Origin: an uncultured Schlesneria sp.
GTDB lineage: Bacteria > Planctomycetota > Planctomycetia > Planctomycetales > Planctomycetaceae
NCBI GenBank assembly: GCA_903840265.1
Contig: CAIMFH010000187.1
Coordinates: forward strand, 12,554-76,553
Direction: 5' to 3'
Length of the DNA stretch: 64,000 nt
In this document: one piece after another, positions 1 through 64,000 of the stretch
Layout: each line of letters opens with the position of its first letter
Numbering within the stretch: position 1 is the stretch's first letter
Notes under the pieces: generated by a model
Databases searched by the model: none
Told to the model about the DNA's origin: nothing
Seen by the model: only the letters and a program-made list of their open reading frames with translations
Program-made: the position numbers and the translations under genes

Positions 1-70
1 ATCGAATCCATTAGACTGCGGCACTCTTAAAGCGAAGCAGCCACATCAGTGGAAAGGATCGACACATACC

Positions 71-685
71 ATGAGAAGCGAATTTGAAGGATCTCCCAAA
101 TCGTGGCCTCCCCTGGGCCTCCCCATTGGAAGCGTCCGGGCTCTATTGACCCTGATCGTGCTGGCCGTCGTTGTGACACGATTGGCGCGAGGCCTGGAAG
201 TGGAAGCCCTATGGGTGCAAACACTCCTGATCGCCCTCGCACATTACTTCACGTCGCGTCGATTTGTCTCGTTGCCGCCAGACGTGATGGTCCGCCTGGA
301 AGAAGAAGGAATCCTCGAACCGGAACGGCACCCGCTGTTTCTACCGAAGAATTCGATTCGACTGCTGATCGTCCTGGCGTTTGCCGGACTAGCCGTTTAC
401 CTGTACCGTGAAAATCAGTTCCATGCGGGTCATCCGGCCGTGCAACTCGTCGGAGTCGTGTCTGCTTACCTGCTCGGGGCTGTTGCACGCACAATCGGTG
501 GTTGGATCAATCGCCGACGCGCAACTCCACCGACGGGAACCTGGGGCGACATTAAAGCGATGACGGTCCTGGTGGTGCTGGTTCTCGCCGCGATTCCGGA
601 GTTCCTGAATATGCAACTCAACCTGCCGCCGGTCTTTCACCAAATCGCGCTGGCCATGATGCTGTTCTACTATGGCTCGCGATAA
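71..685 (+). CDS. Hypothetical multi-pass membrane protein
   Basis: 204-aa ORF with several hydrophobic segments. It opens PPLGLPIGSVRALLTL and a similar half repeats at PLFLPKNSIRLLI. Confidence 0.75.
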   Translation: MRSEFEGSPKSWPPLGLPIGSVRALLTLIVLAVVVTRLARGLEVEALWVQTLLIALAHYFTSRRFVSLPPDVMVRLEEEGILEPERHPLFLPKNSIRLLIVLAFAGLAVYLYRENQFHAGHPAVQLVGVVSAYLLGAVARTIGGWINRRRATPPTGTWGDIKAMTVLVVLVLAAIPEFLNMQLNLPPVFHQIALAMMLFYYGSR

Positions 686-700
686 CGACGTAACGACAAT

Positions 701-1486
701 TCACTGGGCGATGAGTTCCACCTCATCGCCCACTTTTATTCGTCCGCTTCCCGCACCAATCAGACGAGTATTCACACTCAGCCGATAGAAGTGATTGAAC
801 CGCTCGCGAGCGGCCCACGGCGGAAGCTCGGCGGCCCGATGATCGGCAAATTCACGGGCGAACTCACGCCAGACTTCGCCCGTCTGCGGATCGCGACTCG
901 GCACCACGCACCGCTGACAGGGGTTCGTTCCGGCGAACAGCACCTCACCCACACGGAAGGGACGAACCGTATCGGCTGTGCTTCCGTAGAGTCGATCCTC
1001 CCAGAACGGATCGGCAGCATCGATCTCCAGATTCGCCCGCATTCGCAACCGCATCTGGTCCAGCGTGAGGCCGGGAAACCACGAGGCCGTGGATTCCAAC
1101 GTCTGCGTGCTCAAGAGCGTCGGCCCCGGTGCTTCGTCATCGTCCGGAAAGCCACCTTCGTCGTGCTCCACCAATGTCACGTTCGTCGAGAAATACTCGC
1201 TGAACCATCGTTCCAGTTCCGTGCGCTGCGAATCGATGTCCCATTGGATCTGAATATCATCCGCACGCTTGCGTATCGACAGCGTGCGAGACTCAACATT
1301 GAAATCACTGATCAGCAGGTGGATCAGCGGAGTCCGCTTGGAATTCATAAACTTTCCGACGGAGTCCACCAGCGCAAAGCGGCGGTCATTCTGCAGTGCC
1401 CCATTCGCCAGAACGACTGTTTCGTCCACGAATTGCGGGTCGAAAGATTTCAGCGGGTAAATCGCGATTCGACTGAGTGTAGGCAT
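701..1486 (-). CDS. MOSC-domain protein
   Basis: N-terminal LSRIAIYPLKS, DRRFAL, RMRANLEI and the conserved-Cys motif PCQRC. Start placed at ATG 1486. Confidence 0.88.
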   Translation of the reverse strand: MPTLSRIAIYPLKSFDPQFVDETVVLANGALQNDRRFALVDSVGKFMNSKRTPLIHLLISDFNVESRTLSIRKRADDIQIQWDIDSQRTELERWFSEYFSTNVTLVEHDEGGFPDDDEAPGPTLLSTQTLESTASWFPGLTLDQMRLRMRANLEIDAADPFWEDRLYGSTADTVRPFRVGEVLFAGTNPCQRCVVPSRDPQTGEVWREFAREFADHRAAELPPWAARERFNHFYRLSVNTRLIGAGSGRIKVGDEVELIAQ

Positions 1487-1513
1487 GTTCGGCTCGAAAC
1501 TTTGATTGACCAC

Positions 1514-2032
1514 TTAGGCAGGTGCGTTCAACCCAAACCGTTCGACATACCAGCCGAACAGCGTTCGAAAACAGGGAGTGAACTGCTCAGGCAAACGCTC
1601 GACCCGTTGCGACACATCCTTGAGCGGCAGGAATTCGCCTGATTCAATTTCACCGGGATCAAACGTCGGCGGATCATCGGTCCTGGTCCAGAATAATCCG
1701 CTGTGTTCGAACGAAGTCGCGGCTCCATTGGCAGGGATTACTGCCAGAAACCGGATTGGCGAGGTCAGCCCCAGTTCCTCTTCCAGTTCGCGAACCGCCG
1801 CCGTTTCGTAGTCCTCACCAGCCGCCAAATGCCCCGAGGCCGATGACGTGAACATCAATGGGCACTCGTCTTTCGTCGCCGTGCGACGATGCACCAGCAA
1901 TTCGCCACGACTGTTGAACACGAAGATATGCGATGCCCGGTGCAGCCATTTTTGGGCATGCACCTGCGACCGCGGGGCCTGTCGCAGGACGCGATCATGC
2001 TCATCGACGACATCAAACAGTTCTTCAGGCAT
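1514..2032 (-). CDS. NUDIX hydrolase (IPP isomerase type 1-like)
   Basis: Nudix box GHLAAGEDYETAAVRELEEELG, plus VDEHD..HRASHIFVFNSRGELL typical of IDI-like Nudix proteins. Confidence 0.88.
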   Translation of the reverse strand: MPEELFDVVDEHDRVLRQAPRSQVHAQKWLHRASHIFVFNSRGELLVHRRTATKDECPLMFTSSASGHLAAGEDYETAAVRELEEELGLTSPIRFLAVIPANGAATSFEHSGLFWTRTDDPPTFDPGEIESGEFLPLKDVSQRVERLPEQFTPCFRTLFGWYVERFGLNAPA

Positions 2033-2048
2033 GACGTTCGATCCGCCT

Positions 2049-5000
2049 CTACTTCTTTTCACCGTGTGCCGCCGGTCCCGCGGTGTTCTTCAATGTCGAC
2101 ATGTATTCCACCAGATCTCGCAGATCCGATTTGCTCATCTTCTTGATCAGATCTTCGGGCATCCCCGATTTGCCCACAGCACGGTCTTCGATCTTGGACT
2201 TGTCCAACACGATGACCGTTCCATCAGGACGTTGCAGGGTCACTTTCCCATTCTCTTCGGACTTGATGATTCCGGCATGAACCTGGCCATCCTCCATTTG
2301 CAGGATCGCCGTCTCAAAACCCTTCGCAATTTGACGATTGGGATCAACGATCGATTCCAGCAGGTATTCGCGTTTCCGATCCAGGGCGATTCGCGACAGG
2401 TCGGGCCCGACATCGCCACCATTCCCATCAACCTTGTGGCAGCGGCGGCAGTACACTTCAGTTCGACCAAAGAAGATTTCTTGTCCGCGTCCTGCGTTTC
2501 CGCCGAACAGCGATTCGCGATAGTTGCCCAGCGGGTCATCTGTCTTTCGCGCACCGTTGAACTCGTCGACTCGAGCCAGCATCTCTTTAGTTCCGCGAGA
2601 TTGTGCCGCCTCCAGCAGATCCAGTTGGATCGAATCGGAAACTTTGCCTCGGACCAATCGATGCAACCATTCGGACAATACTTTATCAGCATCGTCTCGC
2701 TTCACAGCTGCTAGCACCTTGATGGCCGCTTGCTGTTCGGTGATGGAATCGCCATCCATTGTTTCGCCCATCAGTTTGACGGCTCGGCCCGGATCGATTG
2801 CAACCAGCAATCGTCGAGCTTCCGCGCGAACCAGCGAATCGGCATCCATTAATGAGGCGTCAACAACGGACTTCAGGTGCGGGCTCTGCAGCGATTCTAA
2901 TGCATTCAAAGCCGCGACTCGTTCCGAACCGACATTCACAGCATCCTTGGCAATCTCGAGCAGGAAAGGCTCGACATCGCGGATGCCATACTGCCCAGCC
3001 AGTTTCGCAGCCGATTCTCGCACTTTGCGACTTCCAGCAAACATCGAAGCCAACGACGGACGAACAACCGCCGCCACGTCGATCTTTCTGGCCTCCACAG
3101 GACGGTAATCATTGGTCACGCGATCCAACTCTGTCGGCGTATTCCATTCCAGCAGTTCGCTGATTGCTTCCAGACGTAGCGATTCCTCGACGTTCGGACT
3201 GGCAGCGACAGCCGCGACCGCGCCAGCATTGTCGGCCGTCCCGCCACGATAATTGGCATTCAGAACACGACGCAATAACGGATCAACAAGGCCAGGTTGA
3301 GTGATCATCTTCGCCAAGGCGGGCATCGCGTCAGCAATGGGCACGTCATGAATGGCCCGGCCCGCCTCCAGCACGACCAGCGGCTCTGGATCATTCAGGA
3401 ACTCGGCAAGTCCCTGATCTTTGTGACGCCGCAGGGCCAGGACAGCCCCCATTCGCTCGGCGGATGTAGGACGCTTGCGCGCATCGCGCAATGTTTCCAG
3501 ATCCGCAGCACCAACCAATCCCATCACCGCCGCATGTCGCAAGGTTGCGTCTTTGTCCGCGTTTTCCGCCAGCAATTCAAACAACGCTCCAATAGCCGAC
3601 TTGGCCTTTAAATTTCCAATCGCGATCGCGGCGAGTGAACGGACCCGCAGATCGGGGTCCTTCAACAGCTTCGTCAGCATCGCTTCACTGGCCGCAAATT
3701 TGGCGTCTCCGCAAATCCGGGCGAGTTGAGCTCGCACCTCATGATGAGGATCGTCGGCCAGCGACAAGACGGGCGTCAGCGCCTCGGGATTGCCGCGAGC
3801 CAGTTGCCCCAATCCCCACAGGCCATGCACACGAGCGAAAGGGAGCGGGTTCGACTTCGCAGCCTCGACTAATTCCGCAACGGCCTTCTGATCAACCAGC
3901 GCAAACTGAGCCCGTTGGCGAATGCGATAATCGGGATGACTCAGCAAGTGCGACAATTCCTGAGGACTGCGCTGGGCAAACCCCTCCTTCATCAATCGAG
4001 TCACTTCGGCCACCACCGGGGACTTGCCATGCAGTTCGTCACGGAACCGATACAGCCGTCCTTTGCCAGCCCCTTCCCAGCCATCCACCCAGTCGGCGAC
4101 ATAGACGCCTCCATCAAAACCAAAATCCACGTCCGTCGCGAGGATCGACCAGATGAACTCCTGGGAATCCACCAGTTCAAACGAAGCTCCCTTTGGAATC
4201 ATCGCAAAACTACGAATCCCGCTGTTGGCCGGTGAGCCACGGAAGTCGGCCAGGAAGAAGTGACCGCGATACTTTTCATCCAGTCCAGTCCCAGGGTAGT
4301 ACGCCAGTCCGGAAGGTCCATCGGCGATGTTGATGATCGGCGGGACGATGTAAGCCGCTTGTCCAGGATGAGCAGGATACCAGAGCTTCTCGCGATTCCA
4401 GGGACCGCGATCCTGCGGGTACTGGTAATACATCCTCCAACCCGAGTCAGACCCTTCAACGATGTAAGTCCAGCGCGCTCGATCGCCACCGTCCGAGTTG
4501 TTGTCACCCGTGAACAGATTGCCGAAATCATCGAATGCCAGCTCTTGTGGGTTCCGCAAACCAGTGGCAAAGACCTCTAGATCCGACCCATCCAGGTTGC
4601 AGCGGAAGACGGCCCCTTGATCGGGATTGATCAGGCGACCATGCGGCGTCTGCACGTTGTAACCGCGATCGCCGATACTGAAGTACAACCGACCATCAGG
4701 GCCAACGATCAGCCCATGCATATCGTGACCACGAAACGCGACTCGAACTCCAAATCCGTCGTACAGCGGAACCCGCGTATCCGCTCGACCGTCGCCATTC
4801 TCATCCGTCATCATCCATAGCTTGGGGATACAGGTGTAGAACACCTTGCCGTTGATCGCGAGCACACCCGCCCCCGTTCCCTCTTCAATCGCATTGAAGC
4901 CATCCGCGAACACCGTCGATTTGTCAGCGCGGCCGTCGCCATCAACATCTTCGAGTAGCCTGATCCGATCGTGCTCCAGCGTGTATTTTTTGACATCGTC

Positions 5001-5366
5001 CTTCAAATACTTCTTAAAAAACGCAATGCGATCTTCGACCGTTTGAGCCTTTAAGTCGTCGATCAACCAGTCCTTGTGGAAGCGATTGTCTTCCACACCT
5101 TTCTGCTGACGATACGTCTCGGCGACATAGACGCGGCCTCGCTCGTCGATGCAAAACGCGACCGGATTCGCCATCAGCGGCTCGGCCGCGAACAACTCAG
5201 TCTTCATGCCGGTGGGAATGCGGAACCGTGCGATGGTCCGTTCCCCCTCGTCAGACTTCGGTGCCAACTTCGGTTCGTATTCCTGAGCGGATGCCGTGAC
5301 ACTCGAAAAACTGATCAGGCCAATCAGCAAAAGCTGCCGGAGTGTGAAAGATCTCAAAGAATCCAC
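2049..5366 (-). CDS. PVC-type heme-binding protein (dehydrogenase-like beta-propeller, HEAT repeats, C-terminal cytochrome c)
   Basis: Signal peptide, LFAAEPLMANPVAFCIDERGRVYVAET, GLRNPQELAFDDFGNLFTGDN, HEAT-like repeats and CRRCH..GPDLS heme motif. Confidence 0.9.
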   Translation of the reverse strand: MDSLRSFTLRQLLLIGLISFSSVTASAQEYEPKLAPKSDEGERTIARFRIPTGMKTELFAAEPLMANPVAFCIDERGRVYVAETYRQQKGVEDNRFHKDWLIDDLKAQTVEDRIAFFKKYLKDDVKKYTLEHDRIRLLEDVDGDGRADKSTVFADGFNAIEEGTGAGVLAINGKVFYTCIPKLWMMTDENGDGRADTRVPLYDGFGVRVAFRGHDMHGLIVGPDGRLYFSIGDRGYNVQTPHGRLINPDQGAVFRCNLDGSDLEVFATGLRNPQELAFDDFGNLFTGDNNSDGGDRARWTYIVEGSDSGWRMYYQYPQDRGPWNREKLWYPAHPGQAAYIVPPIINIADGPSGLAYYPGTGLDEKYRGHFFLADFRGSPANSGIRSFAMIPKGASFELVDSQEFIWSILATDVDFGFDGGVYVADWVDGWEGAGKGRLYRFRDELHGKSPVVAEVTRLMKEGFAQRSPQELSHLLSHPDYRIRQRAQFALVDQKAVAELVEAAKSNPLPFARVHGLWGLGQLARGNPEALTPVLSLADDPHHEVRAQLARICGDAKFAASEAMLTKLLKDPDLRVRSLAAIAIGNLKAKSAIGALFELLAENADKDATLRHAAVMGLVGAADLETLRDARKRPTSAERMGAVLALRRHKDQGLAEFLNDPEPLVVLEAGRAIHDVPIADAMPALAKMITQPGLVDPLLRRVLNANYRGGTADNAGAVAAVAASPNVEESLRLEAISELLEWNTPTELDRVTNDYRPVEARKIDVAAVVRPSLASMFAGSRKVRESAAKLAGQYGIRDVEPFLLEIAKDAVNVGSERVAALNALESLQSPHLKSVVDASLMDADSLVRAEARRLLVAIDPGRAVKLMGETMDGDSITEQQAAIKVLAAVKRDDADKVLSEWLHRLVRGKVSDSIQLDLLEAAQSRGTKEMLARVDEFNGARKTDDPLGNYRESLFGGNAGRGQEIFFGRTEVYCRRCHKVDGNGGDVGPDLSRIALDRKREYLLESIVDPNRQIAKGFETAILQMEDGQVHAGIIKSEENGKVTLQRPDGTVIVLDKSKIEDRAVGKSGMPEDLIKKMSKSDLRDLVEYMSTLKNTAGPAAHGEKK

Positions 5367-5684
5367 TGTATTTCCTTGGTAGACAGCTCGGCATTACGTG
5401 ATTTTGCGATTTTATCCTGCGCGGTCTCCCCCGACGACCTTCGTTCGCAGAACATTTAGGTGAAATGGCTCGATTTGCAGTGAAGTGCGCAACTCGCAAC
5501 AGAAGGTGTAGCATGCCCACTCAAATCAAATTCCCACCTCTTCACAGTGGCCACAAAATTACAATCCCCGTTAACCATTAATTCACAATCACTTACGACT
5601 CAATCCACTCCAGACCCTTGCCCGGGGCTTGATACTTGCGTAGAGGCGTAACGGGACGTGATTCACTTCAAGGAGGATACAACC

Positions 5685-5879
5685 ATGTTAGTACTGACCC
5701 GCGGTTTGAAACAGCAGATCTTGATCGATGGTGGGCTGATCACAGTCACCGTGCTCGATATTCATGGTGGCCGAGTGCGACTCGGTATCGAAGCCCCGTC
5801 GGATGTCGCTGTGCGACGTAAAGAACTGATCCAGGGAATCCCGCAACCTGATGCAGTAATTAGTGTTGTACACGACTAA
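5685..5879 (+). CDS. csrA: Carbon storage regulator CsrA/RsmA family protein
   Basis: MLVLTR..ITVTVLDIHGGRVRLGIEAPSDVAVRRKEL. AAGGAGG RBS lies upstream of ATG 5685. Confidence 0.88.
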   Translation: MLVLTRGLKQQILIDGGLITVTVLDIHGGRVRLGIEAPSDVAVRRKELIQGIPQPDAVISVVHD

Positions 5880-6153
5880 GTCTTCGAGATTTCCCACAGA
5901 ACTCGCTTTGGATCGCCGTCGCGTGGACGCTTGCGCCCGTGTTTTCGGCGTCGCTGAACCTCGCGTTGCTGTCGGCTCATCTGTCTAAACATTGGTGCTC
6001 CACAAACGAATCCCACGTTGATATTCTCTAGCAATCAAACGTGGAGTGCCTAAGGGTGATCGTAAAGGTCGTGTTTCACCCTCGCGATGCGTTCGCATCC
6101 GTCTGGCAGATCTCAGTTTTCTTCGACGCACATCTGGCGAGGGAGTTTGGGGA

Positions 6154-7437
6154 ATGCGAAATGTTCTGTCGGTGATTCTGGGCGGTGGTAAGGGAACACG
6201 GTTGTTTCCGTTAACCCAGTACCGATCAAAGCCGGCCGTTCCGCTGGCGGGCAAATATCGGATCATCGACATTCCGATTTCCAACTGCCTGAACAGCGGG
6301 ATGAATCGCATCTACCTGCTGACCCAATTCAACTCCGTCAGCCTTCATCGCCATATCCGACAGACCTATCGGTTCGATCGTTTCGACGGTGGCTTCGTCG
6401 AAATCCTCGCTGCCCAGCAGACGATGGAAGGTGAAACCTGGTACCAGGGTACTGCCGATGCCGTCCGCAAGAACCTGAACAATCTGCGTGACAAGAACAT
6501 CGACTACTACCTGATCCTGTCCGGCGATCAACTCTATCGTATGGACTATCGCGAACTCCTCGAGACTCATCAAAAGACGGGCGCCGATGTCACGATCGCG
6601 GCGATCCCCGTCACGCGAGAAGCAGCGCGCGGTTTCGGCATCATGCGAGTCGACGATTCCGGTCGAGTACTGGGTTTCCTGGAAAAGCCTCAGACCGATA
6701 AAGAAATTGATGAGCTCGTCCGCACCGATCCTGCCTGGATCGATGCTCGCGGCATTGAAAGCAAGGGCCGCGATTGCCTCGGCAATATGGGGATCTACCT
6801 CTTTAATCGCGATGTGCTGATCGACCTGTTGATGAAAAGCGACTATCAGGACTTCGGTAAAGAAGTCTTCCCGATGTCGATCCGAACGCACAACGTTCAA
6901 GCTCACTTGTTCGACGGATACTGGGAAGACATTGGAACCGTTCGATCGTTCTATGAAGCGAACCTCGAACTGACCCGACCCGACGCTCCATTCAAGCTGG
7001 AGAATCAGGAAGCCCCAGTCTTCACGCATGCCCGATTCCTGCCGCCAACGCGTCTGGATGGAGTGCATGTGAAGAGTAGTCTGATATCCGATGGCTGCGT
7101 GATCGGAGAAGGGGCCGTGATCGAAAACTCGGTCGTCGGACATCGCTGCAAGATTGGCAAGAACGTCCGAATTTCGAACTCGATCCTCATGGGAGCCGAC
7201 TTCTACCAGTCCGCCGAGGAACTGGCCGAAGAGAAGGCACAAGGCTTGCCTCCGATCGGCATCGGCGACGGCAGCGTCGTCGACGGAGTGATCGTCGACA
7301 AGAACTGCCGCATCGGACACGGCGTTCACGTCAGCAACGCTCACCCGTTGTCGGCCGGTAATACCGATGTCGTCGTGGCGGATGGCATCATCATTGTTCC
7401 CAAGGGAACGATGCTGCCCGACAAATGGAAATCGTAG
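6154..7437 (+). CDS. glgC: Glucose-1-phosphate adenylyltransferase
   Basis: ILGGGKGTRLFPLT..RSKPAVPLAGKYRIIDIPISNC, WYQGTADAVR, DFGKE, YWEDIGT. Confidence 0.97.
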   Translation: MRNVLSVILGGGKGTRLFPLTQYRSKPAVPLAGKYRIIDIPISNCLNSGMNRIYLLTQFNSVSLHRHIRQTYRFDRFDGGFVEILAAQQTMEGETWYQGTADAVRKNLNNLRDKNIDYYLILSGDQLYRMDYRELLETHQKTGADVTIAAIPVTREAARGFGIMRVDDSGRVLGFLEKPQTDKEIDELVRTDPAWIDARGIESKGRDCLGNMGIYLFNRDVLIDLLMKSDYQDFGKEVFPMSIRTHNVQAHLFDGYWEDIGTVRSFYEANLELTRPDAPFKLENQEAPVFTHARFLPPTRLDGVHVKSSLISDGCVIGEGAVIENSVVGHRCKIGKNVRISNSILMGADFYQSAEELAEEKAQGLPPIGIGDGSVVDGVIVDKNCRIGHGVHVSNAHPLSAGNTDVVVADGIIIVPKGTMLPDKWKS

Positions 7438-7466
7438 AAGCTCGCGACTGCGAATTTGACACCACC

Positions 7467-7508
7467 GCAGGCCGACTGTCATTCCAGACAGCCGGCCTGC
7501 TTCATTTT
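7467..7508 (+). terminator. Intrinsic terminator-like hairpin after glgC
   Basis: GCAGGCCG-A-CTGTC loop GACAG-C-CGGCCTGC followed by TTCATTTT. Confidence 0.65.
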
Positions 7509-7604
7509 CCGAGTCGATGATTTCCATCCTTGACTCGCGAATTCCACGCGCTCAAATGGTAACCTGCCCGCACAAAACCATTTCACTCACCACGCAGGTC
7601 CGCC

Positions 7605-9158
7605 ATGAGAAACTTCCTGATTGCATGCAGCTTTCTGGCGCTCAGCTATTCATCGCTCGGAGCGCAGCAGTCGACTGAACCGACGGCGAAATCCTTGGCG
7701 CTTCCTCGAAGCACTCCGGAAGAGCAGGGCGTTTCGTCGGCCGACGTGCTGGCGTTCGTCGAAGCGGCCAATGAAATCGATGCGATGCACAGCTTCATGC
7801 TGGTGCGACACGGCAAAGTCATCGCCGAAGGCTGGTGGACGCCCTACGATGCCGAGACGCCCCACATTTTCTTTTCGCTCAGTAAAAGCTTCACCTCCAC
7901 AGCGGTGGGACTGGCCGTGGCGGAAGGCAAGCTCAGTGTCGACGAAGAAGTCCTGAAGTTCTTTCCAGACGAAGCTCCGGCAGAGCCATCCGCCAATCTG
8001 AAATCGATGCGAGTCCGTGACCTCTTGCGCATGCAGACAGGCCATCAATCAGAACTCGCTCTCTGGCGCGACGACCCCGCCACTAAATCCAGCGACACTC
8101 TGACCAAGCGATTCCTCGCCCATCCCGTCCCGTTCAAGCCAGGCACGCACTTCCTTTACAATTCGCCTGCGACATACATGCAGTCGGCCATCGTGCAGAA
8201 AGTCACAGGCATGCCCGTACTCGAATACCTGCGATCACGACTGTTCGAGCCCCTCGGCTATGACAATCCCAGTTGGATCGCCAGCCCTCAAGGCGTGTCA
8301 GTCGGGGCGTTCGGCTTGATGGGGCGGACCGAAGATATCGCGAAGTTCGGGCAGCTCTACCTCCAGAAAGGAAACTGGAACGGCAAACAACTGATCCCCG
8401 CCGCCTGGGTCACCGAAGCGACATCGCTGCAGACTTCCAACGGCTCATCGCCTAAGAGCGATTGGGACCAGGGATATGGCTACCAGTTCTGGCGTTCACG
8501 GCACAATTCCTTCCGAGGTGACGGAGCCTTCGGCCAATACTGCCTCGTCTTGCCCGATCAAGATGCCGTCGTGGCGATCACCAGCGGTGTGCGCGACATG
8601 CAACGAGTCATGAACCTGGTCTGGGATAAATTGCTGCCAGCCATGAAACCAAAAGCACTCGCAGCCGACGCCGAATCCCATCGCAATCTGCAAACGAAGC
8701 TGACCGGATTGACGATGCGAGCCCCAGTGGGCAAACCAACCGTTGCCCTGGCGGAGGAGATCTCCGGCCAGTGGTTTGAATTCCCCGAAAACGATCGAAG
8801 CATCCAGGCGATCTCGCTGGATATCAAACCAAATTCACAGACGCTCGTCGTGCGCACGGCTGGCGGAGAATCGCGAACGCCGATCGGGGCCGGCACGTGG
8901 TCGAAGAATCCCCAAGGGTTCGCGAACGGACTCGAAAAGTTCCTCAGCGTCCCCGCCCAACCCGTCATCGCAGCCAGTGGGGCTTGGACTTCCGACGATG
9001 TCTTCACCGTGAAGCTCGTCCCGTATCAGACACCGTTCTACTCGACCCTGTCCCTGCGATTCGATGGTGATCGCCTGCTGTTCGATTCCGAACACAACGT
9101 CGCCTTCGGCCCCACCAAATTGCCACAGCTAATCGGTAAGGCCAGCACGGCGAAGTAA
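7605..9158 (+). CDS. Serine hydrolase, beta-lactamase-like family, secreted
   Basis: Signal peptide, SxxK motif (SLSKS), PGTHFLYNS, YGYQFW and FRGDGAFGQ. Confidence 0.9.
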   Translation: MRNFLIACSFLALSYSSLGAQQSTEPTAKSLALPRSTPEEQGVSSADVLAFVEAANEIDAMHSFMLVRHGKVIAEGWWTPYDAETPHIFFSLSKSFTSTAVGLAVAEGKLSVDEEVLKFFPDEAPAEPSANLKSMRVRDLLRMQTGHQSELALWRDDPATKSSDTLTKRFLAHPVPFKPGTHFLYNSPATYMQSAIVQKVTGMPVLEYLRSRLFEPLGYDNPSWIASPQGVSVGAFGLMGRTEDIAKFGQLYLQKGNWNGKQLIPAAWVTEATSLQTSNGSSPKSDWDQGYGYQFWRSRHNSFRGDGAFGQYCLVLPDQDAVVAITSGVRDMQRVMNLVWDKLLPAMKPKALAADAESHRNLQTKLTGLTMRAPVGKPTVALAEEISGQWFEFPENDRSIQAISLDIKPNSQTLVVRTAGGESRTPIGAGTWSKNPQGFANGLEKFLSVPAQPVIAASGAWTSDDVFTVKLVPYQTPFYSTLSLRFDGDRLLFDSEHNVAFGPTKLPQLIGKASTAK

Positions 9159-9191
9159 TCGCTACTGGCCTTCAACCCGAAGTGAACAGGA

Positions 9192-9773
9192 TCAGCGCGA
9201 CGAAGTTGGCTTGAGCAACTCATCGCGCATCGACACGTCCATCGGCTTCTTGCCGAACCAGATTGTGAAGTACGCGGCCGCAAAATCGGCCCCGGGGACG
9301 ACTCCCTTTTTCTTGCCGTTTAACGCCAATTCCGTTCCCGCGCCCGGGATGTAGGTCAGCGAATATCGATCGCCTGCTTTCACGTCTTCGTAGAACGAAT
9401 TCATCAGATCGATCTTCTCTCGAAGGGCCGTCATCTTTGCGGCAGAAAGATTTTGCACCAGCAACTTATCAGAAGCGGTCACAATATCTTTCCCCGACAA
9501 ACTCCAGAAATAATGCAGTTCCAGCCGCTTGGGGACATCATTAAAGAGGTCCGCTGGCTTGGCCTTTTCGCCAAGGTACAACCCAGCGACCATCGCCTTG
9601 ATCACGATCTGATATCGAACCAGCGTGACGTTGTTCAGCACAAACCGAGTCTCACCGATCTTGCATTCATCTCTAAACGTAACCCCTTCAATCTGAGCTC
9701 CGTCCAGGGTGCCCGGTATCCCGGCAGTCATCATCACATAGCAAGCCAGCAAGACGGCCAAACAACGTTTCAT
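9192..9773 (-). CDS. Chalcone isomerase-like family protein
   Basis: Signal peptide, KAMVAGLYL, KRLELHY, VKAGDRYSLTYIPG and DFAAAYFTIWFG. Confidence 0.8.
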   Translation of the reverse strand: MKRCLAVLLACYVMMTAGIPGTLDGAQIEGVTFRDECKIGETRFVLNNVTLVRYQIVIKAMVAGLYLGEKAKPADLFNDVPKRLELHYFWSLSGKDIVTASDKLLVQNLSAAKMTALREKIDLMNSFYEDVKAGDRYSLTYIPGAGTELALNGKKKGVVPGADFAAAYFTIWFGKKPMDVSMRDELLKPTSSR

Positions 9774-9973
9774 TGCGAATCCCTTCACAGTGATTTGGCG
9801 GCGGTCCCGGGAAGCTCACCGAGTGGAGCTGCCCCCAACGCATCGACCAACCGTTAAGGTTTTTCCCAGAACATCAGAATTCCGTCTGTATGAAATCTTA
9901 CACAACGGACCGACAGGATCCGTCATCTAAGTCAGAACGTGACTCCACTGAGCCGTTTGGCCCGTTGCCAATC

Positions 9974-11443
9974 TCAGGCCGGCACGGACTTACAGATCTC
10001 ACTGACAACTCGCGCGGGGCGCCCGTCCGTGATCTGCTGTTCGCGGCCATTGAACTGATAGGTCAGCTTCGAATGATCCAGCCCCATCAGATTGAACACT
10101 GTCGCCTGATAGTCGTTTGGCGTCACGACATCGACGGTCGCGCGGTGGCCTACCTCATCGGTTTGACCATAAGCCAGCCCCCCGCGAACGCCCCCACCAG
10201 CCAGCCAGATCGAAAAGCCCTGGCCGTTGTGATCGCGACCACAATTGTCATCGATCGTTCCTTCGCAGACCGGCAAACGACCGATCTCTCCGCCCCAATG
10301 GACCAACGTCGAATCCAGCATCCCGCGCTGCTTCAAGTCCTTGACCAAGGCCGCAGCGGGCTGATCCGTTCGCTGGCAAACTTCCGGCAGATGCTTCCGC
10401 AGTCCCGTATGGTTGTCCCACGGCTGCCCCCCCAGGAACAGTTGGACAAAGCGGACGCCGCGCTCCACCAGTCGCCTGGCGATCAAACAGCGAGTCCCAT
10501 ATTCCTTGGTCGCGGGCTGATCAAGACCATACATCCGATGAATATGTTCGGGCTCTTGCGATAGGTCCAGCGCGTCCGTCGCTGCGGTCTGCATGGCCGC
10601 CGCCAGTTCATAGCTGGCAATGCGAGCTTCCAGGTCCGCTTCACCCGGATGCTGTTCCAGATGCCGTTTATTCAGTTGAGCCAGCATCTGCAGATTGCGC
10701 TGCTGCAGCGGACCACGCAGATGCGTCGGCGGATCAAGATTGAAGATGCGCGGCTCTTGCGCTCGCAACACCGTCCCTTGAAACAGCGGCGGCATGAAAC
10801 CGCTCGCCCAGTTGTGCGTCCCATCCACCGGATGTCCCCCGGGGTCGGCCAGCACCAGATACGCGGGTAGGTTCTGACTCTCACTTCCCAGCCCGTACGT
10901 GATCCAACTTCCCATCGTCGGCCGACCGGTCACGGCAGGAATCCCGCCATGAAAATAGCGGATCGAGACTTCATGGCCGTTGTGCCCCGTATGCATCGAT
11001 CGCATCACGCAGATGTCATCGACAATGCTGGACGTATGCGGCAACAGCTCAGACACTTCCGTGCCGCATTCGCCATGCTTCGAAAACTTGTAGGGGCTGC
11101 CTAGCAACTTCTTGTTGGCACGATTCACAAAGCTATAGACGATATCCCCGCCATATTCCTGACCGTGGTGCTTCGTCAGTTCGGGCTTCGGATCCAACAG
11201 ATCCATGTGCGAAGGCCCGCCGTGCATGAACAGCGAAATCATCGCCGTCGCCTGTGGCGGTCGCCGCGGAGGACGCGGCTTCAAGTCATTCGGCTGCTGG
11301 TCGATCGGCTTCGATGGCGGAGCCGCCAATAGTCCCTCGCCGCTCAGCAAGCTGGCTAATGCGAACGAACCAATCCCAAACGCATTCGCAGCCAGAAACT
11401 CGCGCCGTGAGTTTGGTGTCGTGTTACAGCAGTCATTATTCAT
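9974..11443 (-). CDS. DUF1501-domain protein with Tat-like signal
   Basis: SRREFL, FMHGGPSHMDLLDPKP, RRLVERGVRFVQL..WDNH, WGGEIGRLP and GRDHNGQG. Confidence 0.92.
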   Translation of the reverse strand: MNNDCCNTTPNSRREFLAANAFGIGSFALASLLSGEGLLAAPPSKPIDQQPNDLKPRPPRRPPQATAMISLFMHGGPSHMDLLDPKPELTKHHGQEYGGDIVYSFVNRANKKLLGSPYKFSKHGECGTEVSELLPHTSSIVDDICVMRSMHTGHNGHEVSIRYFHGGIPAVTGRPTMGSWITYGLGSESQNLPAYLVLADPGGHPVDGTHNWASGFMPPLFQGTVLRAQEPRIFNLDPPTHLRGPLQQRNLQMLAQLNKRHLEQHPGEADLEARIASYELAAAMQTAATDALDLSQEPEHIHRMYGLDQPATKEYGTRCLIARRLVERGVRFVQLFLGGQPWDNHTGLRKHLPEVCQRTDQPAAALVKDLKQRGMLDSTLVHWGGEIGRLPVCEGTIDDNCGRDHNGQGFSIWLAGGGVRGGLAYGQTDEVGHRATVDVVTPNDYQATVFNLMGLDHSKLTYQFNGREQQITDGRPARVVSEICKSVPA

Positions 11444-11496
11444 TGGTCGATCGCTTTATAAGTGACGAGGAGTCCCTGATCGCTCGGACCTCTTTT

Positions 11497-14400
11497 TTAG
11501 TCGGTGTACAGGAACTCGTTCGAGCTGATTAACTGCTGGCACAACGTCGCCAACGCCATCAGCTCCAAATCGCCCTTTTGCCCGTTCGCGTTCAGCGTCG
11601 TCAGTTGATCTTTCAGGAATGAGCAGGCCATTTCCAGTTCTTCGGCGGTCGCCGCACGGCCATAAACCACCTCCCACGCATAGGCGACCTGCTGAGCCAC
11701 CGTTGCCCCCTGGGGACCATGGAAGTCCGCCGCCGATTCCCAGCGTTCCTTCTGATTCATCGCGTCTGTCAGTTCGATTTGAACCGTCCATTCGAACGAG
11801 TCAGCGTTTTCGTTTTCGCGACAGTCGGTGACAAAGTCGATCGTGTCACCCGGTTTCACCGCGAACTCACCAACCGGCGTCTCCGCTTCGCCCGTCTTGG
11901 CAACCCAGCTTCCGTGTAGCCCCGTCGAACTGCTGACGATCCTCGATCGAACCCCGTCGCCGCTGCTGGAAGGATGCTTTAACTTGCCCGCGATCGTGAT
12001 GCGGCCCTCGCGCGGGGCCGTCCACCTTCGAATCGCCGCATGTTGTTGATTGCCGCCGGTATGACCGCCCGCGGCATGCAAGATCACCCAGCCCAAGGCC
12101 CCATCTGGCAACGCCGGCCCCCCTTGCCAGGCGGCCCCGGTGTAGTGAGGTAGCGGCGAGAATTGAACTCGAGATGCCATGCCGCCCGCCTCATCAAAGT
12201 ATCCATACCCGAATTGCCAGGCCGCTCGATGACTACCGAATTGCACCGCCAGCGGAGCCGTCAACTCTGTCGCATAGGTTGTTGGCGTCGTGTCGCGTAA
12301 TCGCTTCGCCAGATGATCCGCCTGGGCGAGAAAGAAGTCGCCGTTCATCAACATCAGCGATTGCGGAGCCACCGTGCTGCTCGGCCGTCGTTCACAATTC
12401 ACGGTCATCACCGGCGCATCGAACGCCGCCAACAGCGATACCGGTTTGCTGCGACGATCCTGCACATAGACGCTACGACGCGGCACATCGTCCTTCACAT
12501 GCACCTGACCCGCAAAGTCTTCCGACACCTCCAGAGGCTTCCCGTAGATCGCATCGTTCAGCCGACCCGTTGCAGCCAGGGTCCGGTCCCGAACGATTTC
12601 CGCTTCCAATCTGCGGACCGGATACCGCGAATACAGCGCTCCATCCGCATCGCGAGCGTTGTTCTGACTATGCCGCAGCGACGCCTGTCGGAACGTCGTC
12701 GAAGTCATGATCGCGCGATGCAGTCGCTTCGCGCTCCAGCCCTCCCTCGGCAGTTCCATCGCCAGCCAAGTCAGCAGTTCAGGATGAGTCGGTCGCGTTC
12801 CCAGTTGTCCAAACTCCGACGGTGTATCGACGATTCCGCGGCCAAAGTGATGCAACCAGAATCGATTCGCCAGCACTCGACCCAGCAGCGGATGCTGCCC
12901 ATCCGTCAGATGACGAGCCCAAGCCAGTCGCCGCCCCGTCGTCGGCAAGGCCGGATCGTCTTCCGCAATCGCAAATCGCTGCCCTTCGGGTGCCGCAATC
13001 GACAGGTCCGCCGGAGAGACCGCGTTCTTCGGTTCGCGATAATCGCCACGATGGAAGATCGTCGTCACGGCCTTCGCATCCGCCGGTTCATCGAGCACGC
13101 TGATAAAATCTTCAACCGGCTTCTCAGCTCGCTTCGCCGCGATCGCTGCAGCATCCTTTTTAAGCTCCTCGGCCGCAGCCGCGTTGTACTGGTAAAGCAC
13201 ACCCGGATGGAGGTTCAAGCTCGGATTGCTCGCGACCAGCATCTTCTGCTCTTCGGTCCGCTTGTCCGCCGCCGTCTTAAAGGCCTCTCGCAACTTATCC
13301 CGCATCTCGGCGGGATGCTTTTCCAATTCCTTATCGAACGCTTCAGCCAGGAACTTCTCACTCTTCTCGTTGTAGGCAGCTTGCAACTTGGCCGCATCGG
13401 CATCAACCGCAGTAGCAAAAGCTCGATCCGCATCCGTATACAGCGAAATCACGCGATCGCGTGGAATCACCCACACCTTCCAGTTCAGCGAGGGCTCGAA
13501 CACCGCTCGCAGTTGGTAATAATCCGCTTGCGGAATCGGATCGTAGCGATGATCGTGACATTGCGCACAGCCGACACTCAAACCAAGCAGACTCGATGAC
13601 ACGATCTTGATCGTGTCGACCATCACCTGATTCCGCGAGGCATCCGGCTCACCCTGGCCGCTCGCAGTCGGATCCGCTGCCATCCTCAAGAACCCTGTCG
13701 CGATCAACTTCTCCAGATTCTCAGCCGACAGATTCTTATGCGGGGCAGGGACCAACTCGTCACCCGCCAGTTGTTCAATCAGAAATTGATCGAACGGTAA
13801 GTCCGCATTGAACGAGCGGATCACGTAATCGCGATACTTGTAGATGTAAGGCCGAATCGTATCGACACTGCCGTCCCCTTCAGAATCAGCATAGCCCGCC
13901 ACGTCCAGCCAATGCCGCCCCCAGCGCTCGCCATAGTGCGGCGATGCCAGCAACCGATCGAGCAACCGCTCATACGCATCGGGACTGGAATCATGCACAA
14001 ATAACTCGACCTCATCCGTTGTCGGTGGCAGCCCGGTCAGGTCGAAGGCAGCTCGCATCAGCAGCGTAAAGCGATCCGCCTCGGAACTCAGTGACAGATC
14101 GGTCGCCTCAAGCTTGCTCTGCACAAACTCATCGATCGCCGAGCGTACGGCAGTCTGATTCTTCACCGCCGGCACCTGTTGACGGCGCAACGGCTGATAG
14201 GCCCAGTACGCCCGTTCTTCGGCAGTGATCCCTAAGCCAGGAGCCAGCGTTTCCGGTTCATCACGAGCCGTCGCCGCTCCACTGGCAATCCACTTCTCAA
14301 TGATCGCAATCTGAGCAGGCGGCACCTTCTTTTCCGACGGAGGCATCTCACCCGATTTCATCCGCGACACCAGCACGCTCGCCGCGGGCTGTCCCGCCTG

Positions 14401-14649
14401 AATCGCCGCCCCGCTATCGCCCCCCTTAACGATGAACCGCTTCAGCCGCAGATCCAGGCCCCCCTCAACCTTATCGCCCCCATGACAATCCAGGCAATAG
14501 GCCTTCAAGATCGGTCGAACATGTTGCTCAAACGTCAGCGGGCCAGCGTCATCAGCAACAACCAGTCGCGCCGAACCGAGCACCAGCAAAGTTGCCTGAA
14601 CAGCGGCAACGACAAAGCATCGTCGTAACGACGAGTTGGCAACAAGCAT
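11497..14649 (-). CDS. Planctomycete cytochrome c + DUF1549 + DUF1553 (PSD1/PSCyt2) protein
   Basis: CLDCH, SPHYGERWGRHWLDVAGYADS, CAQCHDHRYDPI, ANRFWLHHFGRGIV and SNEFLY. Confidence 0.92.
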   Translation of the reverse strand: MLVANSSLRRCFVVAAVQATLLVLGSARLVVADDAGPLTFEQHVRPILKAYCLDCHGGDKVEGGLDLRLKRFIVKGGDSGAAIQAGQPAASVLVSRMKSGEMPPSEKKVPPAQIAIIEKWIASGAATARDEPETLAPGLGITAEERAYWAYQPLRRQQVPAVKNQTAVRSAIDEFVQSKLEATDLSLSSEADRFTLLMRAAFDLTGLPPTTDEVELFVHDSSPDAYERLLDRLLASPHYGERWGRHWLDVAGYADSEGDGSVDTIRPYIYKYRDYVIRSFNADLPFDQFLIEQLAGDELVPAPHKNLSAENLEKLIATGFLRMAADPTASGQGEPDASRNQVMVDTIKIVSSSLLGLSVGCAQCHDHRYDPIPQADYYQLRAVFEPSLNWKVWVIPRDRVISLYTDADRAFATAVDADAAKLQAAYNEKSEKFLAEAFDKELEKHPAEMRDKLREAFKTAADKRTEEQKMLVASNPSLNLHPGVLYQYNAAAAEELKKDAAAIAAKRAEKPVEDFISVLDEPADAKAVTTIFHRGDYREPKNAVSPADLSIAAPEGQRFAIAEDDPALPTTGRRLAWARHLTDGQHPLLGRVLANRFWLHHFGRGIVDTPSEFGQLGTRPTHPELLTWLAMELPREGWSAKRLHRAIMTSTTFRQASLRHSQNNARDADGALYSRYPVRRLEAEIVRDRTLAATGRLNDAIYGKPLEVSEDFAGQVHVKDDVPRRSVYVQDRRSKPVSLLAAFDAPVMTVNCERRPSSTVAPQSLMLMNGDFFLAQADHLAKRLRDTTPTTYATELTAPLAVQFGSHRAAWQFGYGYFDEAGGMASRVQFSPLPHYTGAAWQGGPALPDGALGWVILHAAGGHTGGNQQHAAIRRWTAPREGRITIAGKLKHPSSSGDGVRSRIVSSSTGLHGSWVAKTGEAETPVGEFAVKPGDTIDFVTDCRENENADSFEWTVQIELTDAMNQKERWESAADFHGPQGATVAQQVAYAWEVVYGRAATAEELEMACSFLKDQLTTLNANGQKGDLELMALATLCQQLISSNEFLYTD

Positions 14650-14945
14650 GAAACGATCCCTGAGGTGGGCAAATTCATCCGTGGAAATCAGGCAGGCCGT
14701 CACAAGTGCAACGGATCAGGTAGGCCCCCGATATTGTCGACCACTCCCACGCATCTGGCAAGCCCGATTCAATCGTGAGTGCCAAAAGAGCAGATGTCCG
14801 CGATATCAGATATCTGCGCAATTCCGAAATAGCCGTAGGGGCTCACAGCACTACAGAAATATAGTCAACGAGTCATGCTCGGATGGACTTGCCCAAGAAA
14901 AGTGGGCGCGAGGAGAAGCGTAGTATGCTTAACCTTGAGGAGTCC

Positions 14946-15043
14946 ATGAGATGTCGAAAACATCGCCGCATCTATTGGTCGTATTTCCTCTGCTTACTAT
15001 CTCCGCCTGCCTGCTTCTCTGGAAGCCACGAGACGGGACTTGA
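14946..15043 (+). pseudogene. Solo frameshifted 3' module of the two-TM paralog family found at 25085-27625
   Basis: Reads ..IYWS in one frame and VFPLLTISACLLLWKPRDGT* in another. It contains CTCTGGAAGCCA, also present in array members. Restoring a 4-nt GTCG repeat gives YWSVVFPLLTISACLLLWKPR. Confidence 0.6.
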
Positions 15044-15167
15044 TCTGATCAACACAGATCGCAGCCTGATCATCTTTCAAAGCTTTCCTGATATTTTCAG
15101 GGGACGCTTCTTTTAGCATCCAAATAAGTTCCCTTTCAGTCCCAAGACGGCCGGCACCTCGAATGTG

Positions 15168-15575
15168 TCAGCCCACACCCCTCTGGCGCAGATCCTCGAT
15201 GGCATTGTGCCAGGCTTCGTTGCGACCTCCTTCGTCCCAGAGTTCGGGTAACTCGGAATCGGGGCCAAGGATTCGATCGATGGCGGCGTTGGCGGCCACC
15301 TTAAGACCTTCAGGGACGGTTGTCGGATTGGCTTCGATCCAAGCGTCGAGGCTTTCGCTGTAAGCGTTTCGAATCCCCCACCGACCTTGCAGGCGAGCCA
15401 AGACCTCACAGGCGGCCAAACAGTAGCAGGCATCATCACTATCCAGATAGTCATCGGTGCCTAACACAGCATCGATCGCTTCTTGCACCGTTTCCAGCCC
15501 CGGGTTCTCCAGGAAATCTCCGGCCCAGTCACACGCAGAATCGTTCCCAAAAGTGTCTTCTGCCCATGCCCCCAT
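15168..15575 (-). CDS. DUF4259-domain protein
   Basis: MGAWAEDTFGNDSACDW, LAACEVLARL and SELPELWDE. The upstream in-frame extension runs across a repeat and is probably not translated. Confidence 0.85.
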   Translation of the reverse strand: MGAWAEDTFGNDSACDWAGDFLENPGLETVQEAIDAVLGTDDYLDSDDACYCLAACEVLARLQGRWGIRNAYSESLDAWIEANPTTVPEGLKVAANAAIDRILGPDSELPELWDEGGRNEAWHNAIEDLRQRGVG

Positions 15576-15726
15576 GCTGCTGATCCTTGTTTCGGTTGAG
15601 ATGTTCTCTGTTGCGAAGCGGCCGTTTCTATCCCACGCAAACGCTTCGGTCTGATGCCATACTAAAGCTGGATAGCGAGGTCGCCAACCTCGCCAAGAAT
15701 TTGGGGCTTTTTGCTCGTGCAATCTC

Positions 15727-15756
15727 TCCTCTCCGTGACTCAGTGTCTCCGTGAGA
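15727..15756 (+). repeat. Short dispersed repeat, copy 1 (CTCCGTGACTCAGTGTCTCCGTGAGA)
   Basis: A near-identical copy lies at 17661-17690 in the same orientation. Confidence 0.7.
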
Positions 15757-16077
15757 TACCAAGTCTTGGATTGCTCTGGATCCAGAATGGTTCTCACAAG
15801 GCCGCGCCTGCAGATACCACTCTTCAGCTCGGGTGGAGAGATGGGCCCGGCTCAGGCCACTGCGGGTCTCCGCCAAGCCCCACCAACCGTCCCCAGTTAG
15901 TCTCTTGCGGTGACAGACTTCGTTGTCGTTCTGACAGTCCAGAGGGTCTTCAGGAAACCTCGTCCATGTCAATTTGACCGACTCGAATGCACGAGATTTT
16001 GAGTGATTGAAGCCTCTATTTTCTTTTGTTTTTGAGTCAACACGACTTGCGGCAATTGAAGCTAACAAACGCGGAAA

Positions 16078-16093
16078 TGGCACGCAATTTGAA
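16078..16093 (+). promoter_or_regulatory. Putative sigma54 -24/-12 promoter upstream of Hsp20
   Basis: TGGCACGCAATTTGAA against consensus TGGCAC-N5-TTGC, with one mismatch in the -12 box. It lies about 115 nt upstream of the start. Confidence 0.45.
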
Positions 16094-16207
16094 GAAGTAG
16101 CGAGCATGCAACATCGCGAGTGAAAAGGCCACTTCGGCCTCAGCGTGTGTTGAAATCAAGCGATAGTTCGAGTGTTTCGAACGGTACTCTTTTTGGGAGG
16201 ATTCACA

Positions 16208-16675
16208 ATGTTGACCGCTCTGCCTAATCGGTTGTCGGCCATGTTCGCCGATCCAGTCCAAGCTGTGTTCCGTGAATTTGAACGGGAGTTTCCTTGGGCT
16301 GAAAATGGTCCCTCACCGCGAAACGTAGCGCCGCTGTCGATGTGGGATGATGGCACCTCTGTTCACCTGGAGATGGACGTGCCCGGCATTCCCCTCGCCG
16401 ATCTTGACGTGACCGTCGAGAAAGGTGTGTTGAAGATCCGCGGAGAACGCAAAGCTCGGGAAGGTTCGCCCGAGGCTCTTCGCGAAGAACGGTTCTTCGG
16501 ACAGTTCGAACGGAATCTCGCCTTACCCGACTGGCTAGATTCAACCGCGATCGACGCCACACTCAACGATGGCGTCCTCAACATCAAGCTCTCGCGGAAG
16601 TCCGAAGCCGAGCGACAGCGGATTTCCATTCGTCAACAGAACGACGAAGGGAAGCGTCTGGAAGCTGCTAGCTAG
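16208..16675 (+). CDS. Hsp20/alpha-crystallin small heat shock protein
   Basis: LEMDVPGI..DVTVEKGVLKIRGER, ERFFGQFERNLALP and ATLNDGVLNIKL. GGAGG RBS. Confidence 0.95.
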   Translation: MLTALPNRLSAMFADPVQAVFREFEREFPWAENGPSPRNVAPLSMWDDGTSVHLEMDVPGIPLADLDVTVEKGVLKIRGERKAREGSPEALREERFFGQFERNLALPDWLDSTAIDATLNDGVLNIKLSRKSEAERQRISIRQQNDEGKRLEAAS

Positions 16676-16704
16676 CAGTCAGTTCGAGCCGCTCCGCATA
16701 GGTC

Positions 16705-16742
16705 TGGTGGCACAAGTGGCCGAAGAAGCGTTTGTGCCACCA
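16705..16742. repeat. REP-like palindrome
   Basis: TGGTGGCACAAG ... TTTGTGCCACCA inverted repeat downstream of Hsp20. Confidence 0.55.
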
Positions 16743-16783
16743 TCGTTCTTGCTCTGTCACGATGCGGCTTCAATCAGGTTAAG

Positions 16784-16858
16784 AAAAGGTGCCAGGAACC
16801 ATTTGTGGAAATTGAGCCAACCCCAGAAAATCCTAAATTGGTTCCTGGCAGCTTTTTT
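16784..16858. repeat. Inverted-repeat element (REP/MITE-like)
   Basis: AAAAGGTGCCAGGAACCATTT ... AAATTGGTTCCTGGCAGCTTTT, imperfect IR of about 21 bp around a spacer of about 30 nt. Confidence 0.65.
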
Positions 16859-17461
16859 GGTCCCGCCGGCTCAAGTTGACTGCCTCAGTGGTGGCGGGGC
16901 AGGGTGGGTGCCTTCGAGATGCTGCATGGCGGCGTGTTCGGCGACTGCCATCGCATCATCCATACTTCGCAACAAATCATATTTCACGCCGGGTACCACG
17001 GGCGGCGGCTTTGAGCCGCCAGTGTCTTGTCGGTGTGGCGAAGAGGTTCGGCCGTTAGCGCCTGCTTGTGATTGCAAAGGTGTGCGCCCTTATTCGCACC
17101 ACCTGCCGCGACTAAATCGCTCTGTTGATCTAAGCCAAAGTTCATCACCGTGACTCAGGGCCACGGTCAGAGATGAATTCGCGAATTCATCGGAATCGCG
17201 ACGAATGCGATCTGTCACAAAACATCCACTTTTTTGAGGAAAACAGCCAAAAACAGGCCCGTTTTGTCCCCCAATGTCAAAAATTGTCCTGGGGTGTCAA
17301 AAACTGTCAGTGACAGTCGGACTCGCATGCGAGCCCCGCCCGCAAGTGACGAGACATTTCACGGAAAATGGCAAAATACCCAAAACACCGTCTAGCTCCA
17401 CTCACGCAAGATATGGCATAACGAACATCGACCACGTACTGAAAATCAGTGGACCGTAACC

Positions 17462-17515
17462 AACGGCCACACGTGTCGACCCCCGAAATCGGGGTCAACA
17501 TGTGTGGCCGTTTTT
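17462..17515 (+). terminator. Long hairpin with T-run (terminator/attenuator-like)
   Basis: AACGGCCACACGTGTCGACCCC-CGAAATC-GGGGTCAACATGTGTGGCCGTT-TTT. Confidence 0.65.
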
Positions 17516-17660
17516 CGTAGGAGGCGGATCGATGTGTCAGTGCCACACTGTCAATTCTCAAAATCTCGCTAGACATCTGGTGACAAAATCGCACCCCCCC
17601 CAAAAAACCTGCCGTGGACTGACAAATTCTGCCATTTCGTAATGTTCGAGGCGGCGAGTT

Positions 17661-17690
17661 CTCTCTCCGTGACTTAGTGCCTCCGTGAGA
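17661..17690 (+). repeat. Short dispersed repeat, copy 2 (CTCCGTGACTTAGTGCCTCCGTGAGA)
   Basis: Matches 15727-15756 with two substitutions in the 26-nt core. Confidence 0.7.
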
Positions 17691-17795
17691 GACCTTCATA
17701 TGCCTCCCTCATCACTAGGAAAAACTGTGAGCAAATTCCAAAAAGATGTGAAATAGGGGATTGATCGAGTCACCCGTTTCATGGCACAAGAACAT

Positions 17796-18012
17796 CACAA
17801 CCTGGGATTGAGCCAGCCCTCATCAATTTGAGGCCTGGTCAGTTCCAAGCCCGCAAGCGGGAAGCTCTTTGACAATTGAATGCGGATCGCAACCACGACA
17901 CTCCCGGTGGAATGAGAGGTTGTGTCACACACAGCCCGATGATGTGGGTACCACGATTTTGGAGTCCTCGACAAGGTCGTGCCTTCTTCGGGATGCACAA
18001 AACGCACAACCT
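17796..18012 (+). ncRNA. Candidate structured non-coding RNA with boxA-like motif
   Basis: Nested hairpin at 17804-17846, CCCGCAAGCGGG hairpin, boxA-like GCTCTTTGACAA (17864-17875) and C-UUCG-G hairpin (17979-17998). CACAACCT occurs twice and is complementary to AGGTTGTG. Confidence 0.4.
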
Positions 18013-18054
18013 ATTCTGTCGCTTGGCCCTTCGCCCTCGCCCCTCAGCGCGCCT

Positions 18055-19008
18055 TTACGACTTCGCAGCCGGTTCATTGATGAACTTCTCGTGCTCGGCG
18101 AGTTCCGCGACCTTTCGCTTTAACGAGCGCCGCAAGGTCGCCCACTGCGATGTGGCTGTGCGAAACAAATCGGCCGCTTCGATCAGGATGACGGCTTCGT
18201 CGACACCGTGCCCCATCGCGCGTTCCACTTCTAAGATCGCGGGGACCACGTTGTGCTTCAGGTGGTTGACGCAGCCTTGTGCCAGACGCTCGATTTCATC
18301 GGCCAGTTGCTTAATGCACTTGCGGTCTTCATACCGTTCGTCATCACGCAACTCACGCGTACAGATCGCCGCCACCGAAGTCACCGTGGATGTCATCGCG
18401 TTGAGCCGACCCATTTGATTGTTGCGGTTCTTCGCCTCCACCAACTGCTGTTCGGCCTTCTCCAATCCGGCGCGGGCCTTTTCGAAGTTGGGCCGAATTT
18501 CGAGTGCCTTGTTGAAATTCATGATCGCCATCTGCAGATTGCCCATATCAACGTAGACGTTGCCCAGGTTCTGATACGCTTCGGCCATGTTGGGGGCAAG
18601 TTTGATGGCTTCTTTATACGCCGAGACAGCCATGGCGTTTTGCTTGAGTTTTCGTTGAGCGATCCCCAGATTGTAAAAGGACTCGGCACACTTCTTATTG
18701 CGCGTGATCGCCTTTCGCAGGTAATCCGCCGCCTTCATGTGTTCACCAATCCGGTTGTGGATCGCGCCGAGGTTGGTCAGGTGCCGACCTTCCATGGGCT
18801 GCAATAACGTCAGTCGCAGGAACTCGGCAATCGCTGTCGGATAGTCTTCGATCATGTAAGCGCAGGTCGCCAAGCCTTCGTGAGCTTCGCAGCAATCGGG
18901 ATCGAGCGCGATCGCTTGTGCAAACAGCTCCTTCGCAGCGGCCAGATCTCGCTTGTGCAATTGATCTCGCGCGCGGTCGCACAGTTGGACGACGTCTGAT
19001 CCGCTCAT
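18055..19008 (-). CDS. Tetratricopeptide repeat protein
   Basis: Repeated TPR units (EAHEGLATC, HLTNLGAIH, ESFYNLGIAQ, EAYQNLGNVY) followed by a helical C-terminal domain. Confidence 0.9.
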   Translation of the reverse strand: MSGSDVVQLCDRARDQLHKRDLAAAKELFAQAIALDPDCCEAHEGLATCAYMIEDYPTAIAEFLRLTLLQPMEGRHLTNLGAIHNRIGEHMKAADYLRKAITRNKKCAESFYNLGIAQRKLKQNAMAVSAYKEAIKLAPNMAEAYQNLGNVYVDMGNLQMAIMNFNKALEIRPNFEKARAGLEKAEQQLVEAKNRNNQMGRLNAMTSTVTSVAAICTRELRDDERYEDRKCIKQLADEIERLAQGCVNHLKHNVVPAILEVERAMGHGVDEAVILIEAADLFRTATSQWATLRRSLKRKVAELAEHEKFINEPAAKS

Positions 19009-19291
19009 GGCGAATTCCTTGTGATGGTGCCGGAACCGGCTTCCGCTCAGAGGGGAAAGAGAGCGGAGTTGAAATGCCTAACATGCAATGATCGCGATTA
19101 TAGGCGACTGGCAATCTTTTAGTCAAAACAAGTCACCCCAAGACCCAAAAAGCAGTGCTATCGGCTGGAAGACAATCAGTGACCAAGTCCGCACCCGCTG
19201 GAGAGACCTTGTCTGACACGGTACGATTCGGCGGTCGACGACATGACAGAAATTAAGGACTGCCCGACAGGCAGAGCCAGAAGGAGCGATA

Positions 19292-21466
19292 ATGACGGCA
19301 ACAAGTGTTGGCATGGGATGGATCGAGATTTTGCTGCTGGTGCTGGGGGGCGGCGGCCTGTTGGGAACACCTCCCGCAGATCGCGACCCTGCCTTTCTGA
19401 AGGCGGCGCCTCAGAACAGCCTGGCCTATGTCGAGTGGGCGGCACGCGGGCCAGGGAAGCCAGGTGCTGCAGGCATCGATGGATTCGTGGCCGATCCCGA
19501 AATCGTCGCCCTCCTTCAGGCAATCGATCAGCTGCTGGCTCCGACCGAAGCTAGCTCCCCTCCGGGTACGGAGATCGAAGTCGATCAGCAACCTTTCAAT
19601 CGGGACGCGTTGCGGTTAGCGAAACTGGTGACGGCTCATTCGGGCTGCCTGTTTGGGTTCGCCGATCCGCCGCGGGCTCCGAAGGGATTGCTGGATGTCT
19701 TGAAACCCGGTGATGCGTTGTCTCAGTTTCACGCCTGCCTAGTGGTGAACACCGGGGCCGATGCGGCCGGCATCGTTGACGCTTTCAATCGAGCCACGCG
19801 GAACCAGGTTCCGGCACAGCCGCAGATGGTTCAGGTGCCTGGCCCTCAGGGAGTGAAACTGACTGTCCATCAGCAAGGTGATCGATTGTTGGTCGGATTC
19901 GGCCAAGGAACGATCGAACGAGCCTTGGCTGGCCTGTCTGGTGCCGGCCCCGGCTTGGATGCCAATCCTCGGTTTGCGGCGGGTTGGAAACGCGTCGCGG
20001 CAGAACGTGTCGGGTCGCTGGCTTGGATCGACACCAAGGGAGCAACGGACGCCGCGATCCAATCGCTCGGCCCAGCCGGATTGATCGCCCAAACCGTCTT
20101 GCGCGGGGCCGGGATCGATGCGATCGACTGCGTCGTCGCCGGAACAGGTGTCGTGAACGGAAACGTTATTCAGCGGACATTCATCTCCACCGGTGGGCGG
20201 TCTGATGGGGTGCTGATGCTCGTGAAGAACCAGGCTCTCAAGCCAGAGCAGTTTGCTCATATTCCAGCGGACAGCGATATGGTGTTGGCCACCAGTTTGG
20301 ATCTGGGTCAACTCGTAAATGGCGTTCGCGAACTGGTCGCCAAGACGAATCCGCTGTCGCTGAAGGTCTTCGATCAAGCGACTCGCGAATTTGAAGCGGA
20401 ACTCGGATTAAGCCTGGCGGCCGACCTGTACCCCGCCTTCGGAAACGCATGGACCGTCTTCAACTCGCCGCTCGAAGGTGGGATGTTCGGCAGCAACACA
20501 ATCGTCGCCTTAGAGGTGCGAGACCCCGTCAAGGCCCAGATCGTCCTCGATCGACTGATGCAATTGCTCGAGCAATCACTGTCGTCGGAAAATGACGCCG
20601 ACTATGGTTCCACGGCCGAGTTGAAGCATCACGAGTTCATGGGACACGGCATCAGTTACATTCGCCGTGCGGGCGGGTCGTTTGGGCCCACGGTGTCGAC
20701 GTCGCCGTCGTTCTGCCTGACGAGAGGCCACATCTTGTTTGCGTTGCATCCGCAAGCGATCAAATCGCATCTGCGATATCTCAGCCAGCCGCGCCCAGGC
20801 TTTGAAACGGTCGCTCGCACCAAGCTGTCTCTGTCTGATCAGGAGTTGTTGTTTGCGGGATATCTGGATGGGGCGCGATCCACAAAAAACCTCAGCGGTT
20901 TGGCTCCTTTTTTGGCGCAAACCCTCACCGACATGGCCCAAAGCCACGGAGTGGAATTTGATCCCTTTGTGATTCCCTCCACAGCGGCACTGGTTCCTTA
21001 TGCGGGTGATGTCACGACATCGATCGCTCGCCAAAAAGACGGATTGTTCGTGGAGTCGAAGAATCCACAGCTCGCGATTGCGTTGGTGATGGCCCTCGGA
21101 TCGGTCAAATCACTGTTTCGCGGCGAGTATGAAATGCTGCTGGAAGCCAAGCGGCAACGAGCCCATTCCGTGGAACACGCGGGACTCGGCAGTCCCGATG
21201 GCCAGGTTGTTCCCGCCGCCGCCGTGAAGCCAGAGGCACCGAAGGAGCCTGTCGCTGGAGCGGTCGCGCGACGCGTCACGCCTTTGCTATTGAGGGCCCT
21301 CGTCCCCGATGGGGTGCAGATCATGATCCCGGACGAAGCCTTTCAGCCACCATCACCCGAAGTGCTGCAGATGCGAGAAGAGCGACGGAAGCTAAACGAA
21401 GAGAAGCGACGTCAGCGACTAGAACGCCGTGGCTTGCCACTGCCGCCACCGCCTCCACCACGTTAA
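19292..21466 (+). CDS. Large hypothetical exported/membrane-anchored protein
   Basis: 724-aa ORF with typical codon usage, an N-terminal hydrophobic segment and a Pro/charged tail. The start may be 19313. Confidence 0.8.
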   Translation: MTATSVGMGWIEILLLVLGGGGLLGTPPADRDPAFLKAAPQNSLAYVEWAARGPGKPGAAGIDGFVADPEIVALLQAIDQLLAPTEASSPPGTEIEVDQQPFNRDALRLAKLVTAHSGCLFGFADPPRAPKGLLDVLKPGDALSQFHACLVVNTGADAAGIVDAFNRATRNQVPAQPQMVQVPGPQGVKLTVHQQGDRLLVGFGQGTIERALAGLSGAGPGLDANPRFAAGWKRVAAERVGSLAWIDTKGATDAAIQSLGPAGLIAQTVLRGAGIDAIDCVVAGTGVVNGNVIQRTFISTGGRSDGVLMLVKNQALKPEQFAHIPADSDMVLATSLDLGQLVNGVRELVAKTNPLSLKVFDQATREFEAELGLSLAADLYPAFGNAWTVFNSPLEGGMFGSNTIVALEVRDPVKAQIVLDRLMQLLEQSLSSENDADYGSTAELKHHEFMGHGISYIRRAGGSFGPTVSTSPSFCLTRGHILFALHPQAIKSHLRYLSQPRPGFETVARTKLSLSDQELLFAGYLDGARSTKNLSGLAPFLAQTLTDMAQSHGVEFDPFVIPSTAALVPYAGDVTTSIARQKDGLFVESKNPQLAIALVMALGSVKSLFRGEYEMLLEAKRQRAHSVEHAGLGSPDGQVVPAAAVKPEAPKEPVAGAVARRVTPLLLRALVPDGVQIMIPDEAFQPPSPEVLQMREERRKLNEEKRRQRLERRGLPLPPPPPPR

Positions 21467-21504
21467 TGATCACGTTCGACCCTCGGACATAGCTCCATTT
21501 TTTC

Positions 21505-21891
21505 GTGGGATGGGCTTCAAGCCCTTCGCCCTTTCACGAGATCACGAATTGCTATCCGATGCGAGCGATTCGCAGCGGCAAATACAAGTTGATCTTCAAC
21601 ATCGCGAACCCGTTGCCGTACCCATTTGCTTCAGACCTGTACGACTCACCGACTTGGCAGGCAGTCGTTCAGCGAAAGACACCAACGGAAGTCTATGGCC
21701 ATTGGACCGTGCAGGATTATGTGCATCGACTACGTTTTGAACTGTTCGACCTGCAGGCTGACCCCAATGAGACAAGGAATCTAGCCTCAGATACGGATCA
21801 CAAAGAACTGCTGGAGACCCTTCAATCCAAGCTGCGAGCCTGGCAAAAGCAAACGCAGGATCCCTGGGAATTGAAGTGGACTTACGAGTGA
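21505..21891 (+). pseudogene. C-terminal fragment of a sulfatase (N-sulfoglucosamine sulfohydrolase-like)
   Basis: FHEITNCYPMRAIRSGKYKLIFN..LPYPFASDL..FELFDLQADPNETRNLA..LRAWQKQTQDPW. The catalytic N-terminal region (CxPxR motif) is absent. Confidence 0.75.
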
Positions 21892-21916
21892 TCCGCGGTT
21901 CGTTCCAAGGGCAACA

Positions 21917-22141
21917 ATGTCAAAACACCGCTTCACACTCGTCGCCATTTCACTTTCCCTCGGCGTGACACTTTGGCTTATTTCAGAGTCATTCGTGTCC
22001 TATGCAGGATCCGTAACAGCGCGCGAGATGCAACAGCTTTTCCAAATCAAAATCCTCTGTCTGGGGTCGCTGATTGCCCTCCTTCAACTGACCGCAGTGA
22101 TCGTGCTCTCAATCGGGCGAGCGGATCCCAAATCTCCGTAA
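21917..22141 (+). CDS. Small two-TM hypothetical protein
   Basis: 74-aa ORF with two hydrophobic segments. Confidence 0.5.
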   Translation: MSKHRFTLVAISLSLGVTLWLISESFVSYAGSVTAREMQQLFQIKILCLGSLIALLQLTAVIVLSIGRADPKSP

Positions 22142-22217
22142 ACTCACGTTCTGCAGCTTCGGAATCCGTCCGCCGGATAGGTCTGCTTTTCTGACGTTGT
22201 TTATTGGAAACACGTGG

Positions 22218-22247
22218 TTTTGTGGCATCACGAGCGCTGCCAGAAAA
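22218..22247. promoter_or_regulatory. Inverted repeat, candidate enhancer (bEBP) site
   Basis: TTTTGTGGCA-N10-TGCCAGAAAA (9/10 match), about 95-125 nt upstream of a sigma54 box. Confidence 0.4.
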
Positions 22248-22341
22248 CAACGCCCGCGACATAACCGCGATCCTATCCTCGCAACGCAACATGCACAGCA
22301 AAAAGCACTTACAGCAACATATAAAGAACAGACACAGGTCT

Positions 22342-22356
22342 TGGCACAGGGCTTGC
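22342..22356 (+). promoter_or_regulatory. Sigma54 -24/-12 promoter
   Basis: TGGCACAGGGCTTGC is an exact match to TGGCAC-N5-TTGC and is preceded by an A-rich stretch. Confidence 0.65.
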
Positions 22357-22408
22357 CTTAGTGAAGTTCATCAACTTCAAAAGGTAGTCGCCAGCCAGAA
22401 GACCAGCC

Positions 22409-22597
22409 ATGAGCATCATCGCTTGCCAGCCAGTCAATCACCACCATCACCACCACATGCATGCTCATCGGCACCGACATCTGATTCACCTGCACGCTCA
22501 TCGCCAGCTGAAAATCGTCCCCCACGTCGCCCCCAACGGTCGTGTCACTTCCAAGGTCGTCAGCGGACCAGGCTCGCTGATTAACGTCCTCGCTTAA
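22409..22597 (+). CDS. 62-aa His-rich small protein
   Basis: MSIIACQPVNHHHHHHMHAHRHRHLIHLHAHR..GSLINVLA. It follows a sigma54 box and sits in otherwise empty intergenic space. Confidence 0.55.
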   Translation: MSIIACQPVNHHHHHHMHAHRHRHLIHLHAHRQLKIVPHVAPNGRVTSKVVSGPGSLINVLA

Positions 22598-22891
22598 CGA
22601 CGAACTCGCTCTCGTGGCCCGCATCTGGCGGCGCCCCCCTCTAAATCATCTAACTCGCTTTCCGACTCAATACCCTCTCAAAAAAGGCTCTTCCCCGGAT
22701 CATCGGGCACCGCCGATCGGTCAATTCCGGGCGATCTATGACCGAGATTCTGACAACCGGGTTGAGGCCAAACCTGCGGAATCGTAGAATCCGCATTCGT
22801 TTGGAAGCTGACCTGCGGTCCGTTCCGGCTGGCAGACCTTCCCAAGATTCCGTTGACTGGAACGTCGCGAGCTACACGGAGTGCCTGTTTG

Positions 22892-24037
22892 ATGTCGAAT
22901 TATCTTTTCACCAGTGAATCGGTCAGTATGGGCCACCCCGACAAGGTGGCCGACCAGATTTCCGATGGGGTGCTGGATGCCCTGCTGGCTCAGGATCCAC
23001 GTTCGCGCGTGGCCTGTGAAACACTGTGTACCACGGATCTGGTCGTTCTGTCTGGTGAAATCACGACACAGGGCAAGATCGATTACGTTGAAATCGCCCG
23101 CGATGTCGTCAAAGACATCGGCTACACCTTCGACAACGTCGGTTTCCATCACGAAACCTGCAAGGTGCTGGTCGCGATTCACAGCCAAAGCCCAGACATC
23201 GCCATGGGTGTCGACCGCGAAGGGGCCGGCGACCAGGGTTTGATGTTTGGTTATGCCTGCAATCAGACCCCTGAGCTGATGCCGCTGCCAATCGCCTTGT
23301 CGCATCGCATCATCAACCGCCTGACGGAAGCTCGTCAGAAGAAGGAAGTCGACTGGCTGCGTCCTGACGCCAAGAGCCAAGTCACCGTTGAATACGATGC
23401 GAACAACAAGCCGATCGGTATCTCGGCTGTCGTTGTTTCAACTCAGCATCATCAGGACGTGTCGCAAGCCGACATCGCCAAGTTTGTGACCAATGAAGTC
23501 GTGAACAAGTCGGTCCCTGCCGAACTACTGTCTTCGAAGACCAAGTACCACATCAACCCCACGGGCAACTTCGTGGTGGGCGGTCCTCACGGTGACACCG
23601 GCCTGACTGGCCGCAAGATCATCGTCGATACCTATGGTGGCTGGGGCCGTCACGGTGGTGGTGCCTTCAGTGGTAAGGATCCAACCAAGGTCGACCGTTC
23701 CGCAGCCTACATGGCTCGTCACGTTGCCAAGAACATCGTCGCCGCTGGCTTGGCCTCGGAATGCGAAGTTCAACTGGCTTACGCGATCGGTGTCGCCGAT
23801 CCAGTCAGCATCCGCGTCTCCACCAATGGCACCAGTGTCATCAGTGAAGACAAGATCGTTGGCCTGGTTCGCGAACACTTCAAGCTGACACCACTGGGTA
23901 TCATTGAGTACTTGAAGCTGCGTCGACCAATCTACCGCAAGACCGCGAGTGGCGGCCACTTTGGACGTAACGACGCCGACTTCTCCTGGGAAGCGACGAA
24001 TAAGGCTGCCGATTTGAAGAAGGCGGCCGGAATTTAA
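22892..24037 (+). CDS. metK: Methionine adenosyltransferase
   Basis: [32 protein letters not shown] and [19 protein letters not shown]. Confidence 0.98.
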
Positions 24038-24148
24038 GCTGCGATCGCCGATGACATCAACCGCGCTTTCGGGAGACGACCTCCCGAACGCCGGTTGGTT
24101 CATCATGATGACTTAATCGATTTGCGACTGTCGGATGGAAGGGAGTCC

Positions 24149-25018
24149 ATGCCGGATCAAGACGCTTTTAGAGCTTTGACGCTCGCAGGCCCACGGCGGC
24201 ATTCATTGGCCGTATGGATCTGGTCGGCGTTACTCATTGCCGATGTCGTGCTGGCAACTCGTCGCCTTTCGGGCCAGTTCACGGAATCGCTGCCGGCGGC
24301 ACTCGCCACCTTCAGCGGCCTGATCATTGCGATCACATCGTTGGCCGCGTGGTCTTTGTACACGTCCGTCCCTCGGCCGCAGACTACAAAGCTGCTCTCA
24401 CTTGCCCCACAAGCAGTCTCGTTGGCCATCACCGCGATCTGGTGTTGGGCACTCTCCGCTGCGACCAGTCCGCTGGCTGCGGGCGTGTTGTTCTCCATCG
24501 TTCTTCTCCAACTTGGTGTGCTCGCAGCGTCATCAGACCTGACGTGGAGTGAAGCTCCACCACGAATATCGCATTCTGAACTTCCAGTCATGCCAGAGAT
24601 GCCGGCCCCTGTTGTAGCGACCATTTCAGAGCCGACATTCTCTGTGCAAAGTGACGAGCCGTTCGTCGAGGAGACGGAGTTCGCCGAAGAAGGGTCAGGG
24701 GAGATCGACGAAGGCCAGTCGCTGTGGCTGTCTCGCCGCACGACCGATGACACCGAGCAGATCGAGGGTTGGGTCCGAGTCGAATTCGCGGCCGGCCAAC
24801 GGGAAACAATGATCCACGTCGCGTTTTGCCCTCCATTACCAGGCATCCCTGAGATCGAAACCGAAGACCTGGAAGGATCGGATCTGGAGATCCGCGTCGC
24901 CGCGGCCTTCGCGTTCGGTGCCAGGATCTCTGTGCGTCGCAGCAACCCCTTGGAGGAATCGACCACAGATCGAGTTGGATTCTTCGCGCAAGCACGCGCG
25001 GCCAATCGCGCCGCTTAG
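24149..25018 (+). CDS. Hypothetical membrane protein (four TM plus soluble C-terminal domain)
   Basis: Hydrophobic N-half, acidic linker and C-terminal IHVAFCPPL..P.IE motif. GGGAG RBS before ATG 24149. Confidence 0.75.
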   Translation: MPDQDAFRALTLAGPRRHSLAVWIWSALLIADVVLATRRLSGQFTESLPAALATFSGLIIAITSLAAWSLYTSVPRPQTTKLLSLAPQAVSLAITAIWCWALSAATSPLAAGVLFSIVLLQLGVLAASSDLTWSEAPPRISHSELPVMPEMPAPVVATISEPTFSVQSDEPFVEETEFAEEGSGEIDEGQSLWLSRRTTDDTEQIEGWVRVEFAAGQRETMIHVAFCPPLPGIPEIETEDLEGSDLEIRVAAAFAFGARISVRRSNPLEESTTDRVGFFAQARAANRAA

Positions 25019-25084
25019 ATTGAGCATCGCAACGAATGGGTTTTCGACGGGAATAGCCACGCTTCACTGAATGCCGTGCAATCC

Positions 25085-25561
25085 ATGCTGACATTCTTCA
25101 ACAGTTGGCGACGAACAACGGGCTGCGTTCTGCTCGCAATGGCACTCGTTTCAATGGGCGGGTGGATAAGAAGTCGGCATCTTCAAGATCAGCTTATCAT
25201 CGCGCATCAGAATTCCGTCCACATTCTCATGTCCATGAACGGCGCGTTGGCCTGGTCGCGTTCTTCGCCATCTTATTTGACCGCCCCCATCTATTGGTCA
25301 TCAAAAAGATTCAACAAGGCGATGGAAGATTCATGGGATGGTGCTGAGGTTCGTTGGAAATGGCAGCGCTTTGGTTTCGATTTTGGGGCCGGATCGTATA
25401 CGGACAAGTCTTCCATTGGTGGAGTCTTTACTCGACGAGTTGAACTGTGGCAAATCCCGTACTGGGCTATCACCATCCCGCTAACACTGCTCTCCGCCTA
25501 CCTGATTCTCTGGAAGCCAAATCGAGTACCGCCAAATACCGAGAGCCCAATTCATGCGTAG
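25085..25561 (+). CDS. Two-TM paralog array, member 1
   Basis: MLTFFNSWRRTTGC..GWIRS ... IPYWAITIPLTLLSAYLILWKP. Confidence 0.85.
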   Translation: MLTFFNSWRRTTGCVLLAMALVSMGGWIRSRHLQDQLIIAHQNSVHILMSMNGALAWSRSSPSYLTAPIYWSSKRFNKAMEDSWDGAEVRWKWQRFGFDFGAGSYTDKSSIGGVFTRRVELWQIPYWAITIPLTLLSAYLILWKPNRVPPNTESPIHA

Positions 25562-26048
25562 CTTCTTGATTGGGTGGAGAAGAAAAACAGGTTGCATCTT
25601 GTTAATGGCGGCCCTGGCATTGATGGCTGGGTGGGTCAGGAGCAAGTATCTATTCGATGTGTGCAATTGTCCTATGGGGCAGAACTATGCGGTCGCCCTG
25701 ACATCATGGCAAGAATCGTTTGCAATCAGAGTTGGCTGGGACAAGGACGATCCTTGGAACGACTACTGTTGGGATACTCGTGATCATGACAACTGGGGCT
25801 ATGTCAATGATCCCGAGTCCACCTGTTATCGTTTCAAGCAACCGATTCCAGACGGCAGCGGATGTTTCGTCACTTGGTACTTGCTGAGTGATGGAGCTGG
25901 AATTGGAGTTACTCCACTCCACCAACGCTCGTATTGCAAAATGGTGTTCGCGATTGTCCCTTACTGGTCGGTCATTCTCCCGCTGACTCTGCTCTCTGCC
26001 TACCTGATCCTCTGGATGCCGCAGAAGCGGGTACAAATCAATGCGTGA
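25554..26048 (+). CDS. Two-TM paralog array, member 2
   Basis: MRSFLIGWRRKTGC..GWVRS ... VPYWSVILPLTLLSAYLILWMP. Overlaps member 1 by 8 nt (ATGCGTAG). Confidence 0.85.
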   Translation: MRSFLIGWRRKTGCILLMAALALMAGWVRSKYLFDVCNCPMGQNYAVALTSWQESFAIRVGWDKDDPWNDYCWDTRDHDNWGYVNDPESTCYRFKQPIPDGSGCFVTWYLLSDGAGIGVTPLHQRSYCKMVFAIVPYWSVILPLTLLSAYLILWMPQKRVQINA

Positions 26049-26607
26049 ATTCTTCCACGGATCGCGGCGGAAAGTAGGCTGCGTCATGCTGCTGATGGCG
26101 TGCTTGCTGACAACTTTGTGGATTAGAGCACTCAGGACAGCAGATATTATCTCCGTTAGTGGCGATCACAGAACTGCGTATGTGGTTGCCTCAAATCAAT
26201 ACGGACTCATGGGCCTCTTGGTGTACCCGGCGGAAGCAACAGTCTCATTGAGGATTCCTGAGACAACCAGCTGGTGGACACGACCAAATCAATCCTTCAA
26301 TCTCTTTGTCGATTGGCCTTGTGGGTGCGTCTGCATTGTTACGCACGTGATCGAACCAATCGCATTTCCTGATTGGGAAACTTACCCCGCCGTGAAGCGC
26401 AATTGCGTTCTGGACAAGATTTGGTGCGGATTCCACCTCGGCCACAATCTCTCCAATGCGCACGGCGCGTACAATAAAGAGATGAGATATTTTGTCGTCC
26501 CCTGCTGGTCGCTCGTGACCCCATTGACTCTGCTGTCTGCCTACCTGATTCTCTGGAAGCCACGTCGACTACCCCCACCAAAAACCGAAAACCCATTCAA
26601 GGCGTAG
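26041..26607 (+). CDS. Two-TM paralog array, member 3
   Basis: MREFFHGSRRKVGC..LWIRA ... VPCWSLVTPLTLLSAYLILWKP. Overlaps member 2 by 8 nt (ATGCGTGA). Confidence 0.85.
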   Translation: MREFFHGSRRKVGCVMLLMACLLTTLWIRALRTADIISVSGDHRTAYVVASNQYGLMGLLVYPAEATVSLRIPETTSWWTRPNQSFNLFVDWPCGCVCIVTHVIEPIAFPDWETYPAVKRNCVLDKIWCGFHLGHNLSNAHGAYNKEMRYFVVPCWSLVTPLTLLSAYLILWKPRRLPPPKTENPFKA

Positions 26608-26729
26608 CGCCTTCCGTCGTTGGCGATGAAGAGCGCGTGCAGAAATTATTTGATCCTGAGGAGTTCTTCGACGTTGAGTGGAGGTGGGATTGAGCGGGAT
26701 TTCATTTCGCGCGAGGGGAGCTTTGAATC

Positions 26730-27134
26730 ATCGGCGAGTTCTTCTGGGGTTGGCGACGGAAAGTTGGCAGCGTTCTGGTGGCGCTGGCGATCACGAGCAT
26801 GTGGATTCGCAGCGTATATGTGAAAGACGTCTTCGTTCCTCCGCAATGGGTTGGACTTAAAGCGTCATTGCTCTCGCTTGAGCATTCGATCGCCTACCAG
26901 CATTTCGATACCGCCGCTCCTACGTCGGAGCGTTTGTGGGTTTCGTTCTCGATTGACGGCTCCGAGATCAATGCTCCTGGCCACAACTGGCAATGGAGGT
27001 CTAACGGATTCGGCTATATTTCCGATCGAGGGAGGACTTGCCTGGTAATCCCATACTGGTCCCTCGCCGTCCCGATCACGCTTCTCTCAGCTTGCCTGAT
27101 TCTTTGGAAGCCGCGGAAGAAGGCGGTGATTTGA
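26730..27134 (+). CDS. Two-TM paralog array, member 4 (ATC at the expected start position)
   Basis: ATC-GEFFWGWRRKVGSVLVALAITSMWIRS ... IPYWSLAVPITLLSACLILWKP. An in-frame TGA lies just upstream, and GAGGGGAG is RBS-like. Confidence 0.7.
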   Translation: MGEFFWGWRRKVGSVLVALAITSMWIRSVYVKDVFVPPQWVGLKASLLSLEHSIAYQHFDTAAPTSERLWVSFSIDGSEINAPGHNWQWRSNGFGYISDRGRTCLVIPYWSLAVPITLLSACLILWKPRKKAVI

Positions 27135-27625
27135 TGCGTGAGTTCTTCCGAGGTTGGCGGCGAAAAGCGGGCGTGATGACACTGGTAATGGCAACGGTGT
27201 TCTTGGGGGCATGGGTCAGAAACGTGGTCGTCACTGATCAATTCGAACTGGTGATCGGTGATTCGACGAATTACTTCACATCGACTGAAGGATATTTCCG
27301 ATGGACTCGACATGCACAAATAATTGTCGGGGATCCGTCAGTGATGTGGTACTCCGTTCCCCATGGTTCTCCATGGCAACCACTTGATGAGCAAGCCGCG
27401 ATTGAATGGCGATGGCGGTGGAACTGGTGTCTATTCGATTTCGGAAGTGGTCTCTTTCGAGGAGTTGCGTTGGTGGAATGGACGCTGCCTTGCTGGATTG
27501 GATTCCCCCTCACAGGCCTGTCTGCCGCGTTGCTAATTCTCAGCCCCCCAAAAGCTCGGCGGATCAAGGCGCCAGCGGAAGGACCATTAAAAACAAAACG
27601 CATCGTGCCTCTTGAGGAGACATGA
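27134..27625 (+). CDS. Two-TM paralog array, member 5
   Basis: MREFFRGWRRKAGVMTLVMA..AWVRN ... LPCWIGFPLTGLSAALLILSPP. TGATG overlap with member 4. Confidence 0.85.
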   Translation: MREFFRGWRRKAGVMTLVMATVFLGAWVRNVVVTDQFELVIGDSTNYFTSTEGYFRWTRHAQIIVGDPSVMWYSVPHGSPWQPLDEQAAIEWRWRWNWCLFDFGSGLFRGVALVEWTLPCWIGFPLTGLSAALLILSPPKARRIKAPAEGPLKTKRIVPLEET

Positions 27626-27658
27626 TGCGTTCGTGTTGTCACTTGTCGCTAACGAAGA

Positions 27659-28450
27659 TTATTGAGCAGGTCGTTGAGGTCGGTTGCCACCGCGTCCGCC
27701 ACCTTGTCCGCCGCCAGGACCACCTGGGCCGCGTCGTAGTTGGGCGACGTCGAAGTCTTTGCCCTTGAGCTTGGCGAATGCAGCCGTCTGGTCAGCGGTC
27801 AGCACAGCGGCCAGATCCTTGTCGCGGGTCTGATTCAACTCGCGGATCTTCTCGCCGTTTCCGCTACCAGCACCGCCGCCGCCGCCGCCTGCACCAAACA
27901 GTTCACGGCTCTTTTCGCCCGCTTCTTTGTTGATCGAAGCGATCTTGTCCTGTTGATCTTGCGTCAGCTTGAGTGCCTTCACCACTTCGGGATCAGCATA
28001 AGCTTGTGCGCCTTCGGCCTGCACGAGGATCTGGTCCAGTCGTTCGACTTGCTTGGCGTCGAGAACCGCGGCCAGTTTTGGCTTGTACTTTTCAGCAACG
28101 GCCTTGCTGGTCTCAGCCTGCTTGGCCATCATCTCGGCCATTTTCGTGCGGCGTTCGCTTTCTGGAAGATCGCGCAAGCCTGCGAAATCGCCGCTTGGTC
28201 GCAGTTCGGCGCGAGCTTCTTCGCCGAGAGTCTTGACCTTGGCGATTTGATCGTCCGTCAGGGCCAGTTCCTTCTGGACGGCTTCATTTCCCGCCAACGT
28301 GACCGCTGTCTGTCGACCACCCATCCCGAAACCACCACCACCTCGACCGCCGCGGCCACCTGCGCCTCCGGGCTGCGCGAACGCACTCGAGGCCATCAAT
28401 GCTGCCATTCCCAATGCTGCCAGACCTGTCCATGACCCTAAACGCATCAT
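27659..28450 (-). CDS. Secreted helical protein with Gly-rich ends (Spy/CpxP-like)
   Basis: Signal peptide, QKELALTDDQIAK, LKLTQDQQDKI and VLTADQ repeats resembling LTxxQ motifs. Confidence 0.75.
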   Translation of the reverse strand: MMRLGSWTGLAALGMAALMASSAFAQPGGAGGRGGRGGGGFGMGGRQTAVTLAGNEAVQKELALTDDQIAKVKTLGEEARAELRPSGDFAGLRDLPESERRTKMAEMMAKQAETSKAVAEKYKPKLAAVLDAKQVERLDQILVQAEGAQAYADPEVVKALKLTQDQQDKIASINKEAGEKSRELFGAGGGGGGAGSGNGEKIRELNQTRDKDLAAVLTADQTAAFAKLKGKDFDVAQLRRGPGGPGGGQGGGRGGNRPQRPAQ

Positions 28451-28851
28451 TCCACCCCTTTATGAGAATAAGGAAGGACGAACCCAGCCGTCGCACTTGC
28501 AACGCTCCGCCCAGCATCCAACACCGCGATCGACAAATCGACTCGGCACTGTGCCTCAATCATTTGCACGAGAGCACTTTTAGCCGCGATGCGTCCGCAT
28601 CAAAGAACTCATCTGACTCCCCGCTGGAGACACACTTTTTCCGCGTCTCCATTCAGATGGAGCGATAGCATACGAAGGCAAACCTTAATGACAGATGAAG
28701 TTGTGCCGGATCATTGACAGCCTTCGCTAAGATTGGCCAGTTGGATTCGATGTGACGTGGTCGACCGCGAGGCGACTTAGGCCGCAGATCACCCGTCTAC
28801 TTTCGCTAATCACCAAGGTTTCACAAGATGATCGCAGAAGGACCGAAGGAT

Positions 28852-29505
28852 ATGCGAGTTTTGATTGTCGAGGATGAACCAGATCTGCAGCGAGTTGTCT
28901 GGACTTGCCTGCAGGAAGAAGGGTACGTCGTCGATGCCGCCAGCGATGGGGAAGAGGGACTGTATAAGGCCGCAAACTGGGACTATGACGTGATTGTCCT
29001 GGATGTGATGTTGCCCAAACTCGACGGCTGGCAGGTGCTGGCCCGGCTGCGAAAACTCAAGGCGACTCCGGTGTTGATGCTGACCGCACGCGACACCGTC
29101 CACGACCGGGTTAAAGGCCTCGATGCAGGCGCTGATGACTATCTAGTCAAACCATTTCAGTTGGCGGAACTGCTGGCTCGTCTGCGAGCGCTCATCCGAC
29201 GGGCGGCGGGTCAGTCCCAGCCGGTCATCGAAATCGGCGACACCCACATCGACACCGTGTCTCGTACGGTCACCCGAATTGGGTCGCTGATCCCGCTAAC
29301 CGCCATGGAATATTCGCTGGTCGAACTGCTGGCGTTGCATCGCGGAAAACTGGTCACGCGATCGATGATTTATGACAAGCTGTACGACGAAGATGATGAT
29401 ACACTTTCGAACCTTGTCGACGTTCACGTCTCAAACATCCGCCGCAAATTGGGTCACGAGTTCATCACCACTCGTCGCGGTCAAGGGTACATGATTAATG
29501 ATTAA
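28852..29505 (+). CDS. OmpR-family response regulator
   Basis: MRVLIVEDE, VLDVMLP, LMLTARD, GADDYLVKPF and a winged-helix C-terminus (TRRGQGY). Confidence 0.95.
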   Translation: MRVLIVEDEPDLQRVVWTCLQEEGYVVDAASDGEEGLYKAANWDYDVIVLDVMLPKLDGWQVLARLRKLKATPVLMLTARDTVHDRVKGLDAGADDYLVKPFQLAELLARLRALIRRAAGQSQPVIEIGDTHIDTVSRTVTRIGSLIPLTAMEYSLVELLALHRGKLVTRSMIYDKLYDEDDDTLSNLVDVHVSNIRRKLGHEFITTRRGQGYMIND

Positions 29506-31309
29506 GTCGCTTCGCTGGCGTCTGCAGTTGTGGCACGCGCTGCTGCTGACGACCGTGCTGATTATTTTCGGCGGGGTCGTGTATGCATTGCAGTGGCAAA
29601 CTCGATTGCAGCAGGCCGACGCGGAACTCGATCGAGTTGCGTCGGTGCTGACATCACGCCTGCGAGGCTTATTTCCAGTCCCTCGATCACCGAACCCCGG
29701 ACCTTGGCGACCACCCAGCCGTGGGCCGGGATCTTCGCGCCCACCCGAGCAGACCGAGGATCGGGGAAGTCCGCTGATTGCCGACGCGCTGTTGCCGGCA
29801 AACGTTCCGCTCCCGGTGCCACCCCCCTGGCTGATTGCCCGTCCTCGCGATGATGATCAGAACGACGCACGCCGCCGCGAAAGCCGTGGTCAGCAGCGAG
29901 GCGGATCACGCGAAGAGGGGAATCGCGGGGGACGAAATGATCAAGCGCGGGATGGTCAGAGGAGTAATGCACCCGAGCCATCACGAGACGGAGCGAATAA
30001 TGGACCGCGGGATCCTCGCGATCCGTCACGTTGGTTCAGCCCAGCCCCTGGCTTAGGACTGCCTGAAGAGTTCACTCATCTGTTTGAGGGCGACGAGCAC
30101 AGCTTCTACTTCATTATCTGGGACAAGAACGGAACAGTCCTGGAGAAATCAAAATCGGTCGAGGACATTCCATTCCCGGATCTTCACACGCAAGCCGATG
30201 GACTTCCCGTCCGACAAGCTCGGATGCGCGACATGCAGCGGGAGGTGATTCACGTTTCGCGTTTCGACATTAACGTCCTGGTGGGGAGATCGCTGATTCC
30301 AGACCTCGCCGCGTTGCACCGAACCGCCTTCCGCCTGGTCCTGACCGGCCTGGGAGTGTTGTCAATCGGCCTGGCCGGGGGTTGGTGGTTTTCCTCGCGC
30401 GCCATTCGCCCGATTGCAGAAATGTCTGCGATTGCGGAATCGATTTCAGTCAAAAATCTGTCGACTCGTATCAATGTGAGCTCGACGGCGACGGAGCTTG
30501 AGCAACTGGGGACAGTGCTGAACCGGACGTTCGATCGATTGCAGTCGGCCTTTGAGCGACAGGGCCAATTCACGGCTGACGCGTCGCATGAGTTGCGGAC
30601 GCCGGTGGCGGTGATCTTGTCACATGCGGAGTTGGCCCTGTCACGGCCGCGAGCCGTGGGCGACTACCAGAACACGATCCAAGCCTGTCGGCGTGCAGCT
30701 TTGCGCATGAAAACGTTGATCGATTCATTGCTCCTGCTGGCTCGCTTCGATTCCGGCGAACCCGAAATTGAGTTGCGACCTGTCGAACTCGATCGACTGG
30801 TGGTGGATGCTGTCGAGATGCTGCAGCCACTGGCCGATGAGCGACATGTCAAACTGAGTTGCCGGGCCGAGCCAATGACGATTGATGCCGACCACGATCG
30901 ACTCTTCCAAGTCCTCACGAATTTGCTGAGTAATGCCATCCGGTATAACAAACCCGATGGTCGTGTCGATGTGGACGTGACCAGCGATGAACATTCGGCG
31001 ATCATTCGCGTGGTCGATACTGGAGTGGGCATTCCTGCCGACGAATTGCAGCACGTGTTCAATCGCTTTTACCGAGTCGACAAGGCGCGGACGACAGCGG
31101 AAGGAGGCTGCGGTTTGGGCTTGTCGATCTGTCAGACGATCGTCGACGCTCACCATGGATCGATCAACGCGTTCAGCGAACTGAACGTTGGCACAACAAT
31201 CGAAGTTCGACTGCCGCTGGTACAGATCTCGCCCGAGCCTGGCGTTCAATCCGATGCGAGTGACAACGTAGACACGGCGACGAGCCTGACGGCTGCATCG
31301 GGGCGATAG
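29498..31309 (+). CDS. Sensor histidine kinase (HAMP-HisKA-HATPase)
   Basis: Two TMs, FTADASHELRTPV H-box, NLLSNAIRYN, DTGVGI and GCGLGLSI. Confidence 0.95.
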   Translation: MIKSLRWRLQLWHALLLTTVLIIFGGVVYALQWQTRLQQADAELDRVASVLTSRLRGLFPVPRSPNPGPWRPPSRGPGSSRPPEQTEDRGSPLIADALLPANVPLPVPPPWLIARPRDDDQNDARRRESRGQQRGGSREEGNRGGRNDQARDGQRSNAPEPSRDGANNGPRDPRDPSRWFSPAPGLGLPEEFTHLFEGDEHSFYFIIWDKNGTVLEKSKSVEDIPFPDLHTQADGLPVRQARMRDMQREVIHVSRFDINVLVGRSLIPDLAALHRTAFRLVLTGLGVLSIGLAGGWWFSSRAIRPIAEMSAIAESISVKNLSTRINVSSTATELEQLGTVLNRTFDRLQSAFERQGQFTADASHELRTPVAVILSHAELALSRPRAVGDYQNTIQACRRAALRMKTLIDSLLLLARFDSGEPEIELRPVELDRLVVDAVEMLQPLADERHVKLSCRAEPMTIDADHDRLFQVLTNLLSNAIRYNKPDGRVDVDVTSDEHSAIIRVVDTGVGIPADELQHVFNRFYRVDKARTTAEGGCGLGLSICQTIVDAHHGSINAFSELNVGTTIEVRLPLVQISPEPGVQSDASDNVDTATSLTAASGR

Positions 31310-31313
31310 GCGT

Positions 31314-32234
31314 TCAGAACCGCAGTCCCAATCCGGCAACGGGTCCGTGAAAATTCGTCGATCCAATCTGAAAATAATCGTATCCGGCAAAGGCTTCGAC
31401 AGGCCCCAGCATCACGCCAGCGGTAGTGCGGTTGTGGAACAGCGTCCCGCGGCCAATTGATCCCACATCAAAGACGGTCGAGATCGTCCATGGCTTGCGG
31501 GGAAACCATTCCAGGCCGTAGGTAAAGTTCATCCCCGCGTCGGTACCGACGCGATCGGACAACCAATTGATCCCGAGACCGGCTCGCATTTGCGCATGTT
31601 CGCTTTGTGCAAACCGAAAGATCAGATTGGCGTCGCCAGTCCACAAGTGATCGGAACCTGCGGACGAAGACTCCATCCAGTAGTTGGATTCGGTATCGAT
31701 TCCCAACCGACTGGCCGAATCCAGAACTAACCGGCCGCCGTAACGATTGAGATCCGAAGTCTCAGGAATGGCGAAGAACTGCAGATTTGCGGCCCAATCC
31801 CTGGTTGTTTCCTGATAGGGAGTGGTGAGAACCAGTGAGCCCGGCAGATCGTCGGCATAAGGATAAGCGGGAAATCGCGTTTCGATCTCGTACTGATCAC
31901 CGAGCACTGCGATGGGAACGGTGAAGGGAGCGGCGAGCGCGGCCAAAAGCGCCTGGCCGGACAGGTCGCCAAACAGGCTGCTGCTGGAATCGCAGGTGCA
32001 GGGTGAGGCGTTGCAGCGAGTGCAGGACGATCCGGAGTGACGCTCGCGCTTCTCGTGTTTCTCTTTTTTGGGCTTCGATTCGCGCGCGGCGCTGCCAAGT
32101 TCGCTGAGGTGATCGCTTTCGGCTCGTATCGAGAATGGAAAGTCCGCGGCGGCGACCGGGGATGTGGCAGACGCGACACCGCATCCCAATACTGACAGGG
32201 CGAGCAAGATCCGTCGGTAGAAGTCGTGGCCCAC
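31314..32234 (-). CDS. Hypothetical outer-membrane beta-barrel-like protein
   Basis: Signal peptide, alternating beta-strand pattern in the C-half and terminal GLGLRF. Confidence 0.7.
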   Translation of the reverse strand: MGHDFYRRILLALSVLGCGVASATSPVAAADFPFSIRAESDHLSELGSAARESKPKKEKHEKRERHSGSSCTRCNASPCTCDSSSSLFGDLSGQALLAALAAPFTVPIAVLGDQYEIETRFPAYPYADDLPGSLVLTTPYQETTRDWAANLQFFAIPETSDLNRYGGRLVLDSASRLGIDTESNYWMESSSAGSDHLWTGDANLIFRFAQSEHAQMRAGLGINWLSDRVGTDAGMNFTYGLEWFPRKPWTISTVFDVGSIGRGTLFHNRTTAGVMLGPVEAFAGYDYFQIGSTNFHGPVAGLGLRF

Positions 32235-32308
32235 GATTCGCTTCCGATTAAACTTAGTGCATCGTCAAACCAGTAGTCTGGAATTACCTTGTCAGCGATA
32301 ATGAAGAC

Positions 32309-32333
32309 CCAATCTCTTGGCGAGATTGGCTGC
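32309..32333 (-). repeat. REP-like palindrome, copy 1
   Basis: CCAATCTCTTGGCGAGATTGGCTGC. Its reverse complement matches 63046-63072. Confidence 0.7.
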
Positions 32334-32350
32334 GTAGGATCGAGAGATCG

Positions 32351-33523
32351 CTATTTGCGGATGACGACTTCAGATCCCTTGACCAGAAAGTCATAGACTT
32401 CGATCACGTCTTTGTCGCGCATGCGAATGCATCCTCGAGACGCGGCTTTTCCGATCGAATCTGGTTCAATAGTACCGTGAATCCCATAGCTATCCCCGAG
32501 GTCGATCCAGCGTTCGCCAAGCGGATTGGAGGGATCATCGGCCGAGATCACTTTGCCATCGGGGCCGGTGTACTGCGGATTGTCGACTTTGTTCTGCACG
32601 GCAAACTTGCCAATCGGCGAAGCTCCGTCTTTGCCAATACCAACTTGATAGCGTCGGACGTAGTAGCCTTGCAGATGAATCGTCAGGGCATAGTTGCTGA
32701 GGTCTACGACGCCTGCAAACGGTCCCTTCAAGACTTTCAATTTCTGTCCGAGTTGGATTCGCTTCGGCTCGGTGCGATTGAGCTTGGCGAGATACTCCCA
32801 CGTGAGTTGGTACTTGTTGGCAATCACGCGCAACTGGTCGTTTGGCTGAACGACATAGGGCTCAATCAGATGGGGCCGTGGCTCGAAGAAGATGGTCCGC
32901 GAGGTCTGTTCCAGCCGCTGCAGCAACTCGCCACGAGCTTCTTCGTGATTCCAGTACAACTTCGATAGAGCGCGGTGCGCAGGCAGGATTTCATCATTGG
33001 CGATCTGTTCATCGATCGCTTTCAATTCGTCCGCCAAGGGAACAGAGGCAGATCGTGAGGGCTCGAGATTCGACCCTGCAGGCTCTTCCGCGGCAGCCAG
33101 TTTGATGTCGCGATTAAAACGACGGGGGGGTTCGGCCAATTTCTGCGGTGGTCGAGTTTCTGCGACCCAGTCGAGTTTATTGGGTTCTCGGGGCGTTTCG
33201 GCTTCGATTGGCCCTGGGTCAGGGACAACGCGACTGGCAACGGTGGCTCGCCCCGGTTGCTCGCCCTGTTCCCATTCCGCTTTTGGCTCGGCCGCAACGG
33301 GAGCGGTGGCCTGCGAGGCGAATAGGTCGGGATCGTCGGCGGGCTCGACCGGAACCTGTGGCGGCTGTCCGAGTTCGGCGGAATCATCGCGATCGCCACT
33401 GAGAATGCCCGTGTTAGCAGCCCCGAGTTCGACGGGAATCCAGCCATTTTTCCAGGCCAAACCAATTCCCATTCCCACGCCAAACACAAGCACGGCCAGG
33501 AAAGAAGATTTGAAAAACTGCAT
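32351..33523 (-). CDS. L,D-transpeptidase (YkuD) with LysM domain
   Basis: YVVQPNDQLRVIANKY..LNR..IQLGQKLKV (LysM), then YGIHGT..ASRGCIRM (YkuD His/Cys). Confidence 0.92.
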   Translation of the reverse strand: MQFFKSSFLAVLVFGVGMGIGLAWKNGWIPVELGAANTGILSGDRDDSAELGQPPQVPVEPADDPDLFASQATAPVAAEPKAEWEQGEQPGRATVASRVVPDPGPIEAETPREPNKLDWVAETRPPQKLAEPPRRFNRDIKLAAAEEPAGSNLEPSRSASVPLADELKAIDEQIANDEILPAHRALSKLYWNHEEARGELLQRLEQTSRTIFFEPRPHLIEPYVVQPNDQLRVIANKYQLTWEYLAKLNRTEPKRIQLGQKLKVLKGPFAGVVDLSNYALTIHLQGYYVRRYQVGIGKDGASPIGKFAVQNKVDNPQYTGPDGKVISADDPSNPLGERWIDLGDSYGIHGTIEPDSIGKAASRGCIRMRDKDVIEVYDFLVKGSEVVIRK

Positions 33524-33791
33524 ATCAGTCGTCCATGACAGATACGAAAAATTAACATCGGCACTTTCGGCTTGTATCAAAACGTCCAAAACGCTGCTAC
33601 GCGAAATTCAGCCCCGCCTTACGATGCAATGTGGGATCAAAAATGGGTGATTTCACGCACCCGCTTGGCACATCTCTTTCAGCCGATGCTGGTTACCTAT
33701 AGAATCCAGTGTCTGATCGCAGGCTTCGTCAACGGAGGCAACTGCTTGCGACGTTCTCATCTGCCCCGACAGCTTCCCGCCTGATTGCTCC

Positions 33792-35597
33792 ATGTTCGAT
33801 CAACGCTACATCCGCAACTTTTCGATCATCGCACACATCGACCACGGCAAGAGCACCCTCGCGGACCAGCTGCTCTTGAAAAGTGGGGCGATTACTCAAC
33901 GCGAGTTCCGTGAGCAAATTCTGGACGACCTGAAAGTCGAACGCGAACGCGGGATCACGGTGAAGGCCCGCGCCGTGGCAATCAACTACACGGTCGATGG
34001 CCAGACTTACGAACTAAATCTGATCGATACGCCGGGCCACGTCGACTTCCACTATGAAGTCTCGCGCAGCCTGGCCGCGTGTGAAGGGGCGTTGCTGCTG
34101 GTTGATGCCTTCCAGGGTGTGCAGGCCCAGACGGTGGCGAACGCTTACGCGGCGATCAATGCCAACCTGGAAATCATTCCCGCTCTGAACAAGATCGACC
34201 TGCCGGTCACGCGCGTTGACGAAGTGCTGGAGGAAATCGAGACGGTCGTCGGACTGGATACCGAAGATTGCCTGCGAGTCAGTGGCAAAGCGGGTATCGG
34301 TATCGATGATGTCTTCGCCGCGATCATCAAACGGATCCCGGCGCCGGGCGGTAAGCCAACTGATCCGTTGCAAGCACTCGTCTTCGACAGCAAGTACGAT
34401 CACTATCGGGGTGTGGTGACCTACATCCGAATCAAAGCGGGATCGCTGCGCAAAGGCCAGAAGGTCTACTTCATGAAAGCCGGAACGGCTCATGAAGTGC
34501 TGGAACTTGGACAGTTCCGCCCGAACATGGTCCCATGCGAAGATATGGGTCCTGGGCAAGTCGGTTACATCGTCACCGGGATCAAGGTCCTGGGGAACGT
34601 ACACGTCGGGGATACTGTCACCGACTTTCACAATCGAGCTCCGGCGCCATTACCAGGCTACGAGATTCCGCAGCAGATGGTGTTCTGCGGGATGTACCCG
34701 ATCGATGCGACCGACTTTGAAAAGCTGCGAGAAGAGTTGCAGAAGATGAGCCTGAACGACGCGAGCTTCTCGTTCGCGCCAGACACATCGGAAGCACTTG
34801 GTTTCGGATTCCGCTGCGGGTTCCTGGGCATGCTGCACATGGAGATCATCCAGCAGCGCCTCGAGCAGGAAGCGGACGTCGATCTGATTCAGACCGCGCC
34901 GAACGTGACTTATGAACTGCTGCTGCGCGACGGCACGACGATCCTGATCGACAACCCTCAGCAGGTTCCCGACACCGGTAATATCGAAGAGTTTCGCGAA
35001 CCGATTGCCAAGGTGCAGTTCATCCTGCCGACCGATCGCATCGGTTCGATCATGAAATTGTCGGCCGACCGTCGCGGCGTCTACAAGACGACTGAGTACC
35101 TCGGTCCGAATCGAGCTCAGCTCGTTTATGAATTGCCGCTGGCCGAAATTGTCTTCGACATGTACGACAAGCTGAAAAGCATCACGGCTGGCTATGGCAC
35201 GATGAACTATGAAGTCATCGGGTACCGAGCTGCTGACCTCGTGAAGATGGATATTATGGTGAAGGGCGAGAAGGTCGACGCTCTGGCCTGTATCGTTCAC
35301 CGCTCGCAGGCCGAACGTCGTGGTCGACAGCTTTGTAAGAAGTTGAAAGAACAGATCTCGCGACATCAGTTCGAGATCCCGATCCAGGCCGCGCTCAGTG
35401 CTCGGATTATTGCTCGCGAAACGATTTCCGCCGTCCGTAAAGACGTGACTGCCAAATGCTACGGCGGTGACATCAGCCGAAAACGCAAGCTGCTGGAAAA
35501 GCAAAAAGAAGGCAAGAAGCGGATGAAGCAGTTCGGTCAGGTCGAAATTCCGCAGAAGGCGTTCCTGGCTGTGTTGGATACCGGCGACGAAGATTAG
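33792..35597 (+). CDS. lepA: Elongation factor 4
   Basis: IRNFSIIAHIDHGKSTLAD, DTPGHVDF, GFRCGFLGMLH and KCYGGDISRKRKLLEKQKEGKKRMK. Confidence 0.98.
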   Translation: MFDQRYIRNFSIIAHIDHGKSTLADQLLLKSGAITQREFREQILDDLKVERERGITVKARAVAINYTVDGQTYELNLIDTPGHVDFHYEVSRSLAACEGALLLVDAFQGVQAQTVANAYAAINANLEIIPALNKIDLPVTRVDEVLEEIETVVGLDTEDCLRVSGKAGIGIDDVFAAIIKRIPAPGGKPTDPLQALVFDSKYDHYRGVVTYIRIKAGSLRKGQKVYFMKAGTAHEVLELGQFRPNMVPCEDMGPGQVGYIVTGIKVLGNVHVGDTVTDFHNRAPAPLPGYEIPQQMVFCGMYPIDATDFEKLREELQKMSLNDASFSFAPDTSEALGFGFRCGFLGMLHMEIIQQRLEQEADVDLIQTAPNVTYELLLRDGTTILIDNPQQVPDTGNIEEFREPIAKVQFILPTDRIGSIMKLSADRRGVYKTTEYLGPNRAQLVYELPLAEIVFDMYDKLKSITAGYGTMNYEVIGYRAADLVKMDIMVKGEKVDALACIVHRSQAERRGRQLCKKLKEQISRHQFEIPIQAALSARIIARETISAVRKDVTAKCYGGDISRKRKLLEKQKEGKKRMKQFGQVEIPQKAFLAVLDTGDED

Positions 35598-35654
35598 TTT
35601 TTCGGGTTCCACAGGCAGCCGCTTTGAGCAGCCAGTGTCTTCCCGATCAAGGAC

Positions 35655-36806
35655 TTGCTTGTGCCTGTCGATGCGCTTGCTCACCGGCGCGAACTTACTG
35701 ACGCGGTGAAGGCTTCTGCTCGGCAAGTGGGCTTCAATCTCGTCGGCATCGCGCCTGCCATTTCACCAGCGGGGTTCCCCAAGCTGCAGGAATGGCTGCG
35801 GGCCGGATTCGCCGGCGAGATGCAATACATGCCGCGACGCGAGGCCGCGTACGAGCATCCTCGCAACGTGTCGGCGTCGGTCCGCAGCGTCGTCATGCTG
35901 GGGATCAACTATCGGACCGAAGAACCGGCCCCGCCCCCGGCGAACGCTGGCCGAGTTGCCCGCTATGCGTGGGGGACCGCCGATTATCACGACCTGTTGC
36001 GGGACAAGTTGAAGGAACTCGCGAACGAACTTCACAGGTTGCACCCGGGATGCACGACGCGCGGCGTGGTCGATACAGCTCCGTTATTGGAGCGCGACTT
36101 CGCTCGTCTGGCGGGATTGGGCTGGTTCGGCAAGAACACCATGCTGATCAACAAGCAAGCGGGAAGCTGGCTCTTGCTGGCAGCGTTGTTAACTGACTTG
36201 GACTTGATCGAGGATGCCCCTCATTCCACGTCGCACTGTGGGACCTGCACGCGATGTCTGGAAGTTTGTCCTACGGATGCATTCGCAGGGCCGCATGTTC
36301 TGGACGCGAGAAAATGTATTTCGTATCTGACGATTGAGTTGAAGGGCCCCATCCCGACAGAGTTGCGAACCGGGATCGGGGAATGGATGTTCGGCTGCGA
36401 CCTGTGTCAGGACGTTTGTCCGTGGAACAAGAAGGCTCCGACAAGTTCGGCAGCGGCCTTTCAACCGCAGGCTGACCTCAATCCGGCCGACTGCATCACA
36501 ATCTTAGAAATGACGCGTGGGCAGTTTGACGCACGGTTTGCGAAGACTCCGCTAGAACGTCCCGGATACGAAGGCTTGCGCCGGAATGCGGCGATTGTCC
36601 TTGGTAACCGTGGCGATCAGGCGGCGGTTGCGCCGCTGATCAAAGCGCTGGACGACGATTCGGCAGTGGTTCGCGGAACGGCCGCCTGGTCGTTGGGTCA
36701 GCTCGGTGGCGAACCGGCAGTGGCGGCATTGAAGGCGCGCCTGGAAGTAGAAACAGAACCGGGCGTGCTTGCCGAATTGCGGCAAGCCATCGCCCGGTCA
36801 ACGTGA
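35655..36806 (+). CDS. queG: Epoxyqueuosine reductase
   Basis: RYAWGTADYH, DTAPLLERDFA, CGTCTRCLEVCPT, GCDLCQDVCPWN and C-terminal HEAT repeat. Confidence 0.95.
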   Translation: MLVPVDALAHRRELTDAVKASARQVGFNLVGIAPAISPAGFPKLQEWLRAGFAGEMQYMPRREAAYEHPRNVSASVRSVVMLGINYRTEEPAPPPANAGRVARYAWGTADYHDLLRDKLKELANELHRLHPGCTTRGVVDTAPLLERDFARLAGLGWFGKNTMLINKQAGSWLLLAALLTDLDLIEDAPHSTSHCGTCTRCLEVCPTDAFAGPHVLDARKCISYLTIELKGPIPTELRTGIGEWMFGCDLCQDVCPWNKKAPTSSAAAFQPQADLNPADCITILEMTRGQFDARFAKTPLERPGYEGLRRNAAIVLGNRGDQAAVAPLIKALDDDSAVVRGTAAWSLGQLGGEPAVAALKARLEVETEPGVLAELRQAIARST

Positions 36807-36809
36807 CTG

Positions 36810-37451
36810 CTAACGGATCGATTCAATCATCTTCACAGCGGCCTCTTCGTCGTAGCTGTCTTCAGGCACGGAGAGCTTCAGGAACGTCGTCACGCCTGCG
36901 TCACCGAATTCGCCTTCAACAACTCGGTATTTTTCCTTCGACTCTTCGTCGACGGCATCCGAGAAGCGGAACGGAACTTGTTTCCCGCGGACAGGGAATT
37001 CTTTGATCTCCGTTTCGCCAATCGTCAGTTTCTTCGATTTATTGTCGCTGCCAGAGAAATCAGGCTTTTGACTTTGATCAGGTTTGCCCATTTTCACCTG
37101 AAAGTTGCCGAGCATCAGATCGCCCTTGCCCTCGGGGTGTCGGTACGTCGCCATCCGCATGGTCATCATGAAGTTATTCATGCTGATCGCATTCTCGGCC
37201 ACGAATCCTTCTGGAATGTCGAGATCCAGAATCTCTTTGCTGATCGCCGCCACTTCGGCTGGCTGCGTCGCGATCTTCGGCCAGAACGAATATGCGAAGA
37301 AGCCGATCCCGCCGCCGCAGACCAGCATCAGCAGGAACATCAACCCGCCGACGATCAGAATCACCTTCCCGCAGCCAGAACCCTTTTTAGCCGGGGTCGG
37401 CGATTGAGCGTTGGGATTTTCCGGCCAAGTGTCTTGTCCCGTCATTGTCAC
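36810..37451 (-). CDS. Hypothetical single-TM protein
   Basis: KKGSGCGKVILIV..CGGGIGF anchor followed by a soluble domain. Confidence 0.75.
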   Translation of the reverse strand: MTMTGQDTWPENPNAQSPTPAKKGSGCGKVILIVGGLMFLLMLVCGGGIGFFAYSFWPKIATQPAEVAAISKEILDLDIPEGFVAENAISMNNFMMTMRMATYRHPEGKGDLMLGNFQVKMGKPDQSQKPDFSGSDNKSKKLTIGETEIKEFPVRGKQVPFRFSDAVDEESKEKYRVVEGEFGDAGVTTFLKLSVPEDSYDEEAAVKMIESIR

Positions 37452-37528
37452 TGTCCTCAGGTCGATGGAAAATGTCGCGAGCAGATTAAATTAACATTCA
37501 GCAAGCTGCGAGGGCGGAGAAATCCGAA

Positions 37529-38749
37529 TCATTTTTTCGGTTTCGGTTTCTTCATCTCGTCCTCATCCATCGATTCGCTCAGACCGGGTTTCTCGGCGTC
37601 GTCCACAGACTCGGTCTTTTTCGATTTCTTCTTGTCGTTCGGCTTGGGCTCTTCTTTCACAACGACTTTCATTTCGCCCGTGACCTTTACGCCATATTTC
37701 CCGAGGAAGGTCGCTTTGCCTGCTTTGTCTTTGTTACCGGCCAACTCAAAGGATTGGATTCCCGGCGGCAACAGGAAGTACAACCCGCCGTCACCATCTT
37801 CATAGACGCAGCGGTAGATCGTCTGACCAGAGACAGCAACGACTTGATGCCCCAGCCCACGGACCAAGGCAGGCAGCGCCAGTGAATTTCTGAAATCGTT
37901 CAGGGCGTTCGGCCCGACCTTTTTCTCTTTCACGCGTTGATATTCGCTGGCGAAAAGCGTCGCCGCGGCCTCGACCTCAGCTTCGCGCATCTGCTCCAGA
38001 TTCACAGCGTTGGTCCTTCGATACTGGGCTAAAGCGGGATCGCTTTGCGTATCGACCCGGTAGAACGAGGTCTGTGGGCCCGCGTTGACACTTACGGTCA
38101 CAGCTCGCTTGGTGGCGCTAATCTGCACCTGCATCAAAGCACTTGGGATGCGAACGGAGGACTTCTCCAGCCCTTCCAGTACGGCTTTCATTTCATCCGG
38201 CGATTGCCGAAACAGGGAAGTCGGGATTTCGACCGATGGAAGTTCTAGAGTCGGTGCGGATTCCGCAGTTAGTTCGCCAACTAACTTCTCGGCTTGGAAC
38301 CGCTGCCAGTAAGACCAGCCGATGAGCCCGCAAATGAGCAGACCGATCGCGACTGGAATCAACCACATCGGGACGCTTGATTGACCTCTCGCTTTCCGGC
38401 CGACGGAGCCGCGTGAGATGGGTCGCGAAGTCACCTCGGGCAATTGCCCCAGCTTCTGATCCGGCTGCGACTCAAAATCCATCGGATTCGCGGCGTCGAA
38501 TGCTGGCTCGGCTTCTTCGAAGATCACCGCATCGGGGTCGCGAGCCGGTGCGGATGCCGTTGCCACCGGCTCGGGGCTCGGAAACAATCCTTCCAGTTCG
38601 GGAGCAGGGGGCTTGGGCTCGGTCCGCGTCGATGTCTTTGGAACCGTAAGTCGCCTGCTACAACGAGGGCACTTGCCCTTGCCGCCAGCAGCATTCTCGG
38701 GAACGCGAATAATCGCATCACAGCCTGGGCAGTTGAATTCGATAGGCAT
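37529..38749 (-). CDS. Hypothetical protein with N-terminal zinc ribbon and single TM
   Basis: MPIEFNCPGC..GKGKCPRC, Pro-rich linker, TM and Lys-rich tail. Confidence 0.8.
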   Translation of the reverse strand: MPIEFNCPGCDAIIRVPENAAGGKGKCPRCSRRLTVPKTSTRTEPKPPAPELEGLFPSPEPVATASAPARDPDAVIFEEAEPAFDAANPMDFESQPDQKLGQLPEVTSRPISRGSVGRKARGQSSVPMWLIPVAIGLLICGLIGWSYWQRFQAEKLVGELTAESAPTLELPSVEIPTSLFRQSPDEMKAVLEGLEKSSVRIPSALMQVQISATKRAVTVSVNAGPQTSFYRVDTQSDPALAQYRRTNAVNLEQMREAEVEAAATLFASEYQRVKEKKVGPNALNDFRNSLALPALVRGLGHQVVAVSGQTIYRCVYEDGDGGLYFLLPPGIQSFELAGNKDKAGKATFLGKYGVKVTGEMKVVVKEEPKPNDKKKSKKTESVDDAEKPGLSESMDEDEMKKPKPKK

Positions 38750-38985
38750 ACAAGCAACAAAGTCATGGGTGAAGGAGCGGAGACGGCGGTACTGTAGTCT
38801 GCTCACTTTACTTGATCTCGGTATTGCCGTCACGCGCGACGGATCACCGAACGAGGGAACAATTCAGACGTTGCGGTTTCTGTCGCTGGCAACGGCGTTC
38901 CGAGTAGCATAGGCGGCCGATAAGTATTCCGGCGAGCGGGGACTTTTCCAGACGAGAGTTTCAACGTCACATCGAGGGCGTACTG

Positions 38986-40080
38986 ATGAGAGCAGTCAGA
39001 GACAACTTCATCACCTTCAGCCTACTGTGTGGACTGACGTTCGGTATCTCGGCTGCTGCGGATATTCCACCTCCGATCGAATATCCCGACCATTCGAAGC
39101 TGCTGATTGTCAGAGATGCAGCAGGTAACGAGAAGCCCGTGACCACCAAGCAGGATTGGGCAACCCGAGTCGGCCACATTCGCACCAATATGCAGATTGT
39201 GATGGGGCGGCTGCCGGATGATTCCCGACGAGTTCCGCTTGATGTCGAAACGGTTTCGGAGGACCGGACCGAAAAGTATGTCCGGAGGAAGGTCAGGTTC
39301 ACCCCGGAACCAAACGACCGAGTTCCCGCGTGGCTGCTGATTCCAATTGATCTGCAGGCAGACAGCAAAGCCCCCGCTATGTTGTGCCTGCATCAAACGA
39401 CTGGAATTGGGAAGGACGAGCCCGCGGGACTGGGAGGCCTGAAGTCATTGCACTACGCTCACGAACTGGCCGAGCGTGGTTTTATCTGCATCGTGCCGGA
39501 CTATCCTTCCTTCGGCGAATACCCATACGACTTCAAAAAGGAGGGCGCTCATTATGCCAGCGGATCGATGAAGGCGGTCTGGAATAATATTCGAGCGGTC
39601 GATCTGTTGGAGTCACTACCACAGGTCGACAAACAGAGGATCGGGGTAATTGGGCATTCGCTGGGTGGGCACAATGCATTGTTCACGGCAGTCTTCGATG
39701 AACGCCTGAAGGCACTCGTCACCAGTTGCGGGTTTACTCCTTTTCATGATTACTACGGCGGCAAACTCGCTGGCTGGACGAGTGATCGCTACATGCCTCG
39801 CATTCGAGATGTCTACGGCAACAACGCCGATCGAGTTCCCTTCGATTTCTATGAGATCCTGACAGCACTGGCACCGCGAGGCGTGTACTCGAATTCGCCT
39901 CTTCATGACGACAATTTCGATGTCGGCGGAGTTCGAAAGGCCTTTCAAAAAGCCAGCGAAGTCTATTCGCTGTTCGACGCCAAGTCACAATTGAAGTTGG
40001 TGACACCGGACGCTCCGCATGATTTCCCCGAACCTCAGCGTCACGAAGCCTATCAATGGTTGCAAGAAACGTTGAAGTAA
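38986..40080 (+). CDS. Alpha/beta hydrolase (dienelactone hydrolase/acetyl esterase-like), secreted
   Basis: GHSLGG nucleophile elbow, CLHQT, LAERGFICIVPDY and PHDFP catalytic His. Confidence 0.88.
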   Translation: MRAVRDNFITFSLLCGLTFGISAAADIPPPIEYPDHSKLLIVRDAAGNEKPVTTKQDWATRVGHIRTNMQIVMGRLPDDSRRVPLDVETVSEDRTEKYVRRKVRFTPEPNDRVPAWLLIPIDLQADSKAPAMLCLHQTTGIGKDEPAGLGGLKSLHYAHELAERGFICIVPDYPSFGEYPYDFKKEGAHYASGSMKAVWNNIRAVDLLESLPQVDKQRIGVIGHSLGGHNALFTAVFDERLKALVTSCGFTPFHDYYGGKLAGWTSDRYMPRIRDVYGNNADRVPFDFYEILTALAPRGVYSNSPLHDDNFDVGGVRKAFQKASEVYSLFDAKSQLKLVTPDAPHDFPEPQRHEAYQWLQETLK

Positions 40081-40097
40081 CGAGCGAAAAAGCTGCA

Positions 40098-40492
40098 ATG
40101 GACGACGACGTTCGGGCCGCGATGAAATACCTGTCGACACCTGCCGGTTCCTTCTGGAAATGGGTGGACGAAGGAAGGTCGTTGCCTGGAATCACGGAGC
40201 GACGGTCGCCTTCCGTGAAGAAGTCGGAGCCGTTCTCGAGCGACTGCTCGTCCGTGGATCGCCCTCGTTTGATTCGGTCCTGATCCTGCTGGCGGCGACT
40301 CGACACTACTGGCCTGTAGATTCCGCGACCTGGCGCAACCAGTTGCAGGTTACCGATCTCGCTGCGAAACAGATTCAGCGGCAACCGCCACATTTGGTTG
40401 CTGGCAAACTATCCGTTTTTCAGGTCGTTTCGACGACAAATCGGTTCATGAGATTGGACGGGTCGCATTGGTCTGCCCCACCGTCGCGGTGA
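40098..40492 (+). pseudogene. Frameshifted, truncated gene fragment resembling the N-terminus of MoxR-vWA-beta-propeller ternary system proteins
   Basis: MDDDVRAAMKYLSTPAGSFWKWVDEG continues in another frame near 40175 as KVVAWNHGATVAFREEVGAVLERL..GSPSFDSVLILLAAT. The family assignment is from memory. Confidence 0.5.
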
Positions 40493-40706
40493 CGACCGCA
40501 AATAACCTGGGCCACTTTGCAATCCTCAGCGACGATGGCTGCGTGAATGTTTATTCCCTCAATCTGTGACAACCGAAGCGGGGCACATGATAAAGGCGCG
40601 AGGTCCGCAGATTCGCCGTCTTCGCCGCACGGTGATATCGACGATCCCTGGCCACGAACATAGAATCGATGGGGTGATGTTGACGAAGTCCCTTGAGGAA
40701 GCTGGC

Positions 40707-42947
40707 ATGATTCAATGGATTTGCCGAGTGATCGCTGTCGCAATCTTGGGTCTGGCCAGCGTTTCGTCTGCACAGGACAAACCGGCCGATGCGACGGCCG
40801 TCGCGAATTCTGACGCCAGCATGGAGAAGTCGGTCCAGCAGTTGGCGGCCCTCGTCAAGAAATCGGTCGTCGTCGTGACGTTTCGAGGACGCGATGGCGA
40901 GCGCCAGGGATTGGGATCTGGATTCATTGTCGACCCCAACGGGCTGATTGCGACGAACTTGCATGTGATCGGCGAAGGGCGGCCGATCAGCGTCGAATTG
41001 CAGGATGGTCGTAAGTTCGATGCGACTGCCGTCGAAGCGACCGAGCGATCCCACGATCTAGCAATTCTGCGGATCGATGCCAAAAACCTGCCCGCGTTGC
41101 CGCTGGGCAACTCAGACGAACTTCAGGACGGACAACCGATCGTCGCGATCGGCAATCCCGTTGGATTGGAGCGTAGCGTCGTCAGTGGCGTGTTGTCGGG
41201 GCGGCGCGAGATTGATGGACGAACGATGCTGCAAGTGGCGATGCCGATCGAACGGGGCAACAGCGGTGGTCCTCTGTTGGATCTGCGAGGCCACGTCCAC
41301 GGCATCCTGACTTTGAAATCCTTGAAGACCGAGAACCTGGGCTTTGCCATGCCGGTCAACGCGCTCAAACCATTGCTGGCCTCCCCGAATCCAGTCCCGA
41401 TGAGCCGCTGGTTCACGATTGGAGTGTTGGACCCCGACGAATGGAAGGCATTGCCCGGCGGCCGCTGGCGTCAACGCGCGGGTCGACTGCTGGTGGATGG
41501 CCGCGGCGGGGGACTCGGTGGTCGGTCATTGTGTTTGTCGACCATGGATTCTCCGACGATCCCCTTCGAAATGGCAGTCGAGGTGAAGTTCGATCCCAAT
41601 GATGGAGCAGCGGGCCTGGTCTTTCATGCCGATGGCGGTGACAAGCACTATGGCTTCTATCCCAGTAACGGCGGAATGCGTCTGAGCCGCTTCGATGGAC
41701 CTGATTTCAACGCGTGGAAGGTCTTGCGCGAGATCCGGACGCCGTACCTCAATAAGTCGGGTTGGAACTGGCTGAAGGTGCGCGTAGAGAAAGGTCGCAT
41801 TCAGTGTTTCGTCAACGATGAGCTGGTCATTGATGAGGCGGACAAAGAGTACACGACGGGCAAAGTGGGACTTTGCAAGTTTCGGCAGACGGAAGCCGAG
41901 TTCAAAGGTTTTCACGTGGCCCCGACGATCTCTCGGTCACAACCCACAACGGAGACTATTGACCGTGTCTCGAAAGTGATTGCTCAGTTGTCATCGGACG
42001 CGGGTCTCTCGACCGCCGCCGAGTCACTGACATCCGAAGGTGAGGACGGGATTGCCGTCCTGGAAGCGCAAGCCGTCAAGCTGGAGCAGCAAGCCGCGCG
42101 GGCGCGAAAGCTGGCCGCCAATCTGCAATTGAAGCGCACGCTGACCGAATTCCAGAAAGTGCTGACATCCAAAGATGAGAGAATCGACCTATTGCGGGGT
42201 GGGTTGTTAATTTCGCGGTTAGACAATCCCGAATTGGAAATTGAGGCCTATATCAAAGATGTAGAACGTCACGCCCGCCGAGTTCAAGCGGATCTGCCGA
42301 AAGACGCCACCGAGGTGGCGAAGCTCACCGCGTTGAATCGATACCTGTTCGATGAGCAAGGCTTTCACGGCAGCCGCACAGACTATGACAATCGCTCAAA
42401 CAGCTACCTGAACGAAGTGCTGGACGATCGCGAAGGACTGCCGATTAGCTTGTCGGTCCTGTACATCGAGATCGCACAACAGATGGGGCTGAACGTCGTT
42501 GGTGTTGGAATGCCTCAACAATTCATGGTCCGTCATGAACCGCGGGAGGGGGCCTCACAATTGATCGATGTCTTTAACCGGGGGAAATTGCTATCGAAAG
42601 AGGACGCGAAGAAGATCTTCGAGTCGCTCAGTGACGAGCCTTGGCGAGACTCTTATCTGGATACCACACCGCCACACTTGATCTTGGAACGGATGCTGCG
42701 GAACCTCTTAAGCACCGCAGCCGAGGTTCAAGATGCCGAGCGCATGCTGCGGTATGTTCAAGCCACGCTCATCATCAATCCAGATTCGGATCGCGATCGC
42801 TTCTTCCGAGCGGTCCTCTGCTATCGAACTCAGCAATGGGAGCAGGCCAAAGCCGATGTGCAGTGGTTGCGTGAGCACGAAACAAACCTCAGCGATCAGG
42901 CGATCGACGACTTGGCCGGTGCCATCGACAGAGATTCTCAGAAATAG
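40707..42947 (+). CDS. Trypsin-like serine protease fused to a beta-sandwich domain and a SirB1/transglutaminase-like + TPR domain
   Basis: Triad TNLHVI / DLAIL / GNSGGP, middle DUF1080-like (WNWLKVRVEKGRIQCFVND), and REGLPISLSVLY..ERMLRNL. Confidence 0.85.
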   Translation: MIQWICRVIAVAILGLASVSSAQDKPADATAVANSDASMEKSVQQLAALVKKSVVVVTFRGRDGERQGLGSGFIVDPNGLIATNLHVIGEGRPISVELQDGRKFDATAVEATERSHDLAILRIDAKNLPALPLGNSDELQDGQPIVAIGNPVGLERSVVSGVLSGRREIDGRTMLQVAMPIERGNSGGPLLDLRGHVHGILTLKSLKTENLGFAMPVNALKPLLASPNPVPMSRWFTIGVLDPDEWKALPGGRWRQRAGRLLVDGRGGGLGGRSLCLSTMDSPTIPFEMAVEVKFDPNDGAAGLVFHADGGDKHYGFYPSNGGMRLSRFDGPDFNAWKVLREIRTPYLNKSGWNWLKVRVEKGRIQCFVNDELVIDEADKEYTTGKVGLCKFRQTEAEFKGFHVAPTISRSQPTTETIDRVSKVIAQLSSDAGLSTAAESLTSEGEDGIAVLEAQAVKLEQQAARARKLAANLQLKRTLTEFQKVLTSKDERIDLLRGGLLISRLDNPELEIEAYIKDVERHARRVQADLPKDATEVAKLTALNRYLFDEQGFHGSRTDYDNRSNSYLNEVLDDREGLPISLSVLYIEIAQQMGLNVVGVGMPQQFMVRHEPREGASQLIDVFNRGKLLSKEDAKKIFESLSDEPWRDSYLDTTPPHLILERMLRNLLSTAAEVQDAERMLRYVQATLIINPDSDRDRFFRAVLCYRTQQWEQAKADVQWLREHETNLSDQAIDDLAGAIDRDSQK

Positions 42948-42982
42948 CACTCATTCCCGCACCACTTTGAACAAGATCATTC

Positions 42983-43972
42983 ATGCCAGCCAATCTCCCT
43001 CCGCAGTATCAAAAAGCCGAAGAAGAATACCGCAAAGCACAGTCCGCCGCCGAACGCTTTGAGATTCTCGAGCGGATGCTGGTGCTGATCCCCAAGCATA
43101 AAGGGACCGAGAAGCTTCAAGCCGATCTGAAGACGAAGCTCAAGGAAACCAAAGCCGACATCCAAGTCGAGAAGACGGCCCCCAAGGGAGGCAAGGTCTA
43201 TCGGTTTCCGCGACAGGGGGCGGCACAGGTCATCATCATTGGTGGACCAAACTCGGGAAAAAGCCGCATTCTGCGGGACCTGACCAAGGCCGAACCGGAG
43301 GTGGCCGACTATCCGTTCACCACTCGAGAACCGATGCCGGGCATGATGGCGTGGGAAGATGTCACGGTACAGTTGATCGATACACCGCCGATCACAGACA
43401 GCCTGTTCGAACCTTACCTGCTGAACTTCGTTCGTTCGGCCGATCTTGTCGTGTTGACATTTGATGGGGCATCAGATGATTCCCCGGAAGCGACCGCGAC
43501 AGTCCTCGACCAGTTCCGCCAACGGGCCACAGCACTCTCCACGATGACCGGGTTCGACGAAGATGACTTTTCGAAATTGAACGTCAAGACGCTGCTGGTC
43601 GTCACTCACGGTCGCGATTCTGAAGTGAGCGATCGCCTCGACTTCTTCCGCGAAATGAATTCCACAGCATTCGCAACCATCCAAGTCGACTTGGACCAAA
43701 CCCCTGATCGGGAACTACTCCGTCGGTCGATCTTCGAGGCGTTGGGCCTGATTCGCTTGTATACCAAGGCCCCCGGCAAGCCGGCCGACTTTTCATCACC
43801 GTTTACGATTCCGATCGGCGGCACTGTCGAAGATCTGGCGTCTAAAGTACACCGCGATCTGGCTGACAAATTGAAGTTCGCCAAGATCTGGGGAACGAGC
43901 GCGGCCGATGGTCAAAGTGTCGGACGCGACCATGTCCTTGCGGACAAGGATCTGGTTGAGCTACATACTTGA
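42983..43972 (+). CDS. OBG/DRG-family GTPase with C-terminal TGS domain
   Basis: IPKHKGTEKLQADLK, GGPNSGKS, YPFTT, DTPP and TVEDLASKVHRDL..FAKIWG..VGRDHVLADKDLVELH. Confidence 0.88.
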   Translation: MPANLPPQYQKAEEEYRKAQSAAERFEILERMLVLIPKHKGTEKLQADLKTKLKETKADIQVEKTAPKGGKVYRFPRQGAAQVIIIGGPNSGKSRILRDLTKAEPEVADYPFTTREPMPGMMAWEDVTVQLIDTPPITDSLFEPYLLNFVRSADLVVLTFDGASDDSPEATATVLDQFRQRATALSTMTGFDEDDFSKLNVKTLLVVTHGRDSEVSDRLDFFREMNSTAFATIQVDLDQTPDRELLRRSIFEALGLIRLYTKAPGKPADFSSPFTIPIGGTVEDLASKVHRDLADKLKFAKIWGTSAADGQSVGRDHVLADKDLVELHT

Positions 43973-44029
43973 TCCAAGCGAGACGCTACTATTCGCTCTT
44001 TGCGGCGGAATCCATCAAGGATGTGAGTT

Positions 44030-44908
44030 GTGAGACAGATTGGATCGATTGAAGATCGTCAACAGGCCGAACGCTTCGTGGCGTATCTGATTGGCAAGAG
44101 AATTCCCTGTTCGTTCGATGGCGGGGATTCGTCCTGGAGGATTTGGATTCAGGAGGAAGACGATGTCGCGACAGCGAAAACCGAACTGGATCAGTTCCGC
44201 GCTGATCCCAACCACGAACGCTATCGAAATGCGGTCGCTCAAGCCGAGATTGTGCTGCGCCAGCAGTTACTGCAAGCCAAAGAGATCAGTCGACGGACGA
44301 TTGATTTAAGGGACCGGTGGGCTCGGCCAACGATCTACCAAGGTCCCGCCACCGTTGCACTGATGGCCCTGATGGTGGCGGTCGGATTTTTGACCGGCCT
44401 GGAGCCAGTCAAGCACGAAGAACTGACGCGGCGACTGATTTTTTCCAACTACCCAACGATGAGAGAAATCTGGTCTGGCGAAGTCTGGCGACTCGTCTCG
44501 CCGATCTTCCTGCACTTCGGAATCTTTCACTTTCTGTTCAACATCATGGCACTGCGTGACCTGGGTTTGCTGGTGGAATCGCGAATTGGAACGATTAAGT
44601 TCATCGCGCTGGTCCTCGTCATTGCGGTCGTCTCGAACTACGCACAATTCGCAATGGGCCATGGGATCTTTGGTGGGATGTCGGGCGTGGTCTATGGGCT
44701 GTTCGGGTACGCTTGGATTCGCGGGCGATTGGAACCGAGCAGCGGCCTGTCGATCCCCCAAACGGCTGTCACCTATATGATCGGTTGGTTTTTCCTGTGC
44801 ATCTTCCTCATCCCGAATGTTGCCAACTGGGCGCACGCGGGGGGACTGGTCGCAGGAGCCGCATTGGGAGCCTTCACCCCCGCTTTGAATGCGTTGCGGC
44901 GGCGATAG
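44030..44908 (+). CDS. Rhomboid family intramembrane serine protease
   Basis: WRLVSPIFLHF..HFLFN, GMSGVVYG and AHAGGL. GlpG-like N-terminal domain. Confidence 0.93.
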   Translation: MRQIGSIEDRQQAERFVAYLIGKRIPCSFDGGDSSWRIWIQEEDDVATAKTELDQFRADPNHERYRNAVAQAEIVLRQQLLQAKEISRRTIDLRDRWARPTIYQGPATVALMALMVAVGFLTGLEPVKHEELTRRLIFSNYPTMREIWSGEVWRLVSPIFLHFGIFHFLFNIMALRDLGLLVESRIGTIKFIALVLVIAVVSNYAQFAMGHGIFGGMSGVVYGLFGYAWIRGRLEPSSGLSIPQTAVTYMIGWFFLCIFLIPNVANWAHAGGLVAGAALGAFTPALNALRRR

Positions 44909-44918
44909 GCAACATTCG

Positions 44919-45416
44919 TTACTGGCCAACCAGTTGCATCACGGCTTGCCACTCGGCGGGCGTGACGGGTTGAATCGAAAGACGCATCCCACGCTTTAAG
45001 ACGAGCATACCTGCGGTCGTCGATTCCTGCTGGAGGTGCTCGCGCGTGATCGGTGAGTCGAACTTCTGCATCAGCTTCACGTCGACCATGATCCAGCGCG
45101 GGTTGTCCGGATCACTTTTCGGGTCGTAGTACTTGCTCTTCGGATCGAACGCCGTGCGGTCGGGATATCCGGCCTTTACGACTTCCATCGTGCCGAAGAT
45201 CCCCAACGGCTCTTCGCGGCTGTGATAAAAGAAGACGTAGTCGCCGACGCTGACATCATCTCGCAGAAAATTGCGAGCCTGATAGTTTCGCACACCATCC
45301 CACGGAGCAGTTTGCTGCGGGGATTTCGCCAGGGTTTCGATACCAAACGCAGACGGTTCGGACTTGAACAGCCAATAGCGACGATTGCTGGCAGCCGTTG
45401 AAGATTTCTTCTTCAT
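44919..45416 (-). CDS. EVE-domain protein
   Basis: YWLFKSEP, WDGVRNYQARNFLR, FFYHS and RLSIQPVTPAEW. Confidence 0.93.
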   Translation of the reverse strand: MKKKSSTAASNRRYWLFKSEPSAFGIETLAKSPQQTAPWDGVRNYQARNFLRDDVSVGDYVFFYHSREEPLGIFGTMEVVKAGYPDRTAFDPKSKYYDPKSDPDNPRWIMVDVKLMQKFDSPITREHLQQESTTAGMLVLKRGMRLSIQPVTPAEWQAVMQLVGQ

Positions 45417-45504
45417 CTGAACCTCTTTATCAATCCCATGGAAATGGGACTGATAGGACCGAGAGGACCTATACTCACCACCACTCTGCCGCGAGTCTTC
45501 TTTT

Positions 45505-45535
45505 ATCCGTGTTCAATCAGTGTTAATCCGTGGCT
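45505..45535. repeat. Imperfect decamer tandem (ATCCGTGTTC-type) intergenic repeat
   Basis: ATCCGTGTTC AATCAGTGTT AATCCGTGGC. Confidence 0.5.
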
Positions 45536-45557
45536 AAACATCTTCGCCTCGATCCGA

Positions 45558-47171
45558 TCACACTCGGCTTTGACGACGCTTCAGCGCTGCTGCGATGAAT
45601 CCATCGAATAGCGGGTGAGTCAGATTCGGCTTGGACTTGAACTCGGGATGGAACTGCACGGCGACGAACCAGGGATGCGTTGGCAACTCGATCGCTTCGA
45701 CCAGCGTCCCATTCGGGCTCAGACCACTCAGCGACATCCCCGCATCGGTGAATCGGTCACGATATTCAGGATTGAATTCATAGCGATGGCGATGACGTTC
45801 GGAGATCTCCGACGCTTTATAACATTTGGCGAGCAGTGAGCCTTCTTTCAATACGCACGGCTGAGCCCCCAGCCGCATCGTACCTCCCTTTTCGTTGATC
45901 GTCCGCTGGTCTTCCAGCAGGCAGATCACCGGGTCGCTCGATTCCGTATCGAATTCTGTGCTGTTGGCTTCCGCCAAGCCGAGGACGTGTCGAGCGTATT
46001 CAATGACCGCGACCTGCATCCCCAGGCAGATACCGAAGTACGGCAACTTATTTTCGCGAGCGAAACGCACCGCCTGAATCTTGCCTTCAATCCCGCGATG
46101 TCCGAATCCGCCGGGAACCAGCAACCCGTCGACGCCAGCCAGTGCCGAGGCCGCATCTTGTCGTTCCAGTTGCTCCGCTTCGATTCGCTTGATGATGACT
46201 CGCGTCGAATGAGCAATGCCGGCGTGATCGAGTGCTTCGTAGATGGATTTGTAGGCGTCGCGGTGTTCGATGTACTTGCCGACCACTGCAATCGTCACTT
46301 CGTGCTGTGGGTTCTTAATCCGTCGGACCAGTTCTTCCCAGTCATCCATGTTCAATGGACCGGAAGGAAGATTCAGGCGATCCAGAATCAGCTTGTCCAA
46401 ACCATATTGGATCAGTCCAACCGGGACTTCGTAGATCGAAAACTCTTTGTCCTGCTCTTCGATGACCGCATGCTTTTCGACGTTGCAGAACAGAGCGATC
46501 TTATCGGCGTTTTCGCGTCCGAGCGGTCGCTCGGTTCGCACGATCAGGATGTCGGGTTGGATCCCGATCTCGCGCAACTGCTGAACACTGTGCTGCGTCG
46601 GCTTCGTCTTCAGTTCGCGAGCCGCTTTCAGGTACGGAACCAGTGTCAGGTGGACGAACAGACAGTTTTGACGACCGATATCCAGTGGGATCTGGCGGAT
46701 TGCTTCCAAAAACGGCAGACCTTCGATGTCGCCGACCGTTCCGCCCAGTTCCGTGATAACCACGTCCACGTCAGGTGATGCCAGACCGAGGACCGCCGCT
46801 TTGATTTCGTCGGTGATATGAGGCACGACCTGCACGGTCTTGCCCAGGTATTTTCCTTCGCGTTCCTTCTGAATCACCTTCAGATAGATTCGGCCCGAGG
46901 TGTAGTTGGATTCTCGCGAGAGGGGGCTATTGGTGAAGCGTTCGTAGTGACCCAGATCCAGATCCGTTTCAGCACCATCATCCAGCACGTAAACTTCGCC
47001 GTGCTGAAAGGGACTCATCGTGCCGGGGTCGACGTTGATGTATGGGTCGAGCTTCTGCATGCGGACTCGCAGGCCGCGGCGTTCGAGAATCGTGCCAATC
47101 GACGCCGAGGTCAGGCCCTTGCCGAGCGAACTTACCACGCCACCAGTCACGAAAATATGCTTGGTCATCAA
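45558..47171 (-). CDS. pyrG: CTP synthase
   Basis: [34 protein letters not shown] and QFHPE. Confidence 0.98.
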
Positions 47172-47300
47172 TGCATTCTGCCCCCCGTCGCCACGTCCAA
47201 AAGCAAACGTAAGGCGATCGAGGAAAAAATAGAACTCGGAACAAGATTGCGAAAGACGGCAGTTACGATTGCCAGTCTTGGAGAAACGTCACAGGCGGAA

Positions 47301-48059
47301 TCACTTGGCAGCCGTCGAGCGTTGTCGCGCGACGAACCGAGCATAATCCTCCGGCGTGTCGATGCCAACCGAGTGATGCTCGACAACTGCCACCTGAATG
47401 CGAGCTCCCGCTTCCAGAGCGCGCAATTGTTCAAGTTTTTCGAGTTGTTCCAGTCGAGACGGCGGCAATGTCGTCAGTTTTCGCAGGAAATCGGCCCGAT
47501 ACGCATAAATCCCCAAATGCAACAGCCACGGCTGATCTGTGGCGAGGGCTTCGGCAGCATCGCGATCGCGACAGAACGGAATCGCAGCGCGGCTGAAGTA
47601 CAACGCGCGTCCGTCTCCACCGACCACCACTTTGACGCACGACGACGCCTGAACCTGCTCCAGACTGGTCATCGGCGTGGCCAGCGTCGCCATTTCGGCT
47701 CCGGGGCAATCGACCAGCGCCGCGACCACCGCATCGATATTGGCAGGGTCTATCTCGGGCTCGTCACCCTGAATGTTGACAAAGATGTCGCCATCGGTGC
47801 AGCGGCGGGCGGCGATTTCTGCGATCCGATCAGTACCGCTGGGATGCTCGCCCGTTAGCTCGCAGGTCGCTCCGAAACCTTGAGCAATCCGCTGGATCTC
47901 GTCGCTATCGGCCGCGATCAGGATCTGCTTCAGCGACGTGGCCTGTGACGCCGCTCGCCACGTGTATTCGATCAGTGGCTTGCCGGTCTCGGCCAGCAGC
48001 AGCTTGCGAGGAAGCCGAGTCGACTGCAGCCGAGCCGGAATGATCCCATAGACATTCAT
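47301..48059 (-). CDS. kdsB: 3-deoxy-manno-octulosonate cytidylyltransferase
   Basis: IPARLQSTRLPRKLL, SGTDRIAE, NIQGDEP, ALYFSRAAIP and LEKLEQLRALE. Confidence 0.97.
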   Translation of the reverse strand: MNVYGIIPARLQSTRLPRKLLLAETGKPLIEYTWRAASQATSLKQILIAADSDEIQRIAQGFGATCELTGEHPSGTDRIAEIAARRCTDGDIFVNIQGDEPEIDPANIDAVVAALVDCPGAEMATLATPMTSLEQVQASSCVKVVVGGDGRALYFSRAAIPFCRDRDAAEALATDQPWLLHLGIYAYRADFLRKLTTLPPSRLEQLEKLEQLRALEAGARIQVAVVEHHSVGIDTPEDYARFVARQRSTAAK

Positions 48060-48184
48060 CTTCAACCTCCTGTTGTCGATTCTGAAATTGGCCTTACTTA
48101 GACCTAAGTTAGGCGGAAAGAATGACAAGGGAGAAGAGTCACGTCAAACAGACGGAACCGAGCGTCAGCATGGGCCCACGTCAC

Positions 48185-48496
48185 TCACTTCAATTTCGCT
48201 CGTTTGGCGGTGACGTCAATCCGCAGGGTGGTGAGGTGGGGAATCCCATCCGCGCCCGCTTCCACCTTGCTATCGGATGCGGTGATCGAGAAGACATCCC
48301 AGCCCGCCTCGCCAAATTCGTTCAATTTGGTTTGCAAAGTTCCTGTGTCCACGTTGGCCGTGGTGTACTCCCATATGATTCGAGCAGGATCATTTTGGGC
48401 CGCAACGGGCTTGGCAGAACCTGCCGAAAGTACAAAGCAACTGGCTCCAATACCGATCGCAGCGCACAACAATCCGTTTTGAATTTGCGATTTCAT
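48185..48496 (-). CDS. Small exported hypothetical protein
   Basis: Signal/TM segment then WEYT..LNEFGEAGWD. Confidence 0.65.
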   Translation of the reverse strand: MKSQIQNGLLCAAIGIGASCFVLSAGSAKPVAAQNDPARIIWEYTTANVDTGTLQTKLNEFGEAGWDVFSITASDSKVEAGADGIPHLTTLRIDVTAKRAKLK

Positions 48497-48521
48497 CTTA
48501 GTTCCTTCGGTCAGAAACAGA

Positions 48522-49967
48522 TCACGCCAACAAGTCACGAACGACTTCGCCGTGAACATTCGTGAGCCTACGCGAGATACCGTTGTGGTAATAAGTCAGC
48601 CGCGTGTGATCGATGCCCAAAAGGTGCAGCACGGTCGCGTGGAAGTCATGCCAGTAGACGGGCCGATCGACGGACTTCCAGCCGACATCATCCGTGGCTC
48701 CGTAACTGATCCCGTGCTTCAATCCACCGCCCGCCATCCAGACGCTGAAGCCGTACATGTTGTGATCTCGACCGCCGCCGACAACATTCGCGGCGGACTG
48801 CGTAAACGGCGTGCGGCCGAATTCAGTCGTGAACAACACAAGCGTGTCATCCAACATCCCGCGCTGGCGCAAATCTTTCAGCAGGGCGGCGATCGGCTGG
48901 TCGACTCGCAATGCTTCCTGCGCGTGATTCTCTTTCATGTTCTCATGGCCATCCCAATTGATTCGTGGCGACCCGAACGAGCCACCCGAAAACAATTGAA
49001 CAAACCTCACACCTTGTTCAAGCATCCGGCGCGCGAGCAGACAGCTTCGACCAAAGTCCGCGGTTTCTTCGCGCCCGAGCCCGTAGGCCGCCTGCGTCTC
49101 GGCGGTCTCACCCGATAGATCGGTCACGCGCGGGATCGACATCTGCATCCGCGCGGCCAGTTCATAGCTGCGAATGCGGGCGGACAGATCGCTCTCCGGG
49201 CGCGACGCCATGTGCCGCTTGTTGATCTCAGCCACGAACGCTCGGACATCATCTTCCGAATCGGCATCGTGATTTTCTGTCTTGTCATGCCATTCGGGGA
49301 ACAAGTCCTCGATCGGCTGCCCCTTGGTCCGAAATGCCACTCCCTGATGCCGAGCGGGCAGGAAGCCATTCGTCCAGTTGATGGTGCCGCCAGCGGGAAA
49401 GCCACGCGGATCGGGAAGCACGATATAGGCAGGCAGGTCCTCGGTCTCGCAGCCCATCCCATACGACAACCAGGAACCAAGGACTGGAAACCCGTTCAAA
49501 CGAAAGCCCGTGTTGGCCTGAAACGTCGCTGGCGTGTGATTGGCCGAATCGGCGATCATCGAATTGATCACGGTCAGTTCGTCAGCCACACCCGCCAGAT
49601 GCGGAAACAACTCCGACACCCACAGGCCACTCTCACCGCGCTGTTTGAATTCCCAGTCGTTCTTTCGCAGCAGGCCCACCTGGCCGAAGAAAGTCTCTGG
49701 CTTTTCGGTCGAAGTCAGCGCCTGGCCGTGAAACTTTTCGAGCTGCGGCTTGTAGTCGAACGAATCGAGATGACTGAGCCCACCGCACATGTACAAATGA
49801 ATGACGCGGCGACACTTCGGCATCAGATGCGGCGGTGGATCAGCAGATTCACCCGGCGTTCCCGCGGCACGAGTTCCGCCATCCTTCTGCAGTAGATGCA
49901 TGAACGCCGACAGTGTCAGACCATGTGCGGACCAGGACAAGAAATCGCGACGGTTCGGACTATTCAT
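48522..49967 (-). CDS. DUF1501-domain protein with Tat-like signal
   Basis: NRRDFL, GGLSHLDSFDYKP, RRMLEQGVRFVQL..WDGH, TEFGRTP and GRDHN. Confidence 0.92.
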   Translation of the reverse strand: MNSPNRRDFLSWSAHGLTLSAFMHLLQKDGGTRAAGTPGESADPPPHLMPKCRRVIHLYMCGGLSHLDSFDYKPQLEKFHGQALTSTEKPETFFGQVGLLRKNDWEFKQRGESGLWVSELFPHLAGVADELTVINSMIADSANHTPATFQANTGFRLNGFPVLGSWLSYGMGCETEDLPAYIVLPDPRGFPAGGTINWTNGFLPARHQGVAFRTKGQPIEDLFPEWHDKTENHDADSEDDVRAFVAEINKRHMASRPESDLSARIRSYELAARMQMSIPRVTDLSGETAETQAAYGLGREETADFGRSCLLARRMLEQGVRFVQLFSGGSFGSPRINWDGHENMKENHAQEALRVDQPIAALLKDLRQRGMLDDTLVLFTTEFGRTPFTQSAANVVGGGRDHNMYGFSVWMAGGGLKHGISYGATDDVGWKSVDRPVYWHDFHATVLHLLGIDHTRLTYYHNGISRRLTNVHGEVVRDLLA

Positions 49968-49993
49968 TGTCTCATCTCCCACGGCCATCGCGC

Positions 49994-52900
49994 TCAGTCG
50001 ACAAACAGAAACTCGGACGAATTCCACATCGCTCGGCAAAACGCGGGCACCCCTCGTCGCTGGATGAACGTCTGGCTGAAAGCGACTTCATCGGCAGTCG
50101 CTTCACGTCCGAATAACAACAAGTACGCTCGACGAATCTGATCGGCGGACGAATCGCCCACATCGGACTTCAGTCGCAGAGCGAACTGCTCGGCCATCCG
50201 CAGACTGAAGGAATGATTCAAGAGTGACAATGCTTGCAATGGCGTGACGGTGGCAGATCGTCGCGGCGTGGTTGTCGAAGGGTCGGGGCAATCAAACGTA
50301 TCGAGAAACGGGCTGCGCCCACCACGAGCCCACATGCGATACAGCGTGCGACGGTTGTTGGCGAACCCGGGGGGATCGATCGGATCGTAAAACTGCGTCC
50401 CTTTGAAGAAGTACGAATTCACATCCGCGTAACCTTTGCCGCCAAGTTCCGCATTCAATTGCCCCGCCACACACAGGATCGCATCGCGGACCGATTCGGC
50501 CTCCAATCGATGTGGATTCATCCGCCACAGCAATCGGTTGCCTGCGTCAACGGCGGACGCCTGCGGATTCAGTTGTGACGATTGTCGATAGGTCGCTGAA
50601 CTCACCATCAACCGATGCAGGCGTTTGATCGAGAAGCGGCGGGGACCGTCCGCGGCAGCGAATTCACCGGAGAGCCATTCGAGCAACTCGGGATGGCTCG
50701 GCTTGCCCCCATTGAAACCGAGGTCACTGGGGGTTTCGATCAGCCCGGCCCCGAAGTGATAGTGCCAGAGGCGGTTGCTCAGGACTCGAGCAAACAATGG
50801 GTTATTGGCGTCGGTGATCCAGTTCGCCAGTTTCAGTCGGCGATGCGATTCAATGGCATCGGGCTTCAGACCAAAATTCGGATCGACACCCTGCAAGGCG
50901 ACCAATCCGGCGGCAGCGACTTCTTCACCCAGCAGACTGACACTGCCGCGTTTGTGAATCTTCATCGCGGGAGCCTGAGTCGCAATCGCCGAGTAGATCT
51001 TCTGCGGCCCCGCTTTAGCGACCTGTGCGTGCTTCAATCGCAAATCGGCCAGTTCGTTTTGCTGCGACGTCCGTAAAACGCGTTGATCGACCGACAGCTT
51101 CGAAGCGATCTCAGCTTCCGTGATATAGGTATTCGTGGAATCGGAGCTGACGGCGACTTCTTCAGCAGACAACGCTCGGTCATACAATCGAGCACTGGCG
51201 ATAGTGCCATTCAGCATGCGATTACCACCGGCATCGGTCCCATGACGAAGGCCAAACACGACTTGGGCTTTGCCAGAGACATAGCGAACTGCCTGATCTT
51301 TGCGAATGGGTTTTCCGTAAGGCTGGCCGTTTCGATAACAATCGATCGTTCCGTCGTCGCGATGAACTTGCGTGATCGTGACAAACTGTTTGTCTGCCTG
51401 CTCCTCGGCCGTCCCACCATACGACGCGGTTCGTTGAAAACCGGTGCTGCCCGGCATCCAACGGTTTGGTTCCAGTTCGCCATAGACGATCGCATCAAAC
51501 GTCTGACCGTCGACTGTCTGTAAGCTGATCGCACCGCCGCCCGATTGCTGCAACGACTGCAACCGCACTCGGACTTGCAACGTCTTTTCGGCGAGATCCT
51601 TTGCCAGCGGAGCCGTCATCGCGAATGAACTGCCGTCGACAACCAGTCCCTCGCGTTCCAGCTTGGCGGTCCCGATCAATCGCGCATGCATGGGACCGAC
51701 CTGGTCCTTCGCATCCCGAGTAAAATCCCATGCGGCAATTGGCACCGGAAGATTGGGCGACGGAACTTCGCCTGGTGTGCGACTCCGTTCCGCTAAGATT
51801 TTTTCGCGAATCGGCGAGTCCTGTTCCTGCAGTTGTTTGGTGAGCAGGTCGATGCGAGCTTGCCACGCGGATAACTGCCGGGTGGTTTCGGGTGGAGTGA
51901 ACTCGCGCTCGCCATGATCCGCGCCGGCCAAGGCTGATGCGATCTGGTAGTACTCTTTGGCGGTGATGGGATCAAACTTATGGTCATGGCAGCGGGCACA
52001 GTTCACTGTCAGGCCTAGAAACGTTTGCCCAACGACACCGATCGTATCTTCCAGTTCATCCTGCCGCATCGTCGCGCGCATGCGATCGACAACCGGCACG
52101 ACGGTGTCATGGGGCCCGGCCACGAGGAATCCGACCGCCTGCATCGCTGACACGCTATTCGGGGCGATGATGTCGCCCGCCAACTGCCAACGCACGAACT
52201 CGTCATAGGGCATGTCGCGATTCAGGGCTTGCAGCACCCAGTCACGATAGGGCCACGCATTCGGCCGCGGTAGATCGCGTTCGAACCCATTGCTCTCACC
52301 GAATCGAACGATATCCAGCCAGTGCCGCGCCCACCGCTCTCCATAATGAGGCGACGCCAACAACCGATCGATCAGGCGTTCATAGGCGTCTGGACGATCA
52401 TCGGCGAGAAACTCGTTGATCTCTTCGGGAGCAGGAGGCAGGCCAAGCAGGTCAAACGTGACGCGACGAATGAGGACTTGCGGATCCGCGGGCGGCGCGG
52501 GTTCAAATCCGCGAGCGTTCAGTTGAGCCTGTACGAAAGAATCAATCGGTTCGCGGACTCGCGACACATCGCGAACAGTGGGGCAGACTACCTTCGATAG
52601 GGGTTGCAGAGACCACCAGTCATAACCCGCACGCTGCTCGGTCGAGACCTTCAGGGGATCGAGATTCCCACCCGTCCAGATGGCTCCGGCTTCAATCCAC
52701 GATTTGATCGCTGCCTTTTCGTTCTCGGACAGGGGGTGCTTAGGTGGCATTTCGTCGGCCGAAATCCGCTGCCAGATTGGACTCTCGTCGGGTTTGCCGG
52801 GAACGACACCCGCACCACTTTCACCACCGGTTCGCAGCTTCTCCGCGGAAATTAGGTCCAAGCCCCCTTTGGCCTCGTCCCCCGAGTGGCAGGCCAGGCA

Positions 52901-53032
52901 TTTGGACATCAGCAAAGGGGCGACCGACTTCTCGAATTGGCCCGAGGGAACTTCCGCTGCAATCGCGATCGAGGTCATCGCGATCATCGCCGCCAGGCAG
53001 TGGACAAATGACGTTCGAAATGGTCTTCGCAT
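49994..53032 (-). CDS. Planctomycete cytochrome c + DUF1549 + LamG-like + DUF1553 protein
   Basis: CLACH, SPHYGERWARHWLDIVRFGES, CARCHDHKFDP, LamG-like insert (GTIASARLYDRALSAEEV) and SSEFLFVD. Start at 53032. Confidence 0.92.
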   Translation of the reverse strand: MRRPFRTSFVHCLAAMIAMTSIAIAAEVPSGQFEKSVAPLLMSKCLACHSGDEAKGGLDLISAEKLRTGGESGAGVVPGKPDESPIWQRISADEMPPKHPLSENEKAAIKSWIEAGAIWTGGNLDPLKVSTEQRAGYDWWSLQPLSKVVCPTVRDVSRVREPIDSFVQAQLNARGFEPAPPADPQVLIRRVTFDLLGLPPAPEEINEFLADDRPDAYERLIDRLLASPHYGERWARHWLDIVRFGESNGFERDLPRPNAWPYRDWVLQALNRDMPYDEFVRWQLAGDIIAPNSVSAMQAVGFLVAGPHDTVVPVVDRMRATMRQDELEDTIGVVGQTFLGLTVNCARCHDHKFDPITAKEYYQIASALAGADHGEREFTPPETTRQLSAWQARIDLLTKQLQEQDSPIREKILAERSRTPGEVPSPNLPVPIAAWDFTRDAKDQVGPMHARLIGTAKLEREGLVVDGSSFAMTAPLAKDLAEKTLQVRVRLQSLQQSGGGAISLQTVDGQTFDAIVYGELEPNRWMPGSTGFQRTASYGGTAEEQADKQFVTITQVHRDDGTIDCYRNGQPYGKPIRKDQAVRYVSGKAQVVFGLRHGTDAGGNRMLNGTIASARLYDRALSAEEVAVSSDSTNTYITEAEIASKLSVDQRVLRTSQQNELADLRLKHAQVAKAGPQKIYSAIATQAPAMKIHKRGSVSLLGEEVAAAGLVALQGVDPNFGLKPDAIESHRRLKLANWITDANNPLFARVLSNRLWHYHFGAGLIETPSDLGFNGGKPSHPELLEWLSGEFAAADGPRRFSIKRLHRLMVSSATYRQSSQLNPQASAVDAGNRLLWRMNPHRLEAESVRDAILCVAGQLNAELGGKGYADVNSYFFKGTQFYDPIDPPGFANNRRTLYRMWARGGRSPFLDTFDCPDPSTTTPRRSATVTPLQALSLLNHSFSLRMAEQFALRLKSDVGDSSADQIRRAYLLLFGREATADEVAFSQTFIQRRGVPAFCRAMWNSSEFLFVD

Positions 53033-53353
53033 CAGCAACCTCCGCCACCAATCAACAAGAGTCGATTCACCTAGGCTACCGGTCTCTTCGGCGTGTCGCA
53101 ACAGGGCTTGCGGCAACGAGACACCGGTGAACCGCGTCCCAGGTCGAAAGGGGGTTGGCCTAAGAACCAAGCACGAGAGCCAAACGTGCGGGCAACGAAG
53201 CAGGCATAGATCAGCGCCGCCTCCTTGCCATCCGTCGTCCGGAATCCATTTCTCTTGTTGCAGTTGCAGCAAACGCGACAGCCAAAAACGCCCGCGGCAC
53301 GGCATTTCCGATATGAGCGCCGGTGGCTGATTTTGCGTGGCAGGGAGTTCGAG

Positions 53354-54274
53354 ATGAAATGGATGACCCATCTGACCTGTTGGTTCAGTCTGTTTGGACT
53401 GTTTTCCTTTGGGTCGGCATTGGCGGAATCCCCCATTGCAAACTCGTCTCCATCGCAGCCGATCCCGCTGACGCTGAAGACCTCGGGTCCCTGGAAGATC
53501 ATAGAGTCTCCCAATTTCCGTTGCTGGTCGCAGTTGCCTGAAGCCGAAGCCAGACAACTTACGGAAAGTTGTGAAGCTTGGCGTTCACGTCTGCGGACGG
53601 CTTGGATCACGGAAGCTGATCGAGCCGACTGGTCCCCGAAGTGCGAAGTCTATGTGCATGCGAACCAGCCCGCCTACAATCAAACATTACGTCGTCCCGG
53701 CGATGCCTCTGTCGGCTCCACCTCCATGAATTTCGATCAGGGTCGAACGGTCTATCGTCGCATCGATGTCCGAGCCGACGCCAGCGACTGGTCGAACGCG
53801 GCCTTACCGCACGAACTAACTCACGTCGTCTTGGGCGAGCGTTTCGGTGGTCATGCATTACCCCGCTGGGCTGATGAAGGAATCGCCATGCTCAGCGAAT
53901 CTGCCGAGAAGCATCGCGAGCGACTGGAGAATTTCCAGGGCGTGTTGACCACGCGAACTACGTTCAAGATCAGTGATCTCGTCACCACGAAGGGAATGCC
54001 TGCCCCGCATCTTCGCGATGCGTTCTACGGACAGAGCCTCGCGTTGTCGTCGCTGCTCGTTCGCAAATCGACCCCTGCAAAATTTGCAGATTTCATCGAG
54101 GAGTCGATCCGGATTGGACACGACCAGGCCTTGAAGAATCACTACTCGCTCAACGGCGTAACCGCCTTGCAGCAAGAGTGGAACGACTGGGTGAAACAAC
54201 CTCAGTCAGTCTCTTTTGTCAGCCTGCCAATTCAAGTTGGCAAGACTCCAGCGGTGGCCGCCATGCTCGAATGA
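53354..54274 (+). CDS. Peptidase MA-like zinc metalloprotease, secreted
   Basis: LPHELTHVV plus PRWADEGIA (gluzincin-like), FYGQSLAL and a signal peptide. Confidence 0.85.
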   Translation: MKWMTHLTCWFSLFGLFSFGSALAESPIANSSPSQPIPLTLKTSGPWKIIESPNFRCWSQLPEAEARQLTESCEAWRSRLRTAWITEADRADWSPKCEVYVHANQPAYNQTLRRPGDASVGSTSMNFDQGRTVYRRIDVRADASDWSNAALPHELTHVVLGERFGGHALPRWADEGIAMLSESAEKHRERLENFQGVLTTRTTFKISDLVTTKGMPAPHLRDAFYGQSLALSSLLVRKSTPAKFADFIEESIRIGHDQALKNHYSLNGVTALQQEWNDWVKQPQSVSFVSLPIQVGKTPAVAAMLE

Positions 54275-54467
54275 GCAGGCCGGTCACCTGAGCTGATCAA
54301 CTTCGTGAAGCGACAATCACCATTTCTCGCGATGGCTTCTCTTTGGCCCCTCCAGGCTTACGATCTGGAAATGTTGTTGCCAGAACCGCTGCGGCGCGCT
54401 ACGCTCTGGGATAATGTTCCGTGGCGTTTCCGTTTTGTGCTCAACCGTGGATTAAAGGAACTGCATC

Positions 54468-54869
54468 ATGATGAAGCCTTTGTTGGTTGCGGCGTTGGCA
54501 ATTGTTGGATTGAGTTTCACAGCTGACAACGTTCAGGCGGGTCGACGATGTTGTCGTGCCCAGCGAAGTTGCGGATGCGCATCCGCTTGCAATACGTGTG
54601 CGTCGACAAGTAACCCGTGTTCGAATGGCTGCAATGCCGTCGCGCCGAATTACAATGGTGCCGGACAGGTGACCGATCCGAATACGGCACCGCCACCACC
54701 GCAACAGACGACCAGCACGAATGCTTACCAAAGCTACTCCTATGAACCAGCCGCGGCCCCGATCGCGAACAGCCAAGTGACCGGTTTCCCTGTGGCTCCG
54801 CAATCCTATCAACGAACGCCATCCAGTTTTCAGTTCCGTGGCGATCGTAAAGCCTTAGGTAACTACTAA
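54468..54869 (+). CDS. Small secreted Cys-rich protein
   Basis: Signal peptide ending VQA, RRCCRAQRSCGCASACNTC and YQSYSYEP. AAGGAA RBS. Confidence 0.75.
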   Translation: MMKPLLVAALAIVGLSFTADNVQAGRRCCRAQRSCGCASACNTCASTSNPCSNGCNAVAPNYNGAGQVTDPNTAPPPPQQTTSTNAYQSYSYEPAAAPIANSQVTGFPVAPQSYQRTPSSFQFRGDRKALGNY

Positions 54870-54885
54870 TTCGAGACATTGGCTC

Positions 54886-54935
54886 AAGCCGGACTCTTCG
54901 CCACAGCGCTTCGTGTGCGACGAGTCCGGCTTTTT
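54886..54935 (+). terminator. Terminator/REP-like hairpin
   Basis: AAGCCGGACTC ... GAGTCCGGCTTTTT. Confidence 0.7.
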
Positions 54936-55089
54936 CATGCGCTGACCGCGCCCCGCCTTCAGGCGTCAGACTGCGTCTTGCCGAACCTGCCAGTTTCGAC
55001 TACTGTCTCGGACCGCCAATCTGTCAGATCGAAGAATGGCGGCAGTTGAGAGATGACTGCTTGATTATTGGCGTCGAAGGGAGTCGACG

Positions 55090-56487
55090 ATGGGCTGGAC
55101 CCGGAATACGGGGACCGTTGTTTCGCTGGCCGTTCTGGCATCGGTCGTTGCGAACATTGCTGTACATCGCCATTTCGAAGATCGCGCCCAGCGATTGACG
55201 ACAGCGGCGGAGCCATATCCCGGAGCATTGATTTTCGATGCCCCGTCGGCAATGCCTGACGATGGCAAAGCATCCCCCATTCCCCGATCACTCGAAGATC
55301 TGGAACTGACGCAGCCAAAGGGATTATTGACCCTCGCGCTGCAGTCTGTGGAAACGGACGATACCAACGGCCAATCCATCCCGAAACCGGTTCCGCTGCC
55401 TCAAGAAGCGGCCCCCATCGAAGAGAATGAACAGTCTGACGAGCCTCGCGGCAAAAGCAGCTTTGAGCATCAGGCCGTTCGCAGCGTCATCGAAGACGAG
55501 TTGGCAGAATCATCACGCGAAGAACGCGATATCTGGTTCGACGAACTGAAGACCTTGCCCGCCGGAGTCGTGCGCGATCTGCTGCAAGTGCGCAAACAGC
55601 TTCGATCTCTACCACGGGCTTTGCACAAGCAAGATGCCCCCGCGGTTGCCGCTCCGCGGATTGCGGAATTGCCTGCCGAACCCGCCTCTCAAACGCGGCG
55701 TCAGACTTTGCCCGACTTGGTTCCGACGATGACGGCATTGGAACAGGCCAGCACACTGGCCAGGCACAACATCGCCAATTCAATGACTCCGGGGTACAAG
55801 CGGCTACGCATCAATCTTGTCGACGCCTACGAAGAAGGTTGGCATGACACAGCAGAGCGCAGGTCCGACGCTGCCGAACCGACCCCGCTGAATTTGCTTC
55901 CCGTTCAAGGGTGCCACCTTGGCGAGATTCTGCTGGATATACGTGAAGGCGTCGAAGAGAACACAGGCAATGAATTGGATCTCGCTATCCAGGGAGAGGG
56001 ATTCTTCATCGCAGCTCGCAACGACAAGCCCGTCTATACCCGTTGCGGCTCATTGACGTTGGATGGTCAGCGCCGGATTTGCCTCGCACTGCCCGAGGGA
56101 TCGCTTCTGCTGGACCCGGTGATCACAATTCCTGCCAATTGCGTTGAAGTCCAGATTTCGTCCAGCGGTGCCGTGTCGGCATTCCGCAACGCCGACGTCG
56201 CAGCCGAAGTAATTGGACAAATCAAGATCGCCAGATTCCCCAACTCGTCTCGCCTTCGGCCCGTTGGCAGCACACTACTTGTCCCCACCGCGGGTTCAGG
56301 CAGCGCCGAGATCGGTGACCCAGAGAAAGACGGTCGTGGCTTGATCGTCCAGGGGTTCCTGGAGCTATCCAACGTCGACTCCGAAAAAGAGCTGCGCGAC
56401 ATCGAGCAATGGCGTCAGTTGCTGCAGTCGTTCCCCTCAACGAGTCGCCCCCTGACCGCGAGCGGCAAAGAACCTCATTCGCGTTAG
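55090..56487 (+). CDS. FlgG-like flagellar rod/hook domain protein with long N-terminal extension
   Basis: HNIANSMTPGYK, DLAIQGEGFF..YTRCGSL and QGFLELSNVD, preceded by about 210 aa of TM, Pro-rich and helical sequence. Confidence 0.8.
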   Translation: MGWTRNTGTVVSLAVLASVVANIAVHRHFEDRAQRLTTAAEPYPGALIFDAPSAMPDDGKASPIPRSLEDLELTQPKGLLTLALQSVETDDTNGQSIPKPVPLPQEAAPIEENEQSDEPRGKSSFEHQAVRSVIEDELAESSREERDIWFDELKTLPAGVVRDLLQVRKQLRSLPRALHKQDAPAVAAPRIAELPAEPASQTRRQTLPDLVPTMTALEQASTLARHNIANSMTPGYKRLRINLVDAYEEGWHDTAERRSDAAEPTPLNLLPVQGCHLGEILLDIREGVEENTGNELDLAIQGEGFFIAARNDKPVYTRCGSLTLDGQRRICLALPEGSLLLDPVITIPANCVEVQISSSGAVSAFRNADVAAEVIGQIKIARFPNSSRLRPVGSTLLVPTAGSGSAEIGDPEKDGRGLIVQGFLELSNVDSEKELRDIEQWRQLLQSFPSTSRPLTASGKEPHSR

Positions 56488-56592
56488 TGACAAAAGACTT
56501 GTCACTGCAACGATTGCAGGTTATTCATTGTCGCATCGACCTAGCCGTGCTCGCGGCGCAATCGACTTCATATCTTCAGAGGGGCGGTTGTC

Positions 56593-57021
56593 ATGAAAAT
56601 CGTGCAAGAGTTCCGGCAGTTTGTTCAGCGCGGAAATGTCGTCGATCTGGCAGTCGGCGTGATCATGGGTGCCGCTTTCGGCAAGATCGTGACATCGCTA
56701 GTTGCAGACATCATCATGCCCCCGATTGGGTATGTGATTGGCGGCGTCAATTTCAAAGATCTCCATTTTGAACTCCCCAAAGTTGAGTTGCTCAATCCAG
56801 ATTTAAAGCCAGCGACGATCAACTACGGCGCGTTCCTTCAAACGACGTTCGATTTTCTGATTATTGCAATCTGCATCTTTCTGGTCGTCAAAGGGATGAA
56901 TGCGCTGTCACGAAAGCCAGATCCGACGCCGCCCCCGTTGACAGCCTCTGAAAAGCTGCTCATGGAAATCCGCGACCTGCTGAAGCAGCAACAAGGCGCG
57001 ACCGAGGAGTCTGCCACTTAG
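56593..57021 (+). CDS. mscL: Large-conductance mechanosensitive channel
   Basis: [38 protein letters not shown] and LLMEIRDLL. Confidence 0.97.
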
Positions 57022-57053
57022 GCTTGCGATTCAAGTCGTCGACGGAAATGATT

Positions 57054-57095
57054 GCCCCGAAGATCTTTACACAGATCCGGGGCTTTTTCTTTTTT
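57054..57095 (+). terminator. Intrinsic terminator after mscL
   Basis: GCCCCG-AA-GATCT loop AGATC-CGGGGC followed by TTTTTCTTTTTT. Confidence 0.75.
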
Positions 57096-57183
57096 CGGCC
57101 GCCGGACTTCAAAGAATAATGGCGACGGCTGCAGCATCGTTCTTCTTGCAACACGATCAGCAGCCACGCAGGAGGAAACGTTG

Positions 57184-57729
57184 GTGAGTGACGACGGCGA
57201 CCCGACCCACTCGGGACGGCCGGGCTCACCAGAGCGGCTGTCGGCAGATGCCGTCCGCGCTTTGTACCTGCTGCATGGTCGCGACCTGCAATTGTTTTTG
57301 ACCGGAGTACTCAAGAACAGCGACGCGGCACAGGACGTTTGCCAGGCCACGTTTCAGCGATTACTCGAATCGGGGCACGAGGCAAAAGCGGAAACAACGC
57401 GAGGTTGGCTCTTCAAAGTTGGTTTCAACGAGGCCTTGGCGTGGCGACGAAGAGAATCACAGCGAGACAAGTTACATCGAAAAGCGGCCGCGACGGCTGA
57501 TCAACCAAATATCGAACTGCCTGTTCAGTCACTGGTGCGAAGAGAAGAGATCGAGAAGTTAAAGCGACTGCTGCAGGACCTACCGACGGAACAACAATTG
57601 GTGGTCAGGCAGCGAATTCAAGAAGATAGGACCTTTGCTCAGATTGCAGATGAACTGAATGTCCCGCTGGGAACGGTCCTCACGCGAATGCGACTGGCAG
57701 TTCAGAAGTTACAAAAGTGGTTTGGTTGA
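57184..57729 (+). CDS. ECF sigma-70 factor
   Basis: DAAQDVCQATF..GWLFKVGFN (region 2) and TFAQIADELNVPLGTVLTRMRLA (region 4). GGAGG RBS before TTG/GTG. Confidence 0.92.
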   Translation: MSDDGDPTHSGRPGSPERLSADAVRALYLLHGRDLQLFLTGVLKNSDAAQDVCQATFQRLLESGHEAKAETTRGWLFKVGFNEALAWRRRESQRDKLHRKAAATADQPNIELPVQSLVRREEIEKLKRLLQDLPTEQQLVVRQRIQEDRTFAQIADELNVPLGTVLTRMRLAVQKLQKWFG

Positions 57730-57743
57730 GAGATCGGTGGTTC

Positions 57744-58268
57744 ATGTCCGTTAATAGCAACGATCGAGATTGGCTGGCCATGCAGTACGTGCTTGGCGAG
57801 CTTCCCGATTCCGAACGAAACGCCTTTGAAGTGCGACTTCCAGCGGAAGTGGAACTCTGCGAGGCAGTGACCGCCGCCAGCCGCTTGATGCTGACAGCAC
57901 ACGCCGTCATGGAGGCTAATAGCTCCTCCATCTCCGTTCGACGCGATTCCAACCCACGGACACCGGGTCGTTCGTGGTCAGCCTTCGTCGCAACAGCAGT
58001 TGCCATGGCAATGGTGTTGTTGCTGGTCGTACGCATCCCAGTCAAATCCCCGACTGACGGTCGCGTGGCAAACGATCGTCCGCAAGCAGCCGAATTGGTT
58101 TCGCTCTGGCGATCGGGATCGGAGTCCAGCGATGACGACTCAGATGATATGGACGACGTCGTTGATAATGCGGCAGATGTGGCGGTCCCCAGTTGGATGT
58201 TGGCTGCGGTCTCGATCGAAGCAGGCCACGCCATCAATACTCCCTCCGATCAGGTGCAGGAGAACTAA
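57744..58268 (+). CDS. Probable anti-sigma factor (single TM)
   Basis: AMQYVLGELPDSERNAFEVRL anti-sigma-like N-terminus plus a TM, directly after the ECF gene. Confidence 0.7.
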   Translation: MSVNSNDRDWLAMQYVLGELPDSERNAFEVRLPAEVELCEAVTAASRLMLTAHAVMEANSSSISVRRDSNPRTPGRSWSAFVATAVAMAMVLLLVVRIPVKSPTDGRVANDRPQAAELVSLWRSGSESSDDDSDDMDDVVDNAADVAVPSWMLAAVSIEAGHAINTPSDQVQEN

Positions 58269-58972
58269 TGATGAAACTGCATCAAACCAACACGTTGTTC
58301 TGGTTGGCCGTCCCCGTAATGGCCATTGCCACCAGCTTTCTGAGCGTTTCCTCTGGTCGCGCTGATGACAAGACGGACAAAGCCACCAAGGAACGACCGC
58401 GGGCCGCTGCCAAGGTCGAGAAGGTCGCCGCCAAGCCTCCCGTTGTGGTCGTGACCCCCGAACGTGAAGTGGCCGCCATCGCGTTTGCTCAGGAAAACCA
58501 TCCGGAATTGGCCTCGCTGCTGGAAGGCCTGAAGCGGAATGCATTCAAAGAGTATCAAGCCGCGATGATCGAATTGGATCGAGCCGTCGATCGGCTGGCC
58601 AAGCTCAAAGAGAAGTCGCCTGAACGATATGAGTTCGAACTCGCCGAATGGAAGATGACATCGCGCATCCGCCTGCTGGCCGCCAGATTATCGATGTATT
58701 CGGACCCGACCGTCGAGACGGATCTACGCAACGCGCTACGAGAACGACTGGAGTTCCGCATCGCGACTCAGCGAACCGAGCGAGATCGGTTGCAGGGACG
58801 AGTCAGCAAGCTCGATTCACAGATCGAAGAGATGACATCCAAAGCCGACAGCATCGTCGAGAAGCAGTTTGTGGATTTGAGAAAGACGTTGCCCGCGACC
58901 AAGCCTGCCGCGAAAGCCAAGCCCAAAAAGACGACCGCGAATCCGGTCGATGCCAAGGGAGAAAAGCCGTGA
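58268..58972 (+). CDS. Exported coiled-coil hypothetical protein
   Basis: TAATG coupling, signal peptide, long helical region and Lys-rich tail. Confidence 0.75.
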   Translation: MMKLHQTNTLFWLAVPVMAIATSFLSVSSGRADDKTDKATKERPRAAAKVEKVAAKPPVVVVTPEREVAAIAFAQENHPELASLLEGLKRNAFKEYQAAMIELDRAVDRLAKLKEKSPERYEFELAEWKMTSRIRLLAARLSMYSDPTVETDLRNALRERLEFRIATQRTERDRLQGRVSKLDSQIEEMTSKADSIVEKQFVDLRKTLPATKPAAKAKPKKTTANPVDAKGEKP

Positions 58973-61689
58973 CACGTGTTCAATGGACAAATGCCATCCT
59001 GTTTCTGACGGTGGTCGCCGGACTGCCGGTCGTCACACTCGCGGATGATGTCACGCGAATCGATGAGCGATTCGCTGTCGACACGATCACCGAAACACCC
59101 GACTTCCGGCAGCATGTCGTCCCGCTGCTAGGCAAAGTCGGCTGCAACGGCCGGGCCTGCCATGGCTCATTCCAGGGCCGCGGTGGCTTCCGCCTGTCCC
59201 TGTTTGGCTATGACTTCAAGTCCGATCACGAAGCGTTGACAGCGGGCGAGAAGCCACGAGTGAACCTCGCGAAGGTCACCGAAAGCCTGATGCTGCAGAA
59301 GCCGCTCCAGGTCATCCCGCACGAAGGGGGCACACGAATCAAGGAAAACACCTGGCAGCACAAAGTGCTGACTCGCTGGATCGAAGGAGGAGCCAAGCCG
59401 ATTGGCGCTCAGACTCCCGAGTTCGTGCGGCTGGATGTGACTCCTGATGAAATCATCGCCAAACAGAAGGGTGAAACGTTCGTCCTGAAAGTGGTCGCCG
59501 TCTGGTCGAATGGAACTCGCGAAGATGTCACTCCCCTCTGCCGCTTCCAGACGAACAATGACCAGATCGCATCTGTTGAAGATACGGGCATCGTCACATC
59601 AACAGGCCCCGGCGATTCCAATATTGTGGTGTTCTACGATAACGGTGTGGTTCCCGTGCCAGTGATCCTGCCGGTCAGCGAAAACTTTGGCGACAAGTAT
59701 CCTGCTGTCGCGACGCCAACGAAGGTCGATGAACTGGTCGTGCAAAAGCTGCGCAAACTCGGCGTCACCCAGTCCGATCTCTGCACCGACGCGGATTTCT
59801 TGCGTCGCGTCAGTCTCGACATGATCGGCACATTGCCAACGCCAGCCGAAGTAGAAGCCTTCCTCGCCGACACCTCAGCCGACAAACGTGCCAAGAAAAT
59901 CGATGAACTGCTGGAACGACCTGCCTACGCAGCCTGGTGGGCCACCAAGTTCGCCGACTGGACAGGGAACAATGCGGGCAAGCTGAATAACAACAAGTCA
60001 GGAGTCGAAGCTACGACGCTCTCTGGAGACTGGTACGAATGGCTGCGGACGCGAGTTGAAAAGAACGTTCCCTACGATCAGATCGCTGAAGGAATCATCC
60101 TGGCAGTCAGCCGACAAGACGGCGAATCGTATGAGCAATACTGCGAGCGGATGAGCAGCTACTACAAGAAAGACTCGACCGCGAGCTTCGCCGATCAGCC
60201 TTCACTGACGCATTACTGGATTCGTCGCGAATTCAACAAACCAGAAGAACGAGCGATGGGGTTTGCCTATACGTTCCTCGGCATTCGCATCCAATGTGCC
60301 CAGTGTCACAAGCATCCGTTCGATCAATGGACGAAAGACGATTTCGATCGCTTCAAAGAGTTCTTCTCGCGAGCTCAATACGGGGTCACTCCCAGCAATC
60401 GCAGCAGCGAACAAGAGATGCTGCAGCACGCTGGCATCGACGTGAAAAAGCTGAAGGGGAATGACCTGAGCAAGGTCATCCGCGAACACCTGACCAAGGG
60501 CGAAGTGATGCCCTTCAACGAACTGTTCGTTCCGACACCAAAGCGAAATCCGCAGGCTAAAGAAGCGAAGAACGACAAAGAGAAGAAGCGTCCTCAAGTT
60601 GTTGCAGGCCGAACCGCCAAGATTCTCGGTGGCGACGAAATCAAGATCGAAGAACTAGGCGATCCTCGCGAAGCCCTGATGGACTGGCTACGAGACGATA
60701 CGAATCCCTACTTTGCCAAGGCCATCGTCAACCGAATCTGGTCTGGATACTTCAACGTGGGGATCGTCGAACCGATCGATGACCTCAGCCTGGCCAATCC
60801 CCCCAGCAACGAAGCACTGCTGGACTACCTGGCAACCGAGTTCCGTAGCCACAACTACGACATGAAGTGGCTGCATCGTACGATTGCCAACAGTCGTACG
60901 TATCAACTGAGCTGGCACACCAACAGCACCAATGAATTCGACGAACGAAACTTTGCGAGAGCCGTCCCGCACCGACTACCCGCCGAAGTCGCCTTCGACG
61001 CCTTGCAACTGGCGACGATGAACGACGCCGACGCCGCAAGCTGGAAGACATCGCTATCGGGCCGCTCCATCGGTCATACGATTGTCGATTCTCGAGCCGG
61101 AGCCCGCGGCAAGCAGAGCTACGCCCTGGCGATCTTCGGTCGCTCCATCCGCGACTCGAATTGCGAATGCGATCGTTCTTCGGAAGCCAGCTTGTTGCAG
61201 ACGGTCTACCTCCAGAACGATAGCGAAGTCCTGGCAATGATCGGTGGGAAAGGACGCTGGGTCGAGCAGATCCTGAAAAACGGCCGATCGGTCCCGCCAG
61301 AACGAGCTCAGCAAGAACAGAAGACTCGCCAGGCCAAACGACTCGCTGAAGCCGACGTGGCGAAGCTGAAGCAACGACTGCAGAACGCCGAAAAACGCGA
61401 GAAGCCCGAGATGGTGAACGCGATCAAAGCGGAACTGGCAGAAAGAGAACGCACGCTCGCTACCGAGAATCAGAATGGCGCTGCTGCTGCACCAGTCCTG
61501 CCTCCTTCTGATTTCGATCTGCCCGCGATCATCAAGCAAGCTTATCTGAGAACACTCAGCCGCTACCCGACTGAGGTCGAATTGGCACGAGCTAACCGCT
61601 ACTACGAAGAGACCACCGATGCGGGTCGCGGCACACGCGACTTGCTGTGGGCTCTCGTCAACACCAAAGAATTTGTCGTCAATCACTAA
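58969..61689 (+). CDS. DUF1549/DUF1553 protein with Ig-like domain
   Basis: GTG start overlapping the previous stop, CNGRACHG, Ig-like insert, DADFLRRVSLDMIG, CAQCHKHPFD and NTKEFVVNH. Confidence 0.9.
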   Translation: MTRVQWTNAILFLTVVAGLPVVTLADDVTRIDERFAVDTITETPDFRQHVVPLLGKVGCNGRACHGSFQGRGGFRLSLFGYDFKSDHEALTAGEKPRVNLAKVTESLMLQKPLQVIPHEGGTRIKENTWQHKVLTRWIEGGAKPIGAQTPEFVRLDVTPDEIIAKQKGETFVLKVVAVWSNGTREDVTPLCRFQTNNDQIASVEDTGIVTSTGPGDSNIVVFYDNGVVPVPVILPVSENFGDKYPAVATPTKVDELVVQKLRKLGVTQSDLCTDADFLRRVSLDMIGTLPTPAEVEAFLADTSADKRAKKIDELLERPAYAAWWATKFADWTGNNAGKLNNNKSGVEATTLSGDWYEWLRTRVEKNVPYDQIAEGIILAVSRQDGESYEQYCERMSSYYKKDSTASFADQPSLTHYWIRREFNKPEERAMGFAYTFLGIRIQCAQCHKHPFDQWTKDDFDRFKEFFSRAQYGVTPSNRSSEQEMLQHAGIDVKKLKGNDLSKVIREHLTKGEVMPFNELFVPTPKRNPQAKEAKNDKEKKRPQVVAGRTAKILGGDEIKIEELGDPREALMDWLRDDTNPYFAKAIVNRIWSGYFNVGIVEPIDDLSLANPPSNEALLDYLATEFRSHNYDMKWLHRTIANSRTYQLSWHTNSTNEFDERNFARAVPHRLPAEVAFDALQLATMNDADAASWKTSLSGRSIGHTIVDSRAGARGKQSYALAIFGRSIRDSNCECDRSSEASLLQTVYLQNDSEVLAMIGGKGRWVEQILKNGRSVPPERAQQEQKTRQAKRLAEADVAKLKQRLQNAEKREKPEMVNAIKAELAERERTLATENQNGAAAAPVLPPSDFDLPAIIKQAYLRTLSRYPTEVELARANRYYEETTDAGRGTRDLLWALVNTKEFVVNH

Positions 61690-61738
61690 CTCAATCACGC
61701 TGTCCCGCTCAACACACGTTTCTTGCCAAGGATCAATC

Positions 61739-63037
61739 ATGGCTGTTCATCGCACATGTGACGGAATCCAACGACGCGACTTCTTACGAGTCGGGGCGCT
61801 CGGTGCATCCGCGCTGACCCTCTCGAACTACCTGCGGTTCGCCGCGGCCGATGAAGTCAAAAATGCGAAGGCTCAGGCGGCAATCTTCATCAACCTGGGT
61901 GGCGGTCCATCGCACATGGACACCTTCGATCTGAAGCCGAATGCCCCCAGCGAATTCCGCGGGGAATTCAATCCGATCCAGACGAATGTCTCCGGGATCG
62001 AGATCAGCGAACACCTGCCCAAGCTGGCCCAGCAGATGGACAAGTTCGCCATCCTGCGTGGGGTCTCCCACTCGCTGGCAGCCCATGAATTGGGATCGCT
62101 CTATGTCAACACGGGCAACCGCCCCATTCCCTCGATTGAATTCCCCAGCTACGGCTCGGTCGTGTCTAAGGAACTTGGTGGTCCTCCGGACTTGCCTCCT
62201 TACGTCGCCATGGGAACCGGCTATCAAAAGGCAGGTTATTTGGGCGTTCGATACGCGCCACTGACTGCTGCGACCGCTCCAAAGGCAGGTCAACCGTATA
62301 GTGTTCGCGGTGTGTCATTGCAGAACGGCCTGACGGTTTCCAATGTCGAAGAGCGTCAAAACCTCCTCCGCGACCTCGACTCCACGTTCAAGGGAGCGGA
62401 AAAGAACAGTCAGCTACTCGACGGCCTGGATCGATTCGGCCAGCAGGCGTTTTCGATGATCACGTCGACGCGATCACGCGAAGCGTTCGATATCAGCAAA
62501 GAAACGCCCTCGTTTTCCGAGCAATACGGGCAAACCAGCTTCGGGCTGAATTGCCTGGTCGCCACGCGACTGGTGGAATCCGGGGTCCGTTTCGTCACCT
62601 TGAACTATGGCGGATGGGACACTCACCAGGACAACTGGGTCCGCCTGAAGACGAAGCAGTTGCCTCCGTTCGACGAAGGCCTGGCAGCACTGTTGAACGG
62701 GCTCGCCCAGAAAGGACTTCTGGCCTCGACATGCGTTTACGTCACGGGCGAATTCGGTCGTACGCCGAAGATCAACACTCAGCGCAATGGACGCGACCAC
62801 TACGCTCGGGCGATGTTCATGCTGATGGCTGGCGGCGGAGTCAAGCCGGGCCAGGTGATCGGTGCCAGCGACGAAAAAGCCATGGGCCCCGTCGGAGACG
62901 GCTTTAAGCCCGATCGGGTCGCCGCATCCTTCTTCCACAACCTGGGGATCGATCCTCAAAAGGAATACCAAACTAACATCGGCCGCCCGGTGATGATCGT
63001 TCGCGACGGCGAAATCATTCCCGAGTTGTTCGCGTAA
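61739..63037 (+). CDS. DUF1501-domain protein with Tat-like signal
   Basis: CDGIQRRDFLRVG, GGPSHMDTFDLKP, RLVESGVRFV..GWDTH, GEFGRTP and GRDHY. Confidence 0.93.
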   Translation: MAVHRTCDGIQRRDFLRVGALGASALTLSNYLRFAAADEVKNAKAQAAIFINLGGGPSHMDTFDLKPNAPSEFRGEFNPIQTNVSGIEISEHLPKLAQQMDKFAILRGVSHSLAAHELGSLYVNTGNRPIPSIEFPSYGSVVSKELGGPPDLPPYVAMGTGYQKAGYLGVRYAPLTAATAPKAGQPYSVRGVSLQNGLTVSNVEERQNLLRDLDSTFKGAEKNSQLLDGLDRFGQQAFSMITSTRSREAFDISKETPSFSEQYGQTSFGLNCLVATRLVESGVRFVTLNYGGWDTHQDNWVRLKTKQLPPFDEGLAALLNGLAQKGLLASTCVYVTGEFGRTPKINTQRNGRDHYARAMFMLMAGGGVKPGQVIGASDEKAMGPVGDGFKPDRVAASFFHNLGIDPQKEYQTNIGRPVMIVRDGEIIPELFA

Positions 63038-63045
63038 TGGGCAAT

Positions 63046-63072
63046 GTAGCCAATCTCGCCAAGAGATTGGCT
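63046..63072 (+). repeat. REP-like palindrome, copy 2
   Basis: GTAGCCAATCTCGCCAAGAGATTGGCT. Same core as 32309-32333 on the opposite strand. Confidence 0.7.
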
Positions 63073-63130
63073 GTTTACGACTCGTTGCGACACTTCACCT
63101 TATCGGACAGAATTCAAAGGACTGACCCTA

Positions 63131-63619
63131 ATGCCAGCTATTGTCAAAGCATTGTGTCTCGGACTGATTGTGGCCCTCACAGCCTCAGCGAATGTTGCGC
63201 ACGCCGCGAAGGAAGCGAAAGGGAAGAAGGCGAATGGCCAGGCCAACGCTGTATTCGCGATCCCCAAGGAAATTACGCTCACCGCCGAGCAGCAAGCCAA
63301 AGTCGACGAGATCAAGAAAGAGCAGGGGCCAAAAGTCGCTGAACTGACCACGAAGCTGGATGCAGTGTTGACCGACGAACAGAAAGCCGCTCGAAAAGAA
63401 GCGAATGCCAAAGCCAAGGCGGACGGCAAAAAGGGAAAAGAAGCCAAAGCTGCCGTGGACGAAGCGATGAAGTTGACCGACGATCAGAAAAAGCAGCAAT
63501 CCGAAATGCAACCAGAACTCGCCAAGCTGCAGCTGTCGATCAAGGAACAGATTAACGGCCTGCTGACTGACGAACAGAAAACGCACTACAAAGTGCCGAA
63601 GGCGAAGAAGACCAAATAA
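63131..63619 (+). CDS. Secreted Lys/Ala-rich helical protein with LTxEQ repeats
   Basis: Signal peptide and LTAEQ, LTDEQ, LTDDQ, LTDEQ repeats (Spy-like). Confidence 0.75.
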   Translation: MPAIVKALCLGLIVALTASANVAHAAKEAKGKKANGQANAVFAIPKEITLTAEQQAKVDEIKKEQGPKVAELTTKLDAVLTDEQKAARKEANAKAKADGKKGKEAKAAVDEAMKLTDDQKKQQSEMQPELAKLQLSIKEQINGLLTDEQKTHYKVPKAKKTK

Positions 63620-63664
63620 GTCGACCGGGCGAGCTTCCCGTTCGAACTCTTCAGTTTGACATCA

Positions 63665-63696
63665 CGACGGCCTGGCATGTGAATGCCAGGCCGTTG
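63665..63696 (+). terminator. Hairpin, probable terminator
   Basis: ACGGCCTGGCAT-GTGA-ATGCCAGGCCGT. Confidence 0.6.
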
Positions 63697-63842
63697 CGCA
63701 TTTGTGGACCACGCAAATGGCATTCAAAACTCGAAACAGCTTTTCAAGAAGGAAACAACCTTCCAATCGCCGAGATGACGTGTTTCAATTGAGGGCTCCG
63801 AACACTCACCGCGGATTCACTTCATCAGAAACATCGCCACCG

Positions 63843-64000
63843 ATGCGCATGTGCTTTTTTCGCCAACTGCCGTTCATTGTCGCCACTTCTTCCGGAATCA
63901 TGCTTCTGCTAGCCGGTTGCAATAGGGACTCGTCGATCAACCGGACACTCGAACAAGCAACCAGACAATCTCAGCCAAACGAAACCCGTCATTATCTCGG
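63843..64000 (+). CDS. Partial lipoprotein (runs off the window)
   Basis: MRMCFFRQLPFIVATSSGIMLLLAGC with an LAGC lipobox. Open to the window end. Confidence 0.5.
   Translation, partial: MRMCFFRQLPFIVATSSGIMLLLAGCNRDSSINRTLEQATRQSQPNETRHYL

Follow-up and report, generated by a model that had tools for sequence, protein, structure and literature searches.

The non-coding segment at positions 17796-18012 of the window, which is the whole 64,000-nt stretch of DNA analysed, is one probably decaying copy of a gene-free cassette, with an ordinary REP hairpin landed beside it. The cassette is called C; it contains a promoter module, P, and a repeat unit, U. The Schlesneria assembly under study is designated G000, and genomes of its relatives carry the same kind of number. 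The best explanation, to which we give an even chance, is that C, free of genes, is a satellite of a dispersed element with a catalytically dead DUF3987 (primase-partner helicase) gene at its centre; U would be an iteron-like site and boxA a read-through signal. The kinds of element met in C are already known, namely mosaic repeat, iteron-type site and boxA leader, and the REP half is ordinary. The cassette itself is apparently undescribed: the incompletely covered literature on Planctomycete boxA, REPs and Schlesneria repeats yielded no description of it.

Composition of the segment and of cassette C

The closest relatives of G000 are named Schlesneria, and G000 groups with Schlesneria. The segment lies in a gap of 1.38 kb between an HSP20 gene and a convergent TPR gene. 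The gap is a mosaic of the genome-wide repeats A, B, C and D, with the following features:

16172..16675, + strand: HSP20 gene, upstream neighbour (ORF and neighbour listing)
16987..17045, + strand: REP of a second GTRC-tagged type (A, about 40 copies; genome-wide repeat search)
17207..17650, + strand: element B (47 copies), with a TGTCA-rich left end, a P-related promoter at 17414-17422 and an attenuator/terminator hairpin at 17451-17516
17715..17936, + strand: cassette C, shortened decayed copy, left boundary diffuse (genome-wide repeat search)
17761..17790, + strand: promoter-like module P, reading TTGATC, 18 nt, TGG-CACAAG (extended -10 without the -7 T), A-tracts upstream
17803..17847, + strand: hairpin 1 (MFE fold; no covariation)
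17849..17861, + strand: GC hairpin in boxB position (95% of cells paired; conserved by sequence, without covariation)
17864..17876, + strand: boxA, the same as the 16S rRNA leader boxA of G000 (16 copies)
17908..17913, + strand: second -10 position, TGGAAT here (TAnnnT in 32/34 copies, ahead of the first U; TAGGAT in the G011 orthologue)
17917..17936, + strand: single unit U, GGTTGTGTCA plus a partly complementary tail (sequence comparison of copies)
17946..17985, + strand: REP D of a GTGC/GTAC-tagged family (105 copies; at this locus specific to this species)
17979..18012, + strand: non-conserved tail with a C-UUCG-G loop and the second octamer (orthologous loci, REP copies, ensemble fold)
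18015..18050, + strand: low-complexity C/T-rich repeat that closes many such mosaics (genome-wide repeat comparison)
18055..19008, - strand: TPR gene, convergent neighbour outside C (ORF and neighbour listing)

The segment joins two repeat families, the 3' two-thirds of C and the whole of REP D. The first-pass annotation had treated it as one structured non-coding unit; this was not borne out, the two families being unrelated. The description as non-coding and serving no neighbouring gene was supported, and the segment does point into the 3' end of the TPR gene. The individual motifs were located as described: the octamer CACAACCT at 17796 and 18005 with its complement at 17917, the boxA-like 13-mer, the GC hairpin, the stacked hairpin (present in the MFE fold) and CTTCGG at 17986. 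The boxA call was supported. The motif has the same sequence as boxA in the two 16S leaders of G000, and it is present in 16 of the 16 copies of C found by promoter profile alone. This is the unbiased figure, as boxA positions were otherwise located by pattern.

G000 has about 19 copies of C, 16 with the promoter module and three partial. The order is A-tracts, a TTG-hexamer, 18 nt, TGG-CACAAG, a hairpin, the GC hairpin, boxA, TAnnnT and unit U, the last usually in tandem. Long copies have a GGAG-tagged REP and a second TTTGACAA between boxA and TAnnnT. Promoter spacers of 16-18 nt are enriched in G000. The predicted transcription start from P is near 17796-17798. The -7 T is missing from P in every copy, and P may be weak or silent in C. 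A sigma-54 reading of TGGCAC was rejected for lack of a GC at the -12 spacing in most copies. The TTGACA of boxA as a -35 box for the second -10 was also rejected, with a spacing of 21-36 nt that is not an enriched spacer.

Hairpin 1 is swapped for other REP-type hairpins in other copies of C. The distance from P to boxA is 97-104 nt in most copies, whichever hairpin intervenes. The boxA core is 99% conserved, against 81% over the next 20 nt (16 copies). The hairpins are conserved in sequence without covariation. Coding potential of C was not found: there is no conserved ORF, and a gene call over one array is the repeat itself. The terminal inverted repeats and target duplication expected of a MITE were not found in C.

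U arrays have a period of 19-26 nt and comprise up to 17 units or more; each locus has a homogeneous array, often at a contig end. The ACAA/TTGT core is common to boxA, P and U. C has ACAA cores that face U, and a clear AT-rich centre is not seen in it. In place of a Nus site, or in addition to one, boxA may represent a binding site in inverted orientation. The window's copy has a single U and a 17-nt deletion after hairpin 1. The orthologue in G028 has a tandem U array; the orthologue in G011 is free of the deletion and has an intact second -10, with hairpin 1 split by an insertion. The window's copy, which is convergent with a gene, is probably decaying.

REP D is an ordinary REP and a true member of this class. 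Copies are intergenic in 103 of 105 cases, 17 are paired, and 89 of 105 have the GTGC tag. D is an imperfect palindrome whose stem folds better on the tagged strand, and its tag is GTGC/GTAC, not the canonical GTAG. Three inverted D pairs flank an open 206-aa RAYT frame in G005; a similar locus is found in G029 and a remnant in G000. The G005 locus (L261, G005:C12) is a REPtron with GTGC-tagged REPs, a tag not found in the REP surveys examined. In G011 and G028 the orthologous locus has the TPR gene and C, the U array or both, but not D.

Some other repeats in the gap deserve mention. Element B is 400-1545 bp long, with TGTCA-rich ends, a promoter and a terminator hairpin. One variant has a terminase-small-subunit-like HTH gene (B-related loci L062:2650-3024, L300 and L301). 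B-related promoter-attenuator units lie ahead of a Mu-like portal gene, with a scaffolding-like gene further downstream. A 26-bp inverted repeat at 16784-16856, 3' of the HSP20 gene, has no paralogue in the genome.

A multicopy DUF3987 gene and the boxA of cassette C

Tracing of U led to a DUF3987 gene at at least 10 loci in G000 (contigs C155, C149, C156, C90, C26, C145/C47, C35, C167, C122, C45, C51 and C69; L306-L314). Each gene copy lies behind a promoter and an attenuator hairpin and is followed by repeat mosaics. The promoter reads TTGACT, 16 nt, TGG-CACAAT, then the attenuator hairpin, and forms a series with the promoters of B and C. boxA-U modules follow some of the gene copies. Cassette C and the DUF3987 gene have in common the extended -10 box, the boxA-U module, the U motif and the same narrow distribution. 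No contig was found to carry both a C copy and a dead DUF3987 gene. Close subfamily matches number 13, 2, 4 and 3 in G000, G011, G016 and G028, with at most 52% identity elsewhere; this co-distribution with U rests on one clade of close kin plus G027.

DUF3987 is a helicase family of mobile replicons, and the activity of an intact relative needs Walker A and Walker B (PMC11724360). The subfamily in G000 has lost the Walker A lysine, has a D to Q exchange in Walker B and has no primase. Judged from these residues, the protein is catalytically dead. The paralogues have dN/dS values of 0.06-0.17 at a dS of about 0.4, by which the multicopy gene is under purifying selection. The C-terminus is predicted as a winged helix, with pLDDT >90 over the core. 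The nearest folds are all winged-helix regulators, none reaching E 0.001, and a PDB sequence search with this domain gave nothing significant.

Every full copy of the gene contains four in-frame U sites. All 12 of their 12 silent positions are invariant in seven paralogues, against a background of 39-60% (P ~5e-5). This points to selection on the DNA motif. In the intact primase-fused relatives of G001, G008 and G017, an inverted repeat at the end of the gene contains a U-like motif. G027 encodes three dead DUF3987 genes with 52% identity and a different motif at the gene ends. That motif has 27 copies in G027 and at most two elsewhere, and it also occurs in boxA elements that continue like C. 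G027 is partly an independent parallel of the protein/motif pair. A separate long DUF3987 gene of G000 (G000:C67:13442-16100) has an N-terminal domain, and at its end there are short repeats of its own that occur in either orientation; it is possibly an intact satellite replicon.

The winged helix of SaPI Rep binds iterons at the 3' end of its gene (PMC9371898). The DUF3987 units resemble the SaPI/PICI and P4-type origins in a helicase-family gene with a winged-helix tail and in a short motif repeated at the gene end (PMC9371898). The inverted repeat in the intact primase-fused relatives is like the SaPI origin layout. Unlike in SaPI and P4, the gene in G000 lacks Walker A/B and primase, has at least 10 dispersed copies and carries the motif in frame; U is also arrayed in gene-free cassettes, and neither an AT-rich ori centre nor an integrase is present. 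A motif at the 3' end of a winged-helix helicase-family gene was found for the DUF3987 units, not for C itself. By analogy with SaPI Rep, U may be an iteron-like DNA site bound by the DUF3987 C-terminal winged helix. The varying U periods (19-26 nt), which differ from those of helically phased iterons, speak against this. Binding of U by the winged helix and derivation of C from the DUF3987 unit have about even chances. A multicopy dead DUF3987 gene with a cognate repeat was not found in the literature, as far as it was covered.

If the link between U and the protein holds, it would give an origin and a candidate binding protein to one of many unexplained promoter-bearing intergenic repeat families. 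It would describe a mobile-element helicase that lost catalysis and kept a DNA-binding tail, while its origin repeat turned into dispersed arrays. The pair would consist of one small winged-helix domain and one 10-mer, with the G027 pair as a second protein and motif.

boxA of E. coli loads NusB:S10 and blocks Rho, and boxA of Bacillus binds NusB (PMC13753749). boxA sites outside rRNA are known (PMC5725501). The boxA of C has G/C at position 8 versus A in the consensus, which is gammaproteobacterial. Both boxA variants of C are also present inside tRNA arrays of the sister species G027 (arrays with internal boxA sites at L348 and L350). G000 encodes NusB and Rho; a second, weaker Rho homologue is also encoded. 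C resembles an rRNA or tRNA operon leader (PMC5725501, PMC13753749) in sharing the boxA of the G000 16S leaders, in the hairpin just upstream and the untranslated sequence downstream, and in the presence of NusB and Rho. It differs from such a leader by its multicopy, dispersed nature, by the lack of a stable RNA gene after boxA and by the promoter, which ahead of boxA consists of TTG, 18 nt and an extended TG without the -7 T. Likely, boxA is functional and intact C copies are transcribed. C would be weakly transcribed, and NusB/NusE loaded at boxA would let RNA polymerase pass through the long, untranslated mosaic of repeats that follows. Such read-through would explain why most C copies point into a same-strand gene.

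The literature search found no study of Nus antitermination for the phylum, and the roughly 19 boxA sites of C occur naturally outside operons for stable RNA. Downstream of integron integrases in G003 and G020 (L104, L105 and L114) there are also non-coding, repeat-rich stretches with strong sigma-70 promoters, two of them with a boxA-like motif.

Distribution and spread of cassette C

Among the Schlesneria genomes searched, C was found only in G000, G011, G016 and G028, close kin with 97-98% DnaE identity. These four have 40-85 copies of U versus at most six in 29 other Schlesneria, and 16-29 boxA copies versus 0-14 elsewhere. boxB-boxA pattern matches outside Schlesneria were discarded as chance, lying mostly in coding sequence. 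P-motif pattern scans of metagenome and viral contigs gave no matches; they are not exhaustive, as C is present on a JGI contig where P is a variant.

A same-strand gene lies downstream of 15/19 C copies (p 0.02, with six contig-starting arrays counted). The orientation of C is unrelated to the local strand majority. A replication-strand explanation was rejected, with no relation to either strand majority or skew. A common downstream gene was sought and not found: the neighbours include dnaE, thrS, crcB, kinases and TPR proteins, among others. C is not needed at dnaE, downstream of one copy, because dnaE has its own conserved promoter.

Where two species have a C copy next to the same gene, these copies are often not closest relatives: their identity is 64-79%, whereas copies from other loci reach up to 93%. 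One copy is bordered by flanks from two separate C loci of G000. C-bearing gaps are seldom syntenic, based on small numbers with many flanks unmapped. Two comparisons of filled and empty sites revealed blocks of 650-800 bp with diffuse ends, at which no target duplication, terminal repeat, linked recombinase or core dinucleotide was found. U arrays may grow and shrink locally, and copies may be exchanged or recombine between loci. Candidate routes to new sites are recombination between shared repeats and RAYT action. In practice, U/C arrays interrupt assemblies, coincide with breaks in synteny and are targets for IS110 insertion.

Alternative readings

C may be a functionless DNA mosaic of the BIME/BOX type, in which RAYT and recombination copied REP-type hairpins, a captured boxA fragment and U together, and U, a short linker resembling a REP, spread into the DUF3987 gene as well. 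We regard this as rather unlikely, though a serious possibility. C is studded with REP modules among many repeat types, one strand of the U units folds into small G-T-rich hairpins, there are several RAYT genes, C has no covariation and tandem REPs have been described (PMC3733652). C shares with BIME/REPIN mosaics and REP-RAYT systems a modular intergenic architecture with a middle unit of variable copy number, and D is a true REP (PMC8266576, PMC6006769, PMC3733652). Several observations speak against it. Silent sites of U are invariant inside the DUF3987 gene, boxA is far more conserved than its flank, TAnnnT is conserved, C has an orientation bias and neither U nor C was found to flank a RAYT gene. 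Unlike BIME/REPIN, C has promoter boxes and boxA, the D tag is GTGC/GTAC and not GTAG, and U is tied to the DUF3987 gene. Pneumococcal BOX elements are also modular intergenic mosaics in which the middle unit varies in copy number.

A further, unlikely reading is a domesticated system derived from a satellite replicon. The dead multicopy DUF3987 protein would be kept by selection as a sequence-specific DNA binder, with its iteron-like sites placed in gene-free, boxA-antiterminated cassettes before unrelated genes, and protein and motif would co-evolve, as in the G000 clade compared with G027. If true, this would constitute a dispersed regulatory or chromosome-organising network, or a trans-acting factor that spreads cassettes.

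CsrB and RsmZ are decoy RNAs with a promoter followed by tandem small hairpins with GGA, and the CsrA-type consensus is ANGGA. C resembles them in its promoter followed by tandem small hairpins, many with GGA. The second -10 would start an RNA at the first unit, and the GGA-loop hairpins would titrate CsrA proteins (or act as anti-Shine-Dalgarno sequences). G000 has 12 CsrA paralogues, and most types of U unit include GGA and form the better fold on the + strand. Nevertheless, this function is improbable. Several unit types lack GGA, the ANGGA consensus is absent, the invariant part of U is not GGA and U is conserved inside a coding gene. Unlike CsrB/RsmZ, C has no terminator after its arrays and is spread over about 19 loci. 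One of the CsrA paralogues is encoded in the window at about 5685-5840 (G000:C187:18238-18393).

Some copies of C are close to integrons. One is located 150 bp behind the sole full integron integrase of G000, two follow an attI and an intI stub, and 5/19 C and 8/47 B copies are within 3 kb of attC, compared to 4% expected. C could thus be part of integron platforms, as the Pc/attI region or an ORF-less cassette. This is very unlikely, since the real attI and attC array lie on the other side of intI and are unlike U, intI genes of other Schlesneria lack C, and 14/19 C copies, including the window's, have no attC nearby. C as attI or attC was largely refuted once the real sites were located, with no match to host attI/attC or to the array-head position. 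The excess of C and B near attC, which comes from few independent events, may reflect shared insertion hot spots or deletions. G000 has one complete integron and about 10 attC clusters without integrase, in total 64 attC sites; many clusters have B or C at the head of the array, in the place expected for intI (contigs C188, C24, C25, C22, C82, C85, C129, C147, C190, C19 and C74).

The alternative pairing proposed in the first-pass annotation would make C a conserved structured small RNA with a switch. The segment's folding z-score of -2.5 relative to shuffles on the + strand (-1.8 on the - strand), boxA and the promoter-like boxes fit an RNA. We see little chance for it, since covariation was no better than in shuffles (score 0.072 vs 0.075, 334/500; 26 copies, 5' half through boxA), hairpin 1 is replaceable and neither the window nor six paralogues matched Rfam at gathering and E-value thresholds. 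Complementarity of both octamers to 17917 is present, but in the ensemble octamer 1 pairs at 0.07 versus 0.89 for octamer 2. The octamer triad occurred in 7/2000 shuffles versus 69/2028 (3.4%) real intergenic windows of G000. Only this copy has the switch partner. Neither the second octamer nor the UUCG loop is found at the orthologous loci of G011 and G028, and the proposed switch needs a species-specific REP insertion because D is absent there. The C-UUCG-G stem, taken as a mark of stable RNA structure, contains a C/T mismatch, overlaps the REP stem and has an ensemble pairing probability of about 0; this loop follows only 1/105 REP D copies. The UUCG loop and the second octamer are local accidents.

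The reading as an orphan module for an IS110/IS1111 bridge or seek RNA, comparable to ssr9/MITEPpu9 of Pseudomonas putida, is hardly tenable. Solo promoter-bearing non-coding modules among REPs have a precedent in MITEPpu9/ssr9 of the IS110 element ISPpu9 (PMC12288879), a few IS110 elements exist in sister genomes, and CACAA/TGACA stretches in C are complementary to U. Unlike MITEPpu9/ssr9, C has no terminal boxes in common with IS110 and no cognate transposase. The DEDD and Tnp20 domains (PF01548 and PF02371) were not found in the 99.98%-complete G000 assembly, in which a repeated IS could be unassembled. The ends of four sister-genome IS110s have no significant similarity to C (best E 0.08), filled and empty sites have no common terminal boxes or core dinucleotide, and a covarying two-loop structure was not found in C (5' half through boxA, 26 copies). 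The IS110s of sister genomes are inserted inside a D-type REP at a CT core, beside an A-type REP, at attC (two) and in a REP interrupting a C copy; the repeats are hence targets. The insertion at the CT core (L287:847-2100, G011:C755) is a REP-targeting IS110-family element in a planctomycete, and the elements at attC sites in G028 and G012 (L289 and L290) are of the IS1111 type.

Follow-up and report, generated by a model that had tools for sequence, protein, structure and literature searches.

A tandem array from an unnamed, Schlesneria-centred family of predicted periplasm-facing hairpin proteins with probable birth-and-death turnover through its gene ends

Introduction

How does a planctomycete genome come to hold a string of small, putative membrane-protein genes that are alike at both ends and divergent in between, and what might such genes be kept for? 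Planctomycete genomes are rich in expanded families to which no role has been assigned. The window, i.e., the whole stretch of 64,000 nucleotides analysed here, contains such a string at positions 25085-27625 of the plus strand, in which each of five paralogous genes (w1 to w5) consists of a conserved N-module, a divergent middle and a conserved C-module. Although their family comprises at least 4,500 sequence clusters, with some 60 copies in each Schlesneria genome, it is unnamed and lacks a structural relative. It also appears to offer a clean case in which conserved protein ends coincide with DNA blocks where whole genes swap, a coincidence that, to our knowledge, has to date been analysed chiefly in Gram-positive toxin-immunity arrays. 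We propose, with a probability of roughly 0.6, that the array is one of an unnamed, Schlesneria-centred family of periplasm-facing hairpin proteins, which undergoes birth and death via its end blocks and provides a repertoire of binding modules.

Results

The array genes share constant ends and mostly overlapping junctions

ORF read-out gave five paralogs (Table 1), which are 33-38% identical in pairs. The residues F4, R9, R10, G13, W27, R29 and D35 of the N-module are invariant in w1-w5, as is the pattern P..W..P.T.LSA.L..P of the C-module, and a profile made from w1-w5 retrieved each of its own members with an E-value between 1e-34 and 1e-45. By these measures w1-w5 are evidently related far beyond chance, and the description in the initial annotation of five same-strand ORFs with common N- and C-terminal modules held for every gene.

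Table 1. Positions of array genes, junction blocks and relics in the window
Feature	Position	Strand	Remarks
Orphan frameshifted C-module relic	14946..15043	+	..RIYWS, frame shift, VVFPLLTISACLLLWKPRDGT, stop; 10 kb upstream of array
w1, family member	25085..25561	+	158 aa; ATG at 25085, alternative GTG at 25076
Junction block 1 (w1 C-module, 8-nt overlap, w2 N-module)	25453..25600	+	70-82% identity to other genome loci
w2, family member	25554..26048	+	164 aa
Junction block 2 (w2 C-module, overlap, w3 N-module)	25950..26110	+	blastn vs genome
w3, family member	26041..26607	+	188 aa
w3 C-module block	26500..26600	+	blastn vs genome
Decayed N-module relic	26600..26629	+	AGG CGT AGC GCC TTC CGT CGT TGG CGA TGA, i.e., (M>R)RSAFRRWR, stop; read directly from sequence
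w3-w4 spacer	26608..26729	+	GAGGGGAG a few bases 5' of TGA ATC ATC
w4, family member	26730..27134	+	134 aa; ATC start
Junction block 3 (w4 C-module, TGATG overlap, w5 N-module)	27045..27195	+	blastn vs genome
w5, family member	27134..27625	+	163 aa; most divergent C-module of array

Starts and stops had been described as interlocked throughout the array. This was correct for w1/w2 (ATGCGTAG at 25554-25561), w2/w3 (ATGCGTGA at 26041-26048) and w4/w5 (TGATG at 27132-27136), whereas w3 and w4 are set apart by a 122-nt spacer. Tight, operon-like coupling was nevertheless borne out by the family at large: in 68 of 92 tandem junctions the gap does not exceed 4 nt, and two stereotyped forms recur, ATGCGTGA in 33 cases and TGAATCATG in 21. 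An RNA hairpin between a C-module and the following N-module was considered as a coupling device and rejected, as the 68 junctions were less structured than shuffled sequences (mean z = +0.53) and RNAalifold found no consensus structure in family junctions. Scans for promoters and terminators gave nothing over background, and an Rfam search gave no match.

Direct reading of w4 revealed no ATG, GTG or TTG ahead of its N-module; a TGA at 26724-26726 is followed by ATC ATC GGC GAG TTC. The codon equivalent to the w4 start is ATT in the relative L110 and ATC in L115, and the ATC-start gene w4 is kept in frame in three genomes. The spacer upstream is homologous from 26641 on to the spacer between w2' and w4' of L110, while the stretch 26329-26773 is 91% identical to L115. 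The decayed N-module within this region overlaps the w3 stop just as a live ATGCGTAG junction would, and it is kept in L115. In the genome, about nine partial family ORFs were found.

The family is large, lineage-centred and without a name

A genome-wide profile search detected about 61 family ORFs in 44 loci. Among 1.84 billion representatives in public data, 4,518 clusters (50% identity) matched at E ≤ 1e-3, most of them from Schlesneria, and a search of genome contigs returned 79 family loci, nearly all from the same genus. As judged from these matches, the family is large, unnamed and lineage-centred, occurring mainly in Schlesneria and in a few other Planctomycetota. The initial annotation could assign no family name, and we came to the same result: neither Pfam nor NCBIfam holds a family at E ≤ 1 for any of w1-w5, 32 family members returned scattered single matches only (E ≥ 0.03), PADLOC gave no match, PHROGs a single one (E = 0.015), and the best E-value of a PDB profile search was 0.47. 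Every name obtained by cluster look-up was "hypothetical protein."

Across 144 family loci, arrays reach 15 copies, and at 88 loci a lone gene stands in an unrelated context. Natural two-copy fusions also exist, e.g., on contig C128, in which a C-module stands directly before the next N-module; for this fusion no fused homologs were retrieved, and MAFFT spread single-copy homologs over both halves.

Models and charges fit a membrane hairpin around a periplasmic beta sheet

The AF2 model of w2 (pLDDT 87, pTM 0.79) comprises a helix at residues 2-30, seven strands and a second helix at residues 138-153, and that of w3 (pLDDT 80) has the w2 fold with a low-confidence insert at residues 89-109. 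The models thus predict one fold for both proteins, namely a TM helix, seven core beta strands and another TM helix. Family members carry 3.7 K/R in the 12 residues of the N-terminus and 0.53 K/R per residue in the C-tail, and both TM segments are uncharged. This distribution fits an N-in/C-in arrangement with a periplasmic middle, a topology drawn solely from charge and AF2 prediction. The existence of natural two-copy fusions fits a location of both protein ends on one side of the membrane, and since the host cell is diderm, the domain between them would face the periplasm. The view of the initial annotation that constant membrane anchors flank a variable extracytoplasmic domain is consistent with both the helix/sheet/helix models and the positive-inside charges.

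Each protein would accordingly form a hairpin in the cytoplasmic membrane. The short basic N-terminus (FFxGWRRKxG) would lie in the cytoplasm ahead of TM1, the middle, about 93 aa long (38-148), would fold into the periplasmic sheet of seven core strands, and TM2 (PYWSxxxPLTLLSAYLILW) would be followed by a basic stop-transfer sequence, KPRK, and a short tail in the cytoplasm. These constant ends appear to play a double role: as protein they would form the membrane hairpin, which may also act as a docking or assembly surface, and as DNA they belong to the recurring blocks described below.

Foldseek searches against PDB and BFVD returned nothing at E ≤ 0.001. The top match of both models, the periplasmic domain of CcmF (PDB 6zmq), was not significant (E = 1e-3 to 1e-2, TM-score 0.25-0.27). 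CcmF likewise has a periplasmic beta sheet between two TM helices, but it is a 589-aa polytopic cytochrome c haem lyase, the motifs of which are all missing from the family.

Genes are gained, lost and replaced at module borders

The array lies between metK with a gene for a 307-aa membrane protein on one side and genes for a CpxP-like LTXXQ protein and a response regulator/histidine kinase pair on the other. The same syntenic locus reads a b w2' w4' x y in L110/L031 and b' c w2'' in L111. From its C-module (25453) on, w1 is homologous to gene b of L110 and is thereby a mosaic; orthologs of its body sit in other arrays in another order (73% in L115, 61% in L113). With orthologs in L110 (80%), L111 (68%) and L112 (56%), w2 emerges from the alignments as the conserved core of the array. 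The syntenic arrays of L110/L031 and of L111 lack w3, which L115 has (86% at the amino acid level), whereas w4 has an 81% identical ortholog in L110/L031. The position of w5 is taken in L110/L031 by two unrelated small membrane ORFs, and its ortholog (68%) directly follows w1' in L115.

Homology blocks shared with relatives start at the PYW motif of w1 (25453), and their ends, at 26031 and 27115, coincide with C-module ends; gene z of L115 matches the w4 spacer and N-module at 91% nucleotide identity and diverges from 26773. Members are replaced, gained or lost at loci with 86-93% identical flanks, and the same holds in most of 14 further syntenic comparisons, in which the flanks are 85-92% identical; replacing paralogs are about 30% identical to the gene replaced, and in C140/L084 and C180/L086 homology breaks 20-80 nt from the gene ends. 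Copy number varies freely between species. Altogether, the alignments indicate that cassette turnover by gain, loss and replacement, with breaks at module borders, is real, as the initial annotation had supposed. Its expectation of differing array order was borne out as to content and border breaks; the change in order itself comes from L115 alone, a single 1.6-kb Logan contig that is possibly chimeric at the repeated modules, and a search for a second contig with this arrangement found none.

End blocks recur genome-wide, and middles are under purifying selection

When the array was compared with the whole genome by blastn, only the modules matched other loci, at 70-82% identity, and the middles had no DNA match elsewhere, which argues that there is no template/variable repeat pair. 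Together, a C-module, the stereotyped junction after it and the N-module that follows make up a block of about 150 nt. This block recurs genome-wide, its copies sharing as many as 43 identical nt in a row, and homologous recombination between such blocks could move, delete or replace whole gene bodies. In this way the family would evolve by birth and death, with each member kept by purifying selection. Identical runs of at least 30 nt occur in 4.3% of paralog pairs, compared to 0.05% in a column-shuffled null; gene conversion among paralogs is thus suggested but not proven, since this null ignores subfamily descent.

The middles had been called hypervariable, with a diversifying domain, a description that did not survive comparison of orthologs. 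For w2, omega is 0.22 overall and 0.15 in the middle, and for w4 it is 0.19 and 0.09, respectively; over 32 ortholog pairs, the values are 0.23 (N-module), 0.27 (middle) and 0.18 (C-module). Orthologs across loci are 56-90% identical, whereas paralogs within the genome are all at most 43% identical. These rates and identities indicate that ortholog middles are under purifying selection and not hypervariable in place, and that the within-genome paralogs are all old.

Neighbours of family loci belong to abundant planctomycete families

Neighbour clustering in the genome and across the 144 loci found no neighbour gene in more than 11 of the 144. The recurring neighbours are abundant planctomycete families (DUF1501, LRR, PQQ, DUF1559, 3-keto-disaccharide hydrolase, sulfatase and histidine kinase); only such families having surfaced, a conserved partner gene was rejected. 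The same clustering detected no recombinase or reverse transcriptase family recurring beside the 144 loci, and no toxin or secretion-system genes beside them. Type IV pilin-like/DUF1559 proteins appear only as unrelated neighbours of family loci, and no family member matched N_methyl or SBP_bac_10 (N-terminal methylation motif of such proteins, G-F-T-L-x-E).

Discussion

The use that we consider most likely is a repertoire in which a common membrane anchor presents binding modules to the periplasm, every module having a ligand of its own. Our best guess is thus a birth-and-death repertoire, to which the T7SS immunity arrays esaG and tipC come closest among known systems. In the firmicute T7SS, tipC and esaG form strings of tandem, non-identical paralogs with homology blocks at their ends, recombination between which changes copy number and yields mosaics, with up to about 15 copies; TipC itself is built of seven beta strands with terminal helices, and its variable face serves in binding (Garrett et al. 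2022, PMC9484751). Our family likewise has strings of paralogs, blocks at the 5' and 3' ends, probable recombination between them and arrays of about 15 copies, and seven beta strands are framed by terminal helices in TipC and in our models. The combination of terminal blocks with paralog recombination is seen here at the boundaries 25453, 26031, 26773 and 27115 and in the replacement of members at syntenic loci. It differs from tipC/esaG in that it shows no sequence or fold match (Pfam and PDB; TipC is outside the top 50 fold matches), has no adjacent toxin or secretion genes, is dispersed over 44 loci, mostly as single genes, has a two-TM hairpin architecture and resides in a diderm host, the Planctomycetota. 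Terminal-block recombination therefore shows that the family works like T7SS immunity arrays, not that it is a member of them. The lpl cluster of Staphylococcus aureus, in which copy number varies by recombination of a conserved block of one gene with that of its neighbour (PMC9484751), is similar in that the recombining block spans a 3' part, the junction and a 5' part; the block is, however, central in lpl and terminal in our family, lpl encodes lipoproteins, and the two families are unrelated.

Taken literally, the analogy would make the family an immunity repertoire, each member neutralising one variant of a competitor-delivered polymorphic toxin active in the periplasm or at the membrane, with arrays expanding and contracting like esaG and tipC. 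The tipC-like gene anatomy, the arrays of up to 15 copies, the turnover of content between species and the purifying selection on each member all speak for this. We hold it only tentatively, as no toxin or secretion gene stands beside any of the 144 loci, 88 of which are single genes in unrelated contexts, a crude YD-repeat scan of the genome yielded no Rhs-like ORF, and Pfam, PADLOC and PDB provide no link to EsaG or TipC.

A broader version of the repertoire reading, which we likewise rate as unlikely though worth stating, is a planctomycete-specific recognition system of unmatched fold for immunity or sensing, in which about 60 periplasmic beta-sheet modules per genome would share one constant hairpin and gene ends would serve as recombination sites for exchanging, stacking and discarding specificities. 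We know of no recombination-driven repertoire for immunity or sensing in Planctomycetota. Should the members turn out to be immunity or receptor modules, they would hint at systems of antagonism or sensing not yet seen in Planctomycetota and would also give a small, modular scaffold for periplasmic display; if they are neither, the family would still be of use as a marker of rapid gene turnover among close planctomycetes.

That the proteins have no recognition role, and are dispensable, lineage-specific structural or filler membrane proteins (e.g., for membrane organisation) whose turnover reflects weak selection and recombination-prone repeats, seems doubtful to us. Such an account would suit the lack of a conserved partner gene near the 144 loci, the freely differing copy number and the frequency of relics and fragments (26600-26629, 14946-15043 and the partial ORFs); it sits poorly with the clear purifying selection on ortholog middles (omega 0.09-0.27), with an ATC-start w4 kept in frame in three genomes and with some 60 deeply diverged, intact ectodomains, which a filler would not need.

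Still less probable is that the proteins are processed at the surface, the N-module being a cleaved signal or lipoprotein peptide and the C-module a sorting signal cut by a dedicated sortase-like enzyme. Of 53 members, 32 have Cys21 within a VMAC motif that resembles a lipobox, and the C-end has three parts (PYWS, a hydrophobic stretch and KPRK), so that, as in PEP-CTERM and LPXTG signals, a motif, a hydrophobic helix and a basic cluster succeed each other near the C-terminus in tens of copies per genome. Some Cys21 members may indeed be processed. The cysteine is, however, missing in 40% of members, including w1, w2, w4 and w5; a variable tail extends beyond KPRK; AF2 gives one continuous helix at residues 2-30; and natural fusions put a C-module right before the next N-module. 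Unlike PEP-CTERM and LPXTG signals, the tag is not found on other protein types, and no linked sortase was seen. Both modules are confined to the family rather than shared with diverse cargo proteins: an N-module motif scan of genome ORFs hit only one ORF outside it, and a looser C-module pattern hit 13, of which none carries a C-module resembling that of the family. No match came from NCBIfam, where the described CTERM sorting models are collected.

Programmed hypervariation of the middle by a diversity-generating retroelement or site-specific cassette switching, for which the constant-variable-constant layout is the sole support, is close to refuted by the missing template repeat, the middles matching nothing else in the genome DNA, orthologs that are 56-90% identical under purifying selection, and the lack of a reverse transcriptase or recombinase family recurring near arrays.

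A separate observation concerns synonymous sites. Against L110, dS of the N-module is 0.21 in w2 and 0.17 in w4, whereas the middles are at about 0.95. That the modules are under general synonymous constraint was nonetheless rejected as an explanation, since this low dS did not hold over the 32 ortholog pairs (pS 0.44, 0.46 and 0.42), in which the conserved codon runs of the modules evolve no more slowly. Module cores share non-preferred codons between paralogs, yet orthologs show no synonymous constraint there.

Organization of the array

The initial annotation described five interlocked ORFs on one strand, and five such genes with conserved N- and C-terminal modules, w1 to w5, were indeed found, encoding unnamed proteins with two predicted transmembrane (TM) segments. 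Pairwise identity among them is 33-38%, and the invariant residues lie only in the N-module (MxEFFxGWRRKxG, a hydrophobic stretch, then W-x-R-S...D) and the C-module (PYW...PLTLLSAYLILWKP). The interlocking of starts and stops holds at three of the four junctions but not between w3 and w4, which are separated by a gap of 122 nt containing a decayed N-module. A further relic of the family, an orphan C-module with a frameshift, sits at 14946-15043, some 10 kb ahead of the array. Among 92 tandem junctions in the window genome and relatives, the 8-nt overlap ATGCGTGA occurs at 33 and TGAATCATG at 21, with a gap of at most 4 nt at 68; such stereotyped junctions make translational coupling plausible as a trait typical of the family. 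When RNA structure was looked for at family junctions, the junction RNA was not structured.

Features of the array, its flanks and its counterparts (window coordinates unless a contig is named; primes, orthologs in relatives; a to c and x to z, array-slot genes of relatives)
Feature	Position	Strand	Description
307-aa gene	24095-25018	+	predicted membrane protein
w1	25085-25561	+	family ORF, 158 aa
w2	25554-26048	+	family ORF, 164 aa
w3	26041-26607	+	family ORF, 188 aa
w4	26730-27134	+	family ORF, 134 aa
w5	27134-27625	+	family ORF, 163 aa
w1/w2 junction	25554-25561	+	overlap ATGCGTAG
w2/w3 junction	26041-26048	+	overlap ATGCGTGA
w4/w5 junction	27132-27136	+	overlap TGATG
Decayed N-module	26600-26629	+	AGGCGTAGCGCCTTCCGTCGTTGGCGATGA, reads (M>R)RSAFRRWR*; inside w3-w4 spacer
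LTXXQ gene	27659-28450	-	LTXXQ/CpxP-like glycine-rich periplasmic protein
Response regulator	28828-29505	+	OmpR type
Histidine kinase	29498-31309	+	HAMP
L110 homology block 1	23726-25018		
L110 homology block 2	25453-26031		from PYW of w1 C-module to end of w2 C-module
L110 homology block 3	26641-27115		ends at w4 C-module
L110 homology block 4	27575 onward		
Array, window			w1 w2 w3 (spacer) w4 w5
Array, L110/L031			a b w2' (spacer) w4' x y; two independent assemblies
Array, L111			fragment, b', c, w2''
Array, L115			w3' (86%), spacer, z, w1', w5' (68%)
Two-copy fusion	C128:4771-5502		natural 275-aa ORF, four predicted TM segments; own genome, outside window

The w4 gene has no ATG, GTG or TTG ahead of its N-module and begins ATC ATC GGC GAG TTC after a TGA (26724-26726); the equivalent codon is ATT in L110 and ATC in L115, both contigs of relatives. 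Its reading frame is unbroken in all three genomes, and the ORF with its conserved ATC/ATT start is under purifying selection. ATH occupies the start position in 5 of 92 tandem family genes (window genome and relatives), and w4 and its counterparts likely use non-canonical initiation. The start context reads TGA ATC AT(C/T) GGC (window 26724-26732, L110 ~2983-2991, L115 ~400-410), and a Shine-Dalgarno-like run, GAGGGGAG, lies a few bases upstream.

Gene turnover at syntenic loci

The order metK, 307-aa gene, array, LTXXQ gene (minus strand), response regulator and histidine kinase is kept in three relatives, and the array content differs among them. Homologous DNA in the window and L110 falls into four blocks, whose edges at 25453, 26031 and 27115 place the breaks at module borders, as had been anticipated. 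Gene b of L110 shares with w1 a common tail (KPNRVPPNTESPIHA in w1 versus KPHRVPSNTENPINV in b) on a different body. Since the body of b has an ortholog in L111 (b') and that of w1 has orthologs in L115 (73%) and L113 (61%), the difference reflects replacement of one body by another and not fast divergence at the site. In L115, z matches the spacer and the w4 N-module at 91% nt identity up to 26773, with a different body beyond; the changed gene order there is tentative and needs confirmation, because the source is a single short contig.

A further 14 syntenic comparisons paired the window's own genome with MAG contigs whose flanks were 85-92% identical; there, family genes were frequently non-orthologous (about 30% identity), additional or absent. 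For example, in the C140/L084 pair a single gene faces two, with the break about 20 nt past the gene end, and in C180/L086 one gene is missing and three stand in for another. These comparisons support cassette turnover independently, and the proposed cassette-like gain, loss and replacement is borne out at L110/L031, L111 and these loci. The w5 slot of L110 (3393-4037, equal to L031 793-1572) holds two unrelated small membrane ORFs, x and y, of 83 and 110 aa with two hydrophobic segments each, so the position seems open to small membrane proteins of other kinds too.

Selection and recombination

The claim of diversifying hypervariation in the middle, the divergent part between the modules, did not survive: dN/dS (omega) of 0.09-0.27 indicates purifying selection. 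Against L110, w2 had an omega of 0.22 overall and 0.15 in its middle, and w4 had 0.19 overall and 0.09 in its middle, compared with 0.10, 0.09 and 0.01 for the neighboring LTXXQ, kinase and regulator genes. Across 32 ortholog-like pairs it was 0.23 in the N-module, 0.27 in the middle and 0.18 in the C-module, with pS equal in all three. Because paralogs within the genome are at most 43% identical and the w1-w5 middles have no DNA similarity to other places in it, a template/variable repeat mechanism and recent duplication are both excluded.

The only array DNA resembling other loci is the block of C-module, junction and N-module (70-82% over 70-170 nt). Several non-preferred module codons (e.g., CTC TCC GCC TAC CTG ATT CTC TGG AAG CCA CGG; CGA CGA) are common to 70-90% of paralogs, and in orthologs they change at the same pace as other codons (among identical-residue codon pairs, 0.40 differ, versus 0.32-0.35 elsewhere). 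Identical runs of at least 30 nt, the longest being 43 nt, occur in 4.3% of paralog pairs versus 0.05% in a column-shuffled null that ignores subfamily descent. Together these patterns suggest that modules recombine with, or convert, one another from time to time, and argue less for selection acting at the DNA level. Against L110, the N-modules of w2 (25554-25650) and w4 (26730-26830) have dS of 0.21 and 0.17, far below the 0.92 and 0.99 of their middles; this is not general across the family and could reflect recent local conversion.

Predicted fold and topology

AlphaFold2 modeled w2 (32 homologs; pLDDT 87, pTM 0.79) as a helix (2-30), seven strands and a helix (138-153), and w3 (55 homologs; pLDDT 80) with the same element order plus a low-confidence insert at 89-109. 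The shared order suggests that the middles, described as barely alignable and indeed divergent in sequence, adopt one predicted fold with variable loops and one main indel site. Among 180 members, the first 12 residues average 3.7 K/R, both hydrophobic segments lack charge, the middle is slightly acidic (median length 93 aa, from 38 to 148) and the C-tail opens with 0.53 K/R per residue. Applying the positive-inside rule, we infer an N-in/C-in topology with a periplasmic middle, which, with the modeled helix-strands-helix order, supports the earlier view of membrane anchors around an extracytoplasmic domain. The C128 fusion, whose fusion point reads ...PLTVLSASLLLS-IGTFFHGRRRK..., fits with both protein ends lying on one membrane side; one relative carries a lone gene that corresponds to the second half only (52% identity). 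The top Foldseek match for both models was the haem lyase CcmF (PDB 6zmq; E = 1e-3 and 1e-2, TM-score about 0.26), not significant, though the same match twice.

Family distribution and genomic context

Searches of Pfam, NCBIfam, PADLOC and PHROGs, a PDB profile search, and Foldseek against PDB and BFVD gave no usable match, in agreement with the initial failure to name the family. Iterating an HMM over six-frame ORFs from the window's genome, which totals 7.49 Mb in 204 contigs, recovered 61 family ORFs, about 52 of them full length. They occupy 44 loci, of which 35 have a single gene, six a pair, one a run of four and two a run of five. Among 1.84 billion 50%-identity representatives, 4,518 proteins match the profile at E <= 1e-3, and 3,683 do so at the stricter E <= 1e-10; several matches fuse two to four copies. 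Both modules are confined to this family. Nearly all of 79 loci from a scan of species-representative genomes belong to Schlesneria, either to MAGs or to the complete Schlesneria sp. T3-172 genome, and a few are labelled "Planctomycetota bacterium"; given the narrow pattern used for the scan, the family may in truth range more widely. The longest array seen has 15 family ORFs (6.9-kb locus L032, Schlesneria MAG contig CAIQIR010000092.1). Six family ORFs on a 251-kb contig (L105) assigned to a Henriciella sp. (alphaproteobacterial) MAG reflect either mis-binning or transfer out of the phylum.

Of the possible readings, the data best support a birth-and-death repertoire whose binding modules face the periplasm and share a constant membrane hairpin. 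The originally noted pattern and its cassette dynamics stand, and diversifying hypervariation is not borne out. An undescribed family with an unmatched fold, it evolves in a manner familiar from other systems. Among described systems, the tipC/esaG immunity arrays come closest: they have homology blocks at the gene ends, tandem paralogs that recombine and as many as 15 copies, and TipC itself has seven strands with terminal helices (PMC9484751). Membership in those arrays fails on homology and toxin linkage; a crude genome scan found no Rhs-like ORF.

No neighbor family recurs at more than 11 of 144 loci, and those that recur are abundant planctomycete families. The 307-aa protein just upstream of the array (86% aa identity in relatives) has no Pfam or NCBIfam match. 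Downstream, the LTXXQ gene adjoins the regulator/kinase pair, and together the three resemble an envelope-stress module of the Cpx type. A Schlesneria MAG encodes a response regulator with 100% aa identity to the one in the window, which suggests that the window's genome is a Schlesneria species; between species the regulator is 100% and the kinase about 84-88% identical.
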